Shown here piece after piece: positions 1 through 64,000 of a DNA stretch of 64,000 nucleotides. Both the position numbers and the translations under genes were made by a program. Source of the stretch: an uncultured virus (IMG/VR IMGVR_UViG_3300037010_000217) (Duplodnaviria; Heunggongvirae; Uroviricota; Caudoviricetes); IMG/VR virus record IMGVR_UViG_3300037010_000217; one strand, written 5' to 3'. Within the stretch, counting starts at the first letter, position 1. Every line of letters starts with the position of its first letter. The notes under the pieces were generated by a model. It searched no databases and was not told where the DNA came from. It saw nothing but the letters and a program-made list of their open reading frames with translations.

Positions 1-297
1 GTAGGTACTACTGAAATGGTTGTCATGGATCCATTACCGCCTTTACGTGTTAACGAATGTTACTATCTAACCATATATGATAAATCTGGATTCCAGGAAT
101 CAAATTGGGAAGTGGTAAGAGTTACTTATGTAAGTATATCTGGTAAAGATTTGATTGTTGAACGCGGTGTTGAAGGGATGTCTCAGAAAGAGTATCAGAA
201 AGGAGATCGTGTCGAAATGCGATTAACAGCAGGTGCTATGAATGAGTTATACTGTAGAACACGTAAGCTGAAAGCAGCGCAATTCCTAGATTTGTAA
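1..297 (+). CDS. Tail-associated protein, probably 5'-truncated by the window edge
   Basis: Frame is open from base 1 to the ATG at 16; 'LIVERGVEG...GDRVEMRLTAG' resembles segments of phage tail proteins. Confidence 0.5.
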   Translation, partial: VGTTEMVVMDPLPPLRVNECYYLTIYDKSGFQESNWEVVRVTYVSISGKDLIVERGVEGMSQKEYQKGDRVEMRLTAGAMNELYCRTRKLKAAQFLDL

Positions 298-308
298 GGA
301 GAATATAA

Positions 309-776
309 ATGTCTAGTTTATCACTAGCGATTCAAGCGGTTAAGGATAAGATTTCCTTATCAGCAGGGACAGCCACTCCCGAAGAATTGGCATATTTAGG
401 TACGGCACTGGATAGAATCGGTGGACGTGCTACAGTATATGAAGTAGTAGAGATGGGTGATATTAAAAAGGCAGAGCTTGCAGACTTGGCAGCTACGCTA
501 TTCGCATCAATTGAAACTGATACTACCCAAGAACTCGCAACATTTGTTGCAGCAGTAGATGCTAAGATCGCTGCTATGACAACATCAGCTAATACTTTAG
601 TAGATACCTCTATTAAGAATATTACTGATGCTAAAAATGCAATGGACAGTCATACCTCAGATACTTTAAATGCTACTAAAGCAGCATCTGATGCTCTAGC
701 ATCCGTTAGTGCAGCCGCAATGCAACAATCAATAAATGGTTCATTGTATAACCTTTATTATTTTTCTATGGTCTAA
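309..776 (+). CDS. Ala-rich helical putative tail fibre-associated protein
   Basis: AAGGAG RBS; position in the tail block. Confidence 0.5.
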   Translation: MSSLSLAIQAVKDKISLSAGTATPEELAYLGTALDRIGGRATVYEVVEMGDIKKAELADLAATLFASIETDTTQELATFVAAVDAKIAAMTTSANTLVDTSIKNITDAKNAMDSHTSDTLNATKAASDALASVSAAAMQQSINGSLYNLYYFSMV

Positions 777-785
777 GGAGGTCAT

Positions 786-1571
786 ATGGCAATTTTAGGT
801 AAAGTAACACCTACACAGACATCGTATACTTTAGTATATGCTGTACCTACTGGTAAAAGTACAGTTGCAACAGTTGCAACAACAAATGCAAACTCATCAA
901 CTAATATAATATCTGTAGCTATTTCAAAAAGTAATGACTTAGGTGTTAGTGGCATTACTGTTAGTGCAGGTGGTACTGGTTTAACAGCTATTCCTACATT
1001 AGCTATTACAGGTGACGGTACAGGTGCTACTGCAGTAGTTTCTACTGTTACGGTTACTACTGCTACTATAGGTAATGGTGGTACAGGTTACATGGTAGGT
1101 GATAAACTTACTTTAGTAGGTGGTACAGGTACAGCAGCTATTTTTACCGTTACAGGTGTTGATAGCAATGGCGCGGTAACCTCTGTAGATATTACTGCTG
1201 GTGGTAGTTATTCTGCAGTTATTTCAGGTACTACGGCTGCTGTAACTGGTGGTAATGGTACAGGTTTAGTGTTCACAGTATCTACTATTAAGTACGGGAT
1301 TAAATCAGTAACAGTAACTGCTGCTGGTAATGACTATTCTTCAGCTCCTACTGTCACAGCTTCTGCTGGTACAGGTATCGTACTACAAGCACAAATGGTT
1401 CGTGCTGCTATCGACGATAAGGACGCTCTTGAGTGGAATATCAGTCTACCTCCTTCAGGTGTATTAGAACGTACTGGTTTAACATTAGGAGCAGGTGATG
1501 CTATATTTGTTAAGTCTTCTATACAAAATAGTCTGAACGCTTTTGTGTTTGGCGTAGAAGCAATCGCATAA
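786..1571 (+). CDS. Putative tail fibre/structural protein with Gly/Thr-rich beta repeats
   Basis: AGGAGG RBS; repeated 'GGTGY...G.GTGA' units typical of phage tail proteins. Confidence 0.6.
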   Translation: MAILGKVTPTQTSYTLVYAVPTGKSTVATVATTNANSSTNIISVAISKSNDLGVSGITVSAGGTGLTAIPTLAITGDGTGATAVVSTVTVTTATIGNGGTGYMVGDKLTLVGGTGTAAIFTVTGVDSNGAVTSVDITAGGSYSAVISGTTAAVTGGNGTGLVFTVSTIKYGIKSVTVTAAGNDYSSAPTVTASAGTGIVLQAQMVRAAIDDKDALEWNISLPPSGVLERTGLTLGAGDAIFVKSSIQNSLNAFVFGVEAIA

Positions 1572-1584
1572 GGAGTATATATAA

Positions 1585-2988
1585 ATGGGAAGATTTTTAA
1601 CATCTGCGTCTAGCTCAGCTAGTGCTACTGACCTGAACCCTAGTTTACAAGTAGGTACTCCTAAGCAGTTAGAGGCAGGTAAGCCTCGTGCTTGTTATGC
1701 AATGCTGTCATACAACACAGCGACTACTTGGTATGGTGCTACGTTCTATGACAGATTCTTTCAGCCTGTAGTAGCGAATACGTATGATTATAGTAATAAT
1801 TCGGCTATCGCTGGTAACAACTTCTTTGTTTCAGATAGTACAAACCAGTATGGAGCACAGGTTTTCAGTAGTGTTGGTGCCACTCAAACTGTACCTGGTA
1901 GCGTAGGCACAAGCAATTTCATGAATGCTACTAATGCGTCTGGTGAGTTAGGTAACTCGATGGTGGATGTATTCTCTAATAGTACCTTAGCAACTACTTT
2001 GTCTCGTTCATCTAGTTGGAACATTAAACATTACACTAACTCATATGCCATAAATAGTAACCACAAAGATAGAGGTACTGTTTATGTAATGGTTGGTAAT
2101 GTGTTCCGTGCTATCTCTCGTATTGATGGAGACTATTCATACAACCGTCGAGGCACGTCTCATTACACTATTAGTGGTGTAAACACTAGTATGTGGGGTT
2201 CTGCTTCATATAATAAAACTCGTAATGAACTAGTTATCCTTAGCTATGTAGGCTCTAGTGGTGCTTTTAAGCTAATCACTTATAAAGGTATCGACTTTGA
2301 TACGTATCCTTCACCACACCTAGCATTTACAGCGACAGGTGTTACTCGTACAGAGATTTCTAGTTTTACACTAGGTGCTAACTGGAATACTAATGATAGT
2401 GAGAGTTACTATAATATTAAGCCTGTATTGACTGATGACGGTACGATCTTTACTACAGTGATGTTTACGAGTAGTGCATTTAGTATTTACAAAACAGTAC
2501 GTTCATCTGATGCGACAACAATTACCAGTAGCGCATATCAGACTGCTTATAGCTTGACTACATCTTATGGTAAAGGAACTGATATATACTACGGACAACG
2601 AACGATTGGCTCTCGTGATGGTAATGCTGTTATTGCCTTCTGTCCGTATTACTATTATGGTTCTGGTGTCTATTCTTACGTAATTGATCGTACTAATAAT
2701 ACATACTATCAACCTACATTCATGAATAGTGGTAATAGTAGTATCGGCTTTGCCACAGTCCCTTATGGTGATGATGGTTTTGCTACGTTCTACTGCGGAA
2801 ATGGTTACGCAGGTAACTACACTGGTAACTACATCACAGGTATTTGTAACCGTAATGGTATGGGTGTATTTGAGCAGTCAGGTACAAACATCTATATGCC
2901 ATATCATACAGGTCCAAACACTACCAACTACCCAGGCTTTACCCAAGTAACTGACTATGCTATGTTAACCAATCAGACCGTGATCTAA
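1585..2988 (+). CDS. Putative receptor-binding/tail tip protein
   Basis: 467 aa, Ser/Thr/Tyr/Asn/Gly-rich beta-type composition; AGGAG RBS; tail block. Confidence 0.55.
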   Translation: MGRFLTSASSSASATDLNPSLQVGTPKQLEAGKPRACYAMLSYNTATTWYGATFYDRFFQPVVANTYDYSNNSAIAGNNFFVSDSTNQYGAQVFSSVGATQTVPGSVGTSNFMNATNASGELGNSMVDVFSNSTLATTLSRSSSWNIKHYTNSYAINSNHKDRGTVYVMVGNVFRAISRIDGDYSYNRRGTSHYTISGVNTSMWGSASYNKTRNELVILSYVGSSGAFKLITYKGIDFDTYPSPHLAFTATGVTRTEISSFTLGANWNTNDSESYYNIKPVLTDDGTIFTTVMFTSSAFSIYKTVRSSDATTITSSAYQTAYSLTTSYGKGTDIYYGQRTIGSRDGNAVIAFCPYYYYGSGVYSYVIDRTNNTYYQPTFMNSGNSSIGFATVPYGDDGFATFYCGNGYAGNYTGNYITGICNRNGMGVFEQSGTNIYMPYHTGPNTTNYPGFTQVTDYAMLTNQTVI

Positions 2989-2998
2989 GGAGGTCAGT

Positions 2999-3466
2999 AT
3001 GTATGTTGTAATTTCAAATAATGCTGTAAACATTACAGATAGTTTAGATGGTTTAATGGATGGTACAGAGCACACTGTATTAGAATTGAAGGAGGGGGAT
3101 TCAACCCTCGCCCTTCGTTATGCTCTAGTTGATGGTAAGATCATTGACCAGTTTGAAGGTAAAACTGATGAACAGGTATTAGCACAGATTCTGGCAGACG
3201 CTGAAGCTGCTCAGGCAGAAGTAGTTGCTGCTCCAGTACCTAAAGCGCCTATTACTAAGTTAGCTTTCATGGATCGTTTCACTATGAATGAATTAGCAGG
3301 TATCTATACTGCAGCTAAAACTGAAGTGATGATCGAAGTGTTCTTGGATAAGTTAAAGCTATCAACAGAAATTGATTTATCAGATGCTAACACTATTGCA
3401 GGTGTTAATGCTCTTGCTACGGCAGGTTTGTTAACTACTGATCGTGCTAAGGAAATCTTAGCATGA
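2999..3466 (+). CDS. Tail fibre assembly-like protein
   Basis: C-terminal 'ITKLAFMDRFT..E...I.TAAK...LLT.DRAKEILA' pattern common downstream of fibre genes. Confidence 0.55.
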   Translation: MYVVISNNAVNITDSLDGLMDGTEHTVLELKEGDSTLALRYALVDGKIIDQFEGKTDEQVLAQILADAEAAQAEVVAAPVPKAPITKLAFMDRFTMNELAGIYTAAKTEVMIEVFLDKLKLSTEIDLSDANTIAGVNALATAGLLTTDRAKEILA

Positions 3467-3759
3467 TGAGACGATTACTGTTATTAGTTGTTATGCTTCT
3501 GGCAGTAATCACATTCGTATTATGGACACTAAAATACCTTTGGTATTTAGTGTTCGATACGAATGTGTCTTGGAAGCTGGCGGTATCTCTTGATCAGCTT
3601 GCCAATACTGTATTAAATGGGAACGAGGATGAGACAATTTCATCACGGTCTGGTAGACATAGTCAACAGGATGAGAATCGAGAATGTTGGGCTGTATGGT
3701 TATGCTGGTTACTTAATAAATTAGATCCAGATCACTGTAATAAAAATATAGGTGTGTAA
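3463..3759 (+). CDS. Conserved phage membrane protein
   Basis: N-terminal TM segment; 'LDQLANTVLNGNEDETISSR...C.LLNKLDPDHC' motif. Confidence 0.6.
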   Translation: MMRRLLLLVVMLLAVITFVLWTLKYLWYLVFDTNVSWKLAVSLDQLANTVLNGNEDETISSRSGRHSQQDENRECWAVWLCWLLNKLDPDHCNKNIGV

Positions 3760-4043
3760 TGGCAGAAGAATCGCTAGATAGGCACATAACTGATGTGAAC
3801 TACTTGAAATTAAAAGGTGAGATTGATCTATTAAAGCAAAGCCTAGATAGTCGTATTAATGGGCTTTCTGAAAAACATGGCGATCTACGTGGTGATGTCG
3901 ATGCTTTAACTAAGGCAGTCCAAGGATTAGCTGAAACTGTTAGCAGTGCAGTTAAGTACATTTTAGGTGGTGCTGCTGTTATTAGTTTCTTGATGTCTGG
4001 ATATGGCGTTAAAGTGTTAACTGTCCTTGGGGGCGGTGCTTAA
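3759..4043 (+). CDS. Coiled-coil protein with C-terminal TM helix (holin/XhlA-like)
   Basis: Heptad pattern followed by a hydrophobic C-terminus; TAATG coupling. Confidence 0.45.
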   Translation: MAEESLDRHITDVNYLKLKGEIDLLKQSLDSRINGLSEKHGDLRGDVDALTKAVQGLAETVSSAVKYILGGAAVISFLMSGYGVKVLTVLGGGA

Positions 4044-4531
4044 TGTCACAAATAGATAAACAAGTGTTTTACTTTCAGTGGTTTAACCGTATCTTTTTAG
4101 TAGTACTAGCATTGATAGTTGTAGTTCTAACCTATTGGACTCTTGAACCTGATCCATTAGAAGTTGATTACGTTGATAATGAGCTTAAATGGTCTAAGTG
4201 TAATAATCGAGAGTTTAGTTTTAAGCGTTATGTTAGGTCTGAAAAAGACTTAACAATCGTTGTACAAGAGCGTTGGCATGATATCGATGGTATGATGGAT
4301 TACAAAGGTACGGAAGGTGAATATGTCTATGGCAACCGTGTTACTTACACACTTGGCAGTGGATTTAATAAAGTAATGACGTTCAATAAAAAAGTACCTA
4401 AAGATGTTACTATAGGTAGGTATGAGTATCGTCCTTGGGCTACTTATAAGATTAACCCTATTAAGACGATTACACGCCTATTACCAGTACAAAATGTGGT
4501 AGTAATGTGTGATACAGTTGAGGTGAAATAA
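4043..4531 (+). CDS. Membrane-anchored protein of unknown function
   Basis: One N-terminal TM helix followed by a soluble domain with two Cys. Confidence 0.5.
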   Translation: MSQIDKQVFYFQWFNRIFLVVLALIVVVLTYWTLEPDPLEVDYVDNELKWSKCNNREFSFKRYVRSEKDLTIVVQERWHDIDGMMDYKGTEGEYVYGNRVTYTLGSGFNKVMTFNKKVPKDVTIGRYEYRPWATYKINPIKTITRLLPVQNVVVMCDTVEVK

Positions 4532-4532
4532 A

Positions 4533-5183
4533 ATGTTATTTGTTATGCATTTAGCTGCAATTACAGCAGTATTCTGGGGTTCATTATTTCACACAGAAGA
4601 AGTAGATGCAGCCGATTTTCAACGTACAACCCTATCTTATCTGGCAGGGGATGGTTATGTCACAGGTGAGCATCAACGAAATATTATCAGCTTCGATACC
4701 ATCAAGTCAGGTAGTACAGGACTGTTATACGCAAATGTTGATTCACAGAGCTTCAATGGACCAAAAGCGTATAATGTTAGCCGTATTGTCGGGCATCTTG
4801 GTACAGGACTACATCTTGCAGGACAGATCCAAAATACACAAGGATATAGCAATACCAACATTGGTATGGGTTATGACTGGTTTACTTCTAGTGGTTTTGT
4901 TGGCGCAGATGCTTATTATCGTACAGATAGCTTAATGGGCGATGGTGTTTATGTATTTGGTTTTACTAAAATTAATCTAAGTGATAATTTCACTTTTGAT
5001 GGATTTATTGATGTATCTGCCCCTAATAAAGGTCAAGCACAATGGTTAGCACAACCTTCTATTATGTATCATTTTAATAAGGATCTCAGTGCTGGTATTG
5101 AACAGCAATTGTATCTTAATAAAGGGTATGTTAAAGGGCTTGATGAGTCAGTGCCTCAGATTAAATTAACTTATGGATGGTAA
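4533..5183 (+). CDS. Outer-membrane beta-barrel, Tsx/OmpK (DUF5020)-like
   Basis: Signal-like N-terminus, amphipathic beta strands, 'FDGFIDV', 'QPSIMYHF..LSAGIEQQLY.NK', C-terminal aromatic residue (KLTYGW). Confidence 0.6.
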   Translation: MLFVMHLAAITAVFWGSLFHTEEVDAADFQRTTLSYLAGDGYVTGEHQRNIISFDTIKSGSTGLLYANVDSQSFNGPKAYNVSRIVGHLGTGLHLAGQIQNTQGYSNTNIGMGYDWFTSSGFVGADAYYRTDSLMGDGVYVFGFTKINLSDNFTFDGFIDVSAPNKGQAQWLAQPSIMYHFNKDLSAGIEQQLYLNKGYVKGLDESVPQIKLTYGW

Positions 5184-5186
5184 ATC

Positions 5187-5477
5187 ATGAAATTTGATAA
5201 ACGACTGTTTTGGTTATTTGTTCCAGCTATTGTTTTTCTTTATGCTGTTAATGCTAGCTTATTATTGGAATTCGTTAGTGTTCTTTCACTAGGTATGTTA
5301 GTTGCAGGATTAACGCATGTTATCCGCAAAATCTTACTTCCTTATATTGATATGGGCGATGTGGCAGAACAAGCTAAACTTTCAGCTACAGGTAGTGGAT
5401 TAGTCTTTTTAGGTGCATCTATAATGGTTGCTGCCTTTGCAGTAATGATTAGTATGCTGATGACAACAGGGCATTAA
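5187..5477 (+). CDS. Putative holin (about 3 TM helices)
   Basis: Hydrophobic 96-aa protein immediately upstream of the endolysin. Confidence 0.6.
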   Translation: MKFDKRLFWLFVPAIVFLYAVNASLLLEFVSVLSLGMLVAGLTHVIRKILLPYIDMGDVAEQAKLSATGSGLVFLGASIMVAAFAVMISMLMTTGH

Positions 5478-5478
5478 T

Positions 5479-6096
5479 ATGGATGCCTTACCTGCTAATG
5501 CTATAACCTATTTACCTGCTCTTAAACAAGAGCAGGTAGCATATTGGCAAGAACACTATAAGCCTAACCTATTAGCAGGACAGGTTGAGCAAGAAAGTTG
5601 TACATCACTTAAATCACCTAAATGTTGGTCACCTAATGCTGAGCTTAAGACTGATAGAGAATGGGGTGTAGGTTTAAGTCAGTTCACCAAGACACAATCC
5701 TTTGATGCTATTGAGGAAATTAAATCCAAGCATCCAGAGATTAATTGGGGTAACTGGTCATTCGATCATCCATATCAAGCTAATTACCAGCTACGTGGAT
5801 TGGTAGTCTACATGCGGGATTTAAGCAGCGAGATTAAGGGAGCAGCAACGCCAGAGGATAATTACCAAATGGCATTATCATCTTATAATGGTGGCATTGG
5901 TGGATTAAGAAAAGAGCGATTGAAGTGCAGCATGACACCCAACTGTAACCCCAATGTATGGTACGGTAATGTTGAATTAAGCAGTATTAAAAGTCATAAA
6001 CCATTCAAAGGTTATGGTCAAAGTCCTTATGATATTAATCGTGGTTATATTAAACTAATATATAGCCGCGCTATTAAATATGAAGGACGATACTAA
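5479..6096 (+). CDS. Endolysin, SLT-like lytic transglycosylase
   Basis: 'QVEQES' catalytic Glu, 'GVGLSQF', 'ALSSYNGGIG' motifs. Confidence 0.85.
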   Translation: MDALPANAITYLPALKQEQVAYWQEHYKPNLLAGQVEQESCTSLKSPKCWSPNAELKTDREWGVGLSQFTKTQSFDAIEEIKSKHPEINWGNWSFDHPYQANYQLRGLVVYMRDLSSEIKGAATPEDNYQMALSSYNGGIGGLRKERLKCSMTPNCNPNVWYGNVELSSIKSHKPFKGYGQSPYDINRGYIKLIYSRAIKYEGRY

Positions 6097-6572
6097 TGCA
6101 AGTCTACCTTATAATTGCATCAATTATAGCTGGTTTTATTACTGGTTGGAGCGTAAATGGTTGGCGACTCAACGCCGAAATTGCATCATTATATGCAGCT
6201 TGGAATGAAGCTTATAACAATCAAGTTAAAGTTACATTAGATAAAGAACATGAGCTTAGTCAATTGAATACACAGATAGAGGTAAATAATGCTAATCAAG
6301 CAAAAGCAATCGATGCTGTACATACTAAAAATATCAAGCTTGCTAATACTGTTAAACGGTTGCAGTACACAGCCAGTAGCAATAACAGCACCATGCCCAA
6401 AACCAGTAGTTCCTGCCAGTGTGCAAGCTCAACCGCCACAAGTGGACTTTCAGACGAGAGTATCAACCTTCTTACTGAACTGGCAAGGGAAGCTGATGAA
6501 GCAGCAAGATACGCAAATACCTGCCATGAATGGGCAGTAGGCGTTACACAAGAACTGGATAAACCTCATTAA
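6096..6572 (+). CDS. Rz: i-spanin (Rz-like)
   Basis: N-terminal TM 'GFITGWSVNGWRL' plus coiled coil, directly after the endolysin. Confidence 0.8.
   Translation: MQVYLIIASIIAGFITGWSVNGWRLNAEIASLYAAWNEAYNNQVKVTLDKEHELSQLNTQIEVNNANQAKAIDAVHTKNIKLANTVKRLQYTASSNNSTMPKTSSSCQCASSTATSGLSDESINLLTELAREADEAARYANTCHEWAVGVTQELDKPH
6313..6540 (+). CDS. Rz1: o-spanin lipoprotein embedded in the i-spanin in another frame
   Basis: ATG at 6313 gives MLYILKISSLLILLNG-C lipobox followed by a Pro-rich segment. Confidence 0.8.
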   Translation: MLYILKISSLLILLNGCSTQPVAITAPCPKPVVPASVQAQPPQVDFQTRVSTFLLNWQGKLMKQQDTQIPAMNGQ

Positions 6573-6646
6573 AATAAGTAATTCTATAAGAATTAGTGTA
6601 GAATACTGAGCATTAATTAGTAGATAAGAATATTTACAAAGGTAGT

Positions 6647-8767
6647 ATGATGAAAGATAAATTTCTCTCTGCAGCTGATGATAGCATTGATGCTGTTTCT
6701 ACAGAACAATTAGAGAATTCTGTTACAGAGACATTCGATGTTAAGTGGAAGAATCCCCCTAAGTTATCTAATTTAAAAGATGACTATACTGCAGCTTTAC
6801 CTACACACTCATCTCACATTACTAATGTAAATAATTGGTTAGATGTATTAGCAGGTACACCCAAAACCAAATTCGCTAAGAATAGATCTAGTGTACAACC
6901 TAAACTTGCACGTAAGCAAGCTGAATGGCGTTATTCAGCATTATCAGAACCTTTCCTTAGCTCTAGTAATATCTTTGATGCCCAACCTGTTACATGGGAA
7001 GATGTTAAGGCTGCAGAACAAAATACTCTAGTATTAAACCATCAGTTTAATAATAAGCTTAATAAAGTAAGATTCATTGATGAGTATGTTCGTACAGGTG
7101 TTGATGAAGGTACTATTATTGTTAAGGTAGGTTGGGAATACGAAGAAGCTGAGCAAATGGTAGAAGAACCTGTAATGGGTATGGTTCCTGTACAAGATCC
7201 AGCTCAAGCTCAACAAATGATTGCTCAAGGTATTCCACCATTCCAAGAAGCTCAAGTGGGTACTAAGTTAGTTAAGAAAATGGTTGCTGTAGAGAACCGC
7301 CCTACTGCTGAGATATGTGAATTTGAAAATGTAATCATTGATCCAACATGTAAAGGTGATATTACTAAAGCTAAGTTTATTATTCACTCTTATAACGTTT
7401 CTATGGACGTTCTAAAAGCTGATAAGAGATATAAGAACTTAGATAATATTCAATTTACTGGTGAAGATCCTAGTACTTATCCAGACTACAATGATAAAGA
7501 TGCTGGTAACTTATTTACGTTTAAAGATAAAACTCGTAAGAAAGTAGTAATGTATGAGTACTGGGGTTATTGGGATATTAATAATGATGGCTCATTAACA
7601 TCTATTCTAGTTTGCTATATTGGTAATACTATTGTACGTATGGAAGAGAATCCATATCCAGATAAGAAGTTACCCTTTGTAGTAGTTCAGTACATTCCTG
7701 TTCGTAAGTCTATTTATGGTGAACCTGATAGTGTATTACTAGAAGATAACCAAGCAGTTATTGGTGCAGTAACTAGAGGTATGATTGATCTAATGGGTAG
7801 ATCAGCTAATGCTCAACAGGGTATTAGAAAAGATGCTCTAGATGTAGTGAATAAACGTAAATTTGAACAAGGTGAAGATTACCAATTCAATCCTAATATT
7901 GCGAGTCCTGATCAAGCAGTATTCATGCACAGATACCCTGAGATTCCTCAATCAGCTATGATGATGATTCAGTATATGAATAACGAAGCTGAGTCTATTA
8001 CAGGCGTTAAAGCTTATAATACAGGTATTGGTGGTCAAGGTTTAGGCAATACAGCTACAGGCGTTAGAGGAGCTTTAGATGCAGCTTCTAAACGTGAACT
8101 AGGCATTCTTCGTAGATTAGCTGACGGTATTGTTCAAATAGGTCGTAAATTCATTTCAATGAATGCTGAATTTCTATCTGATACTGAAGTAGTTAGAATT
8201 ACAAATGATAACTTTGTACCAGTCAAGAGAGATGATTTAGCAGGTAATATTGACTTACGCTTGACAATTAGTACTGCAGAGACAGATAATGAAAAAGCAC
8301 AAGAATTAGCATTTATGTTACAGACATTAGGTAATAATGTACCTATGGATGTAACTATGATGATTATGGCTGATATTGCTAAGCTTCGTAAGATGCCAGA
8401 TTTGGCTAAGAAACTTGAAGATTATCAACCTCCTGCTCCAGATCCTATGCAGCAACAGATGCAGCAATTACAGCTACAGATGCTACAAGCACAGGTTATG
8501 AATGAACAGGCTAAAGGTCAAGAGAATCAAGTTGATGCTCAATTGAAATTAGCTAAAGCAGGTGTAGCACAGGCTCAGGCTCGTAAGATGAGTAGTGATG
8601 CAGATATGACTGACTTAGAGTTTGTTAGTAAGTCTACTGGTGTTGATCATCAACAGACTAAAGATTTAGCTGCACAAACACATCAACAAAATATTGATGA
8701 ACATGCAGCAAAAGCATTGCTCGAATTTCATAAAGAAAGGGCAATGCCTAAAGAAGACGCAGAATAA
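6647..8767 (+). CDS. Portal protein (N4 gp59-like)
   Basis: 706 aa; 'WKNPPKL..LK.D', 'RKQAEWRYSALSEPFL', 'TATGVRGALDAASKRE' motifs of N4-type portals. Confidence 0.92.
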   Translation: MMKDKFLSAADDSIDAVSTEQLENSVTETFDVKWKNPPKLSNLKDDYTAALPTHSSHITNVNNWLDVLAGTPKTKFAKNRSSVQPKLARKQAEWRYSALSEPFLSSSNIFDAQPVTWEDVKAAEQNTLVLNHQFNNKLNKVRFIDEYVRTGVDEGTIIVKVGWEYEEAEQMVEEPVMGMVPVQDPAQAQQMIAQGIPPFQEAQVGTKLVKKMVAVENRPTAEICEFENVIIDPTCKGDITKAKFIIHSYNVSMDVLKADKRYKNLDNIQFTGEDPSTYPDYNDKDAGNLFTFKDKTRKKVVMYEYWGYWDINNDGSLTSILVCYIGNTIVRMEENPYPDKKLPFVVVQYIPVRKSIYGEPDSVLLEDNQAVIGAVTRGMIDLMGRSANAQQGIRKDALDVVNKRKFEQGEDYQFNPNIASPDQAVFMHRYPEIPQSAMMMIQYMNNEAESITGVKAYNTGIGGQGLGNTATGVRGALDAASKRELGILRRLADGIVQIGRKFISMNAEFLSDTEVVRITNDNFVPVKRDDLAGNIDLRLTISTAETDNEKAQELAFMLQTLGNNVPMDVTMMIMADIAKLRKMPDLAKKLEDYQPPAPDPMQQQMQQLQLQMLQAQVMNEQAKGQENQVDAQLKLAKAGVAQAQARKMSSDADMTDLEFVSKSTGVDHQQTKDLAAQTHQQNIDEHAAKALLEFHKERAMPKEDAE

Positions 8768-8804
8768 TAGGGTAGGCGTACCCATAACTTAAAGGTAGAT
8801 AGAA

Positions 8805-9155
8805 ATGACTGAAGTAAACCAAGAAGCTCAACTAGCTGAAATTGAACTCTCTTTAGAGCAAGCGAAAGAAGTAGTAGCCGTAGGGTTAGCGTTACAACGA
8901 CTTTATACAAATCCAGATTTTTTAAAAGTAATTGCTGATGGTTACTTTAAGGATGAAGCATTACGTTTAGTTTACCTTAAAGGTGATAACGTATTAGATA
9001 CTGAAGCCTTAAAAGATGTAGACAATCAAATTATTGCTATTGGATTATTGAGAGCTTATTTCCGTAAAGTTATGGGTCAAGCTCAACAAGCTCAACAAGC
9101 TATTCAAGACATGCAAGATATGCAGCATGAAATTTTGAATGGTGAAGAGCAATGA
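8805..9155 (+). CDS. Conserved N4-like protein downstream of the portal
   Basis: 'ALQRLYTNPDFLKVI..GYF..EA.RLV' motif; synteny. Confidence 0.7.
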   Translation: MTEVNQEAQLAEIELSLEQAKEVVAVGLALQRLYTNPDFLKVIADGYFKDEALRLVYLKGDNVLDTEALKDVDNQIIAIGLLRAYFRKVMGQAQQAQQAIQDMQDMQHEILNGEEQ

Positions 9156-10261
9156 GTACAGAAATTAATTATTTAGGAATGTCTGATGAGGACATTCTAG
9201 CAATGGATCTGGAAGACTTGAAAGGGTCTTCTAGCCATACAGCTAATTCTGATGAATCAGTTAGTACATCTGAAGAAGATAATACTGTAAAAGAGTCTAC
9301 AGAAGCTCCTGAAGATACTACTTCTGAAGATGAGGGTGAAGCAGAGCAAACTACAGATACTAATCCAGTTGACGAACAGGAAGTAGCTGAAGAATCTCCG
9401 CATAAAGATGTCTCTACCAAAGATGTCAAAGATGTTTCTAAACCAGAAACAACAATAGACTACAAGGCAGCTTATGAACGGTTACTAGCACCGTTTAAAG
9501 CTAATGGTAAGACTGTACAAGTAGATAGCGTTGAGGACGCTATATCGCTTATGCAAATGGGTGCAAATTACAACAAACGTATGCAGGAATTAAAACCTAA
9601 TTTACGTATTGTGAAGATGCTAGGGGATAACGGACTATTAGATGAAGCTAAACTTAATATGCTTATTGAAGTTGCTCAAGGTAAGCCTGAAGCAATTAAG
9701 AAGCTAGTAGCTGATAGTCAGTTAGATGCGTACTCCCTAGATGCTGAAACGGACTCTAAGTACACACCCAATGATTACCGCGTAAATGACTCACAAATTG
9801 AGTTAGACGAAGTAATTAAGGAGTTACAGGAATCATCAGTATTTACACGTACTGCAGATGTAGTGGGCAACAAATGGGATGCTTCTAGTAGACAGGAGAT
9901 TGCTACTAATCCATCTATCCTTCGAGACATCAATACACACATGGAAACAGGTGTATTTGATATCGTAATGGCAGAGATTGATAAGCAACGTATGTTAGGT
10001 AGAACTCCTAAAGGCATGAATGACTTACAGCTATATGCTAAAACTTTACAGTACTTGGGTGAACTTGAGAGAGCTAAAAATGCTTCTCAAAGCGGTCAAC
10101 AAACTAACAGTAAAGATGAAGTTCGTAATAGTAAGCGTAATGCAGTTGCTGCTACAAAAAGTACTGTTTCTACAAAGAGTTCAGGTACTCCAGACTTTTT
10201 ATCTATGTCAGATGAAGAGTTTGAGCAGTATTCTAAAACTGGTTTGTATAAGACAGTTTAA
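9152..10261 (+). CDS. N4 gp57-like putative scaffolding protein
   Basis: Acidic disordered N-terminus; 'PFKANGK..QV', 'LMQMGANY', C-terminal 'LSMSDEEFE'. Confidence 0.8.
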   Translation: MSTEINYLGMSDEDILAMDLEDLKGSSSHTANSDESVSTSEEDNTVKESTEAPEDTTSEDEGEAEQTTDTNPVDEQEVAEESPHKDVSTKDVKDVSKPETTIDYKAAYERLLAPFKANGKTVQVDSVEDAISLMQMGANYNKRMQELKPNLRIVKMLGDNGLLDEAKLNMLIEVAQGKPEAIKKLVADSQLDAYSLDAETDSKYTPNDYRVNDSQIELDEVIKELQESSVFTRTADVVGNKWDASSRQEIATNPSILRDINTHMETGVFDIVMAEIDKQRMLGRTPKGMNDLQLYAKTLQYLGELERAKNASQSGQQTNSKDEVRNSKRNAVAATKSTVSTKSSGTPDFLSMSDEEFEQYSKTGLYKTV

Positions 10262-10290
10262 GTCTGTTTTAGGTTAAAAGGAATATTATT

Positions 10291-11475
10291 ATGTCTCGTA
10301 TTTTTGGTACAGGCGCTGATGCGTCAATTAACGGTTCTGGTGCAACTCAGCTTCAACCACATTATTACTACAAGAAAGCTCTTATCGACATCGTTAAAGA
10401 GCAACACTTCATGCCTTTGGCTGATGTACGTACTATGCCTAAGAATTTCGGTAAAGTAATTAAACAGTATCACTATCTTCCTTTATTGGATGATCGTAAC
10501 GTAAACGACCAAGGTATTGATGCTACTGGCGCTACCATTGATAACGGTAACTTGTATGGTTCATCTAAAGATATCGGTACTATCTCTGGCAAATTACCTG
10601 CATTATCTGAAACTGGTGGACGTGTAAACCGTGTTGGTTTTAAACGTTTAGAACTTCAAGGTTCTTTTAACAAGTTCGGTTTCTTTGATGAGTATACTCA
10701 AGAGTCTCTAGACTTTGATACTGATGAAGAATTGGAAATGCACGTTACTCGTGAAACTCTTCGTGGTGCTAACTACATGACTGAAGCAGCTTTGCAGATT
10801 GACTTGTTAAATGCTGCTGGTGTAGTTCGTTATGCTGGTGTAGCTACTTCAAATGCTACTATCACTGGTGAAGGTTCTACTCCTTCTGTAGTTTCTTATA
10901 CTGACTTGATGAAGTTAGGTATTACTTTGGATAACAACCGTTGTCCTAAGCAGACTACATATATGAAAGGTTCAACAATGATTGATACCATGACTATTCC
11001 TAGTGCTCGTAGTCTATTTATCGGTACTGAGTTGATTCCTTTAATTCGTGGAATGAAAGATTTGTTTGGTAATCAAGCATTTATTCCTGTACAGCGTTAT
11101 GCTGCTGCTGGTGCAATACTTCCTCACGAATATGGTACTATTGATCAGTTCCGTATCATTGTTAACTTAGATATGGCTAAATGGGCTGGCGCTGGTGCAT
11201 CAGCTACTTCAGCTAATTTGGGTTACCAAACTACTTCTGGTAAGTATGACGTATTCCCAATGTTAACTGTTGGTTCTGGTTCATTTACTTCTATTGGTTT
11301 CCAAACTGATGGTAAAACTGTTAAGTTTGTGATTAAGCATAAGAAACCAAGTGATAATATCACTACTCAAGATCCTTACGGTGAAGTAGGTTTCCATTCT
11401 ATTAAATGGTACTATGGCTTTATGGCTCTACGTCCAGAATGGATTGGTGTTGTTAAAACTGTAGCTCCAGTTTAA
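10291..11475 (+). CDS. Major capsid protein (N4 gp56-like)
   Basis: '[30 protein letters not shown]', '[11 protein letters not shown]', 'DPYGE.GF.SIKWYYG'. Confidence 0.95.
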
Positions 11476-11485
11476 TAGAGCTAAC

Positions 11486-11511
11486 TAAGTAGAGGGGAAA
11501 CCCTCTACTTA
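11486..11511 (+). terminator. Hairpin after the capsid gene
   Basis: TAAGTAGAGGG-GAAA-CCCTCTACTTA perfect stem with GNRA loop. Confidence 0.75.
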
Positions 11512-11545
11512 TTCATATAATAAACTGATTTAAAGGTAGCAGAAT

Positions 11546-12112
11546 ATGTCTGAAGAAATTATGAATAAAGAAGCTGAACTTCAAGAAGAACCTACATTAG
11601 ATGAGCTTACTATGCTTAAGGCTAGAGCTGATCAGTTAGGTATTAGTTATCACCATAAAGTAGGTTTAGAAAAGCTGCGTAAAATGGTTAATGATGCTAT
11701 TAATGGTGATTCTGAAGAAGCAGATGAAGCTCCTGAAGAGCTTACAGAACAGCAACAACGTATGAAAGTTCGTGAAGATATGATGGCTTTAGTACGTGTT
11801 AATATCCATTGTAATGATCCAGCTAAGAAAGAATGGCCTGGTGAAATTATTACCGTATCTAACTCTGTAATTGAAGCTAAAAAGTATGTTCAGTATGACA
11901 CTACTGAAGGTTATCACATCCCTAAGATTATTTATCTTGCTCTTAAAGATAAAGAGATTCAATTGTTCCGTACAATTAAGTCAGCTAAAGGTGTAGATAT
12001 TAAAGAACCTTATCTAGCTAAAGCATATGCTATTGAGGTACTACCTCCACTTACTCAAAAAGAGTTAGAGCAGTTAGCTGCTGATCAACGTGCTAGACAC
12101 GCTATTGATTAA
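11546..12112 (+). CDS. N4 gp55-like protein
   Basis: 'LKARADQLGISY...LEKLR', 'C.DPAKK..PGEIITV.N', 'IEVLPPLT.KEL..LA'. Confidence 0.8.
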   Translation: MSEEIMNKEAELQEEPTLDELTMLKARADQLGISYHHKVGLEKLRKMVNDAINGDSEEADEAPEELTEQQQRMKVREDMMALVRVNIHCNDPAKKEWPGEIITVSNSVIEAKKYVQYDTTEGYHIPKIIYLALKDKEIQLFRTIKSAKGVDIKEPYLAKAYAIEVLPPLTQKELEQLAADQRARHAID

Positions 12113-12137
12113 TTGATAATAAAGTAACATACCTTTT

Positions 12138-12163
12138 CACCTCCTTAATTGGAGGTGCTTTTT
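12138..12163 (+). terminator. Rho-independent terminator
   Basis: CACCTCC-TTAATT-GGAGGTG followed by a T run. Confidence 0.8.
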
Positions 12164-12184
12164 ACATAAGATTTAGGATAAACC

Positions 12185-13135
12185 ATGTCAATCGAAACTG
12201 ATGCAGCTGACTTTAAAGCTATTGTAAATAATGAACCTACAGCAAATACTTCTGGATTCTTCGTTGAATTAATGACTAGTATTAATGCTTATGTAAAAGG
12301 TGAATACACCTCTGGACGCATTACAGGTACAGAATATGCTAACGTCTATTTAGGAGCTATGCAAAGTGCTTTAGCACAAGCAGTACAATATGCTTCGCAA
12401 AAAGGTACTAGTGATGCTCAAGCAGCTTTACTAACAGCACAGAAAGCTCAAGTAGAAGCTGAAACATCTGTTACAGTTGAGAAGCTTCGTGGTGAAACCT
12501 ACACAGTTGACTACTTAATGCCCTCGCAGCTAAATGAAAGTATAGCTAAAGTATCATCTTTACAAGCTGAAGCTAGTAAAGTAGAAGCTGAAAAACTAGT
12601 AATGTCTGCTAAGGCTGTAAGTGAAGTTTCTAATAAGTCTTTGATTGATGCTCAAGTAAGTAAAGTAGCTCAAGAAAACCAATTAATTGCGCAACAGGTA
12701 GTTACAGAACAGACTAAACGTGAATTGTTAGATGCTCAGAAAAATGATACTACTGCAAATTTAGCTGTGAAGACTGCTGAAGTAAACAAAACTGCTGCTG
12801 AAGTGTCTCTAATACAAGCTAAAGTATTAACAGAAGCTAAGCAACCTGATGCAGTTACAGCTACTGCTGAGCTTACTAGAGCTAAAGCTATTACAGAAGT
12901 ATCTAATAGAGATTCTTTAGCTGCACAGACTACATTGTATAAAACTCAAGCTGCTGCATTTAAAGGTAAACAATCTCTTGATGCTGCATCTAAAATGATT
13001 GATGGTGTAACCATGCTTACTACTTCTAAAGTACCTCCTGAAGAAGTAACTAAGATGGCAGGGTATGTATTTGGTAATTCTGGGGCTATACAATCTGCTA
13101 TGGGTGTTGCTTTAGAATTCCCTAATATAAACTAA
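12185..13135 (+). CDS. N4 gp54-like virion structural protein
   Basis: 'EY.SGRITGTEYANVYLGAMQSAL.QAVQY' plus coiled-coil repeats. Confidence 0.75.
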   Translation: MSIETDAADFKAIVNNEPTANTSGFFVELMTSINAYVKGEYTSGRITGTEYANVYLGAMQSALAQAVQYASQKGTSDAQAALLTAQKAQVEAETSVTVEKLRGETYTVDYLMPSQLNESIAKVSSLQAEASKVEAEKLVMSAKAVSEVSNKSLIDAQVSKVAQENQLIAQQVVTEQTKRELLDAQKNDTTANLAVKTAEVNKTAAEVSLIQAKVLTEAKQPDAVTATAELTRAKAITEVSNRDSLAAQTTLYKTQAAAFKGKQSLDAASKMIDGVTMLTTSKVPPEEVTKMAGYVFGNSGAIQSAMGVALEFPNIN

Positions 13136-13149
13136 GATAGGTTAATACT

Positions 13150-15762
13150 ATGGGATTCTTTAGTGATGACTATAATGTATCTGTAGGGATGTCTGCATCT
13201 GCATTGATTCCTGAAGAGTCCTTTACACCTTTTGCTGCACGTATGGTAGCTTTTTATTTAAAGTATAAGAATCTACCTATGTTTTTTGAAATGGAAAGAG
13301 CTTCAAGCAATAAAACAGGTGTTAATGCTTTAAATAGAGCTATTGAATGGTCTAGAATTAATTATCCAAGAGGAATACCTACAGCTGAAGGAGTTGCATT
13401 AACTGTGGCTTCTAAAGACACAGAAAAAATCGTTTATAACTATTTAGTTGCTAAAGGTACTTTAAAAGGTACTATAGGTAGCTATCCTGCAGGTATGCCT
13501 TTTAATATTTTAAAAGTTAGAGTAGGTACTTTATCTCCTAAAGAGATAGACCAATACGCTTTAGAAAACTTTTTTAAATTTGATCCAAAAACTTTTGAGA
13601 TTACTTACAATGGTTCTAAGTATTTTATAGGCTATAGTGTAACTGATGATGCAGGTGTAACACAAAATAACATTATACGTTTTGTTAATGATAATGGCGC
13701 TACACGTTATAACACGAATGATACAGTATTTATATCTAACACAGAGACTGCTCAAGCAGTTAATGCATATAATGATCTCTATATACCGAGTATAAGTGAA
13801 GCTATAGATTCTTATTTAGCTATACATTATCCTATGAATGATTCTGATGCTACACGAGGAAATCCTAATTACATTACAGCACGTAATGAAATGTTATCTA
13901 AATATGCTAACCAACTTGGTAGAGGATCTTATGTTAGGTATGAACTTTCTAAGGTAAATGAAGTAGCTTTTATATCTACTATTACACTAGATACATCAGT
14001 TAATGTTGCAGATACTATAAATAGTAATGCTATATCCTCTTATAAAGTTGTTTATATACCTATTTATGGAAGTACTTCACAATACCCAGAATTTACTACA
14101 AGTATTGCTAATGTATTTAGAGAAAGTGTATTCCCCCCTGTGCTCTTCTTTAAAGATCCTAGTTATTGGTTAGATCCTGAAGGTACATTTCCCCTTACTA
14201 CTATAACTAGAACTAAAAGGCCTTGTTCTTTAAGGAATAGTTATATAAATAATCTTATAGGTGATCCTCATGAAACCTACAGTAATATTGGTGAATGTCA
14301 TGATGTTAGCGAATCACTGTGGGTTGAAGATAATAACTCTGATAGTGGTGGACATTATATATATACTAGATCAAGTTACTTTGATTTAGATATAACTACA
14401 ACTATAGATACTCTTGGGGGAACTCCGTATGGAGGACATCCTTATGCACATGAAAATGAGGCTATTTTAGATATGCTTGGCTACTCTTATAGAGACTTAT
14501 ATGGGTCACTAAAAGGGAGTTTGCAAGGAAATGGTGATGTACAAACTGTAGCTTTAAACTTTGGTGTTAAATTAAATACTAATAGCACTATAGGTAAAGA
14601 GTACATATATGCATTTATGGAAATGCTATATGAAACTATGGGTAAAGCTCCAGGTAATTATGTAACACAATATTATGATCCAAAATCCCCAGATGCAGGT
14701 TCTTGGGCAATTAGTGATGGTAATTTTTTATTTGGTACTGCCTCAAATGCATTAGGGACATTAAGTAATTCTTTTATAATTAAAGATTTAATATATAATT
14801 ATGTATTATCAGGTACAGTTATTAAAGAAATTATTACAAGTTCAAGTATGCCTGTAGGTACAGTTATAGTTGAGCATGTAGTTACACCTGCGACTACAGT
14901 AAGTAATGGTATGACTAATTCTGAAGATGGTTCTAGTGGATACACTACAATACCTGCATCAGATGATTTAGTAGTAACTAAACAAATATCAGAAACACAA
15001 CAAATTATATACAAAAGTAATGGTTTACAGCAACGACATTCTATTGTAGTAAGACGTAAATGGATGAGTAGTGCTTATACTGCACCTTATGAATATATGT
15101 ATTTTCCTATAGAAATGGGCGTACTTAATACATTAGACAGTATAACAGCAAATGATGTTGTTAAAATGTCCCTAATGACTACGATCTTTGCAGGTGAAGT
15201 ATCTGTAACATCTCCTGCTGATAGTTGGACACAACTAGGCAAAGGGGTTGTAGGAATGATTATTATGGTTTTTTGTGAATCCTGCGCTCCTTATATTATG
15301 GCAGCTATGGCGATGACAATAATGTTATCTCCTGTAATTGCAGAATTTCTTGGTTCTGGCAATATATTCAAACAAATTATTGCAGTGATTCTTATAATTA
15401 TTATTGCTTGGGTTGGTTCAGGTGCTAATAGCTCATGGGATAAAGTACTTAATGCTAAATTTCTAGTTAATACTGTGTCTACTACTTACACAATATATAT
15501 ACAGGGTGAAATAAACTCAATACAAGCTAAGCTTAAAGGATTATCTGAACAATATGATGCAGCATTAAAAAAGATAGAAGAAGAAACTGAAGAATTAGAC
15601 TTGGATCCTTCTATTAACGTAGGTGAAGAATATACTAGATTAGGTCTTGTTGAGTCTATTTCAGGTTTCTTTGCAAGAACTACAGACAGTAGTTATACTA
15701 TGCATTGTTTAAATACAAATAGTGCATTAGATTTAAACGCAAGATTAACATTACCTATTTAA
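13150..15762 (+). CDS. N4 gp53-like virion protein
   Basis: Starts MGFFS; 870 aa with C-terminal hydrophobic helices; synteny. Confidence 0.65.
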   Translation: MGFFSDDYNVSVGMSASALIPEESFTPFAARMVAFYLKYKNLPMFFEMERASSNKTGVNALNRAIEWSRINYPRGIPTAEGVALTVASKDTEKIVYNYLVAKGTLKGTIGSYPAGMPFNILKVRVGTLSPKEIDQYALENFFKFDPKTFEITYNGSKYFIGYSVTDDAGVTQNNIIRFVNDNGATRYNTNDTVFISNTETAQAVNAYNDLYIPSISEAIDSYLAIHYPMNDSDATRGNPNYITARNEMLSKYANQLGRGSYVRYELSKVNEVAFISTITLDTSVNVADTINSNAISSYKVVYIPIYGSTSQYPEFTTSIANVFRESVFPPVLFFKDPSYWLDPEGTFPLTTITRTKRPCSLRNSYINNLIGDPHETYSNIGECHDVSESLWVEDNNSDSGGHYIYTRSSYFDLDITTTIDTLGGTPYGGHPYAHENEAILDMLGYSYRDLYGSLKGSLQGNGDVQTVALNFGVKLNTNSTIGKEYIYAFMEMLYETMGKAPGNYVTQYYDPKSPDAGSWAISDGNFLFGTASNALGTLSNSFIIKDLIYNYVLSGTVIKEIITSSSMPVGTVIVEHVVTPATTVSNGMTNSEDGSSGYTTIPASDDLVVTKQISETQQIIYKSNGLQQRHSIVVRRKWMSSAYTAPYEYMYFPIEMGVLNTLDSITANDVVKMSLMTTIFAGEVSVTSPADSWTQLGKGVVGMIIMVFCESCAPYIMAAMAMTIMLSPVIAEFLGSGNIFKQIIAVILIIIIAWVGSGANSSWDKVLNAKFLVNTVSTTYTIYIQGEINSIQAKLKGLSEQYDAALKKIEEETEELDLDPSINVGEEYTRLGLVESISGFFARTTDSSYTMHCLNTNSALDLNARLTLPI

Positions 15763-15772
15763 GGGGAATAAC

Positions 15773-16201
15773 ATGACAGAATTAAAGAGTTCCTGGGATA
15801 ACTCTAATACTTTTGATCCCGCTGAGGCAACAAGTTTGGCTACCACCAATCCTGCTTACACTATATCTTTAGGGGATGCTTCAAATGCCCCTTGGTTACA
15901 GAAGCTACTCGAACCTGTAGGTGGCTTTTCTGGATTTAAAGATTTAGCTGGTGGTATTGGTAGTTTAGGGAATATGTGGATGGGCAGTCAAGCTTTAGAT
16001 CTAGCTAAAAGAAACTCTGATGCTCAAATTGGTACAATGCGTACTAATTTACATAATACAGCACAAGCTTTTAATTCAACTTTAGGTGATAAATCTAGAT
16101 ATATAGCATCTATGTACGGAAGTCCTGATTCTAATTCACAAGCTTATAAAACTGCATATAATAATTACTATAATCAGTATAAAGCTTCAGAAACAGTATA
16201 A
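15773..16201 (+). CDS. N4 gp52-like small ejection protein
   Basis: Gly-rich amphipathic segment, no Cys, synteny. Confidence 0.6.
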   Translation: MTELKSSWDNSNTFDPAEATSLATTNPAYTISLGDASNAPWLQKLLEPVGGFSGFKDLAGGIGSLGNMWMGSQALDLAKRNSDAQIGTMRTNLHNTAQAFNSTLGDKSRYIASMYGSPDSNSQAYKTAYNNYYNQYKASETV

Positions 16202-16222
16202 TAACTAAAGAGAGGGATTCAT

Positions 16223-18886
16223 ATGGCTCATTTAGCAGCTCCACAGCTACAGTGGCAAGAAGTTAGTGCACCTAATAATAGTACAGGTGTGCGAGATATT
16301 ATGGGTGCTGCTTCACTATTTGATAAAGCTATTCAAGGCTTTACAGATATTGCAGATAGACGTATGGATAAGAATACTGTAGATGCACTAGCTAAGATTA
16401 GAGCTGCTGATCCAACTGGTTTACGTACTGATATTGCTGCACAAGCCTACCAAGATGCTGTAGCTAATGCAGGTGGTAATCTTAACCTAGATAAGTTACA
16501 GACTGGTTATGATGTTCTAGATACACGTATGCAGAACAACCTTAATCAATTCCAAGATAGAAACTTGAAAACCCAAGAAATGTCTAATGCTGAAGATGCT
16601 AGACAAGCTAACTTAGGACTTGAACGCGGTAAACTTGGAGTTCAAGAACAGGCACGTTTAGATCAATTAGCATATCAAAATGCATCTCTTGGTGTACAAA
16701 AATCACAGCAAGCTCTAGCTGCACAGAGATTACAAGCTGAGATGGCTGAAAAGGGTATGGTATTTAGGAATGGTGCATGGGGATTTGATACTTCTACTCC
16801 ATCGACTGCACCTGTAGGCTCTTCAACTAATGCTCTGGGTACACCTACAGATCCTCTAAGTGTTGATGATATGTTCAATCCTGGATCAGGTACATCTCCT
16901 CAAACACCTTCTGTAGGTAGCTCTCCAGCACCTATTTCAAAAACTCCAGTAACATCTAATCCAGTAGATCCAGTAAAACCTACTACACCTGCAGTAGGTG
17001 CTTCACCAGTACCAGTTGTAAAAAATCCAGTAGCAACTACTACAGATAATACAGATGTTGCTAATACACTTACTGCAGCTTTTAATACACCATCTGCAGA
17101 AGATACTACTGCGTATAATCCAGTAAAACCTGCTGAAGCTCCTTTAGCTGCTAATGTCCAAGCAGCTTTAAATAAAGCTGTAGATATGCAGTATAGTGAT
17201 GATCCTAAAATGCAACAAATGGGTAGAGCTATGGAGCAATCTTTAAGAGCTTCTATAGCCCAATCTACTGCACCAGTAAAAACTGGTTATAAAGGTGTAG
17301 ACGTTGAGGGTATGCAGAATTTAGCACAAGCTGCTAAAGATAAACGTGCTGCAGAGATCTTAGCTAATAAAAGTTCAGATAGTGCTTTAGATAGAATCTA
17401 TGGTTCAGCTCAAGAAAATCCTGTAGCAGCATCTCTTACGGGAGCTTTAGCTCTTCCTGCAGCAGTTCTTGGAGCAGGTCCAGAAGCAATTACAAGTGCA
17501 GTAGCTGGCGGTGGTGCTATGCTTAGGAATGGTGCAACTACAGCAGCCACTAAAGTTTTTGATAAGCTTGAACCTTATGCACAAAAAGGTATAAATGCTG
17601 TAGAAAATGTAATCGGTAAAATATCATCACCACTTAAAGGTGAGAGTTTAAGAACTCAAACAGAGAATGCTGTTAAAAATTTAGAAACCTTAAAGGCTGG
17701 TAGTAACGCAACTCCTGAAGCTCTTGCTCAAGCAGAAGCTAAAGCAGCAGAACTGACTAGAAAACTAGGTAATAGAGATATGCTTGGTACTGGCATTGCT
17801 ACAGCAGGTACTGCTTATGGTATTGGCAGTATGCTTGGTGGTGATACTACTCCAACTAAAGATCCAGTAAAAGCAGCTCTAACTGCACCTACTACTACGC
17901 CTACTGGAAGTAACTTACCTGCTACTGTAAATATGCCTGATAGTGAAATAGCTGCAGCAGAACAAGCAGTTAAAGCTGCAGATCAACTTACTCCTGAGAG
18001 TATTAAGGCTCAAGCAGAAGCTGTCAATAAAGATGCTACATTACGTAATACGTATTCACAAACTTTACTTAAGAATGGTTATGTAGTGCAGGATCCTAAA
18101 ACAGGTAAATATAGTCTTGATGAAGCTAATATTGTCCGTGGTTTAGCTAAAGGTGATGTAAATGCTTATATAGCTGCAGAACAGTTTAAAACTAGAACTG
18201 ATGCAAATTATACTGCAGCAGCTGCTGATGTAACTAATATAGAAGCAAAAATTGCCCAGTTAAAAGCTGCTAGACCTGGAATGTCTGCAGCACATCCTAT
18301 GTATAGAGATTTAAATGATCAGCTGATTGATGCTAAGCAACGGCAAGCACTTCTACAAAATACTAGGGAAGCTAAGAGTGGTGTATATGCCAAGTATAAG
18401 GAACAACATGATATTAATGTTTCAGAAAGTACGAAAGCAAGGGATAACCTAAGATCTCTACAGAATGAGCAGCTTAAAACTAACTTAAAACATGCAGGTA
18501 TTATAGAAGATGCTTCTAAGACACCTACGCAAATAGTACAAGATGCTATGTCAGGTACTAAAGAGAAACCTACAATTAATGCAAGTGACTTAACACCTAT
18601 CGTAGACACTGTAACAGCTTATAATAAACAAGCATATGCTAATCATAGACCTACTATGAATCTTAAATACTTAGGTGAATTATTAGAACATGCAAAACGT
18701 GAAGATGATAAATGGCTTAGTACTTCAGATTTTGGTGATGTATTAGCAAATAGTGATGATCCTAGAATTCCTGAAGATTTGCGTAGATATTTTAAAAGTT
18801 TGAAGGGTATGGAATTAAGTGGTGGTTTGGTTGATATGCATGATGACTTTGTAAATAAAGGTAGAACTTTTTTACAAGGTAGATAG
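16223..18886 (+). CDS. N4 gp51-like internal virion/ejection protein
   Basis: 'LQWQEVSAPN' N-terminus; Ala/Gln-rich with Pro/Thr linker; no Cys; directly upstream of vRNAP. Confidence 0.6.
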   Translation: MAHLAAPQLQWQEVSAPNNSTGVRDIMGAASLFDKAIQGFTDIADRRMDKNTVDALAKIRAADPTGLRTDIAAQAYQDAVANAGGNLNLDKLQTGYDVLDTRMQNNLNQFQDRNLKTQEMSNAEDARQANLGLERGKLGVQEQARLDQLAYQNASLGVQKSQQALAAQRLQAEMAEKGMVFRNGAWGFDTSTPSTAPVGSSTNALGTPTDPLSVDDMFNPGSGTSPQTPSVGSSPAPISKTPVTSNPVDPVKPTTPAVGASPVPVVKNPVATTTDNTDVANTLTAAFNTPSAEDTTAYNPVKPAEAPLAANVQAALNKAVDMQYSDDPKMQQMGRAMEQSLRASIAQSTAPVKTGYKGVDVEGMQNLAQAAKDKRAAEILANKSSDSALDRIYGSAQENPVAASLTGALALPAAVLGAGPEAITSAVAGGGAMLRNGATTAATKVFDKLEPYAQKGINAVENVIGKISSPLKGESLRTQTENAVKNLETLKAGSNATPEALAQAEAKAAELTRKLGNRDMLGTGIATAGTAYGIGSMLGGDTTPTKDPVKAALTAPTTTPTGSNLPATVNMPDSEIAAAEQAVKAADQLTPESIKAQAEAVNKDATLRNTYSQTLLKNGYVVQDPKTGKYSLDEANIVRGLAKGDVNAYIAAEQFKTRTDANYTAAAADVTNIEAKIAQLKAARPGMSAAHPMYRDLNDQLIDAKQRQALLQNTREAKSGVYAKYKEQHDINVSESTKARDNLRSLQNEQLKTNLKHAGIIEDASKTPTQIVQDAMSGTKEKPTINASDLTPIVDTVTAYNKQAYANHRPTMNLKYLGELLEHAKREDDKWLSTSDFGDVLANSDDPRIPEDLRRYFKSLKGMELSGGLVDMHDDFVNKGRTFLQGR

Positions 18887-18940
18887 TATGGCATAATGTC
18901 ATCATAGGTATACTAAACTAACAGATCCAAAGGAATAATT

Positions 18941-21900
18941 ATGTCTGAACTGAATCGCTATATTGATGCGTTAAATGAACACAACTGGGATAAAGTCAAT
19001 GATAGCGGTTCAGATGCTTCAGTGAACCCTGATACTAGTGCGTCTACTTTAACAGATAAGATTAGAACTTTAGGTGAATCTTTTCAGAATAAAGTTAGTA
19101 AGCTTGGTTTACAACCTCAACTCATTACGCCTAATAATATGCTTGATGGCGATACCTTTAGAATTGATGGTGTATCTACACGTTTATCTAGAATTGATAC
19201 TCCAGAAACTCATATTAATGATAAAGTTTCAAAGATTAAAGCAGCTCAAGACTTACAATTAGCTTTAGGTAATAGAGCTGCACAATTTGGTCAAGATTGG
19301 TTACAGCAGAATCCAGATACAGTAATTACACCTAAAGGTACTGATATCTATGGTAGACAGATAGGCGATAATGAAGCCTATCAAGATGCTATGCTTAGAA
19401 GTGGTAATGCTGTACCTTTCTACAGATATGATGCTCCAGGTCAAGAGTTAAGAAGACAAGCAAGTATGGATGCATACCATGCTGCAGGTGATCAGATAAC
19501 ACCTGAAATGCAAGCAATGGATGCTATCAATAATTACAATGCTGGTAAAGATTCTCAAAGTGTTCTTGATAGTGTTAAAAAGATGCCTTCAGCTTTTATG
19601 GCAGGTGCTCAGAGTACAGGTGCTGAATTATTAGATCTTCTATCAGAAGTTCCTGCAGCAGGTTTAAGAGCTGTCGGTGCTGATAACATGGCTAACAGTG
19701 TATCAACATACTTTGATGCTGCTAAAGACTCTAATAAAGCTGCTGAAGACCAGAACTATGATAATCGTGAAGCTCAGTATAGATTATCTGAAGCATCTAA
19801 AGATTGGCAACAAGGTAACTACAGTGGTGCTATCTCTAATGCTTTAGCAGTGGGTCCTGAATTAGTCGCCCAAAGCTTACCATTTATGTTCGAATTGATG
19901 TTTGGTGTAGGTGGTAAAGCTAAAGCAGCTAAAGCATTATATGAGGAAGCTATTGCTTCAAAAGATGCTGCTAAGATTGAAAAAGCTACTGAAGGATTAA
20001 ACTCTCTTACATTAACAGATAAGGCTAAAGATCTTATTGGTAATAATGCTGGTTTACTAGCTGGTTCAGGTCAGATGACCAATACTGACATTGAGAAGTT
20101 TACTGAAAACAATAATGGCGTAGCACCAGATGCATTAGATAGAGCTAGAATGTTTGGTACTGAGTTAGGTTCTAACTTACTCGACAAGCTTATGTTTAAA
20201 GCTGAAACAGCAGCTAAACCAATAACTGATGCTGTACTAGGTGATGTTCATACAGCTGTTAAAGTACCTTTAGCTGTTACTGCTGCAGGTGCAGGTGAAG
20301 CTGGACAAGAGTATCTGCAAACAGGTGCTCAACAAGTTAACCAAAATTGGGGTGCTAAAGGTCAGACATTAGATCAAGTGCTAAATGATCCTAAATTAGC
20401 TGAAGAACGTAGACAAGCTGCATTAGGTGGTATGGCTGCAGGTGCTAATATATCTGGTACTGGATATGCTGCACAAGGTGCTTATGATGCTGTCGCAAAA
20501 GGCTCAGGTTACGTTAATAACAAGTTAGAGACCAAAGCTGCATTCAATGCTGAAAACCCTAGCTATGTAGCTCAAAATAAAGCTATGCAGGGCAATGCTG
20601 ACTTATCTCCACTATTGGCTGTAGATCCAGAAACAAGCATAGCTAAAGGCTATGTAGATGAAGTTAAAAATGAAGATGGTACAGTAACCAAAACACCTTA
20701 TAACCCATTACAAAGAATGGCAGATGTTATCAATGAGTTCCAAGATAAACATTCTAAATTAACAGAAATCTTTAATTCACCAGAAGTAGCCGAAGCTAGT
20801 GGTGATGCTACAGATTTAAATAATCCAGAGCATGTTGCTGATATGATGTACAACGCTCTAGGTACATATAATGAGAAGTTAGATAAGACTGCTAAAGAAG
20901 CTACAGAATTTGCTACAGAACTATTAGGTAGTGGTAAATTAACTGAGGGTCAGCGTAATGCTATTAATGGTCAGCTTAAGGCTATTGAACAAGCTAAGAT
21001 TGAATTCCAAAATGAGGAGAATAGTACCTTAGTTAAATACTATGATCAGTACATTAATAAGACTGATGATCCAACAGTACAAGCAAAAGCTGCTCAGGCT
21101 CAGGCTGAAGTTACTATAAATAGTGTTACTAAAAATAGAGAAGACTTTGTACGAGATCCAGAAAGAGCACAAACTGCTTTAGATAGATTGACTAAAGGTA
21201 TTGAATTACAGACTAGCAGTGATAGTGAACAACGTGTTGCAGCTAAAGAAGTAAGTGCAGCATCTAAAAAGCTTTTAGAAACTTTAAGAGGAATTAAGGC
21301 TAGAGAAGATGCTAGTAATCCAGAAAATTCTAGTGGCTCATCTAGTGAGTCTGTAAGTAGAGGATTACATGGTACTCCTAAAGGTACACAGTACTCAGGT
21401 AAACTTGAAAAGGGTATCCCTGATAAAACCATCTATAAAGTTACATCTGAGATACTGTTTGGAACTCCTTCAGGAAACAAAGATAAACATAGAGGTGTAT
21501 TACAAGCTACAGCTCAAGTAGCTAAGTATAATGCTATATTATCTTCAGATACTTCTACAGCTTCTGCTAAATACAATGCTGCTGAGAAGTTACACGATCT
21601 CGTAGATAGTCTTACTAAGTTTCATGATAGTCATACAGAAAAGCTTAAAACAATTAAAAATAGAGAATTAAAAGAGCATGTACGCAGTATTGAAATACCT
21701 GCTATTGCTGCTGTTCTGAATCTAGCTAAGAAAACTGCAAGTCTTCATAAAGATACTCATACTATAGCTGCTGAAGACATTATGGATCAGGTTTTAGCTA
21801 ATCCAAAAAATACAGATAAACATTTGTACAGCGAATATCGTAATCATGCTATAGCTCGTAATAATGAACTCGGCTGGAAAGAGCCTTCAGATAGAGTAGC

Positions 21901-24900
21901 AGAAGATACTATTAGAAATCTTTTAACTAGACAATCTGCAGAACTAAGAAAACGTGCTACAGAGAGTAAAAACTTACGTAAAGCTAATATTGAATCTTTA
22001 CATAAACCAGGAGCAGTAAAGACTTCTACATTTACTGCAGTAGATCACAATGGCGAAACTCAAGCAGTTAATTTATCTAGTTTCGTGGATACTAAGAAAG
22101 AACCTAACAATAGTCTTGTAGCCTTTGGAGAAGTAAAACAAACAGCTCTAGATTCTATTACAAGTAGTGATACATCTAAAAATAGTGTTAAACCAGTTAC
22201 CATATCTATACAGTCTGATGTTATTTTAGGCAATGATTCATATCAGAAAGCAGTTGAAGAACTTGCTGCAGAAATAGATAGTAAACCAAGTGCTATTCAA
22301 AGTGCAGAAGATGCTGCTAAGAAAGCTGAAGCTAATAAGACTGTTAGAGAGTCTATAATTAATGCTGTAATGCGTTTAGCTAAATTAGGTACTGAAGCAG
22401 TTAATGATCCTAGAAACTTTATTGCAAGAATAAGTGCTGATGACAAGAACGTTAAACGTTTAAACAACATTAATGATGCTGATAATCCTAATGGTATTGT
22501 TAAGCCTTTAAAACTATTATTAGGTCTTAGCGCACAAAATAAACTTACGTTACCTCCTAACGTAGCTTTAGCTGCATCTGCTGCTGTACTTGAATATATT
22601 AAGTCTTCTGGATCAACAATTGGTTACAGAACTGATGATGATGTAATGAAAGCGTTTGGTATTCCTTTTGTTAACTCTGATCCTGTAGCACAGATGTCGA
22701 TGTCTAAGTTAAAGAGTTTAGGTACACTTAGATCAGTAGCTGCTAAAGAGATCGGTAGAACTATCTACAATGCTTTAAATCTTAAGATGAAGGGCGATGC
22801 ACCATCTAACCTAGAAGCTCAGCTTATAGGAGCTTTAGGAGGCCTTGCAATAGAGATGGCTGTAGCAGACGGTATCCTTGCATATAGAGAAATTCCTGTT
22901 GAAGACTTACAGACAGATATTAAAAATGCTGGCGGTCCAGGTCAAAAAGTAAAAGATAAAGATGCTAAAGTAGGTTTCATTACTTACAATCGCAAGAATA
23001 AAGACAGCAATACTAAGCTACGTGAAGAATTACGTGACGCAGGTTCAGTATTTAAAGCTGTTCTAGGTGAAGCATTCGTATCTAGAAAGACTGGTGCTAC
23101 ATTAGAACCAGATGCTAAAGTAACTGCTAAAGCTAACAAAGGTTTAGATGTACCTGCAGCTATTGTTAAAGTCTTAACTAAGATTGCTGAGAAGACAACT
23201 TATAAGTTTAACCCTCAAGCTATGAATAACCTTTATACAGATGGTAAGGTTGATTGGGACAAAGCTGTAAACGTAGTAACTAGTATTACTGGATTACCTA
23301 ACTTAACTGCAGAAGTCTTAAGATATGAAAATGCTAGAGACAAGTGGGCTAAAGACAACTTTAACATTAGCATTAGAGATTTCCAAAAATCTATTCTAGA
23401 AGGTGAACTCTTACAGATTGCTAAGCTAGACGAAGCTGTAAATAACCTAGGTGGTTATGATATTGTAGTCTCTGAAGGTTTCCCAGGATTTAAGCTTCCT
23501 AGAATTGTATGGAAACAAGGACGTGTTGGTATTGAATCATCTGATATCAATATCCAAGAGAGTAAGCTTCATAGATCTATGGTTCAAGTTACAGGTACAT
23601 ACACTAAAGTATCTGGTCCAAAGGGTGCAACATCTAACTATAACTTAACAAGACTTGCAGTATTAGCAGGTGTAGATGAGAAGAAATCTCCTTATGAAGT
23701 TGTAGAGGTAATGAACTCTATCAATACTGAATTAAAGGATTTAGTCGCTACAGATACTGGAAAACTTATTACAGCCATTAAAGCATTTAATGAGAATCCA
23801 ACAGTAGAAACAGCACAAGCTATTAAAAAGTTATTACCTGAAGGAAGTCTATTAGAGAAAGCTATTGAAGATGGTTATGATGGAATCACTGGTGCATATG
23901 AATTAGGTAACACTATTCTTGCAATGGTTGAACCTACCCATACATATGAGTCTAGAATCAATATTGAGACAGACGGTGTTACTAACGGGTTTGGTTTCTC
24001 ATTAGCGTTTAACCCTATTTTTAGTGATCCACAGAATACCATTAGTTATCTTGAGAAAGTAGGTATTAACTTCTATGGTGAAGCTGGAGTTGATCCAGTA
24101 ACTAACGGTATCCAAGCTGCAAGAGAGAAAGCTAAGAATGGTGGTACACCATTTACAGATAGTTATCAGACACTAGCATCTGCTCTTGTAGCAGCTTTAA
24201 GAGGTGATACATCAGTAGACCTTTCTAAGTTAAGTAAACTATTCCCTAAGATCTTTATTCTTAATGGGGATATGTACGATATTGCTCGTGACTTTACTAA
24301 GAACCCTTTCATGGTATTCAACTATGGTTCAGCTATTAAGTCTATCAAAGAAGGTGTAAAAACAAACTTATATTACAAACTTCTAGGTGAAATATCTAAA
24401 GCTCAGAGAGAAGGTGACATAGCTAGATTGAATGATATTGCTAAAACGTTATTTAACAGTGAAGCTGAACAGAAAAAATTCATGTCTAACCCTTTAGAAT
24501 ATAAGTTAGAAAGATCTATTCTAGATAATATGACTGCTCCTGTAGCTGATCACATGGGTAATATTATTGAACAGCAGATCGGTGATCTTATACTTCCTAA
24601 AGAGATTGTTAATGCTACATTCAATAGACAGATGGCAATCTATAGACAGGTAATGAAGTACGAATTAGATAAAGTACGTGGTGATAGTAACAGAGTCTTA
24701 ACTGTTGATGAAGTTAAAGCAGTAATTGATAAGGTGTCTCCATTTATCCCTAGATTTAATCACATTGATGATTACATCTCAGGTAGAGGTAAAGATAAGT
24801 TTAAAGAAGGTTGGCCTGCATTTAAGCTACAGCCTGGAGATACAACTAATACAGAGATTGAGATGGTGTTCTCTACATCTACTCAGAAGTCTATGAAATA

Positions 24901-26428
24901 TAACGTTTCTGATAAAGAGTTGGCTGAAGCAGGCGTATCTGGTTACGTACTTATGGTTCATAATGCTGATGGGCATGTAATGACTCAGTCTCTAAGTAAA
25001 CTAGTAGATCAAGACATATCTGTATTAGACGTACATGATGCTGTCAAAGTAGGTGCGCAGCAAATTGAACCAGCAGCTACAGAACTCAATACAGCATTTG
25101 GTGATGTAGTTAGTAAGTACTCTATTGTAGATAATGCTCTACAATCTCTTGAAGGAGCTTATGAAAAAGTTTTCCAAGAGTATGGTCTATTATTTGGTAA
25201 TGATAGAGCTAATATGGTTAGACTTGTACATAAAACTCTAGATAAAGAGTCAGATACTAATGGTATATTTGATAAGATCGCTAAGTACAATAAGAATTTA
25301 GCTGTATTTAATAAGCTTGTAGAAGATAGATATGCAGATGGTACTTTAGTTATTTCTCAATATGCTGGTTTAGGCGGTAAAGGTAATATTGCACTAAAAC
25401 CAAGTGCTTTCATTAAGCCTCTAATTAACATTGCAGATGATTCTATTCTAGCTTTAGGTAGAGATACTAGTAAGAGTGAAGCTAATGCTATGTACGCTGC
25501 TGTAGAGCCTGCACATACAGTTTTGCCAGTAGATCAGGATAAACTGGATGAAGTGGTTAATATAACTAAAACTGCAGGGCCTAATGACAATGTTTTAAGT
25601 ACAATAGGTACTATGCTTGAAACTGGTTTAGTCAGTAATGAAACTCATAGGGCTGTTCTTTCTACTCTGTTGGATCAGTTATCTTTAATCCAAGCTGGTA
25701 GAGAAAGAAAAACTAATAAAACTCAAGAAGATACAGCTGCTGATGCTAAAGTAGCTAATGCAATGAAAGTACTAAAAGGGATTACTCAAACTAATGTTGT
25801 TACAAATAAAGAAGTGTTAGCAGGTATTAAAACACTGCTTACAGCTTACTTTGATACATTGTTAAAATCTGGTAATAAAGATACTCAAGCATTAAAAGCT
25901 ATTAAACATATCGTACCTTTACTGAGTGAAACAGCAGGTATTAATGCTAGAGTTAATGCTAATAATTCTAACCTAGGTGAGATACTTGCATCTGTATTTA
26001 CAGCTCCTGAAAACTTTGAAGCTGTAGCTAATAGTCAGATTATGGCTAGAGATGCTACACTTAAAGCTCAACCTAGCTCTATTACGTTTAAAGTAGATAA
26101 AGCTCCAGTAGAAGGTAAAGTTGTAACTCCATCGATGATTACTCACCTTAAAAGAGCTTTAACTGATATGTTTAATGGTATCACTAGTTCAGATAAAGGC
26201 TTTAAAGAGTATGAAGAAAATAAGACTACAATTAACACTATGGGTGAATTGGTAGATCTTATAGCTACTGTTACAGCTAACAAAACTAGAAATGCTGAAG
26301 GTGACTTCAAAGGTGATTCTAGTATTTTAGCTAGAGCTGACATAGCTTTGAGTAAAGTACAGGACTCTGCTAGAATAGATGCTCTTAAGGCTCTACATAC
26401 TAAATATTTAACTGAAGGTGACTGTTAA
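18941..26428 (+). CDS. Virion-encapsidated RNA polymerase, N-terminal and catalytic part, with N-terminal SNase-like domain
   Basis: vRNAP motifs 'KQGRV', A 'ETDGVTNG', B 'RDFTKNPFMVFNYGS', C 'DVHDAV'; SNase-like 'DGDTF...RLSRIDTPE...DIYGRQI'. Confidence 0.9.
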   Translation: MSELNRYIDALNEHNWDKVNDSGSDASVNPDTSASTLTDKIRTLGESFQNKVSKLGLQPQLITPNNMLDGDTFRIDGVSTRLSRIDTPETHINDKVSKIKAAQDLQLALGNRAAQFGQDWLQQNPDTVITPKGTDIYGRQIGDNEAYQDAMLRSGNAVPFYRYDAPGQELRRQASMDAYHAAGDQITPEMQAMDAINNYNAGKDSQSVLDSVKKMPSAFMAGAQSTGAELLDLLSEVPAAGLRAVGADNMANSVSTYFDAAKDSNKAAEDQNYDNREAQYRLSEASKDWQQGNYSGAISNALAVGPELVAQSLPFMFELMFGVGGKAKAAKALYEEAIASKDAAKIEKATEGLNSLTLTDKAKDLIGNNAGLLAGSGQMTNTDIEKFTENNNGVAPDALDRARMFGTELGSNLLDKLMFKAETAAKPITDAVLGDVHTAVKVPLAVTAAGAGEAGQEYLQTGAQQVNQNWGAKGQTLDQVLNDPKLAEERRQAALGGMAAGANISGTGYAAQGAYDAVAKGSGYVNNKLETKAAFNAENPSYVAQNKAMQGNADLSPLLAVDPETSIAKGYVDEVKNEDGTVTKTPYNPLQRMADVINEFQDKHSKLTEIFNSPEVAEASGDATDLNNPEHVADMMYNALGTYNEKLDKTAKEATEFATELLGSGKLTEGQRNAINGQLKAIEQAKIEFQNEENSTLVKYYDQYINKTDDPTVQAKAAQAQAEVTINSVTKNREDFVRDPERAQTALDRLTKGIELQTSSDSEQRVAAKEVSAASKKLLETLRGIKAREDASNPENSSGSSSESVSRGLHGTPKGTQYSGKLEKGIPDKTIYKVTSEILFGTPSGNKDKHRGVLQATAQVAKYNAILSSDTSTASAKYNAAEKLHDLVDSLTKFHDSHTEKLKTIKNRELKEHVRSIEIPAIAAVLNLAKKTASLHKDTHTIAAEDIMDQVLANPKNTDKHLYSEYRNHAIARNNELGWKEPSDRVAEDTIRNLLTRQSAELRKRATESKNLRKANIESLHKPGAVKTSTFTAVDHNGETQAVNLSSFVDTKKEPNNSLVAFGEVKQTALDSITSSDTSKNSVKPVTISIQSDVILGNDSYQKAVEELAAEIDSKPSAIQSAEDAAKKAEANKTVRESIINAVMRLAKLGTEAVNDPRNFIARISADDKNVKRLNNINDADNPNGIVKPLKLLLGLSAQNKLTLPPNVALAASAAVLEYIKSSGSTIGYRTDDDVMKAFGIPFVNSDPVAQMSMSKLKSLGTLRSVAAKEIGRTIYNALNLKMKGDAPSNLEAQLIGALGGLAIEMAVADGILAYREIPVEDLQTDIKNAGGPGQKVKDKDAKVGFITYNRKNKDSNTKLREELRDAGSVFKAVLGEAFVSRKTGATLEPDAKVTAKANKGLDVPAAIVKVLTKIAEKTTYKFNPQAMNNLYTDGKVDWDKAVNVVTSITGLPNLTAEVLRYENARDKWAKDNFNISIRDFQKSILEGELLQIAKLDEAVNNLGGYDIVVSEGFPGFKLPRIVWKQGRVGIESSDINIQESKLHRSMVQVTGTYTKVSGPKGATSNYNLTRLAVLAGVDEKKSPYEVVEVMNSINTELKDLVATDTGKLITAIKAFNENPTVETAQAIKKLLPEGSLLEKAIEDGYDGITGAYELGNTILAMVEPTHTYESRINIETDGVTNGFGFSLAFNPIFSDPQNTISYLEKVGINFYGEAGVDPVTNGIQAAREKAKNGGTPFTDSYQTLASALVAALRGDTSVDLSKLSKLFPKIFILNGDMYDIARDFTKNPFMVFNYGSAIKSIKEGVKTNLYYKLLGEISKAQREGDIARLNDIAKTLFNSEAEQKKFMSNPLEYKLERSILDNMTAPVADHMGNIIEQQIGDLILPKEIVNATFNRQMAIYRQVMKYELDKVRGDSNRVLTVDEVKAVIDKVSPFIPRFNHIDDYISGRGKDKFKEGWPAFKLQPGDTTNTEIEMVFSTSTQKSMKYNVSDKELAEAGVSGYVLMVHNADGHVMTQSLSKLVDQDISVLDVHDAVKVGAQQIEPAATELNTAFGDVVSKYSIVDNALQSLEGAYEKVFQEYGLLFGNDRANMVRLVHKTLDKESDTNGIFDKIAKYNKNLAVFNKLVEDRYADGTLVISQYAGLGGKGNIALKPSAFIKPLINIADDSILALGRDTSKSEANAMYAAVEPAHTVLPVDQDKLDEVVNITKTAGPNDNVLSTIGTMLETGLVSNETHRAVLSTLLDQLSLIQAGRERKTNKTQEDTAADAKVANAMKVLKGITQTNVVTNKEVLAGIKTLLTAYFDTLLKSGNKDTQALKAIKHIVPLLSETAGINARVNANNSNLGEILASVFTAPENFEAVANSQIMARDATLKAQPSSITFKVDKAPVEGKVVTPSMITHLKRALTDMFNGITSSDKGFKEYEENKTTINTMGELVDLIATVTANKTRNAEGDFKGDSSILARADIALSKVQDSARIDALKALHTKYLTEGDC

Positions 26429-29400
26429 TGGCTTGTAATGATCTAGTAGCTGCTGTGAAAGCAGCAGTATCTGATGGTGATAATAGTGTCACAGGATTCT
26501 CTTTATATGATGCAATCCAGGTAGCTAGATTATTTGAGCATCAGAAGTTGCTAGGACAAGTAGCGGCAGAGTCAGCAACCTATGTTAGTGACAGTTTAGG
26601 TACTAAAGCATCTTTTAAAGGTTGGGCTGTTGATTCAGAAGAGACTAGAGCAATCAGAGAAAAAAGATCTGAAGACTTCAAAAAAGCTAATAAAGAAGAC
26701 ACTTCTAAAACTGAGTCAGATACTTCTAAATCTAATTATAAACCTAAAACTAGAAATGGTGGTCTTGTAAGTAAACTACTAGCAGGTTTAATTAAAGCAG
26801 ATAGTAATTTTGTGTTTAGAAGAGTTAAGAGTGCTGAGGATACTCCGTATAAAGGATATGCCTATAGAAGAAAATCTAAAGTAGCTGGTAAACCTAGTCC
26901 TACTAAATCAGTTACGATTAGACGTAAGCCGAAGCCTGATACAAGTAAATCATCTGCATTTGATACAGATGGATTTGGTATGCCTATAGAAACTCTAAGA
27001 GTTACTCAGGATACGTTAAATGAAACATATGCAGTAGTCAGTACACTAGATAACTTATCTATCTCTACAGAACACGCAGAGCACTTAAATAACATTAACA
27101 ATTCACTTATTACCCAAGGCTTTGGTAGATTAGGTGAAGTAATCGTTGAAGTTATGCGAAGCAACGGAATCATGAATGGTGGTGAATTTAACTATGCAAC
27201 TAAAGTAAGTAAGCTATACGCTTCTACTGCTAGTAAACTTTTACCTGGAATGTCATTAAGAGAAGCACACATACATGAATTACTTCATGGTGTATTACCG
27301 CCATTGTTATTAGAAGATTCTAAGTTACTGACTGAGTTAAGTAACTTTCATGCATTAGCTGCTAAGACATTAAATAAAAATGGTAAAGGTTACGAGATAT
27401 TCTTGCATAAAGATGCATCAGGCAATCCAGTATATCTAACAGATAAAGCTGAAGAAATCAAAGCTGCTAGAGAAACTTGGGACTATATCTTTAACTCTAC
27501 AGATGTTAAAGGTAGCAATAAAATCAATTCAGGGTTACTAGAGTTTCTAGCCTATGGTTTAACCAATGAGAATATGGTTAATGCTTTGAAGAATATGGCA
27601 GATACTACTACAACTACCTCAGCCATTGCAGAGTCTTTAACACCTAAAGGTGATTCTATATTTAGTAGAATCGTTAAGGCTATCCTAACTGCTGTGGATC
27701 GTTTGGTTAATGTATTAAGTAAGAATAATAGTGCCAATGGTTATGAAAAGCTCTATGGCATTGCAACTGCTATGATTAATCAACAGAATGCTGTACAAGA
27801 AAATCGTATAGAAGCTGTTCTTAAGAATACGGGTATTAATATCTTAAATGAAAAGATGCTAGAACCTTTAAACAATAAGGTTAGTAAACTAGTTAAAGAT
27901 GCTAATGTAGATAGATTTTTAGATTTTGTATCTAATACATCAGCCAGTACACCTATCAGTTCATCTAGTAAAGATACTCTTACAGCTACACAGAAATCTA
28001 TGTATAGAGCTGCATACATTAAAACAGCAATGGCTATGACTAATGCTTCATATCTACAAGCCAATACTCAAGCAAGTTATATTAATAGCTGGGAAGATGT
28101 AGCTAGATCTAATAGTTTCTTGATGCACGAAGCAGTTAATGGTATTGGTTTAATAGGACATCTATCGAGAGCTTTACGTAATGAACATCCATTACTAGAG
28201 CCAATTATTAAATTACATAGCATGGCTAAAGCTAAACGTGAAGTAGTTCGTAAACACTTTGGTGATACAGCTATGAATGAATTTGATAATGCTTGGTTAT
28301 TCCCTTTAACTGAAACAGATAAAGAGGTTGTAGGTAGAGCAAGTTTTGCTACAGATATGCAGTCTTTAACTAAGTATTACACCCATAAAGAGATTAGAGA
28401 ATTCATTGATTCACCTCAAAGTCTTAAGACTAAGATTTATTCACTACAATCTACTATTGAACACCTAGTACCCAATACAGCACATAGTACAGCTCTTATA
28501 AATCAAGCTAAGAGTATTGGTTATTTGATGGTAGATAATAAGACTCCATTAGCTAATTCGGCAAGAAATATTGATGTAGCTATTAATACTACTATTAAAA
28601 CTTTTGGTAAGAATAAATCTATTGCAGAGAATAGAGCTAGCATATACAAAGCTATGGATAGTTTAGCTACGCTAGTAGCGTACTCTAGATTAGATGATAG
28701 TACTCAAACAAGTTATAAAGCTATTTGGGATAGAGAGTTTAGTAAAAGTAATACTCATAACGGTATTACCAATATGCATCTAATGCTTAATAGTTATGCT
28801 GAACAGTCTAAGAAGTCTTTATTTAAGAATTCAAACGCACTTCTTACTAAGGGCCACTATCCTCAGATGTATGCTAAACATATTGAGTATACAGTAGCTG
28901 ATGTATCTAAATCTCTAGAATTACGTAAACAGGGTTGGGAACCAACTGGTAAGCGTATGCAAGATCCTATCTCAGGTGTAGATAAAGAGTTCTATACTAA
29001 ACGTATCAATAGTAATGATGCTTTAACATCAGGTGTATTTGGTGTAGATAGTTTCCATAGCAGAGGTACTAAGTTATCAGATCTGTTAATTCAAAACCAA
29101 GGATTTGATGCAGCTAAAATTAGAGCGTATATAGATGAGTTAACTTATAAGCAAACACAATTAGCTAAGAACCAAAATACCCTTGGTTTATTTGCTAAGG
29201 ATGCTAAAGGTGCTTCTCATAGATATGTACCTATTAGAGATGCTAATAGTAACATTGTTGATTACGCTATTGTGATGAATGATGTAGAACAGGTTAAATA
29301 CTTAGGTAAAAGCTATAATGCATCAAACTTGATCCAAAGTATGTATATGACAAATGCTTCTAAAGAAGCTACTATGGAATTGAATCCAGTAGTAGTAAAA

Positions 29401-30615
29401 GAACTCCAGAAGATCTATAGAGACAATCCTACACGTAAGCATGAGTTTACGTTAGTACATGGTGAAGAGAAGAATGCTGATGGGTCTCCTAACGAGACCT
29501 TAGAATACTATCGTATGTTACCTAGTGCTACTAGACAGCTTATACCAAACGGTATTCATGTGCCTAAAGCAGCTATTAACATACTGTTTGGTGGTAGAAA
29601 AATCTCTTTAGCAGACACTTGGTTAGTTAATTATGCTCAAGAGAAGTTCCCTGATTTCCCAATTAAGAAATGGGTGTCTACAGCTCAAACTGTTTGGCAA
29701 GAAATCGTAGCTTCAGATAAGACATTTATCGTAATAAAGTCACCTAAAGTAGTAGTTAACAACACAATCTCTAATACTAATATCTTATTAGTAGAAGGTC
29801 TAGCTCCTGTAGATATACAGAAGTATTACACAGATGCATTTACACACATCAGAGCTTATGAGAAGGCTATGCAAGAGTTGTATGCTATTAAAGCTAAGAT
29901 TAACTCTACAACATTACAACCTCATAGCATACAGGTAATGCAGTCTAGAGCTAATGTATTAGAGAAGCAAGTTAAGGCTAACCCTATATATGAGTTAGTA
30001 GAAGCTGGCATGTACCAGACAGTAGCTGAAGATGCATCTACTCTTCAATATGGTTACATGGATGATCTAGGTAACTATATTAAAAAGAATGCTCAAGAAA
30101 TTGTTGGCAAAGCTGCTACAGATTTCGGAGAAGCTGTGTTTAATAACGTAATGCTCACAGGTAATAGTCCTGTGTTTAAATTACTAAATAAAGCTACTCA
30201 GTATAGTGATTTGATCGCTAGATATGCATTAATGCAACATCTAGGTAAAGATAAGAGTATGTCCAAAGAAGCACGTAATAAGATAGTATTAGATACATTT
30301 ATTAACTATGATTTGCCAGATCCTAAGTCATTAACATTTCTTAATGATATGGGCTTTATGATGTTTACAAAGTTTTTTGTAGGTATTCAAAAAGTTATTG
30401 CAAGACAAGCTAAGAAGCGTACAGCAAGCCTAGCATTAGACTTAGCTGTACAAACATTCCCAGGATTGGATTTAGATGACATTACAGAAAGTTCTATTTT
30501 CTTTAAGAACTATGCTCAAATGATACATTTAAATCCACTGGATCACCTGGAGCATTTTACAACTCCAGGCTTATATCAAACAGTTAAACAAACTACAGAT
30601 ATGCTTATCCCATAG
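26428..30615 (+). CDS. Separate gene for the vRNAP C-terminal region, with zincin-like HExxH domain
   Basis: 'HELLH...EFLAYGLTN'; end 'QYSDLIARY...FINYD...LNDMGFMMF' resembles N4 gp50 C-terminus; TAATG overlap and AAGGTG RBS. Confidence 0.8.
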   Translation: MACNDLVAAVKAAVSDGDNSVTGFSLYDAIQVARLFEHQKLLGQVAAESATYVSDSLGTKASFKGWAVDSEETRAIREKRSEDFKKANKEDTSKTESDTSKSNYKPKTRNGGLVSKLLAGLIKADSNFVFRRVKSAEDTPYKGYAYRRKSKVAGKPSPTKSVTIRRKPKPDTSKSSAFDTDGFGMPIETLRVTQDTLNETYAVVSTLDNLSISTEHAEHLNNINNSLITQGFGRLGEVIVEVMRSNGIMNGGEFNYATKVSKLYASTASKLLPGMSLREAHIHELLHGVLPPLLLEDSKLLTELSNFHALAAKTLNKNGKGYEIFLHKDASGNPVYLTDKAEEIKAARETWDYIFNSTDVKGSNKINSGLLEFLAYGLTNENMVNALKNMADTTTTTSAIAESLTPKGDSIFSRIVKAILTAVDRLVNVLSKNNSANGYEKLYGIATAMINQQNAVQENRIEAVLKNTGINILNEKMLEPLNNKVSKLVKDANVDRFLDFVSNTSASTPISSSSKDTLTATQKSMYRAAYIKTAMAMTNASYLQANTQASYINSWEDVARSNSFLMHEAVNGIGLIGHLSRALRNEHPLLEPIIKLHSMAKAKREVVRKHFGDTAMNEFDNAWLFPLTETDKEVVGRASFATDMQSLTKYYTHKEIREFIDSPQSLKTKIYSLQSTIEHLVPNTAHSTALINQAKSIGYLMVDNKTPLANSARNIDVAINTTIKTFGKNKSIAENRASIYKAMDSLATLVAYSRLDDSTQTSYKAIWDREFSKSNTHNGITNMHLMLNSYAEQSKKSLFKNSNALLTKGHYPQMYAKHIEYTVADVSKSLELRKQGWEPTGKRMQDPISGVDKEFYTKRINSNDALTSGVFGVDSFHSRGTKLSDLLIQNQGFDAAKIRAYIDELTYKQTQLAKNQNTLGLFAKDAKGASHRYVPIRDANSNIVDYAIVMNDVEQVKYLGKSYNASNLIQSMYMTNASKEATMELNPVVVKELQKIYRDNPTRKHEFTLVHGEEKNADGSPNETLEYYRMLPSATRQLIPNGIHVPKAAINILFGGRKISLADTWLVNYAQEKFPDFPIKKWVSTAQTVWQEIVASDKTFIVIKSPKVVVNNTISNTNILLVEGLAPVDIQKYYTDAFTHIRAYEKAMQELYAIKAKINSTTLQPHSIQVMQSRANVLEKQVKANPIYELVEAGMYQTVAEDASTLQYGYMDDLGNYIKKNAQEIVGKAATDFGEAVFNNVMLTGNSPVFKLLNKATQYSDLIARYALMQHLGKDKSMSKEARNKIVLDTFINYDLPDPKSLTFLNDMGFMMFTKFFVGIQKVIARQAKKRTASLALDLAVQTFPGLDLDDITESSIFFKNYAQMIHLNPLDHLEHFTTPGLYQTVKQTTDMLIP

Positions 30616-30901
30616 TTGGGATTTGCAGACCTTGGTATACATGTTCGTAGTTGATAAACTCTTCTGCGAACAAATTATCACCTACATTAATTTGATCCAA
30701 CAAGTCATTGATAGTAGCTTTCATCATATTACTATAAGCTGTAGTAATATCTGAAGGAGCTTCTTCTTTATGAAGTGTACGGAATACTTGTGAGTACTCG
30801 AAACCATTGTCTAACATAATATAGACAGTAGTTAAAGAGTTACCCACTGAAGGGATAATTTGAGAAAAAATTACGCGAGAAATTAGGGAATCGAAATCCA
30901 T
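30605..30901 (-). CDS. Hypothetical protein, distant Gp49-like
   Basis: 'LTTVYIMLDNGFEY' resembles the phage Gp49/66 core; AAGGA RBS. Confidence 0.4.
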   Translation of the reverse strand: MDFDSLISRVIFSQIIPSVGNSLTTVYIMLDNGFEYSQVFRTLHKEEAPSDITTAYSNMMKATINDLLDQINVGDNLFAEEFINYEHVYQGLQIPTMG

Positions 30902-30915
30902 TTAGAAGTCCTTGT

Positions 30916-31053
30916 TTAAGTTGAAAAATCAGATACTACGATAAGTGCTATTACACCAGAAGCGAGTATCCATAGGATAGGTTTTATAAAAAATACGAAT
31001 AAACCAATCATAATAAGAATAAAGAATACCAGTATAAATAACAAATAACGCAT
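30916..31053 (-). CDS. 45-aa hydrophobic peptide missing from the ORF track
   Basis: MRYLLFILVFFILIMIGLFVFFIKPILWILASGVIALIVVSDFST; fills the gap between neighbouring genes. Confidence 0.6.
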   Translation of the reverse strand: MRYLLFILVFFILIMIGLFVFFIKPILWILASGVIALIVVSDFST

Positions 31054-31063
31054 GTAAGTGACC

Positions 31064-31465
31064 TTAAGTTAATGCAATTACTTCTATTTCTACTCTTGGA
31101 TTAAGCTTATCTTGACCGCCTACTATGGCAGATTCCTTTACACAATGCTGAACGTTATCATTTACAACTGTACCGTAAGTTTGTAGAGCATCGTTAGTAA
31201 ATTTACTGGTAAGACTAACTACATTCATGAGATCACTGACACTACTTTTATAGTAGTATGTGTATGTGATTTCATATTTACCTAGTATTTTAGGTGGGTT
31301 AGCCTTTAGTAACTGATCTAATATGAGCCATTCAAAATGAGCTTTTATCTTATTCTTAAGATGATAGTGTATATTTCTATACATATTCATACCTACAAAA
31401 TGAGTCTTAGTAGGCTTAGTTTTAAATACCTCATCATAGTAGACAGGTAAGTTTAGTTTAATCAT
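31064..31465 (-). CDS. RusA-like Holliday junction resolvase
   Basis: 'MNMYRNIHY', 'DLMNVVS..KF..DAL...G.V.NDN', 'DKLNPRVEIEV'. Confidence 0.75.
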   Translation of the reverse strand: MIKLNLPVYYDEVFKTKPTKTHFVGMNMYRNIHYHLKNKIKAHFEWLILDQLLKANPPKILGKYEITYTYYYKSSVSDLMNVVSLTSKFTNDALQTYGTVVNDNVQHCVKESAIVGGQDKLNPRVEIEVIALT

Positions 31466-31731
31466 GCTGCGAGTAGATCATAGAATAGTTCACGAACAGC
31501 TTCAGATTGCTCATCAATGTTACAAATGTTACGCATGGCATCTATTACAGAAGCAGATCTTAGACGTGCATAATCATCTGGTGTAGGATCCGTAATACAC
31601 AAAGCGAATTGTGATGAACCTACCATTTCAAAGCCTGTAGTCAATGTAATGACCGTAATAGCTGTATTATGGCTTTTAGATAAAGTTGTATCTACCCTAG
31701 CGATTTCAACATCTAACGGTAAGTACATCAT
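31462..31731 (-). CDS. Gp49/66-like small protein
   Basis: 'TAITVITLTTGFEMVGSS' core. Confidence 0.45.
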   Translation of the reverse strand: MMYLPLDVEIARVDTTLSKSHNTAITVITLTTGFEMVGSSQFALCITDPTPDDYARLRSASVIDAMRNICNIDEQSEAVRELFYDLLAA

Positions 31732-31916
31732 TGTTTTGTACCTAGAGCTTCATCAGCTTTAAGCAAATCACGCTTAGCTTCTACAGCAAGTTTTTGAATA
31801 TTTAAAACAGTATTGCGCATACGCTTAGATTCAGCTTTTGTTGGTTTAGCTGTGTACTTATCATTTTGAGCAATAAGTTGTTTAACAGCTTCCAGTAATA
31901 AATTAAAGTTGTTCAT
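31728..31916 (-). CDS. Small helical-hairpin protein (histone H1/Hc1-like)
   Basis: 'KPTKAESKRMRNTVLNIQKLAVEAKRD' resembles the 'GNKAAG.RARK..LE..KL.KE.R' family. Confidence 0.5.
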   Translation of the reverse strand: MNNFNLLLEAVKQLIAQNDKYTAKPTKAESKRMRNTVLNIQKLAVEAKRDLLKADEALGTKQ

Positions 31917-31937
31917 ATATGTGTTTCCTTCTGATAA

Positions 31938-32162
31938 TTAAAAAGAGGTTGGTTTAGCGACACTACGGACGAGTGCCATAATACCAGTTTGTAAATCTTT
32001 ACGTCCAATAAATAACCAACGTTTATCGGTTACGTCTGTATCTATTAAACGCTGAATTAGTGTCTCAAGTGTTTGTCCCACTTGTTTGATATCATTCATC
32101 AAGTCAATCTCTTCTTGGCTCAGTTCCCGATACCCTTGGATTAAACGATGTTGATTTTCCAT
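31938..32162 (-). CDS. acb2: Anti-CBASS sponge protein Acb2-like
   Basis: 'MENQHRLIQGYRELSQEEIDLMN.IK...RWLFIGRKDLQTGIMALVRSVAKPTSF' closely follows the Acb2 pattern as I recall it. Confidence 0.85.
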   Translation of the reverse strand: MENQHRLIQGYRELSQEEIDLMNDIKQVGQTLETLIQRLIDTDVTDKRWLFIGRKDLQTGIMALVRSVAKPTSF

Positions 32163-32663
32163 CTAGTTCTTCTCTACTACATACCAGTCATCAGCAAGTA
32201 CATCTGTCTGACTTGCCAACCAAGGTACATTAGCGTTTAAGTGATTAGAAGGGGCATTATCACTTGCAGGCGTAGCTGGATAATGAAGATACATATAAGG
32301 CAAAGTCATGTCTGAGCCTTCTATTGGTTGTTTCACAGAAACCGTTAAACCTTTACCATTCCAACCCTTCCGTGCAATACTATGACCTTGCTTCGCAAGT
32401 TCTAACGCTAGTCCAAAAGGTAATGTATCATGTATGCTATGATAGGCATCATCAAATACATGTTTAGGTGACCATGAAATATAACCCTCATGTCCTGAAA
32501 CATTAGATGCTTCACCTTCACGAGGTTCGTATTCAACTAAGTACCCATCATCATCATATTGTTCATCGGATGGTAGTGTCCATCCACGATACTCATTGTA
32601 TGCCCCTCGTGTCATAGGGGTAGCTTTAATACTCTTTAACCCAATATGTGTTGTGGTATACAT
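32163..32663 (-). CDS. tad2: DUF2829/Tad2-like Thoeris anti-defence protein with an extra N-terminal domain
   Basis: 'FGLALELAKQG..IARKGWNGKG...PY.Y...VPWLASQTDVLADDW'. Confidence 0.8.
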   Translation of the reverse strand: MYTTTHIGLKSIKATPMTRGAYNEYRGWTLPSDEQYDDDGYLVEYEPREGEASNVSGHEGYISWSPKHVFDDAYHSIHDTLPFGLALELAKQGHSIARKGWNGKGLTVSVKQPIEGSDMTLPYMYLHYPATPASDNAPSNHLNANVPWLASQTDVLADDWYVVEKN

Positions 32664-32855
32664 TTAGTCCTTCTCCAATTCTGCTAATAGCGCATGTGCA
32701 ACTCGCACTGAGTATACAGCTATAGATTCTACGCTAATATCACTGTCATCTTCTGTCATCGATGCTACAAAGCCTTGCATTGCCATTGCTGCAAACATCT
32801 CACGCTTAGACATTCCACTAGCCGCTTCATACGCACTTTCAAGATCTTCACCCAT
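32664..32855 (-). CDS. Conserved small phage protein
   Basis: 'GMSKREMFAAMAMQG...A..LLAEL' motif. Confidence 0.7.
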   Translation of the reverse strand: MGEDLESAYEAASGMSKREMFAAMAMQGFVASMTEDDSDISVESIAVYSVRVAHALLAELEKD

Positions 32856-32883
32856 CTCATTTCCTCTTAGTAATGTGTTGATA

Positions 32884-32958
32884 TGGTAGGACCGCAGGGA
32901 CTTGAACCCTGATTAAACGATTATGAGTCGCCTATTCTAACCTTTGAATTACAGTCCT
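32884..32958 (-). tRNA. tRNA with CAU anticodon, probably Ile2 (lysidine type) rather than Met
   Basis: Cloverleaf with encoded CCA; anticodon arm GGCGA-CTCATAA-TCGTT resembles ileX. Confidence 0.85.
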
Positions 32959-32961
32959 ATA

Positions 32962-33378
32962 TTAGTTACCGACAAACCTAGTTTTAATACCGCTATCTTG
33001 TAGTAGTTTTAAACCAAGAGTATCTTTATAGTACTCATTAAAGTACACAGTTTTAATTCCTGCCTGAATAATCAACAAAGCGCAGTTTATGCATGGACTT
33101 AGAGTCACAAACATAATAGCTTTGTCTGTTGAATGACCTAACTTAGCTGCTTTAGAAATAGCATTAAGTTCTGCGTGTATTGTTGTAGACTTAGTAATAC
33201 CTTCTGAGTCTTCACAACAGTTATCCATACCTCTAGGACTTCCGTTAAAGCCGTAGGCAAGGATATTACTAGCATCTTCTGAAACTAGTACTGCTCCGAC
33301 TTTGCGTCTTTTACAGTGACTTCTAGAGGCCACTAATGTAGCCATACTAGAATAGAAAGTTACATCTGATGGTTTCAT
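32962..33378 (-). CDS. dCMP deaminase
   Basis: 'HAELNAI', 'TLSPCINC', 'C.RRKVGAVLV'. Confidence 0.92.
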   Translation of the reverse strand: MKPSDVTFYSSMATLVASRSHCKRRKVGAVLVSEDASNILAYGFNGSPRGMDNCCEDSEGITKSTTIHAELNAISKAAKLGHSTDKAIMFVTLSPCINCALLIIQAGIKTVYFNEYYKDTLGLKLLQDSGIKTRFVGN

Positions 33379-33429
33379 GTCTATTCCTTAGCTAAATATC
33401 CTGAAATATCCTAGAAAAGATATTTAAAT

Positions 33430-33458
33430 AAAAAAGCTCTCTGTTATGAGCAGAGAGC
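33430..33458 (-). terminator. Rho-independent terminator after SSB
   Basis: GCTCTCTG/CAGAGAGC stem followed by a T run on the minus strand. Confidence 0.8.
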
Positions 33459-33483
33459 AAGGCACACTCATGGCAAGTGTTAA

Positions 33484-34224
33484 TTAAGCTTTTTTACCGA
33501 ATTTACTAGCAATAGAAGTTCCGCCTGAAAAAGGTGCAGCTGTAGCTGTAGAAGTCGTAGACGTACCTGTAGCTACTTTAGACTGTACACGTTTATCCTT
33601 AGTACCCAAGTTAGGATTTTCACTGGTAGGTGTATTACGTTCAGCCCATGACTTAATATAAACACCTTCTGTTAAACCAGACTCAAGTTCTACTACAGTA
33701 CAGCCTGTTTCTGTATGAAATACTTTATCGATGTTAAAGACTGTACGTGATTTTGTAGGATCTTTGTACTGATCTTCCAAAGTAGCTGTAACACCTACAG
33801 TAATTTCTTTACCGATTAAATCAACAAGAACTTGTTTAGTAGTAGGTACATCTTTATTAAGATCGTAGTTACGTACCATAACTGTCTTGTCTTCTGGTAC
33901 TAGTTCAAATAATTCTTGATCGGTAGTTAATCGAGCAATATCATTCATGGTAGTAAAGCTAGGTAAGTACTTCTGAGCACCTGATTGTTTGTCGATATAG
34001 TAGTGTTTTTTACCTTTTTCACGACCAGATGTTACATACTCTTTAGTACTAAGTGTAGCACCTGTTGAAGATACTAATTTCAGTACTACTGCCAAAGCCT
34101 CGCTAGCAGATTCTTCTAAATAAGCCATTTCGATAGTCATATTATGAATACCTGGGGCCATTTTAGTACGTTCAGATGCAACTTCAATATCTGCGCTACG
34201 TTTTAAATTAGCTAATAGTGACAT
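33484..34224 (-). CDS. ssb: N4 gp45-like single-stranded DNA-binding protein
   Basis: 'Y.TSG.EKG.K.YYIDK...KYLPSF', basic/aromatic C-terminus; synteny. Confidence 0.8.
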   Translation of the reverse strand: MSLLANLKRSADIEVASERTKMAPGIHNMTIEMAYLEESASEALAVVLKLVSSTGATLSTKEYVTSGREKGKKHYYIDKQSGAQKYLPSFTTMNDIARLTTDQELFELVPEDKTVMVRNYDLNKDVPTTKQVLVDLIGKEITVGVTATLEDQYKDPTKSRTVFNIDKVFHTETGCTVVELESGLTEGVYIKSWAERNTPTSENPNLGTKDKRVQSKVATGTSTTSTATAAPFSGGTSIASKFGKKA

Positions 34225-34280
34225 AGTGGAATTCCTTGTAATTGATAAAGTTTAGTTTGTAAAATTGTTGAGAGTTGGAG

Positions 34281-35030
34281 TTAATCGTAGTATTCGTGCA
34301 AACGATCAATAACATATTGTAAATTGTTATCAATAAATGTTTCGTCGATAGACCACATTTTCATTGGGCTACGAATACGTTCATTTACAGTTTCTTTAGT
34401 TAAGCGTGTTTGAAATACATACTTAAAGCCTAAAGCTTCTTCTTCTGGAGTAATCTCCAGTAATGGGTTAGTAGCTTTCAACTGTTTCATAGATACTTTT
34501 TTAGTACTAATTACAGTAGAAAAGAAAGCTTCTACACCAGCATTAGCTAACGAACCTTTAACAGGTACTTTAGTTTCTAATACCATTTCAGATTCATTCA
34601 TAATCTGACGTGTATGTGCTAAAAAGATCACATTCTTAGTAGATTTAGCTACAGTTTGAAGCATTAGATTCCTAAGAAACTGTGCATAATCGCCCCATGC
34701 TTTCATAGTATTTGCACTATTAATAACATAAGTGGATTCAAACATGTCCATCAGAAATGTTAAAGTATCTACTACAATAGTATGAATATGAGGCATCTCT
34801 TCAGCAGCTGCGAATCCTTGGATTATCTCCAACGGATCTGTAATTTGATACTCATCAAATTTACTTTTAAATGGTAATTTTTTAGATTCACAATTTAAGT
34901 ACATTACACCTTCTGGATCTTTAAGACCCATAAGACATGCACTTTTACCTGTTGCAGAAGCACCACTAATCAATACTAAGTGGTCATTCTGGATATCGTC
35001 TTCTTCTTGTGTATTTGAGTTATCACTCAT
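34281..35030 (-). CDS. Sak4-like AAA ATPase (N4 gp44-like)
   Basis: Walker A 'GASATGKS', 'YLNCES', 'VVDTLT'. Confidence 0.85.
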   Translation of the reverse strand: MSDNSNTQEEDDIQNDHLVLISGASATGKSACLMGLKDPEGVMYLNCESKKLPFKSKFDEYQITDPLEIIQGFAAAEEMPHIHTIVVDTLTFLMDMFESTYVINSANTMKAWGDYAQFLRNLMLQTVAKSTKNVIFLAHTRQIMNESEMVLETKVPVKGSLANAGVEAFFSTVISTKKVSMKQLKATNPLLEITPEEEALGFKYVFQTRLTKETVNERIRSPMKMWSIDETFIDNNLQYVIDRLHEYYD

Positions 35031-37153
35031 CCACGTTTCTCCATATATTTACGATGTACGCTAACCATCACTGTTGTATCTAATTCAGATACAGGCAAAG
35101 GTTTAGGTAATTTGCTGTTAAACTCATTGATAGCAGACTTAATTACATCTAAGTCATAACCTTTATCTACTAGTGCATAAGCATATTTAATGAGGGTATT
35201 ACTTCTACTGCCTTCTGTGGCTTTAGATGCGAACCAGCGTTCCAAATTATTTAGATTACTATGTTCATTAATAAAAGTAGCTTGTTCATCGGCTTTCTTT
35301 GTCTTAGGAATAAACAAAGTAGCATCGAATAACATACCATCATTGTAATAATACGTACCTGGATTAGTAGCCCATTTACGAGCATAATCAGCAGTAGCTT
35401 CATCTACCTTAAACGGTAACCAGTCAAATACGTTAGCCATAAAAGCTTTATAGGCTTCTTGGTCAAGTAAGAGCTTGTGAGTCATAGGTAGAATGATTCT
35501 GAATCTGTTAACAGCATCTGTATGGCGTTTAGTTGTGTAGATCAGATACTTATAATCTTGCAATAAGATTTTAACTGTATCAATGGATGTACCACTATCT
35601 ACATCTAAAACTACCATATCAAACCCTGGTATAACACTTTCAGAATTTCTGTAGCCATTACGTAAGTGATGTGCTGTGAAATGTAAATTATCACTACAAA
35701 CCAACTCATGTAAATCATTCCAGTTAGCTAATACATTTTCATAACCAGTAGTGATATTGTCACTATAAGCTAGTGTGACTTCTTCTAGATTAGTCTCTTT
35801 TAGAGATTCACCTTTAAAGAACTCAACTGTATTATCAAAACTTCGAGTAATAACAATATTATGTTTATACCCATAAGCAATCGCTAAGTTCATTAGATCA
35901 CGTCTACGAGATTCAGCACCATTATAGAATGGTAAATCTTCAAGTAGATCAGCATGTGTTACTGGATGTTCTACATTAGCTAAGTATTTAGCCAGTTTAA
36001 TGTAAGGCTTCTCACGATACATAATAGACTTAAATGCTTCACCTGAATCTTCTGCTAACTGAATTGCACAATCTAAGTGATGTTGACTAATAGACTTAGC
36101 CTTATCAATAAATGCATATGCACCAGCTAACTTAAGCGCTTTATAATAACGATGAGTTAGTTCAGCTTTTAAAGCTTCTTTATGCTCTGGGATAGTCTCT
36201 GCTAGACGTTCACAATTAATCTTATACTCAATAAGTTTAAGACTAGTAGCTTTGTCCATACTGAGAGCTACATTATAGTACTGAGAGTCTGCTAACTCAT
36301 TAAACCAGTCTGTAATGTCTTGTACAGATGTAACCATAGCAGTAGATGTCATTGCATCATATACTTCATCTGGTGTACGTGTATCGGCTTTACGAGCTGA
36401 CTGAGTGTATGCAAAATACATACGTCTAGCATAACCAGTACGAAGTAAATCATCAAATTCTTCCTCTGTTTTAGAAGCATTTAATAACTTGCTAGGAGTC
36501 CCAAACATAAGTAGATTAGCTGGACTTGCACCATTCATCTCTATAGAACGTTTGTTCTCTGCAGTACTTTTAGTAATTTTTTGCTTAATAAGACCTTTAT
36601 CAAATAACGATAAGTAATCTACTAAAGCTTCCATATTACCAGCTAGGTTAGAACCTACTTCATCAACAATTAAGTTTAATGAACCAGTACGAGCCATTAG
36701 AAGCTTTCTACGAAGTTGTTTGATAGCAGCACTAGTGGCACTATCAAAAGTAAATGGTAGAGTCCCTAGACCTTCATACTCACTGGTTAAATTATCTAAG
36801 ATACGATCTGGATCATCACCAGTAGATGATGCTATCTTTAGTGCAATAGCATTAAGGTTTTTAGCAGCATTCACATTAAAGACTTCATCCATAAAATCAT
36901 CTTTAAAGGGTTCTACTAGCAACTCTTCAAGAGTAGTCATGGTAAATGTTTTACCTGCTCCTGAAGGTTGTAAAGCCAATGCATAAAGATTTACTGGAAT
37001 AGTACCTCTATCATGTGTCTTAATCTCTGTACGCATCATAGAAGCAATTAAAGACATATAATAAGCTGTCATGATACGAAAGAAGTGTCGATCTTCTCCA
37101 CCAGTACGTCCTGCCAGCACATCTACAATCTGTTCTGAACGTGCATGGTACAT
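35027..37153 (-). CDS. N4 gp43-like primase with N-terminal P-loop domain
   Basis: 'PSGAGKT', 'DEVGSNL', 'VVLDVD', 'YTTKRHT...RFRIILP', C-terminal 'GSRSNTL'. Confidence 0.85.
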   Translation of the reverse strand: MYHARSEQIVDVLAGRTGGEDRHFFRIMTAYYMSLIASMMRTEIKTHDRGTIPVNLYALALQPSGAGKTFTMTTLEELLVEPFKDDFMDEVFNVNAAKNLNAIALKIASSTGDDPDRILDNLTSEYEGLGTLPFTFDSATSAAIKQLRRKLLMARTGSLNLIVDEVGSNLAGNMEALVDYLSLFDKGLIKQKITKSTAENKRSIEMNGASPANLLMFGTPSKLLNASKTEEEFDDLLRTGYARRMYFAYTQSARKADTRTPDEVYDAMTSTAMVTSVQDITDWFNELADSQYYNVALSMDKATSLKLIEYKINCERLAETIPEHKEALKAELTHRYYKALKLAGAYAFIDKAKSISQHHLDCAIQLAEDSGEAFKSIMYREKPYIKLAKYLANVEHPVTHADLLEDLPFYNGAESRRRDLMNLAIAYGYKHNIVITRSFDNTVEFFKGESLKETNLEEVTLAYSDNITTGYENVLANWNDLHELVCSDNLHFTAHHLRNGYRNSESVIPGFDMVVLDVDSGTSIDTVKILLQDYKYLIYTTKRHTDAVNRFRIILPMTHKLLLDQEAYKAFMANVFDWLPFKVDEATADYARKWATNPGTYYYNDGMLFDATLFIPKTKKADEQATFINEHSNLNNLERWFASKATEGSRSNTLIKYAYALVDKGYDLDVIKSAINEFNSKLPKPLPVSELDTTVMVSVHRKYMEKRG

Positions 37154-37154
37154 A

Positions 37155-37514
37155 TTACTCTCCTTTATGTTCTAAAGAACGCATATATTTTGTAATAGCT
37201 ACAGTCCAAGCAGATCTTGATTTATTAGTACCTAAACGCTGATTAAGTTCAGCATACATATCTTCTAAAGTAGCATGAGTAGCATTACCCGCTAGTTTAT
37301 CTTGCTGATACTTCATAAGAGCTGCATATCCTGCAGCAACCTGAAAACTAGTAAGTTTCGATCTATCAGTTTTTTTACGTGATTTAACAGTAGTAGTAGG
37401 TACTAAAGCATCCATTACTTCTGGTTCTTTAGAAAATACTGATTTAATTGAATTCATGATTTTATTTAACATTACAATAGTCCTTGTTGTCTTAATGATT
37501 CTGCCTGTAGGCAT
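37155..37514 (-). CDS. Hypothetical protein (true start probably a downstream Met)
   Basis: Co-oriented ORF filling the gap. Confidence 0.55.
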   Translation of the reverse strand: MPTGRIIKTTRTIVMLNKIMNSIKSVFSKEPEVMDALVPTTTVKSRKKTDRSKLTSFQVAAGYAALMKYQQDKLAGNATHATLEDMYAELNQRLGTNKSRSAWTVAITKYMRSLEHKGE

Positions 37515-38452
37515 ATTGGATTAGCTGAGCAATAATTACATGCTTTAGCTTTACCTTTAACTTCTAACACAATACCTTTACCCATATTTGCTAAATGAGT
37601 ATGAGCACTGAGATAGTCATCAAAGTTCTTAGTAGATCTTCCTAACTTGTTTGGATCAGCATAATATTTATATACTGGTTCACTACGCCATAACTCATCA
37701 TCAGTACAATCTGGCAACTCTTCTTGAGTCATAGATTGTGCTCTTGCTAAGCTATTTAAACGATCTTTAATAAAGCGTTCTGTATCTCTAAGAGACATAA
37801 GCTCATACTTAACAGTCATAAGCTTACTTTGTGGATATCCTTTGTCTCTTTGAGTTTGAGCATTTAGTGCTGACCAATCAGTAAACTGATGGTAAATCTC
37901 CATGTAATCTTGAGTAATAATTGTAGGATTTAACCAGCGATAAATACTCCCTTGTTGGATGTATTTTTCTGCATTGGTTTGGTTCATATAGGTAAATACA
38001 GAAGTATTTTTAAAATCGCCTAGTGTACCATCAATTACAATGTCAAACTTACCTGATAGTGTATATCCAAGGAATTCCTTATTAACACGTTGTTCTATAT
38101 ACACAGGCAACTTATCAGTTAGATCTACATCAGCAGAAGGATTAACTACTACTGAGTTAATGATTTTTGCAGGGTAGCCAGCTAATTTAAATGCTTTTTG
38201 TACTGATTCTGGTGTCATCCATGAACGTTCAATAGCATCATGAATAGCAGTACCAATACGAGAAGCTGTAAGGGTACTAACCTCTACAGCTGCATCAGTA
38301 ATGCGTGAGGTAAGCACAACTTGCTTAAGAGGTTTTAAAAGACCAGTAGCACTTATCTGATTTGGATCATCTGAGTGATCATAGGTATCATGTACTAACC
38401 AAGGTAGCATAGCTAAAGGTACGCCACCTACATTTGTATATTGTATATTCAT
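37472..38452 (-). CDS. PD-(D/E)XK nuclease (N4 gp42-like)
   Basis: 'ISATGLLKP', 'GTAIHDAIE', 'SGKFD...DFKNTS', C-terminal Cys cluster. Confidence 0.8.
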   Translation of the reverse strand: MNIQYTNVGGVPLAMLPWLVHDTYDHSDDPNQISATGLLKPLKQVVLTSRITDAAVEVSTLTASRIGTAIHDAIERSWMTPESVQKAFKLAGYPAKIINSVVVNPSADVDLTDKLPVYIEQRVNKEFLGYTLSGKFDIVIDGTLGDFKNTSVFTYMNQTNAEKYIQQGSIYRWLNPTIITQDYMEIYHQFTDWSALNAQTQRDKGYPQSKLMTVKYELMSLRDTERFIKDRLNSLARAQSMTQEELPDCTDDELWRSEPVYKYYADPNKLGRSTKNFDDYLSAHTHLANMGKGIVLEVKGKAKACNYCSANPICLQAESLRQQGLL

Positions 38453-41019
38453 AAATTTTCCAAATACTCTGTTATATATTCAATTGAAGCATCATTAGGA
38501 ATAGTCTTACCATTAGCCCATGTAGTACCAATGTCTAACTCTGCACCTAACAGTACTTCTGTACTTTTAATTGCTGGATCTTCTTGCCAACTCATAACCT
38601 CAATAAGGTTCTGATTAAGCCAGTAAATAATCTCAGGATCTTTCTTAACAATGAAGTAAGCTGCATCATGAATACAGTTAGACATGAGAATATCGCTAGT
38701 TAAGTTATCCCTACGTAAACGCTGATCTAACTCAATAAGTGCTCTGTTTAACAACATACCATAAGACTGACTTTCAGCATTGTTAATAGTCCTTCCTTCA
38801 GCAGCAGCTAATGCGGGTAAGTTCTTTACATTCATCACTGTATTTTTAAGGATAGGAGTTCTTAGACGTAAACCAAAAGCTAAATCTGTGTATCCTTTAC
38901 GTGAAGCTTGTAAGTTAACATAAGCAGCATGAGTATTAGATACTTCATACATACGATGATATCTAGCTTCAGTACTTTCAGCCTCTTCTCTACTAAAACC
39001 TAGGTTTTTTACTAGAGTTTTCCAACTACCGCCATACTGTAAAGCAAAGGTAGGTGACTTACTTCTAGAACGTAAAGACTTATACTTTTCAGCAATAGAG
39101 TTAATACTTTCTGGATCTGTTGGATCAATACCTTCCATCTGATCGCCATAATAGGTATAAGCATTCAGACTATGAGAATCATAACCTTCAGCAAATACTT
39201 TAATTTTATTTGGATCTTTTGTTAGTAGAGCATTAATTTTTGCTTCTAAAGCTGCAAAGTCTGCATATACAAATAAGTAACCTTCTGGAGCTACAAAGCA
39301 TTCTTTTACAGGTTTACCCCATGCAGAATTGCTAGGTAGGTTCTGAAGGTTTGGTTCCCCACTACTATATCTACCTGATACAGTCCCTGTAGACTTAAGG
39401 TTACCATTAAGCCAAACAGTGTCGTTAAACTCTGTAGGAGCTTTTCTAGTAAACGCATAAGATTCAAAGGCACTAATGAATGTATTAATGACAGTACTTG
39501 TTTCAGATACCCCAATAATACTATCTAGTAACTGTAAATGAGGTTGTGCTAACTCATGGTCTTTGAGACGTTTGATTACTTTAGATGAAGTACTAGGAGC
39601 ACCTGATTTAGTAGTATCTAGTATAGGAAGTTTTAACACATCATACAGCAACATACTTAACTGATCATCAGAGTTAGGATTGAATGGATCATTGAAGTCA
39701 GACAGTGGTCTGATTTTCTTTTTAAGCTTAGAATTAGCATTACGCCATTTAGCTACATTGTTCATATGTCTAGCTTGCTGAACATAAGTATTATTAGCAA
39801 TCTGCGATGCATATTTAAGGTTAAGTAAAGTAAGTTTATCTTTAGTCTTAGATACTTGCTTCATATTCATTGGTAGACCTACAAGCATCATTTTTAATGA
39901 TATTCTAAGAGTAGGTATAGCCATAGAATAGTAAAAATCCATCTGATCATCATTCACCATCACAGGATAGTACTTGTTATATACATACCAAGTAGCTAAA
40001 CAGTCTGTGAGGTTGTATTCTAATAATCTAGATTTATCTACTAATCGAATGTCTTTAACATCTTCTGCGTAGTCACCTACGTAATCATAAGCAAGTTCTT
40101 TTAAGCCAAGAGGAGCATCTGCAGTAGAGTTAGTAGCTAAGAATGCCACTACCATTGAATCATGGATATCACTAAAGACTTCAAGACCTCTCTCTAAACC
40201 TTCCCAGTCTGCATCATGTTCCATATACAATTGATAGATTAAAATCTTCGCATCAAATAGAGCATTATGAAAAATAAGCTTACCTTGGTAGGTATCAAAA
40301 AAGTCTTTTAACATACCTCTAATAATGTGATTCTCTTGCATAGACCGTAAACAATCTACTTCAAAGGCTATACCACTATGCAAGTCCCATGCAAATGCAA
40401 TAGTACCAATACCTGCTTTTTCAAAACGTAATGAGAAAGTCTCAATATCACATGTGAGCATAGGCTGTAAGTGTAATTTTTGAAGTTGAGTGTACACATC
40501 AAATAAGTTACTTGGGTAGTAACTATTTTGGATAACACTATGATTAAAGTTACTTTCTTGGTTTGCTAATACTAAACCAGTATATGTAACTAGAGAACGT
40601 TCTAGATCAACAACAGCACTATCATTATGGTAAATCACACCATAGTTCATAGATAAAATTACATTCATATGCTTATAGGGATGGATACTACACTTATGTA
40701 CATATCCTCGAGCTGTAGCAGTTTTTTGGATCCCTGTTAGAAACTTAAAGTAATTACTATCAGCAACAATGATATGTTGAATACCCATAAAATTAAGCAT
40801 CTTTAAAAGATCTGTTACATAAGCTTTACCGTCTTTAGCACTAACTTTACCATCAGTATAGGCTAGCTCAAAAGCAATTATAGTCTTTGGATCAACACCT
40901 AATTTTTCTAAAGGTTTGATGTAGAAGTACTCTAACTGCTGCTTAATCATGTTATCTGACTTGATTAAAATAGCGGTAGTGATACCTGACGTATCAACAT
41001 CAAATGTTATTTGTTTCAT
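38449..41019 (-). CDS. Family A DNA polymerase
   Basis: Exo 'CDIET', 'FHNALFD', 'YNLTD'; pol 'DFAALE', 'RSRSKSPTFALQYGG', 'IHDA'. Confidence 0.95.
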   Translation of the reverse strand: MKQITFDVDTSGITTAILIKSDNMIKQQLEYFYIKPLEKLGVDPKTIIAFELAYTDGKVSAKDGKAYVTDLLKMLNFMGIQHIIVADSNYFKFLTGIQKTATARGYVHKCSIHPYKHMNVILSMNYGVIYHNDSAVVDLERSLVTYTGLVLANQESNFNHSVIQNSYYPSNLFDVYTQLQKLHLQPMLTCDIETFSLRFEKAGIGTIAFAWDLHSGIAFEVDCLRSMQENHIIRGMLKDFFDTYQGKLIFHNALFDAKILIYQLYMEHDADWEGLERGLEVFSDIHDSMVVAFLATNSTADAPLGLKELAYDYVGDYAEDVKDIRLVDKSRLLEYNLTDCLATWYVYNKYYPVMVNDDQMDFYYSMAIPTLRISLKMMLVGLPMNMKQVSKTKDKLTLLNLKYASQIANNTYVQQARHMNNVAKWRNANSKLKKKIRPLSDFNDPFNPNSDDQLSMLLYDVLKLPILDTTKSGAPSTSSKVIKRLKDHELAQPHLQLLDSIIGVSETSTVINTFISAFESYAFTRKAPTEFNDTVWLNGNLKSTGTVSGRYSSGEPNLQNLPSNSAWGKPVKECFVAPEGYLFVYADFAALEAKINALLTKDPNKIKVFAEGYDSHSLNAYTYYGDQMEGIDPTDPESINSIAEKYKSLRSRSKSPTFALQYGGSWKTLVKNLGFSREEAESTEARYHRMYEVSNTHAAYVNLQASRKGYTDLAFGLRLRTPILKNTVMNVKNLPALAAAEGRTINNAESQSYGMLLNRALIELDQRLRRDNLTSDILMSNCIHDAAYFIVKKDPEIIYWLNQNLIEVMSWQEDPAIKSTEVLLGAELDIGTTWANGKTIPNDASIEYITEYLENL

Positions 41020-41058
41020 AGCATACCTTAGATCTGTTTATGGTTATTAATTCAATTA

Positions 41059-41134
41059 TGGTGCGCTTGGAGGGACTCGAACCCCCATAATACGGTGTAG
41101 AAGACCGTTGCATTATCCATTGTGCTACAAGCGC
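41059..41134 (-). tRNA. tRNA-Arg(UCU)
   Basis: Cloverleaf GCGCTTG...CAAGCGCA-CCA; anticodon arm ACGGT-CTTCTAC-ACCGT. Confidence 0.92.
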
Positions 41135-41192
41135 ATCATAAGTAAATTAGAAGCTAGTTTGATAAACCTAAACTAGCAAACGGTTGGAGCAA

Positions 41193-41265
41193 AGCTATTT
41201 AACCCATAGCTAGGACTATTTAACCCATAGTTGGGCATAGTAGCGCTATTTACCCATAGCTGGGG
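41193..41265. repeat. Three tandem hairpin repeats CTATTT(A)ACCCATAG
   Basis: Copies at about 41193-41211, 41215-41231 and 41245-41260. Confidence 0.85.
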
Positions 41266-41275
41266 TACTAAAGGA

Positions 41276-43510
41276 TTACAGCTTACATGCTCCACCAGCA
41301 CAGCCATCATCACTGTCTTGGTTATTACCATCACGAGTGTTATGGTAATAGAGAGTTTTGATGCCTAGCTTGTAAGCGGTAATTAAATCACGAATTAAAA
41401 TGTTCATGGGAACTTTTTCACCTTCAAACCGCATCGGATCATAGTTAGTATTAGTAGATATCGATTGATCGATAAATTTCTGCATAATAGCAACAATCTC
41501 CATATAGCCTGTATTGTCAGGAATATCCCATAGTAACTCATAGTTAACACTATCTACATCTGGAACTACTTGGTTATACGTACCAGATTTACTCGCTTTA
41601 ATAGATACAAGACCTCTAGGAGGTTCTATACCATTAGTTGAGTTAGTTACTGCAGAACTAGTTTCACAAGGCATCTGAGCAGTTACAGTAGAGTTACGCA
41701 ATCCATAGGCTGCAATATTTCTACGTAGCATATCCCAATCTAATAACAGTTCCTGTGTATGAATAGTATCTACATCTTTCTTGTAACGATCAATAGGTAA
41801 AATACCTTTTGAGTATGATGTATTTGAATAGTATTCACAAGCACCTATTTCAAAAGCTAATGTATTACTAGCTTTCAGAAGATAATACTGAAGTGCTTCC
41901 ATAGTTCTATGAACTAAATTATTAGCAGAACCGTTTGAATAGTAAACACCATTCTTCGCTAAATAGTAAGCAAAGTTAGTTACACCAATACCAAGTGATC
42001 TACGAGATTTAGCTTTTAAAGCTGCTTCTTCAGGATAATCTTGATAGTCTAGCAGTGCGTCTAAACCTCTAACCAATAAGTCAGATAAGTGTTCTAATTC
42101 ATACAATCCATCAATAGCACCTAAATTAATAGCTGCTAATGTACATAAAGCAATCTCTTCATCTTCTGTACCCATTGGTTTAGTAGGAAGAGTAATTTCC
42201 ATACACAGATTAGATTGTCTAATTGGATCTACTTGAGCAATAAATGCACTATTAGTATTACAGTGATCTACGTTCTGAATGTAGATACGTCCTGTCTGAG
42301 CACGTTCTTGCATAAGAGTAGCAAATAAAGTTGAAGCTTTAACTACATCCTTACGAATAGAACTATCGTTCTCATATTGCACATATAGACGTTCAAATTC
42401 TTCTTGGTCTTGGAAGAAAGCATCATACAATCCAGGTACATCACTAGGACTGAATAGAGTAATGACCCCATTTGTTAACAAACGTTGATACATAAGTTTA
42501 TTTAGTTGTACGCCATAATCACTACCTCGAATACGAGTTTCTTCAGTACCTCTGTTATTTTTAAGAACTAACAGATCCATGATATCTAATCGCCATAATG
42601 GGTAGAACATAGTAGCACTACCCCCACGAATAGCTCCCTGTGAGCAGCTTTTAACAGCTGAATGGAAGTGTTTCATAAATGGAATTACACCAGTATGCCT
42701 AGCATCCCCATTACGAATCTTAGAACCTTCAGTACGAATACGTCCTACGTTAAGACCAATACCTGCCTTTTGAGAGATATAGTTAATAACTGCTGCTGCT
42801 GTAGCATTAATTGACTTCAGAGAATCATCTGATTCAATTAAGACACATGAACTGAATTGACGTGTAGGAGTTCTTACACCCCCCATAATAGGTGTAGGTA
42901 AGCTGATCTTGTGAAGTGATACTGCATCATAGAAAGCTTTAACAAAGAACATTCTAGAAGCTCTAGGGTATCTTCCAAATAGTGTTGCAGCAATCATCAT
43001 ATAAGCTGCTTGAGGAGTCTCATAATGTTGACCTGTAACACGATCTTGTACCAAATACTTAGTAAGTAGTTGAATTGTTGCAGCATAGCTAAATAAGTAA
43101 TCACGATCATAATCAATATGATCAGCTAACTCATTAAGCTCATCTGTAGAATACAGTTCCAACACTTCTGGATCATACTTACCTAGTACTACGTTAGACT
43201 TAACTACATCAGTGAAGTAAGCTGGATTATTACTGTTATGTACACGCTTTCTTAAAGCCATCATAGCAAGCTTAGCTGCCATATACTGATAGTCAGGTTC
43301 TTGAGCACTAATCAAATCAGCAGCTGATTTAATCAATAGCTCATGAATAGTATCAGTACTGATACCATCAGTTAACTGAATATGTGCTTTTAGAGCAACT
43401 TCGGATACAGATACATCTAATCCTTCAGCTGCCCATGAAAGTACATTTTCAATCTTCTTGATATCTAATGGCTCTGATTCGCCATTTCTTTTTACTACAT
43501 TAATTATCAC
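41276..43510 (-). CDS. nrdA: Ribonucleotide reductase class Ia alpha subunit
   Basis: ATP cone, 'QFSSCVL', 'SNLCMEI', C-terminal 'CAGGACKL'. Confidence 0.96.
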   Translation of the reverse strand: MIINVVKRNGESEPLDIKKIENVLSWAAEGLDVSVSEVALKAHIQLTDGISTDTIHELLIKSAADLISAQEPDYQYMAAKLAMMALRKRVHNSNNPAYFTDVVKSNVVLGKYDPEVLELYSTDELNELADHIDYDRDYLFSYAATIQLLTKYLVQDRVTGQHYETPQAAYMMIAATLFGRYPRASRMFFVKAFYDAVSLHKISLPTPIMGGVRTPTRQFSSCVLIESDDSLKSINATAAAVINYISQKAGIGLNVGRIRTEGSKIRNGDARHTGVIPFMKHFHSAVKSCSQGAIRGGSATMFYPLWRLDIMDLLVLKNNRGTEETRIRGSDYGVQLNKLMYQRLLTNGVITLFSPSDVPGLYDAFFQDQEEFERLYVQYENDSSIRKDVVKASTLFATLMQERAQTGRIYIQNVDHCNTNSAFIAQVDPIRQSNLCMEITLPTKPMGTEDEEIALCTLAAINLGAIDGLYELEHLSDLLVRGLDALLDYQDYPEEAALKAKSRRSLGIGVTNFAYYLAKNGVYYSNGSANNLVHRTMEALQYYLLKASNTLAFEIGACEYYSNTSYSKGILPIDRYKKDVDTIHTQELLLDWDMLRRNIAAYGLRNSTVTAQMPCETSSAVTNSTNGIEPPRGLVSIKASKSGTYNQVVPDVDSVNYELLWDIPDNTGYMEIVAIMQKFIDQSISTNTNYDPMRFEGEKVPMNILIRDLITAYKLGIKTLYYHNTRDGNNQDSDDGCAGGACKL

Positions 43511-44601
43511 AAACTCATACCTCCAAATAAAGAGCTGTCGATTGTACTATCAACCGCACCTGTAAGGTAAGAGCTAATTTCTGTCTCTTGAGGAGCTACT
43601 TGCACTGTATCTGAATTTAAGTATTTGTTAATCCAAGGGATTGGATTCTTTTTCTTATCTCCAGAATAGTTTGTAACTACCCCAATAGCTTTCATACGAA
43701 TGTCAGCTATGTAACGGATGTACTGTGTGAGAATTTCTGCATTAAGACCTAAAACTGGACCCTTACTAAATAAGTACTCTGCCCAAGCAGTCTCTTGCTC
43801 AATTATAGCGTCCATAGTTGCTCTAATCCAAGCAGAGTTAGCATTTACTGTCCTAGTCCATAACTCTCCTTCAGAGCCATTTGCAAGTGTTGTAATGATA
43901 TTCTGAACTGCACTCATATGAAGACTTTCATCCCTAGCAATAAGAGTGATAATCTTAGAGTTACCTTCCATTAATGAACGTTCATTAAAACTAAATGAAC
44001 AAGCAAATGATACATAGAATCTAACCGATTCAAGTGCATACACACTAAACAAAGTTCTGTATATCTGAGTCATCTGTTTTAGTTTCATAATGCCAGGTGT
44101 TGTATTCATCTGGATCAGTAAGTCATACTCCTTACCAACACTAGCAGCTCTTTCTAAAATTTCACTAATAGATGTAATTTCATCAAGTACCTCAGTAGGG
44201 TTAGGGTACACATTACGAATAATGTGAGTATAACTTCTACTATGGATAGTTTCGCTAAATGCCCATGTTTCAATCCAAGTCTCTAATTCAGGCAGACTAA
44301 CGATAGGTAGAAATGCTAGATTAGGACTACGACCTTGTACCGAATCTAAGAGGATCTGGTATTTAAGATTACTAGTAAACATATGCTGTTCAGCTTCTGT
44401 AAGCTTATTAAAGTCGTGTTTATCTTTAGTCAGATCAATCTCTTCTGGTCTCCAGAAAAAGCTTAATTGACGCTCTGTAAACTTATCAATCCAAGGATAT
44501 TTCATAGCATCATAGCGAGCTACATCTACTCCTTCACCTAGAAACATTGGCTGCTCTAGGTGTGATGTTTCTGTTGGTTTAAATACACTCATCATACCCA
44601 C
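43507..44601 (-). CDS. nrdB: Ribonucleotide reductase class Ia beta subunit
   Basis: 'FFWRPEE', 'ETIHSRSY', 'RDESLH', 'VAPQETEISSY'. Confidence 0.96.
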   Translation of the reverse strand: MGMMSVFKPTETSHLEQPMFLGEGVDVARYDAMKYPWIDKFTERQLSFFWRPEEIDLTKDKHDFNKLTEAEQHMFTSNLKYQILLDSVQGRSPNLAFLPIVSLPELETWIETWAFSETIHSRSYTHIIRNVYPNPTEVLDEITSISEILERAASVGKEYDLLIQMNTTPGIMKLKQMTQIYRTLFSVYALESVRFYVSFACSFSFNERSLMEGNSKIITLIARDESLHMSAVQNIITTLANGSEGELWTRTVNANSAWIRATMDAIIEQETAWAEYLFSKGPVLGLNAEILTQYIRYIADIRMKAIGVVTNYSGDKKKNPIPWINKYLNSDTVQVAPQETEISSYLTGAVDSTIDSSLFGGMSL

Positions 44602-44843
44602 TCATCTGCATTGTATTTCTGTAAATTAGAAGCTCTAGTTTGTTCTAACTCGATTAATAGTTGTACATAGTGAATTACTTTTTGTAGATCCTGTATACCG
44701 TTTTTACTACGCCATCGAGTAATATACTTAATAACATTTCCCTCAATATAAGGAATATTGTTAGCAGTAATATACTCTACAGGTTGAATAGCTAGATTTT
44801 TGTAGTGATCTCCACCTACTTGACTATTAAGCGCAGTTGTCAT
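44592..44843 (-). CDS. DUF3310-like protein
   Basis: 'QVGGDHY', 'GNVIKY..R...KNG.QDL.K..HY'. Confidence 0.85.
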   Translation of the reverse strand: MTTALNSQVGGDHYKNLAIQPVEYITANNIPYIEGNVIKYITRWRSKNGIQDLQKVIHYVQLLIELEQTRASNLQKYNADEWV

Positions 44844-45447
44844 CTTTTGGGTCCTTTAAAGCAAGACTAAAGGCAGGTTCACGATAATTAATTACAGATT
44901 TGAGAATCTTACCTTTATGATAAGTTTTACCATTAATATCCGTACAATCTTCAAGTACCTTGACATACCATAGGTTAGATTCTGCATCGAATAATGCTTC
45001 TGTTTCAACATTTAGAGTTGCATAGTGAGCTACAGTATTAGATGCTTCATATTCATTTTCATCAAACTTACTTAAATTTGATTTAACTACTGCATCTAGA
45101 CAGTAACTGGCTGCTTCTTGTGTAGGCCCAATCAAAGAAATAAGACCCTGAAAAGTAAAGAAAGTTTTACTAGGAGTATCTTCATATTGCAGCTTGATTC
45201 TCAATAGGATAATTGAAGCATACACAAATAGGCAATCACCAATACCATCTAAAACCTCAATAGGATTTTTAGCCAAAACAGCTTGATATAGCTCTTCAAC
45301 TTCTTCATCAAATTGTTTATTTTGGTTTTGTAAGGATTCTTCAATATTATTGTACATACCTGTAATTCGTAGAAAAGTATCAATATCATCTACGTAAGGC
45401 TTGTATAAAAATTCTGCAATATCTGTTAATTTTGTTTCAGATGACAT
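44827..45447 (-). CDS. MazG-like NTP pyrophosphohydrolase
   Basis: 'EEVEEL', 'EVLDGIGD', 'V.KSNLSKF', 'GKILKS'. Confidence 0.75.
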   Translation of the reverse strand: MSSETKLTDIAEFLYKPYVDDIDTFLRITGMYNNIEESLQNQNKQFDEEVEELYQAVLAKNPIEVLDGIGDCLFVYASIILLRIKLQYEDTPSKTFFTFQGLISLIGPTQEAASYCLDAVVKSNLSKFDENEYEASNTVAHYATLNVETEALFDAESNLWYVKVLEDCTDINGKTYHKGKILKSVINYREPAFSLALKDPKDDNCA

Positions 45448-45459
45448 AATTAGTATCCT

Positions 45460-46449
45460 TTAAATATTAGTAAAATCAATTTCATTTAAATACAGTTCAG
45501 CATATTGTGAATTAGTACTAAGAATTTGATGGATATTTTTAGCTACATCTTGGATCTCAAGTTGAGCATGTAAATCTGTGCGATTAAGTACTAACTTAGC
45601 CCAAGAAGCAATAGATCCAGTAAAGATAATACTAGTTTCCATAGCTTGCGGTAATGCGAATCTGGCTTGCTCAGGTGCTATACCATCAGCAATCATATTG
45701 TCATATAAAGCCAAATTCTCTTTGTAATGGTATTTCATAGCATTATTCCACATAGTACTATTAGGATGAACTCCAGTACTACCTTGTTTAATACTACCTT
45801 CTGGTTTAGCTCGTAGTTCTTCAAATAGGTGTACTGTAGGACTAGCAGATACATACCTACGACTGATCTCATTAGTATCAAACATACGATGTGTAAATAG
45901 CTGTCTAGCTACAGGAATAGCACATGTAATACGTAAGCTTACATCTACCATTTCAGCTGTTAAAGGAAAGTGATAAGCAGAATTGCAATCTATAATCTTC
46001 GCTACAATTCCTTGCTGTATTTCTAAAGGTAAATTAGGATTATCTGTTAAGTTATAAGCTTCATTTGAATACTTTAGTTTAGATTTACCTAAGAGTAACT
46101 TAGTAATACTATTACTTGCAAAAGTACTTAGGTGTCCTGAACTAATTAAACGAATCCATCCATAGTAAGAAGTACGAAATAGTAACTTCTGTTCTGATTC
46201 ATAGTAATCCCATACAGATCCTCTTAATAGAGTTGGATCTGTAATAGATTTAAAGTCGATATCATCTTTTTCGAGTACGAATGTAAATCTTACATGGAAA
46301 AACGGACTAATATGCTTATGAGTAGCAAGATACTTAATTAATCCTGCATCTCGTTCTTGAGGTTCTGTACTCCATTTATCAAAGCTAACTCTAGCTACAT
46401 TTGCGATAAATGTATCATCCTGTGTATTTTCAAGTAATTCTACTTTCAT
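45460..46449 (-). CDS. thyX: Flavin-dependent thymidylate synthase
   Basis: 'ARVSF', 'H.SPF', 'VARQLFTHR...NEISRRYV', 'EQARFALP', 'HAQLEIQ'. Confidence 0.9.
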   Translation of the reverse strand: MKVELLENTQDDTFIANVARVSFDKWSTEPQERDAGLIKYLATHKHISPFFHVRFTFVLEKDDIDFKSITDPTLLRGSVWDYYESEQKLLFRTSYYGWIRLISSGHLSTFASNSITKLLLGKSKLKYSNEAYNLTDNPNLPLEIQQGIVAKIIDCNSAYHFPLTAEMVDVSLRITCAIPVARQLFTHRMFDTNEISRRYVSASPTVHLFEELRAKPEGSIKQGSTGVHPNSTMWNNAMKYHYKENLALYDNMIADGIAPEQARFALPQAMETSIIFTGSIASWAKLVLNRTDLHAQLEIQDVAKNIHQILSTNSQYAELYLNEIDFTNI

Positions 46450-47207
46450 TTCTTTTTTCCTAGTCTGCTGGATTTATACTGTTCGAGTTCTTCGTATGTA
46501 TCAAAGTACGTATGAATATAAGCATTCTCATCATTTATGTAGCTTAAATAGCTTGCTATAAGCTCTTTAAAATTTGCTGTGTTCAATAATCTTTCAAATA
46601 CTACTTCTGTAGCATTATTGCTAAGATAACTAGATACATCTGTAACATAAGCAACTGTATTTACATTACTCAAATTGTTATTCAATTTTTTATTATTATT
46701 TCGCATATGTACCAATTCTTGGATATTGTTTTTAATCCAAGCATTCACATATTTAAGATTAATAATAGAATGTGTCCATTTAGATACTACAGGAGTTAGA
46801 AGATTTCCTGAAGCATCCCAAGTCATATCTCCAAGTTTTAGATTCTCAGCAAGATATGTTTTTTCTACTATGGTTTTTCTGTCAATAGGATCTTTATACG
46901 AAAGTACAATGACACTTTCAGTTTTAAATTTATCGTTATAGAAAAATCCATTTGGAGTAAAAATATAATTTATACTGCCTGGATAAGAGTTCTTAACTAA
47001 TGTATAAGAATTACGTGTAGAAATTGATACTAACTTATCATTACGATATTGTTTAATTGATCCGTCATTTTCGCAGTATCTAGATACACAGTAATTTTTT
47101 ACAGTATTTGTTGTGTAATCCATTTCAGATGCATGGATACGTTGCATGACAAAATTATTATGAATGTTTAAACCATCTTCAAATGTAGATAAATTTAAAA
47201 AATGCAT
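46446..47207 (-). CDS. Hypothetical Asn/Tyr-rich protein
   Basis: 253-aa ORF with AAGGA RBS. Confidence 0.65.
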   Translation of the reverse strand: MHFLNLSTFEDGLNIHNNFVMQRIHASEMDYTTNTVKNYCVSRYCENDGSIKQYRNDKLVSISTRNSYTLVKNSYPGSINYIFTPNGFFYNDKFKTESVIVLSYKDPIDRKTIVEKTYLAENLKLGDMTWDASGNLLTPVVSKWTHSIINLKYVNAWIKNNIQELVHMRNNNKKLNNNLSNVNTVAYVTDVSSYLSNNATEVVFERLLNTANFKELIASYLSYINDENAYIHTYFDTYEELEQYKSSRLGKKK

Positions 47208-47253
47208 GGTTAATTCCTTTCATTAAGATTTATTTAAAAACACTATAAATTGT

Positions 47254-47391
47254 TTAAGAAAATTTTCCTAAAATAAAACCAATTACCAGTGCTAGTGTGA
47301 CTGTAATTCTATTATGAAGTGCAGTTTGTTTTAGTTGATTTTCTAAGTTAACTATTTTCTGTTTAAGAGTTGTTCTAGTTGACCTATACAC
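47254..47391 (-). CDS. 45-aa protein with C-terminal TM, missing from the ORF track
   Basis: GGAGG RBS, GTG start; ...QKIVNLENQLKQTALHNRITVTLALVIGFILGKFS. Confidence 0.6.
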   Translation of the reverse strand: MYRSTRTTLKQKIVNLENQLKQTALHNRITVTLALVIGFILGKFS

Positions 47392-47592
47392 TTAATTTAC
47401 CTCCTTTTTCCTACAGTTAGTACATTTCCATCCTTTAACCATCTTATTACTAGTCTTAGGTTGGTGTGATTTACAAGACTCACAGTAACGTAATGATCTG
47501 TTAGAATTGAATGTATAAGGTTTGATTACTGGTTTAGGTTTAGTAATGATGTATTTATGAACATCCATTTCATACACATGTTTTCGTTCCAT
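47392..47592 (-). CDS. Small Zn-ribbon protein
   Basis: CESC...CTNC; start at MERKH avoids overlap with the upstream gene. Confidence 0.6.
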   Translation of the reverse strand: MERKHVYEMDVHKYIITKPKPVIKPYTFNSNRSLRYCESCKSHQPKTSNKMVKGWKCTNCRKKEVN

Positions 47593-47593
47593 A

Positions 47594-47983
47594 TTAGTAA
47601 CGCTCAATATTCCGTGATATATACCAACGATGTTCAGCATTACTACTAGATGCTGAAGTAATATCGGAATAATCTTCACCTAAAGTAATCAATTCGTAAG
47701 CTACTTGTATACCTAATTCACATAATTCTTCAAGTTTAGTGACTAAGGTATTTACATTTTCTTCAATCCAATAGTACTTAATACACTCTGAATAATAGAG
47801 TATCGATTCACTTTCTAAAGATAGATCTAGATTTACATTCAAGCTATTACTTTCTAACTTAATTATAAACTTATCTATCACGTCTTTTAGTGTCAATGCA
47901 ATAGTAGTAGCTACAGCTTCCTTTTCTTCATCAGTTTTAGCTACTGAGTACACATCTAATACTACATCTGTGTAATATCCCAT
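47594..47983 (-). CDS. Hypothetical phage protein
   Basis: 'MGYYTDV...LGEDYSD' pattern; GAGG RBS. Confidence 0.65.
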   Translation of the reverse strand: MGYYTDVVLDVYSVAKTDEEKEAVATTIALTLKDVIDKFIIKLESNSLNVNLDLSLESESILYYSECIKYYWIEENVNTLVTKLEELCELGIQVAYELITLGEDYSDITSASSSNAEHRWYISRNIERY

Positions 47984-47996
47984 ATTAATACCTCAA

Positions 47997-48266
47997 CTAT
48001 TCTTGAGCAGTTTGCTTATTAGATACATAAGGTGGTAGATCTTTCAGTAAAGTAGCTAAAAAAGCTGATGTAATAAATGCGTTATAATCATTATCACTCA
48101 AATCTTCTACAGTTTCTAAACTTAAAGATGCACTTGTAGCTTGTAAAGTATTGATAGCATTCTGCAATCTTGTAAAACGACTAGGAAGAAATTTACGCAT
48201 TTCTTGGAGTTCTAATTCAATAATTTGCTCTAACTGTAGTAGAGCTTTTTGTTGTTCTTTATTCAT
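47997..48266 (-). CDS. Hypothetical protein
   Basis: Co-oriented ORF. Confidence 0.6.
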   Translation of the reverse strand: MNKEQQKALLQLEQIIELELQEMRKFLPSRFTRLQNAINTLQATSASLSLETVEDLSDNDYNAFITSAFLATLLKDLPPYVSNKQTAQE

Positions 48267-48277
48267 ATTAATTCCAT

Positions 48278-48646
48278 TTAGGTTCTTGTTATTGATTTAT
48301 GTAAACTGATTACCATACCAATAGTTAACGTATTAGTATTAGTAGGTATTTTTAATGTAGATATTTCTTCCATAGTAGACCAACTGTTTTTGGTAGACAA
48401 GGAACAATAGCCATATAATTTAAAAACTTGATCTCCTAATGAACTTTCTAACATAGTAAAAAATTCTAATAGAGTAGATTTCCATACACTATCCACGCTA
48501 AAATCTTTAAGTAGTGCTCTACGAACATTAGCAACAACTCTATGATCATAATGAACTGTATAGGTATACAAATCTACAGGTTGCCCTAAAGCTTTTAGTA
48601 CTTTAAAGTACTCGATGAGTTCTTCAACTTGCTGATTGTATTTCAA
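48278..48646 (-). CDS. Hypothetical protein
   Basis: AAGGAG RBS, TTG start. Confidence 0.6.
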   Translation of the reverse strand: MKYNQQVEELIEYFKVLKALGQPVDLYTYTVHYDHRVVANVRRALLKDFSVDSVWKSTLLEFFTMLESSLGDQVFKLYGYCSLSTKNSWSTMEEISTLKIPTNTNTLTIGMVISLHKSITRT

Positions 48647-49064
48647 GATTGTACTCCTTAACTGCTGCTATAAGTTGAGTTCTAATTAAACCCTCTTGTG
48701 CTACAGTTTTAAGTTTATTAAGTAATACCAGTACAGTTATAAAATGATGATATAAAAAGAAATGTGCTGGTACAGGTGTATCTGGTGTAGGTGCTCCAAA
48801 AATAGAAGCTTCTACTAATTCAGGTATAGACCTATCTATATAGCACTCATCTTTAAATACTTGTTTAAATCTTTGTATAGCTACAGCTGCGTACCCCATA
48901 ATAGCAGCTCCATGCTTCTTAGGTATGAGCAGTTCATACCGATTCTTGGATTCACTATAAAGTTCAACATGAGGTATTACACCTAACTTCACATAAACAT
49001 CCAGATGCTGTATGGTTTCAATATATAGCTCTGCAAATGTTTTAATCTTTGGTTTACATTTCAA
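48624..49064 (-). CDS. Hypothetical protein
   Basis: Co-oriented ORF overlapping its neighbours. Confidence 0.55.
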   Translation of the reverse strand: MKCKPKIKTFAELYIETIQHLDVYVKLGVIPHVELYSESKNRYELLIPKKHGAAIMGYAAVAIQRFKQVFKDECYIDRSIPELVEASIFGAPTPDTPVPAHFFLYHHFITVLVLLNKLKTVAQEGLIRTQLIAAVKEYNLEIQSAS

Positions 49065-50160
49065 TGATAGTCCCCTTCTTGATATATTTACTCGTACCTC
49101 CTGGGATAATTAGGAAGATAGTATTATCTTGAGGGGGTGTGTAATTAGAGAAATAGCCATCTGTAAGAATTACAGTAACACTTTCTTCTTTCATATATTC
49201 ATCTAAACAGGTAGGATCAGTACCTCCTCCTCCCATAGGCATTAAGTCCTCTTTAATGGAGCTATAACGGCTAGGATCGATAGATTGTACATGAGACTCT
49301 GTATCCCACCAGATAACATCTAAACTCTCTGGAGGCATTGAGGAAGCTAAATAAGCTACTTCACTAGCAGCTTCTGCAATAACCTCTTCTGAAATAGATC
49401 CAGAAGTATCAATACAGAAATTGACATGCTTTGCAGCCATAGATACAGTACCAGGTAAATAGAAGCCCATAGCTAGATACACAGTATTTACACGTGACCA
49501 ACTAGTATCATCTTTACCAGGTACTGTTGTAGACCACTCAGCTTGTAGCAATTCCTTCCAATCACGTTTAACTGCTAAAGCATTCTGTAAAGCTCTAGCA
49601 CGATTAGCTGGTAACATTCCTGCAGCTTGTCGAATAGCTAAATCTAACTCATTAGAATCTGTAGCAGATAAAGCTGTACCATGTTGATGTTCATCAGCAC
49701 CACTACCAGATCCAGGTTGATCATCATCACTGTCTGGATCTACTTCAATTACATGAAATACTTGAGGAGTACTCATACCATTGTAGTCAGTATTAACCTC
49801 GTAGCCAGAAGGTACTTCTACTTTGAATGCGCTAGAGTTCTGAACGATCTCATTATTAACTACTAGATCCATAGCTTTATCAGCTCTCTTCTTATCTAGA
49901 CGTACCAGACCTTCCCATAAATGCATATGTTGATATGCTTTATGTAAGCCTTCATGTAACAGAATAAAGTTAATCTCTTGATCTGTATGACTATCTAGCC
50001 AGCTTGGATTGTATAAAACATCTAAACCGTTTGTCTTAATAGTCTTGGTATCTTCACTTGGAATTAACTTACCAGTCTTCAATACACCACCTAGAAATCC
50101 CCAATCAGGGGACATCATAATTCCTACCAATGATTTGGTAACACGTTGTTCAATCTTCAT
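49054..50160 (-). CDS. Metallopeptidase-vWA protein (N4 gp25-like)
   Basis: 'LLHEGLH', MIDAS 'IDTSGSI', 'GGGGTD', 'LTDGY'. Confidence 0.88.
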   Translation of the reverse strand: MKIEQRVTKSLVGIMMSPDWGFLGGVLKTGKLIPSEDTKTIKTNGLDVLYNPSWLDSHTDQEINFILLHEGLHKAYQHMHLWEGLVRLDKKRADKAMDLVVNNEIVQNSSAFKVEVPSGYEVNTDYNGMSTPQVFHVIEVDPDSDDDQPGSGSGADEHQHGTALSATDSNELDLAIRQAAGMLPANRARALQNALAVKRDWKELLQAEWSTTVPGKDDTSWSRVNTVYLAMGFYLPGTVSMAAKHVNFCIDTSGSISEEVIAEAASEVAYLASSMPPESLDVIWWDTESHVQSIDPSRYSSIKEDLMPMGGGGTDPTCLDEYMKEESVTVILTDGYFSNYTPPQDNTIFLIIPGGTSKYIKKGTIIEM

Positions 50161-50178
50161 GGTTAATGGTTCCTTAGT

Positions 50179-50754
50179 TTATTTAGCTCCTTTTAGGATC
50201 TCCATCTCCTTCTCAGGCAGGAATCCATATAAGGATAGTCTTTTCTTCAATACAGCTTTATAAGCTTCTAAAGGGGTATCAAATACACCAGCATGGTATT
50301 GTTTACCATCTTTAAATGCATAAGCTCTATAGTTATTAGTTTTAGGCATAAAACTAACACCTTTATAACCTGTAGTATTATTTGTAGATAGAGTTTCAAA
50401 TAATTGTACTTCACTACAATCAGCTGCTTTAAGATTCTCAATACGTGTATTAGCGAAATCACCATCAAGATAGATTATATTTTTAGGCATGTATCCATGA
50501 TGCAATAAATACACTATCTTACTGACATGGTAGCGCATACCATTAACAACTGTCTTTTTAAATTTAGGTACATATACACCATTATTATCTTTTTCATAAC
50601 ACATAGTGCCTACAGGTTTTTTCTGTGAACATCCTCTAGAAGACTTTTTACGAAATAAATCTCCAGATACAGGATCATACCTAAACAGGATATTGGCTGT
50701 TTGTTTTGACATCGAATGCATGATTTCATCTACACTATCAGTCTTGTCTGTCAT
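50179..50754 (-). CDS. HNH-AP2 homing endonuclease-like protein, apparently degenerate
   Basis: 'YDPVSGDL', 'NNTTGYKGVSF', 'GVFDTPLEAY'; HNH site reads 'IIYLDGDFANTRIENL'. Confidence 0.75.
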   Translation of the reverse strand: MTDKTDSVDEIMHSMSKQTANILFRYDPVSGDLFRKKSSRGCSQKKPVGTMCYEKDNNGVYVPKFKKTVVNGMRYHVSKIVYLLHHGYMPKNIIYLDGDFANTRIENLKAADCSEVQLFETLSTNNTTGYKGVSFMPKTNNYRAYAFKDGKQYHAGVFDTPLEAYKAVLKKRLSLYGFLPEKEMEILKGAK

Positions 50755-51268
50755 ACTGTTGTTTCCTTCTCTTTTTTATAAGATATAGCTGTTTTCGTCT
50801 TACATCACCTAAAGTCTTAAACAAATTAGTACCTGAGTGAATTAAATGAAGTACAGTGTATGCAGCTAGCAGTGGTAATTCAGAACTCAACACTCTATCA
50901 AACATAAACTCAGCAATATCAAAGTTAATTAGCTCTTCAATACCGTAACTATAGCGGAAAAGGTTATATATATGATCCTCAGCTTCTTGAAGAAACTTAT
51001 AGTAAGTCAGATTGTGTAACTGATTTATAGATAAGGTTTGATGACTATAGTAAGATGAAGCTATCAATTTCTGTGAAAATACATCTTCATATCCTGCTAA
51101 TACATCTTTAACAGCTACAAGTGTAGAACTATTAGTTGTTCGTACCTTACTTGCAGCATATACCCACATGTAATATGTATTACGAGCTTGTTCATACATT
51201 CCTGATAATGATAGATAATTCTCTAAAGAATCTTTAAGCTTCTTTACTGTCTGAACTCTCTGAGCCAT
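50738..51268 (-). CDS. Hypothetical protein
   Basis: GAGG RBS; co-oriented. Confidence 0.6.
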   Translation of the reverse strand: MAQRVQTVKKLKDSLENYLSLSGMYEQARNTYYMWVYAASKVRTTNSSTLVAVKDVLAGYEDVFSQKLIASSYYSHQTLSINQLHNLTYYKFLQEAEDHIYNLFRYSYGIEELINFDIAEFMFDRVLSSELPLLAAYTVLHLIHSGTNLFKTLGDVRRKQLYLIKKRRKQQYDRQD

Positions 51269-51614
51269 TTAATAAATCCTCAAGAATTTTAACTACACCA
51301 GGCTCTACAAACAGGTAATCATACTTAGAAAGATCTGCTTTAAACATTCCTAGTACTGGGCTAGTACGTCCAATAGCAGCATTAACACCTGTTAGTGTAA
51401 CTGTGTCATCAATATTAGGATCACCAATAGAACTAATTAATAGTACATGACTCTCAGCTAATAGCTTATGTTCATCACATAACTCAAAACCAATCATGTT
51501 ACTATGTTCTAAAGTGTCTTTAAGATGTGTATCTAATAAGACTACTTCACTATGTTCTTTACCGCAGTAGGGACACACTTTGTGTCCCATACCTACATGA
51601 GATTTATCACTCAT
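51234..51614 (-). CDS. Zn-finger-containing phage protein
   Basis: 'CPYCG...LCDEH'. Confidence 0.65.
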   Translation of the reverse strand: MSDKSHVGMGHKVCPYCGKEHSEVVLLDTHLKDTLEHSNMIGFELCDEHKLLAESHVLLISSIGDPNIDDTVTLTGVNAAIGRTSPVLGMFKADLSKYDYLFVEPGVVKILEDLLNGSESSDSKEA

Positions 51615-51628
51615 AATAATTTCCTAAA

Positions 51629-52678
51629 TTAACCAGCTAAGTACATAGCGTTTTCTTTAACCCAAGTAGAAACTACAGGGTGACGTAATACATTACGCTT
51701 TACATGCATAGGAGCATTGCGAGCTAATGAACTAAATGCTACAGCACTGACCTCTAAAGGATAACGAGATAAGTACTCTACAACTGCTGTACAGCTTTCT
51801 GTATCATCATTAGCTGTAAGTGTCTGTAATGCACCATAAGCCATAATTAACTGAGCAGCAACGCTTGTAGGAACTAGAGTACCCTTTGGATCTTCCATTA
51901 CAGCTTTCCAACTAGGTAACTGATCAGCTAACTGAATATAAGCCATAATATCTACAGCTGCTGAAGCACCAATAGTACCTACTAGAGATTGGTGTAAAGT
52001 AGCACTATCTAACTTATCACGTTTAGAGATAATACGACTAGCCTTGTCTAAACTACGAGGACTTACAAACTGTTTATTGTTAGTCTTTGGATTGAATGTA
52101 TATGGATTATCTTGTTCACCTTCACTAAGAGCATGAGGGAACTGATTAACCCAAGCCATTACAATAGGATCAATTCCTGCACCAGAAGCCCAGTTACACC
52201 AAGCATCTACATTAGGTTTATCCATATGTACTTCAGTAACACGGTTAAGCATATGTGCAGGAAAACTATCACCTACACCATCCTTAGACTGGTTACCTGT
52301 AGCAAATACAATAGATCCCTCTGGTAACTTATAAGCACCAATCTGTTTATTCAACAATAGGCGTGTAAATAGCAAACGAGTAGTAGCATTAGACTTACTT
52401 AACTCATCTAACATAATTACTTTAGGACGAGGATCATTGACTCCCCAGCTAGAGTTGGTAGCAAAATAAGATACACCGTCTTCTACATAAGGTAACTGTA
52501 CATCAGGAACATCGTTCACTGGACAATCAATATAAATAAATTGATGATTAGATAATTCTGGAGCTTCTTGCAAGTAGTCTAAAATAGAACTCTTACCTAC
52601 ACCTGGTTCACCTACTACTAAGTAAGTGATATCTGTACCAGTGTTTAGGATAGCATTAGCAATTTGTTGGATGTTCAT
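51629..52678 (-). CDS. MoxR-like AAA+ ATPase (N4 gp24-like)
   Basis: 'GEPGVGKS', 'MLDEL', 'ATGN', 'SPRS'. Confidence 0.88.
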   Translation of the reverse strand: MNIQQIANAILNTGTDITYLVVGEPGVGKSSILDYLQEAPELSNHQFIYIDCPVNDVPDVQLPYVEDGVSYFATNSSWGVNDPRPKVIMLDELSKSNATTRLLFTRLLLNKQIGAYKLPEGSIVFATGNQSKDGVGDSFPAHMLNRVTEVHMDKPNVDAWCNWASGAGIDPIVMAWVNQFPHALSEGEQDNPYTFNPKTNNKQFVSPRSLDKASRIISKRDKLDSATLHQSLVGTIGASAAVDIMAYIQLADQLPSWKAVMEDPKGTLVPTSVAAQLIMAYGALQTLTANDDTESCTAVVEYLSRYPLEVSAVAFSSLARNAPMHVKRNVLRHPVVSTWVKENAMYLAG

Positions 52679-52770
52679 GGTTCATACCTTTTTAATGATT
52701 AATTGATTTATGATTAGAAGAATTCGGTAGCACCTATACAGACTTAGCTGTATAGGGCATTAATATAAAC

Positions 52771-53124
52771 TTATTGAAGTTCTGTAAACTTACTGTGCAT
52801 TGCACTCAAGAAAACATTTTTGAATTTCTTTCTAAAGCATCCACCAGGAATTGCATTTAGAGACTCTAAACGAATACCTTCAGAATCGTGCTTTTCAATT
52901 TCTACAAGTATAGGAAGTTTATTGCAAACCTTACCTTCATACACAAACATAGTAGTATTGTCTTCAGTACGTACTTGCTGAATTAAGGAAAGTGTTAGAC
53001 ACTCATCAGAAAATGGAGTATCTGTAGTATTTGTACTATCTTTAGCAGTATTAGCAGCGTTGCTAGCTTTCTCTGTAAGTTCTTCGATAATACCTAAAAT
53101 TTCTAGCATTTCTTGTTTAGTCAT
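52771..53124 (-). CDS. Hypothetical protein
   Basis: AAGGAG RBS. Confidence 0.6.
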   Translation of the reverse strand: MTKQEMLEILGIIEELTEKASNAANTAKDSTNTTDTPFSDECLTLSLIQQVRTEDNTTMFVYEGKVCNKLPILVEIEKHDSEGIRLESLNAIPGGCFRKKFKNVFLSAMHSKFTELQ

Positions 53125-53180
53125 TTAAGACTCCTTGGTTTAATTAAAATGATTAAAATGGATCCACAGAATAGTAAATA

Positions 53181-53366
53181 CTATCTGTCCTGTAAATTAA
53201 GCAATCTCTTCACCTCTTTGGTTACCAATGAACTGAACTTCTGCCCAGCTTGTTGGTCTCTACCATCAGAGTATGCAATCCAATACAACTGTTCTAAGAT
53301 ATTAGCTCTTAGATTTTCATCAGTCATCATACGATCAATAGTCTTGATCACTTCCTGTTTATTCAT
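53181..53366 (-). CDS. Hypothetical protein
   Basis: AAGGA RBS. Confidence 0.6.
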   Translation of the reverse strand: MNKQEVIKTIDRMMTDENLRANILEQLYWIAYSDGRDQQAGQKFSSLVTKEVKRLLNLQDR

Positions 53367-53378
53367 GATTAGATTCCT

Positions 53379-53609
53379 TTAGATTTCGAAGCATCCATCA
53401 TTTACATAATATGCATCTTCAAATTCATCATACATATGCTGACCTTTGAACACTAATAGATACCATAAATTAGTATCTCCTAAAGGAAAGTATCTCCATG
53501 CATCTGTACCAAAGATATCTTCATGATTAGGGTGTTGACCTACAGGCATTGTAGTAGTTACTAATAGCACATCACGTGTACTCTTTGGTTTACTCACTTC
53601 AATTTCCAT
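53379..53609 (-). CDS. Hypothetical protein
   Basis: GAGGA RBS. Confidence 0.6.
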   Translation of the reverse strand: MEIEVSKPKSTRDVLLVTTTMPVGQHPNHEDIFGTDAWRYFPLGDTNLWYLLVFKGQHMYDEFEDAYYVNDGCFEI

Positions 53610-53846
53610 TTAACTGTCCTCTCTACTATTTCTAAATGAATCAATATAAGCGTATGCCTCTGCTTCAAGAGCATCGTAGTAACACTGGTCAATTAAATTT
53701 GTAATACGTGCATCACCTACATAAATATTTAGGTAATCAATTTGATACTCTTCAGGAATGTTAGTATCCATAGAAGTCTTAGCTTCCACGAATAACGTTA
53801 CACCATGAAGCACTGTCTTAAACTCAAATGTCTCAGTGGTTGTCAT
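53610..53846 (-). CDS. Hypothetical acidic protein
   Basis: GAGGT RBS. Confidence 0.6.
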   Translation of the reverse strand: MTTTETFEFKTVLHGVTLFVEAKTSMDTNIPEEYQIDYLNIYVGDARITNLIDQCYYDALEAEAYAYIDSFRNSREDS

Positions 53847-53854
53847 AGATACCT

Positions 53855-54265
53855 CTATAATAGTTTCTTGATAGCAGCTAGTTTAGACTCTAGTTGCTTG
53901 TTACGTTCTTGTAGCTCTTTAACCTTACTAGAAAGAGCTTGGTTAGCTTTATCACAGCTAATTAATAGATTAGCGTCATTTACTGTTCTGGTAAGCCTAG
54001 AAGGGACTATATGGACTTTAAAACTACATCTAAGACCATCTACACGTGTGAAGCAAAGTAGTTTAGTATCATTCTCTAGATTAACAAATATGTCATATAC
54101 AAAGCCTGTATCAATAGCCTCAGCTACTAAAACAAATTCATATACTTCATTCGTGTCTAATCTAATTGAAGATTTAACTAAAAAGTCTGAATGATACTTA
54201 CAAGGTTTACGTTTACTTGCAAGTTTTCCTAATATATCCATCCAAAACATAGTGTCTTCTGTCAT
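53855..54265 (-). CDS. Hypothetical protein with C-terminal coiled coil
   Basis: AAGGA RBS. Confidence 0.6.
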   Translation of the reverse strand: MTEDTMFWMDILGKLASKRKPCKYHSDFLVKSSIRLDTNEVYEFVLVAEAIDTGFVYDIFVNLENDTKLLCFTRVDGLRCSFKVHIVPSRLTRTVNDANLLISCDKANQALSSKVKELQERNKQLESKLAAIKKLL

Positions 54266-54287
54266 GATTAAGATTCCTTATCTATAT

Positions 54288-54578
54288 TTATTTGTCTTTG
54301 GATACTTCTACTGCTTGGATTGTTATAATGTCTGCATTACATCTTACAAAGTTACCATGTTGTTCTAATGGTTCAGATCGTGGCATAAAATTACGATCTA
54401 AGTATTTCGTATATACGTCTACAACTATACCCTGTTGACATTCCAGCCAGTTTGTTGCACCTCCATGCTGGTCTCTAAGTGCTTGTAACTCTGGTGATAT
54501 TGGAGTTATAGCTTCTTGTTTTGCACAGCCTGCTAGTAATGCTAAAGCACTAACAGTAAATAGCCATTTGTATTGCAT
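54288..54578 (-). CDS. Lipoprotein
   Basis: Signal peptide with lipobox LLAG-C. Confidence 0.8.
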   Translation of the reverse strand: MQYKWLFTVSALALLAGCAKQEAITPISPELQALRDQHGGATNWLECQQGIVVDVYTKYLDRNFMPRSEPLEQHGNFVRCNADIITIQAVEVSKDK

Positions 54579-54895
54579 TACAGTTCTCCTACGTATTCAA
54601 GCAATGGCATCCAGTATATAACGTCGTACAATTGACGATTACATACGCTAAACCATTGGCAATATTCTGCATTATAAAAAGCTACATGTTGACCTTCTTT
54701 AGCATCTATCACCAGTACATTAGTAAAGGTGGTTGGTAATTCACCATCAATATCAAACTTAGTCCATGCAGCTTGCATTGCAGCTTCTAAGGCTCTACGC
54801 ATATCTCTAAGATTACCGCTAGGTATATCATAGTCATGGTTCAGTCCTAGATATTCACATGCTGCAACATGTACCATTTTGTCTGTTATACTCAT
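54578..54895 (-). CDS. DUF551-like protein
   Basis: 'W......LP....VLV...VIYWMPL'. Confidence 0.7.
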   Translation of the reverse strand: MSITDKMVHVAACEYLGLNHDYDIPSGNLRDMRRALEAAMQAAWTKFDIDGELPTTFTNVLVIDAKEGQHVAFYNAEYCQWFSVCNRQLYDVIYWMPLLEYVGEL

Positions 54896-55062
54896 TTAAC
54901 CAACTCACATTTATAGGTTTTATGTCCTATATAAAAACTTCCTAGTCGCTCACAATCTTTACCTATACTAGATTCAGCTATCATCCATGTAGTAGATAAT
55001 ACAAACGCTACTATTGTTACAACTGTTACGCCTATGACTAGTGACAAAAAAGAATCGTTCAT
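54892..55062 (-). CDS. 56-aa membrane-anchored protein missing from the ORF track
   Basis: GAGG RBS; TM segment then 'KDCERLGSFYIGHKTYKC'; stop overlaps the next start. Confidence 0.7.
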   Translation of the reverse strand: MNDSFLSLVIGVTVVTIVAFVLSTTWMIAESSIGKDCERLGSFYIGHKTYKCELVK

Positions 55063-55076
55063 ATTTTTACCTCAAA

Positions 55077-55319
55077 TTATTCTTCATTAGAGACTTTTAC
55101 TGTTAAATTTGGATCTGTCACAATAATTACTTTAGTTTCAATCTTATTTATTGCATCAATACTAAAAGAGATACCAAAGAAAAATAGTGCTACAGTAACT
55201 AAGTACAAAGCACCAGATTCATCATTTGTAGAAAAGTAAGTGTATATAGCAAATATACTTAGTATGTATGCAATTACATCAGCCGAGTTAATATTTAATG
55301 TGAATTCTCGAATATTCAT
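55077..55319 (-). CDS. Two-TM membrane protein
   Basis: Two hydrophobic segments. Confidence 0.6.
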   Translation of the reverse strand: MNIREFTLNINSADVIAYILSIFAIYTYFSTNDESGALYLVTVALFFFGISFSIDAINKIETKVIIVTDPNLTVKVSNEE

Positions 55320-55348
55320 TAGATTGTCCCTTATATTTATTTAGTGAT

Positions 55349-55996
55349 TCATGCTTTTTTAGATTTGTTTGTTGGTTTAGCTTTTGGTTCATTAATAGGT
55401 TTAATGCCTTTAGCTTTTACGTATGTTGGCTTATCCATGAAAGTATGTTTACCAACTTTAGCAACTGGAGTGTACTGTTTAACCCATACATGCTTCTTAG
55501 TGTCTACTTTAGACACATTAGCATAATATCTAGCACCATTAGCTAGATCAGGTAATTTACCTTTCAGCTCTAGATCAGCAATATGTAAAGCTTCTTTCCA
55601 TTTATCTTCTTCAGCAATTTCAATAGCATCTTTATTTATAGTCCATGAGAATTGTTTAGGTTGATAAATTACTTCATAGTAAGTCTTAGGGAATTCAGGA
55701 TCCTGTAATCTATGTCTTACTGTATTAGTAACAGCAATCATACCCTCTTTACCTTCACCTCTAGCTTCTTGATAGGCATTAAGAGCTATAGCTTCTTTCT
55801 GATCAGGAAGAATAGGAGCTAATCTATTAGGTTTAGTTAATTGACCGACTTCTACTCCATATACTTCTGGATTAGACTCTAAGTCTTTCTGTACTTTATC
55901 ATAATGATAAAGCATTCCAAATGCAGGAGTAATTATTACTAGTAACCATACTAGATTAGTTAACTTATTTTTTAAGTAATTATTCATGAGATTCAC
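55349..55996 (-). CDS. SleB/Hydrolase_2-like cell wall hydrolase with N-terminal TM anchor
   Basis: 'LNAYQEARGEG.EGMIAV', 'VIYQPKQFSW', 'GARYY', 'VGKHTF'. Confidence 0.88.
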   Translation of the reverse strand: MNLMNNYLKNKLTNLVWLLVIITPAFGMLYHYDKVQKDLESNPEVYGVEVGQLTKPNRLAPILPDQKEAIALNAYQEARGEGKEGMIAVTNTVRHRLQDPEFPKTYYEVIYQPKQFSWTINKDAIEIAEEDKWKEALHIADLELKGKLPDLANGARYYANVSKVDTKKHVWVKQYTPVAKVGKHTFMDKPTYVKAKGIKPINEPKAKPTNKSKKA

Positions 55997-56272
55997 CTCT
56001 TATTAGGTTAAGGATACCTTATACCTAAATTAAATAATTTAAGTTATTTAGTATTTAGGCTTATAAACGAAGGGTTATATTTAGACTATCTTTAGATATT
56101 ATATATATATATATATCTATATTATATTTAATATATAAATATAAACAGAAGAAGAGAAAAACCAGGTAAAAAGAGAAGAAGAGTCCGCAGTATAGTAAGC
56201 ATCCGATGACGTGTCAAATCAAAGTTTCTTATGAAAAGCAGACTATCTATAGCTAAGTATCTATGGTTCTAC

Positions 56273-56515
56273 CTAAAAAGGTAACTCATCTGGATCAGTT
56301 ACATACTTACCAGCAAGCAAGTACCAGTTCTTAAACTCAACTATGTGATCATCTACAGATCCTTCACAAGTCCTAAATATTTTCTTTAAGGTTTCTTCAT
56401 TAATCACATACGTACTGTCCCATTGCATGAGTAAATGCTTAGTATTCCATCCACATGTACAGCATTGATTAACAAAAGCCTCTACATGGTAAGACATATA
56501 TTTAATATCATTCAT
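56273..56515 (-). CDS. Hypothetical early protein
   Basis: Co-oriented; ends 'DELPF'. Confidence 0.55.
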   Translation of the reverse strand: MNDIKYMSYHVEAFVNQCCTCGWNTKHLLMQWDSTYVINEETLKKIFRTCEGSVDDHIVEFKNWYLLAGKYVTDPDELPF

Positions 56516-56789
56516 AACCTACCATCCGTTTCCAATTACGGGCTTGTATTAGGTTATAACGCTTTCCTACAGCCTCATCTTCATTTACACTATAATCAAG
56601 ATAGTACCAAGATATAAACTCATCTACATTACCAATGAGCTTAGGATTCTTAGCAAATAGTAGTGCAATATCTTCTTCAGTTAGTGCATCTGGATTCATT
56701 GGTTTGAATGTTAAAGAGATTAATTGCTTTACAATCTCTTCACCAATACACAGATATCCGCCTAACTCTTTAGCTTCAAATGTACTCAT
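56508..56789 (-). CDS. Hypothetical early protein
   Basis: GGAG RBS; ATGA overlap. Confidence 0.6.
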   Translation of the reverse strand: MSTFEAKELGGYLCIGEEIVKQLISLTFKPMNPDALTEEDIALLFAKNPKLIGNVDEFISWYYLDYSVNEDEAVGKRYNLIQARNWKRMVGYE

Positions 56790-56896
56790 TTAATCATCTC
56801 CACAATGAGATACATACCTACAATGATACCAATTGTTAATATACTAACAGTCTTATAGTAATGATTATCAGCTAACCAATCAGTAAACTTACGCAT
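56786..56896 (-). CDS. Small membrane peptide (likely start MRKFTDW)
   Basis: GGAGAG RBS before the internal Met; C-terminal TM. Confidence 0.5.
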   Translation of the reverse strand: MRKFTDWLADNHYYKTVSILTIGIIVGMYLIVEMIK

Positions 56897-56996
56897 AGCA
56901 CTCTCCATTAAATATATAAAACAATTCCACAACATAAAAAGAACCCGAACACAACGGCAAATATACATACTATCTATAAACTATCTAGCAGTATTT

Positions 56997-57027
56997 AAAA
57001 AAAAAGCCTACCCTATTAAGGGTAGAC
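56997..57027 (-). terminator. Rho-independent terminator
   Basis: CTACCCT/AGGGTAG stem followed by T9 on the minus strand. Confidence 0.8.
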
Positions 57028-57036
57028 TGTTGATTA

Positions 57037-57426
57037 CTATGAGATTTGCATTTTATTTCCTAGGAAGCTTAACATTTCTACATAGTACTCAAAGAAGCAC
57101 TTATTAGGCTTGATATTACAAGCTACCATTCTATTATGGATATTAAGTGCTTCATTGTATGTACTTGAGTACCTTTCCAGATACCCTATAAGTTTGGTTA
57201 GTCTTTTTTCTGTATTTGGGTTATTTAGGTCTTTGACCCAAGTTAAGTCCAATACTACTTTAGGATTCAATCCTAATTCAGCTAAAATATTAGAGCAGAA
57301 TTCTGTGACATGCACTTCATCAAATGCTCCTAGTTGATCTGCGTAGTATTGGTCATGGTCTCCTTGAATAATGTTATTGCTGATGTAATATGTTAAAGTA
57401 TCTGCAGTGAAAACTTCGTATTTCAT
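57037..57426 (-). CDS. Hypothetical protein downstream of the RNAP
   Basis: AGGAGG RBS. Confidence 0.65.
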   Translation of the reverse strand: MKYEVFTADTLTYYISNNIIQGDHDQYYADQLGAFDEVHVTEFCSNILAELGLNPKVVLDLTWVKDLNNPNTEKRLTKLIGYLERYSSTYNEALNIHNRMVACNIKPNKCFFEYYVEMLSFLGNKMQIS

Positions 57427-57472
57427 ATAACCTCCTAGGTTATTTAGTTGATTGATTCAATATTGAAACTGT

Positions 57473-59209
57473 TTACGATAGAATGTATTTAGCAGATTGC
57501 ATCTTAACGTCAAGATCATCACATAGTTTCTCAATCTTAATATCTTCACCAGATATTTGAGATAAGATACTAGACAGGTAATCTTTTTTAGCTAAGTCGA
57601 TCATGATATCTTTAAAGATACCACGCATTTTCTTAGCATTGTTTGGGTGACACACGAATGAGTCATGGATATGAACTACTTCAAATGGACAACGTCTAAT
57701 GAGTTCTCTTGCTACCATAGCATCAAAGCTATGAGTTAGATTAGCCATTAGGTGTGTATACGATCCTGAAGCACCTAATACACTTTTAGTATATTCAAAG
57801 GTTACATCATCTTCTAATGTTACCATCAAGGTTTCATTGTAAGAGTGACGTAATACTACTTCAAAGCCATCAGGCATAGTCCATCTATGCTCAGCTGTAT
57901 CTTTCCATATAGAAGGAATAGCTTCTAATAGCTCACTTGGGCCAGTAAAACCTTTACTAATTGCCTTATAGAATGCCTTTAACTGATTCTCATTAAATGC
58001 TTTCTTAGGTGTAGCAACAGAGTTATACCAATGAGTCATGAAAGGCTTCTTAGCTTTATTACGATCTACAGCATCAGTTGCTGATAATTCGCTATTCATA
58101 AGATTTACCACATATGAATACACATCTTCACGTTTACCTGTATCTATTAAATTTACTTTAGCAGCTGTGGTTTCGCATCCAGTCAGTGCAGCTAAGATCT
58201 GCAGACCAGAAGCTGTACAGTCCCACATTACAGGTAGACCAATAGGCATACCATCTAATGCATCTAAATATGCCATTACAGCCTTTGTGAATAGAATTGG
58301 TTCTGCTATATCATCTAAGTCTATGGTTACTTCACCATCCACTACAGATACTTTAGAAGCTACTAGTTCATATCCTTTAGCTAAGCGATCTGTCCAAGAT
58401 AGTTTATCGTAGCCTGCTGTGTTAGCAATCCACATAACTATTTCTTCTAGACCTTCCTCAGTGCATACTTCTGCTTTAGCAAAGTTAAGTGTAGCTTTGT
58501 GGTACTCACTGGATTGTAGATTTAACTCATACCCTTTTGAATACATACGACCACGCTTGTCATACTGCCACATAAAGTAGAATTTTCTATCTCCTATATC
58601 ATCTACTACGTCCTTAACCTTCTTCTTATCATAAGAAGTTACATCTTTAAACGTATCAGTAATATAACGATCTAGTTTAAACCCTACAGACTGTAGCTTG
58701 TTTAGTACTGGTAGACAGATCTCACCATCATGGTGATTCTTACTACCTAGTAGAGCACTGTGCTTAATGGTGTAATAACCTCCGTTATTATTAGAGGTCC
58801 AGCTTTTAGGCTCTACTAATAGTGGTGGTAGAACTGTTGTCTGAGCTAGTTCTTGCTCTTGAGCATGTGGTAGAAATATATTGTTCTTAATATATAAACT
58901 ACCTTCATTAGATTGGATAATGGTATAAATACCGCTTTTAGCACCTACCATAAGGTAATCTTTCTTGATTACCTCCTCTGGTTCAACGCATAACAAACTA
59001 GCTAATCTAGCTATAAGCCCTTGAATAGGCTTATTCTTACTATTCTCTAGTACAGCTAGTAGTAAAGCTGCTGCTACTTCCTCAGTCATACCTAACTGAG
59101 TTAGTACTAATGTGTCTGTGCTATCAATTAGATCATAAATTCTAGAGGTAGCTAACCTCTTAGAGTATTTGTTCTCTAATTGGATTTGTAATTCATATAA
59201 GTTTTGCAT
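57473..59209 (-). CDS. Single-chain T7-type RNA polymerase (N4 RNAPII gp15+gp16 equivalent)
   Basis: 'YDKRGRMY', motif A 'WDCTASGLQIL', B 'RNKAKKPFMTHWYNS', C 'IHDSF'. Confidence 0.92.
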   Translation of the reverse strand: MQNLYELQIQLENKYSKRLATSRIYDLIDSTDTLVLTQLGMTEEVAAALLLAVLENSKNKPIQGLIARLASLLCVEPEEVIKKDYLMVGAKSGIYTIIQSNEGSLYIKNNIFLPHAQEQELAQTTVLPPLLVEPKSWTSNNNGGYYTIKHSALLGSKNHHDGEICLPVLNKLQSVGFKLDRYITDTFKDVTSYDKKKVKDVVDDIGDRKFYFMWQYDKRGRMYSKGYELNLQSSEYHKATLNFAKAEVCTEEGLEEIVMWIANTAGYDKLSWTDRLAKGYELVASKVSVVDGEVTIDLDDIAEPILFTKAVMAYLDALDGMPIGLPVMWDCTASGLQILAALTGCETTAAKVNLIDTGKREDVYSYVVNLMNSELSATDAVDRNKAKKPFMTHWYNSVATPKKAFNENQLKAFYKAISKGFTGPSELLEAIPSIWKDTAEHRWTMPDGFEVVLRHSYNETLMVTLEDDVTFEYTKSVLGASGSYTHLMANLTHSFDAMVARELIRRCPFEVVHIHDSFVCHPNNAKKMRGIFKDIMIDLAKKDYLSSILSQISGEDIKIEKLCDDLDVKMQSAKYILS

Positions 59210-59266
59210 ATCTATTCCTCGTCAGGTTGATATCAGTTACTATCTAATATAAATACTAATAAATAT

Positions 59267-59294
59267 GCCCTATACCTATTACTAGGTATAAGGC
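59267..59294 (-). terminator. Hairpin terminator or processing site
   Basis: GCCCTATACCTA/TAGGTATAAGGC stem. Confidence 0.6.
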
Positions 59295-59300
59295 TTAAGA

Positions 59301-59570
59301 TTATTTCTTGAGAATATCCATGATACTTTTCTTCTCATGTACTTTTTCTTCAAGTACCTCTAAGACTAAGCTACCATCTGCGATAGCTTGAATTACATCC
59401 ATAAGTTCTACCTCATACCCTTGAAGGGTTAATTTACCCTTGTTAGTTAGATTCAAGAGTAGACCATATACACTATTTTCACCATTTGGTGTACGAACAG
59501 CGTAAGTTACACGGTTAGCGTTGTTGCTAGTATTGTTAGTTGATGCATTTGCTTTTACGATTAAAGCCAT
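59301..59570 (-). CDS. Early protein (position comparable to N4 gp2)
   Basis: GGAG RBS; downstream of a phage promoter repeat. Confidence 0.6.
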   Translation of the reverse strand: MALIVKANASTNNTSNNANRVTYAVRTPNGENSVYGLLLNLTNKGKLTLQGYEVELMDVIQAIADGSLVLEVLEEKVHEKKSIMDILKK

Positions 59571-59616
59571 TTGAATTCTCCAATGATTAATGATTAATTG
59601 ATGCTGATTTAAATAG

Positions 59617-59639
59617 ATTCCACAACTCAGAGACCCTAA
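59617..59639 (-). promoter_or_regulatory. Putative vRNAP early promoter, copy 3
   Basis: ATTCCACAACTCAGAGACCCTAA. Confidence 0.7.
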
Positions 59640-59733
59640 AAAATAGGTATCCCTTCCTCTTGTAATACTATCTTAGATAATTTTATTGGTTTATTACTCC
59701 CTAAGCCTAAGCCTAGAGAGTAAGAATTTGTTG

Positions 59734-59961
59734 TTATGGTGTTTGTGTAGTTGTGTCATTACTACGCATTGCTTGCACTCCGTATGCAAGTGCTGATAAT
59801 ACTGCAACACCGCCTAATGCTAAGACAGCTACGTATCCTTTAGTGCCCTCACTTACTACGTCTAGCATAGATGCAGTCATTACTGCGTCCATACTTTCCT
59901 CTACTGATGTAGCCTGTAAGAACTTACCTGTTGTACTCTTAGCGAATTGTTTACGTGCCAT
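59734..59961 (-). CDS. Early protein with one TM helix
   Basis: AAGGA RBS; downstream of a promoter repeat. Confidence 0.65.
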   Translation of the reverse strand: MARKQFAKSTTGKFLQATSVEESMDAVMTASMLDVVSEGTKGYVAVLALGGVAVLSALAYGVQAMRSNDTTTQTP

Positions 59962-59992
59962 GATGATATTCCTTATTCAAATATTAGATTAA

Positions 59993-60015
59993 ATTCCACA
60001 ACTCCGAGACCCTAA
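59993..60015 (-). promoter_or_regulatory. Putative vRNAP early promoter, copy 2
   Basis: ATTCCACAACTCCGAGACCCTAA, 22/23 identical to copy 3. Confidence 0.7.
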
Positions 60016-60237
60016 GAGACTATTTGATAAGTGTATTTATGTGTGCATTAAACATGTGTGCAAATAGATGGTATAGATTATTGTCTATGGTGTGTGCATA
60101 AGGTATAGAGTATTGATTATGTATGTGTGCTGTATTTAGGAATGAATGATAATGATGTGTGTGATAGGACTAAGGATATATTTAGGAAAAATATTCTTAT
60201 AAACTATGTTAGTTTTAACAATAGTTAAAAATTTAAG

Positions 60238-60267
60238 AAAAAATAAACCTACCCAATAAAGGGTAGG
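60238..60267 (-). terminator. Rho-independent terminator
   Basis: CCTACCC/GGGTAGG stem followed by a T-rich tail on the minus strand. Confidence 0.7.
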
Positions 60268-60274
60268 AATAAGC

Positions 60275-60472
60275 TTATTTACGTAAGCTTGCTAACAGGC
60301 TATTAGACTGCTTAGCTTGGGTCTCTTCGAGGCCCCATTTACTCTCTTCTAACAGAGAGAGTAATGCTTTTGTATCAATGTCTTTAGGGACATTTACAAA
60401 GATAGGAAGGTACTCGATAGTACCGTCTTGATTTACAACGTAAATTTTATGTCCAACGTATGTTGTGTTCAT
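60275..60472 (-). CDS. First early gene (start MNTTYV)
   Basis: GAGGT RBS; the upstream extension in the track overlaps promoter copy 1. Confidence 0.65.
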   Translation of the reverse strand: MNTTYVGHKIYVVNQDGTIEYLPIFVNVPKDIDTKALLSLLEESKWGLEETQAKQSNSLLASLRK

Positions 60473-60506
60473 AATAATAAATACCTCAATTAAGATTAAA
60501 TAATAA

Positions 60507-60529
60507 ATACCATAACTCAGAGACTGTAA
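60507..60529 (-). promoter_or_regulatory. Putative vRNAP early promoter, copy 1
   Basis: ATACCATAACTCAGAGACTGTAA, variant of the repeat. Confidence 0.6.
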
Positions 60530-60697
60530 AAGGTTAAGCGTGAGCTTAAGTTTGTACTTCTTTATGAAGTACAACTAGGGGGGGGTATACCCTCCTCACT
60601 GTGTATACAGTGGTAAGTAATACACTTATACCAAAATTATAAAATTCCAAAAAAGTTTTCATACCAAAAATAAAAAATTTCTAAAAACCTGAAAAAG

Positions 60698-60727
60698 TTG
60701 ACTATAACCTATCCTTAATGCTATCTT
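60698..60727 (+). promoter_or_regulatory. Putative sigma70-type late promoter
   Basis: TTGACT-N18-TATCTT with extended -10 TG and upstream A tracts. Confidence 0.5.
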
Positions 60728-60754
60728 ATAAACACTAGGTATAGAGGAACATTT

Positions 60755-61480
60755 ATGGAACAAGAAGTATTAGATTCGCAGGTAGTTACTCCTACTATCA
60801 GTGATGATCTACTCAAGAACAGTTTACCTAAACATCTAAGAGGGTTAGTCACTGACTCCTTGGTTTCTACTGTTAACAGTATTGCTAATACAGATGGAGT
60901 GATGAGAGAAAGCTTTAGAGATAATCTCATTGGTTACATGCATGTATTGCAAGATGGTAAGTATAAGATTCAAGATTACATTAGTGCTGTAAGATACTGT
61001 AGCTATAGACTAATGGGTAGAGGTATTAGTGATAGTTATCGCAGTACATTCCCAGATAGATATGCTAGACTAATTCAAGAAGGTGCTAGTGCTAATCATA
61101 TCAGTGGTTTTGCTAGTGCTTATAATAAGAATAAACTAGTTAACCTCATTATGGAACAGAGTTTAATACCTACTTATGTATTGAACCAAGACATCTATCA
61201 AGAAGCTATTAATGTACAAGCAGAACTAATGAGAACAGCTAATAGTGAGAAGGTTAGAAGTGATGCTGCTAACAGTTTACTGACTCATCTAAAACAACCT
61301 GAGACTCGGAAGATTGAGATTGAAATGGGTGTTAAAGAGAGTAAGAGTATTGATGAATTAAGAGAAGCTACTAGAGCATTAGCTCAAGCTCAATTAACTG
61401 CTATTAGTACAGGTGCTATGAGTGTAATTGATGTAGCTCATAGTAAAATTATCCAAGGTACATGTGAGGAACAAGAGTGA
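60755..61480 (+). CDS. N4 gp69-like protein (putative terminase small subunit)
   Basis: 'YISAVRY.SY.LMG', 'AYNKNKLVNLIMEQS.IP', 'SEKVRSDAANSLLTHLK'. Confidence 0.8.
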   Translation: MEQEVLDSQVVTPTISDDLLKNSLPKHLRGLVTDSLVSTVNSIANTDGVMRESFRDNLIGYMHVLQDGKYKIQDYISAVRYCSYRLMGRGISDSYRSTFPDRYARLIQEGASANHISGFASAYNKNKLVNLIMEQSLIPTYVLNQDIYQEAINVQAELMRTANSEKVRSDAANSLLTHLKQPETRKIEIEMGVKESKSIDELREATRALAQAQLTAISTGAMSVIDVAHSKIIQGTCEEQE

Positions 61481-61830
61481 TGTTAAAGCATAAAGCTGTT
61501 AGTTTATTTCTAGAGAAGTTTAGAAATACTGGTGAGATTAGAGATATAGGCTCTAAGAAGAGTAAAGCTATCTTTGAGAAGATCACACTAGAGAATCTAG
61601 AAGATATTACTAAGATCATGAGATATAACGCTAATGGCTCAGTGTATATGCCTATCGTAGAAGAGATTGATTTAGAAGGTAAAATTGCTAGATGCGATAT
61701 GATACTAGTAAACTATAAGGAAGATCTTATTGGTTTGTATCTAGGTATTGGATACTTTGATGTACCAGAAGAAGGTACAATATTAATAATCAATAAAGAA
61801 AACCTAGATCTATTGTATCCCTTGGTTTAG
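61477..61830 (+). CDS. Hypothetical protein
   Basis: GAGGA RBS; GTGA overlap. Confidence 0.6.
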   Translation: MMLKHKAVSLFLEKFRNTGEIRDIGSKKSKAIFEKITLENLEDITKIMRYNANGSVYMPIVEEIDLEGKIARCDMILVNYKEDLIGLYLGIGYFDVPEEGTILIINKENLDLLYPLV

Positions 61831-61853
61831 TTGTTAATGTTTATAGGAATGAT

Positions 61854-62405
61854 GTGATGAAGATTGATAGTACAGTGTTGAAGTTAATGCAGAAACAGAT
61901 TAGCGTAGAAAATGCTAATCATTTAGTTTATATTGAATTAGCTAATTGGTGTTCATTTAATGGGTATGATAATGCCGCTGAGTTATTTACTAAACAAGCT
62001 GAAGGTGAGTTAACTCACAGAGACAGATTCAGAAGTTACTTGCTGGATCTTGGCTATATGCCTGATGCATTTACTTTGAATAAGTTTGATTATGGTGTTA
62101 TTGAAAACTTAGAAGATACTGTATTTGCTGCATTAGCTTTAGAGCAGAATACTACTAAACAGATTCTAGCTATTAAAGAAGCTGCTAATGAATCTGATGA
62201 CTATGTAAGTTCAGAAGAGTCTAATTGGTTCTTGGCTGAACAGAGAGAAGAAGAAAGTCTGTTTATTGGTTTAGTAGATAAGATCAATCAAATGAAGTTA
62301 TCAGATAGTTCTACTCCTGAGTGGTTCAAAGGTTCTTTACGAATTGAGTTAGATGAGTATATGGATCCTGATGATTCTGACGATTCTGAAGAGACTGATG
62401 ACTAA
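61854..62405 (+). CDS. Ferritin (non-haem FtnA-like)
   Basis: 'QISVE..N..VY..LANWC...G...AA..F.KQA.GE..H', 'ALALEQ..T', 'WFLAEQREEE' ferroxidase-type pattern. Confidence 0.85.
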   Translation: MMKIDSTVLKLMQKQISVENANHLVYIELANWCSFNGYDNAAELFTKQAEGELTHRDRFRSYLLDLGYMPDAFTLNKFDYGVIENLEDTVFAALALEQNTTKQILAIKEAANESDDYVSSEESNWFLAEQREEESLFIGLVDKINQMKLSDSSTPEWFKGSLRIELDEYMDPDDSDDSEETDD

Positions 62406-63988
62406 TGAGTAAACCTATAAAGCAATCTGTAGAGCATTGGCTTAATGCTGTTGACTACGGGAATGATATTAACTATGTCCCTAGTGAGTTCTCACTAGAG
62501 TTTGTTAACTTTATTAAGTTGGTTAATGGCAATGAAGGAGAAGAGAACTTAACCCCTATTATCCATTATAAGATGTTGGATCAGATTGCTGGAGGTAAGT
62601 CTAATACACTTAATATGTTATTCCGTGGTTCAGGTAAGACTACTGTATTTGGTGAGTATATGTTTTTATATCTTGCTACTTATGGGGAATTACCTGACTT
62701 TGGTAGAATTGATCTAGCTATCTATGTAAGTGATAGTATAGAGAACGGTGTAAAAAATATGAGGAAAAACTTAGAATTTAGATGGGAGAATAGTGAGTTT
62801 TTACAGCAATACGTCCCTGAAGCTAAGTTTACTGATATTAGGTGGGAGTTTACTAATAAAGATGGGAAGAAGCTCATCATCAAAGGGTATGGTGCATTAA
62901 CTGGTGTTCGTGGTAGTAAAGAGATGGGTAAGAGACCTAACTTTGCACTACTAGATGACTTGGTTTCTGATGATGGTGCTAGAAGTCCCACAATTACAGC
63001 CAGTATTGAAGATACTGTATATAAGGCTATTGATTATGCATTACATCCTACAAGACGTAAAATTATTTGGAACGGTACTCCGTTCAATAGTAATGACCCT
63101 TTATACAAAGCTGCTGAATCAGGTGCATGGTATGTCAACGTGTTTCCTGTGTGTAATACTTTTCCGTGCAGTCCAGAAGAGTTTAGAGGAGCGTGGGAAG
63201 ATCGATTTACATATCAGTATGTTAAAGATCAATACGATAAAGCAGTCCTTGCAGGAAAGGTAGATAGCTTCATGCAAGAGTTGATGTTAAGAATTATTAG
63301 TGATGATGATAGGTTAGTCTTTGATCATGACTTAGTGTGGTACGATTCTAAGAGAGTTCAGCAGAATAAAGAAAGGTTTAACTTCTATATTACTACTGAC
63401 TTTGCTACTAGTGAAGGTAAGGCTAGTGACTTTAGTGTTATAAGTGTATGGGCTTATAATAATAATGGTGATTGGTTACTGGTAGATGGAATTTGTGCTA
63501 GACAGTTAATGGATAAGAACATTGATGATCTATTTAGATTAGCTCAGATGTATAGACCTCAACAGGTAGGTATTGAGGTATCTGGTCAACAAGGAGGTTT
63601 TATCTCTTGGATCTATGATCAGATGACTACTAGAAATATCTACTTTACTCTGGCTAGTGAAAACAATAACGGTAGAGCTGGTATTAGACCCGCTACTAAT
63701 AAGATGGAAAGATTCAACGTAGTACTTCCCTGGTTTAAGACTAAGAAAATTTGGTTACCAGAAGATATGCGTGATCATCCTCTAGTGTTAGAACTATTAG
63801 AAGAGTTGAGATACGCTTCACCTAAAGGTTTTAAAAGTAAGCATGATGATGCTATTGATACAGTGTCTATGTTAGCTAAACTAAGCCCCTGGAAGCCTAC
63901 AGAAGAGACTGTAAATACAAAGACAGGTGATATGTTTGAAGATGAGCCTGAATTGACTGGCGGAGCTTATAGCTCGTATATTGTATAG
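62405..63988 (+). CDS. terL: Terminase large subunit (N4 gp68-like)
   Basis: 'FRGSGKTT', 'LLDD', 'DFATSE..SDFS', 'HDDAID'. Confidence 0.93.
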   Translation: MSKPIKQSVEHWLNAVDYGNDINYVPSEFSLEFVNFIKLVNGNEGEENLTPIIHYKMLDQIAGGKSNTLNMLFRGSGKTTVFGEYMFLYLATYGELPDFGRIDLAIYVSDSIENGVKNMRKNLEFRWENSEFLQQYVPEAKFTDIRWEFTNKDGKKLIIKGYGALTGVRGSKEMGKRPNFALLDDLVSDDGARSPTITASIEDTVYKAIDYALHPTRRKIIWNGTPFNSNDPLYKAAESGAWYVNVFPVCNTFPCSPEEFRGAWEDRFTYQYVKDQYDKAVLAGKVDSFMQELMLRIISDDDRLVFDHDLVWYDSKRVQQNKERFNFYITTDFATSEGKASDFSVISVWAYNNNGDWLLVDGICARQLMDKNIDDLFRLAQMYRPQQVGIEVSGQQGGFISWIYDQMTTRNIYFTLASENNNGRAGIRPATNKMERFNVVLPWFKTKKIWLPEDMRDHPLVLELLEELRYASPKGFKSKHDDAIDTVSMLAKLSPWKPTEETVNTKTGDMFEDEPELTGGAYSSYIV

Positions 63989-64000
63989 GTAAGGATTATA

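Follow-up and report, generated by a model that had tools for sequence, protein, structure and literature searches.

Coliphage N4 (Schitoviridae) packages several copies of its virion RNA polymerase (vRNAP), gp50, in each particle. Structural work on the virion describes this single chain (PDB 9pnr, 9pnt, 11gp) as "beads-on-a-string", with an invisible linker at residues 2102-2123 (PMC13434306). The exit of a protein of ~3500 residues through a tail of ~35 Å is posed as an open question in the accessible text of the structural papers on N4 and on phage DEV; the DEV paper also places a predicted zinc-binding motif at residues 2100-2150 of gp71, in its C-terminal portion. Suppression of cysteine in the vRNAP operon is already on record in the available portions of two papers (PMC11445570, PMC3821669). 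Our own counts gave no cysteine in N4 gp50 (3500 aa), as a preliminary description of the DNA studied here had stated, and none in gp51 or gp52.

A vRNAP in two pieces has been described from the cultured Alteromonas phage AltAD45-P1, for which PCR confirmed the split and two bands, of 270 and 175 kDa, were reported (PMC3821669). In AltAD45-P1 to P4 (KF005317), the two pieces, ORF127 and ORF126, have 2481-2495 aa and 1404-1409 aa. Those of AltAD45-P1 end in ...SKHCKQ and start with MTIC, respectively, and each contains that one cysteine only. The authors reported two cysteines in ORF127, which they took as a sign that the protein is not injected, and the accessible part of their paper makes no mention of cysteine pairing across the junction (PMC3821669).

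A disulfide between two proteins of a podophage pre-ejectosome has been resolved by cryo-EM in the cyanopodophage A4 (Anabaena phage A-4L), where Cys1715 of gp27 is reported as bonded to Cys5 of gp26 (PMC12002296; PDB 9k3a). By our count these are the sole cysteines of gp27 (1717 aa) and gp26 (1114 aa), and the single-cysteine signature is kept in all five family members compared, A4 and four relatives, at ~25% identity.

A virion RNA polymerase encoded in two pieces

The window analysed here is a stretch of 64,000 nucleotides from an uncultured virus (IMG/VR record IMGVR_UViG_3300037010_000217), and every feature given below lies on its plus strand. Two ORFs, at 18941..26428 (2495 aa) and 26428..30615 (1395 aa), both match phrog_2206, the first over positions 214-2054 of 3406 (E 5.6e-70) and the second over positions 2270-3377 (E 4.7e-131). 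Judged by homology, they are an N4-type vRNAP cut at the linker between polymerase and C-terminal domain, the first piece holding the N-terminal and polymerase domains and the second the C-terminal domain. Homology to the phrog_2206 family thus extends over the N-terminal, polymerase and C-terminal regions, and cysteine is suppressed as in that family, the only two cysteines among 3890 residues being those of the junction; the single polypeptide of ~3500 residues is here replaced by two ORFs. Identity to N4 gp50 is just ~25%. Residues 597-1325 of the second piece align with N4 gp50 2724-3435 (PDB 9pnr, 11gp). With a profile built from one-piece vRNAPs, the match to the first piece stops at about N4 residue 2366, and the cut is flanked by extra unaligned residues, ~250 in the first piece and ~170 in the second. 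The position of the cut is equivalent to that of the invisible linker of N4 gp50.

As in N4, the vRNAP comes after two smaller cysteine-free ejection proteins. A 142-aa ORF at 15773..16201, a member of phrog_2646 (function unknown), occupies the gp52 position by synteny with N4. An 887-aa ORF at 16223..18886 is assigned to the gp51 position by its place only, and it has no Pfam or PHROG match. From homology and from its position behind the gp52-like and gp51-like genes, we infer that the split vRNAP is packaged and ejected.

Residues 81-165 of the first piece (19181..19435) resemble a staphylococcal nuclease domain (PF00565; E 5.8e-5, 23.9 bits against a cut-off of 21, with the first 220 aa scanned alone). 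In the C-terminal domain of the second piece, alignment identifies an HExxH motif (H283, E284, H287; 27274..27288) that is invariant in two alignments (18 of 18 and 14 of 14 sequences). The N-terminal ~190 residues of this piece (26428..27006) lack conservation, are basic and rich in Ser/Thr, and probably form a flexible tether. In the AlphaFold2 model, residues 1-193 have pLDDT below 50, consistent with such flexibility. The models are of low confidence overall: the first 600 aa of the second piece have a mean pLDDT of 45.3, with the HExxH region alone reaching 60-87, and the last 200 aa of the first piece have a mean of 48.9.

The junction and its two cysteines

The first piece ends ...KYLTEGDC*, and its sole cysteine is the final residue, Cys2495 (TGT, 26423..26425). 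The second piece begins MACND, and its sole cysteine is residue 3 (TGT, 26434..26436). The stop codon TAA (26426-26428) and the start codon ATG (26428-26430) have one base in common in a TAATG overlap (26426..26430) suggestive of translational coupling, and a Shine-Dalgarno-like GAAGGTGA can be read from the sequence at 26414..26421, 6 nt 5' of the ATG. The computed counts thus agree with the preliminary description, which had noted by eye one cysteine per piece at these places and none in the two upstream proteins. Together the four ejection-operon ORFs contain 2 cysteines in 4919 residues, compared with 81 in 16,674 residues (0.49%) for the 37 window ORFs of at least 150 aa. With one randomly placed cysteine assumed per protein, the chance of one falling on the last residue and the other within the first three is (1/2495) x (3/1395), or ~9e-7 for the window alone.

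The junction recurs in contigs from three further sequencing runs, labelled as sediment, microbial mat and hydrothermal vent metagenomes. Contigs from runs X2 and X3 show no difference there, and the more divergent contigs from X4/X5 differ by one synonymous change over 124 nt, likewise without an indel; the TGT codon of Cys2495 is the same in all of these, and TAATG is free of indels in all contigs examined. A -1 frameshift fusing the two ORFs was considered and rejected, the second frame having a TGA at 26419-26421 and the remaining 7 nt no slippery heptamer. The only close DNA relative found was an IMG/VR fragment (L001/L004, also G001), 100% identical, that begins at residue 167 of the second piece and so lies outside the junction. 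The 3-kb junction stretch had no blastn match among 50,697 phage records, and AltAD45, at 104 kb, is a different phage; a word-based protein search returned the query itself and one weak match only.

Conservation of cysteine at split junctions

Homologs were surveyed at 79 IMG/VR loci, with L004 omitted from the tally as a duplicate. Fifteen of these loci are split, and together with the window they provide 23 junctions (22 plus the window). At 21 of the 23, a cysteine lies within the last 1-4 residues of the upstream piece and another at residues 3-10 of the downstream piece, and when the nearest ATG is taken as the start, most downstream pieces read M-x-C. Conservation of the terminal cysteines in split homologs, named at the outset as a check on the idea of relinking, is therefore borne out. 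The other two junctions (L023, L061) are mid-domain breaks without cysteine, and look like errors. End pieces have one terminal cysteine, while the middle pieces of three-part versions have one at each end (L036, L040, L053 and L081; likewise L046 and L076, with one extra cysteine each). No outer chain end has a cysteine in any split locus examined.

Of the 42 one-piece relatives, defined by an ORF of 3000 aa or more, 40 are free of cysteine (2 cysteines in 145,912 residues over all 42). The remaining 22 of the 79 loci were left unclassed, as their matched ORFs are shorter than 3000 aa, most running off the contig end and four being closed short calls (L010, L049, L079, L082); they contain no cysteine, save one at residue 15 of L079, a TTG-started call. 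In a set of representative sequences that overlaps the IMG/VR loci and is not an independent sample (P0130, for example, matches the downstream piece of L005 in length and in both termini), 93 of 98 whole-length members have no cysteine. All 26 representatives with an N-terminal cysteine begin at about N4 residues 851-1063 or 2059-2335, which are the two linker zones. Eight short representatives start at such a boundary and are free of cysteine there. Two of them (P0051, P0143) have no Met start, P0126 has a longer cluster mate, and P0142, P0021 and P0091 have fused cysteine-free cluster mates at >=90% identity; P0015 and P0150, the latter with its sole cysteine at residue 383, have no such explanation and count against the disulfide reading given below.

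The termini around the junctions cannot be aligned, and the cysteine is their sole invariant column; in the alignment of second pieces, M1 and C3 are the sole invariant residues before residue 252. The DNA between the pieces varies widely, with extremes of a 13-nt overlap and a 187-nt gap, so one start/stop motif cannot have produced the cysteine codons as a by-product. On this comparative evidence the terminal-cysteine pattern at split junctions is not chance, and we found no paper that sets out such a rule.

Explanations for the paired cysteines

Unlike single-chain N4 gp50, the window vRNAP is cut and has a cysteine on each new end. Cysteines on both facing ends at 21 of 23 junctions, together with their absence from nearly all one-piece relatives, strongly support relinking of the pieces. 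We regard it as likely, from the sequence comparisons and by analogy with A4, that an inter-chain disulfide, Cys2495-Cys3, ties the two coupled pieces into a single thread that is packaged and ejected as such.

The A4 pair resembles that of the window in having adjacent, co-oriented genes in the same order, with the sole cysteine of each protein near the facing ends. Since the A4 pair is bonded in the virion, it supports a disulfide in the split vRNAP. A4 belongs to another family, Saffermanviridae, and, unlike the window phage, has no virion RNA polymerase; its gp27/gp26 form an ordered pentameric ring, not an invisible thread. Neither gp26 nor gp27 matched the vRNAP pieces by hmmsearch or phmmer, the only methods applied to gp27, and homology of gp26 to the vRNAP C-terminal domain was rejected by hhalign (probability 0.55%). 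Because gp26 has no detectable homology to that domain, the A4 precedent is an analogy. The A4 bond and the conserved junctions lend strong support to the proposal of the preliminary description that the facing cysteines rejoin the halves covalently.

A shared metal ion such as Zn, bridging the two thiolates with acidic neighbours as further ligands, would account for the same conservation, which cannot tell S-S from S-metal-S. Acidic residues do often stand beside the cysteines, as in EGDC/MACND in the window and in LEGC/MACQIDE and LEEC in L005, L012 and L014, but at many junctions the neighbours are basic (CK, CKK, CN). One cysteine per chain would supply two strong ligands only, with no conserved His or further Cys close by, and the sole solved case with this signature, A4, is reported as a disulfide; we consider a metal bridge improbable. 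Much the same low probability attaches to the terminal cysteines binding other partners, be it a second copy of the same chain to give homodimers, some further protein of the virion, or a modifying group. The comparisons bear only indirectly on which cysteine pairs with which, and the several vRNAP copies reported per N4 virion (PMC13434306) would leave room for homodimers. Against this, the cysteines occur only where the gene is split, and there as a pair, one on each facing end (21 of 23 junctions). They are never on outer chain ends and almost never in one-piece proteins, although one-piece proteins should have them too if their role had nothing to do with the split. A bacterial lipoprotein is not indicated either, as Cys3 directly follows Met-Ala, leaving no space for a signal peptide, and a lipobox is likewise absent.

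Ligation of the halves into a true single polypeptide, by intein-like trans-splicing or by a ligase using cysteine, would draw on the fact that cysteine is the usual nucleophile of protein splicing. We hold it to be very improbable: the first piece stops at its cysteine, so that no intein follows, the whole proteins have no match in Pfam, and the facing termini give no Hint or other family beyond sub-threshold noise. The virions of AltAD45-P1, moreover, are reported to give two separate polypeptides on gels whose conditions are unstated in the accessible text (PMC3821669). Equally remote is a single gene broken by sequencing or assembly error, or cysteines that are chance leftovers or start/stop by-products. 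Cysteine-free mid-domain breaks do exist among metagenomic relatives (L023, L061), and three cysteine-free short representatives have the fused cluster mates mentioned above. The junction of the window differs in lying at a domain linker beside its extra unaligned residues, in having a proper Shine-Dalgarno site and TAATG overlap, and in recurring in run contigs from several studies. Its low chance probability, and the retention of cysteine codons where junction DNA differs widely, also speak against accident.

Proposed disulfide stitching and ejection

The vRNAP is encoded by two translationally coupled genes that meet at a flexible inter-domain linker. If the disulfide reading is correct, the Cys2495-Cys3 bond in the virion would stand in for the missing peptide bond. 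The pieces could then act as one beads-on-a-string thread with fixed 1:1 packaging, pulled through the tail in order, as with single-chain N4 gp50. All other cysteines have been purged from the ejection proteins, family-wide, so that wrong cross-links could not form. Phages assemble in reducing cytoplasm, which counts against a disulfide, as may the sediment, mat and vent habitats of this phage, which may themselves be reducing. The bond would probably form after assembly or lysis, once the particle meets oxidising conditions, and would probably be reduced again in the host cytoplasm.

The split versions can be viewed as a natural experiment, suggesting that the covalent connections needed are the two inter-domain linkers and that each may be replaced by one disulfide. 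Selection for pieces that remain one chain would support threading, or beads-on-a-string ejection. It would also provide a positive reason for purging other cysteines, beyond the avoidance of periplasmic oxidation, and it suggests a redox switch by which the polymerase is freed from the packaging domain once in the cell. Cysteine pairing would overturn the published view in which the split polymerase of AltAD45, on account of its cysteines, stays outside the host.

The explanation may extend to crAss-like gut phages, whose cargo proteins are invisible to cryo-EM. The RNA-polymerase-associated cargo proteins of these phages are giant and virion-borne (PMC10172136), and like the window pair they have cysteines at ends that match. 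The sole cysteine of crAss001 gp47 lies 3 from its end; gp50 combines Cys5 with a cysteine placed 9 from its end, and in gp49 Cys5 is the only one. Dulem virus 41, DAC15 and cr1_1 show the same pattern. What the preliminary description said of terminal cysteines in large crAss-like virion proteins holds in all four genomes examined. The crAss-like polymerase is of another type than the N4-like one, a few internal cysteines exist, and the gp47 gene is on the opposite strand in crAss001 and DAC15. Disulfides are discussed for tail and portal-vertex proteins of crAss001, not for the gp47/gp49/gp50 cargo, in the accessible text of the structural paper; crAss001 virions were analysed both reduced and non-reduced, and that text is silent on linkage of gp47, gp49 and gp50 (PMC10172136).

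Whether head-to-tail disulfide stitching is a general principle of podophage ejection proteins seems to us evenly balanced. We would give an even chance to the proposal that giant injected proteins are purged of cysteine and that each cut in the gene is healed by one cysteine per new end; the odds appear equally poised that the particle contains one redox-cleavable thread, ejected in the order that the genes define. The terminal-cysteine signature occurs in three lineages whose proteins concerned show no detectable sequence relation to one another, namely the split N4-like vRNAPs, gp27/gp26 of Saffermanviridae and gp47-gp50-gp49 of Crassvirales, and in the Saffermanviridae pair the bond has been solved.

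A split polymerase with one cysteine at each facing end

The window (35% G+C) comes from a distant N4-like phage. It encodes an SU10/N4-type portal, a major head protein and an N4-type RNA polymerase II, along with a DNA polymerase, primase and terminase. Two phage tRNA genes, tRNA-Met (CAT) and tRNA-Arg (TCT), occur at 32884-32958 and 41059-41134 (- strand).

The virion RNA polymerase (vRNAP) is encoded as two pieces, P0001 (18941..26428, 2495 aa) and P0002 (26428..30615, 1395 aa). Each matches phrog_2206, the virion RNA polymerase family, whose profile has 3406 positions: P0001 covers 214-2054 and P0002 covers 2270-3377. Residues 2724-3435 of N4 gp50, for which structures are known, align to P0002 residues 597-1325. 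The two ORFs share one base at a TAATG junction, and GAAGGTGA lies 6 nt 5' of the P0002 ATG. The preliminary description had placed the only cysteine of P0001 at its last residue and the only cysteine of P0002 at residue 3, with none in the upstream ORFs in the gp52 and gp51 positions. Cys counts show this to be exact. The four ORFs contain 2 Cys in 4919 residues, against a background of 0.49% in the 37 window ORFs of at least 150 aa.

Logan contigs from four sequencing runs were compared with window 25900-26950. Contigs from X2, which may be the source sample, and from X3, a different sample and study, show 0 differences at the P0001/P0002 junction. X4 and X5 appear to be a single data set deposited twice. 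They contain a more divergent strain (18 differences in 315 nt upstream, 13-18 in about 190 nt downstream), in which a 124-nt contig spanning the junction shows a single change, T>C at 26408, in a synonymous Leu codon. No indel was reported at the junction, and the two ORFs stay separate, as first described. About 100 nt 5' of the junction, the divergent strain has an in-frame 3-nt deletion variant (26315-26317).

Against a profile of 25 one-piece sequences (N4 gp50 plus 24 representatives), P0001 aligns to about N4 residue 2366, with 249 residues beyond unaligned, and the first 170 residues of P0002 are left out of an alignment that begins near N4 residue 2280. These limits place the cut in a variable stretch after the polymerase domain, and the unaligned residues represent extra sequence on both new ends. 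N4 gp50 is described as globular units joined by flexible linkers, including an invisible 23-residue linker (2102-2123) between polymerase and C-terminal domain (PMC13434306).

Terminal cysteines recur at split junctions

Scanning IMG/VR with 18 aligned short forms identified 80 loci. We analyzed 79, leaving out L004 because it duplicates the identical fragment L001. The matched ORF has at least 3000 aa in 42 loci, 40 of them with 0 Cys (2 Cys in 145,912 residues overall). Another 22 are unclassed, the ORF mostly running off the contig and four being closed short calls; these have 0 Cys apart from one in L079. The remaining 15 loci are split, with 22 junctions, or 23 including the window.

Conservation of the terminal pair in split homologs, expected from the preliminary description, is borne out at 21 of these 23 junctions. 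Here one Cys falls 1-4 residues from the C-terminus of the upstream piece and another at residue 3-10 of the downstream piece, mostly as M-x-C if the nearest ATG is taken as the start. Three-piece vRNAPs follow a valence rule: the first piece has one C-terminal Cys, the last has one N-terminal Cys, and the pieces in between carry a Cys at both ends (L046 and L076 each contain an additional Cys). In alignments of 14 upstream pieces (last 200 aa) and 14 downstream pieces (first 600 aa), no column of the termini other than the Cys is invariant. Between loci the junction varies from 13 nt of overlap to a 187-nt gap, and the Cys codons are therefore no side effect of one start/stop arrangement.

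The two Cys-free breaks lie within the polymerase domain, are contiguous on the profile without overhang, and look like errors or recent breaks. In L023 (3521-3545) the reading frames overlap by 25 nt, in the manner of a frameshift, near N4 residues 1535/1555; misassembly is the probable cause. In L061 (1105-1110) an ATG comes immediately after an in-frame TGA, near N4 residues 1927/1932, and could reflect a sequencing error, stop-codon recoding or a split that happened very recently.

P0002 residues 1-1200 were also searched with HMMER against 1.84 billion protein representatives, giving 1040 matches, the best 150 of which were analyzed: 98 whole-profile and 52 partial. This set and the IMG/VR loci overlap, and are therefore not two independent samples. 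Cys is absent from 93 of the 98 whole-profile sequences (11 Cys in 347,496 residues). Half of the partial sequences (26 of 52) have a Cys within residues 1-10, the sole Cys in 25 of these 26. All 26 start in one of two linker zones, at about N4 residues 851-1063 or 2059-2335, with a median overhang of 81 residues before the conserved part. The other 26 have a median overhang of 9.5 residues, and 18 of them start mid-domain; a short overhang and a mid-domain start are typical of gene calls that are truncated or broken. Eight start in a linker zone; two of these have no starting Met, three have fused Cys-free cluster mates (3817, 4397 and 4450 aa; at least 90% identity) and one has a longer cluster mate, leaving P0015 and P0150 as exceptions. 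Separately, the only Cys of the whole-length vRNAP P0033 (3451 aa) is residue 7 (VVNNESC) in a gene call that begins with GTG; either the start was called too far upstream or the Cys links to a protein encoded upstream.

A two-gene vRNAP has been published for the cultured Alteromonas phage AltAD45-P1, where the split was confirmed by PCR and resequencing and gels showed polypeptides of 270 and 175 kDa (PMC3821669). Translating KF005317, we found a single Cys in each piece, in the terminal sequence ...SKHCKQ of the upstream one and the starting MTIC of the downstream one. The authors counted two cysteines in ORF127, and on that account considered it probably not injected (PMC3821669).

Similar signatures in other virion proteins

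Cryo-EM of the cyanophage A4 pre-ejectosome shows a disulfide between gp27 Cys1715 and gp26 Cys5 (PMC12002296; PDB 9k3a). A4 gp27 (1717 aa, encoded upstream) and gp26 (1114 aa) have exactly one Cys each, and the same signature occurs in Pf-WMP3, Pf-WMP4, TR020 and CHP58 at about 25% identity, making five of five examined. Sequence and profile comparison detected no relation of A4 gp26 to the vRNAP C-terminal domain. By analogy, then, the precedent speaks to the likely chemical meaning of the signature and not to common descent. One gp26 homolog, in Plectonema phage Pbo-yong3 (OP056300.1), is annotated 'DNA-directed RNA polymerase'; profiles of the gp26 family and of the vRNAP C-terminal domain showed no relation when compared.

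The suggestion in the preliminary description that large crAss-like virion proteins carry terminal cysteines agrees with all four genomes examined, chosen from a spread of 90 tblastn matches. In crAss001, the sole Cys of gp47 lies 3 from the end and that of gp49 is Cys5; gp50 carries Cys5, Cys1334 and another 9 from the end. Three colinear genes of Dulem virus 41 read ...VRCASI / MSYC...KKLC / MALSC; DAC15 has ...KECLE and MSKTC...NKIC / MSKC; cr1_1 has ...IHCIKS / MSIIC. Cysteines thus sit at matching termini of these RNA-polymerase-associated cargo proteins, giving a chain gp47 - gp50 - gp49. A few internal Cys also occur, and in crAss001 and DAC15 the first gene is on the strand opposite to the other two. 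The cargo proteins were found in the virion by mass spectrometry in PMC10172136, whose disulfide passages deal with other proteins.

A proposed inter-chain disulfide

The best reading is that an inter-chain disulfide between P0001 Cys2495 and P0002 Cys3 restores a single thread. The N4 vRNAP is packaged and then ejected. Encapsidation requires its C-terminal domain and injection its N-terminal domain (summarized in PMC3821669), and Cys suppression in ejection operons has been tied to transit of the oxidizing periplasm (PMC11445570). If the pieces were not covalently joined, the polymerase half, which lacks the packaging domain, would probably not be packaged or pulled out reliably. The bond would form by oxidation after assembly and would be re-reduced by the host cytoplasm. 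Over its first ~190 residues P0002 lacks conservation, is basic and rich in Ser/Thr, and is modelled with low confidence, consistent with a long, flexible tether following the bond.

The two cysteines might instead hold a metal bridge, as also suggested at the outset, or pair with other partners; the halves might be truly ligated; or the split or the Cys pattern might be an artefact. None of these accounts for cysteines that occur only at splits, on both facing ends, one per neighbor.

Published work already covers the suppression of Cys in N4-like ejection proteins, the occurrence of split vRNAPs and the disulfide of A4. Our search of PMC open-access and bioRxiv text found no statement of compensating terminal Cys pairs at vRNAP or crAss RNAP splits. 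Disulfide-linked ejection proteins are known, and would here take the role of repairing a split enzyme.

Other domains in the two pieces

When the first 220 aa of P0001 were scanned alone, and only then, a staphylococcal-nuclease-like domain was seen at residues 81-165, window 19181-19435 (PF00565, E 5.8e-5, above the curated cut-off). A nuclease injected with P0001, if so, would be of interest. P0002 has an HExxH motif (H283, E284, H287; window 27274-27288) in the best-folded part of its predicted model. Every C-terminal-domain piece in two sets keeps the motif without change (18 of 18 and 14 of 14), and it is probably the counterpart of the zinc-binding motif predicted for DEV gp71.
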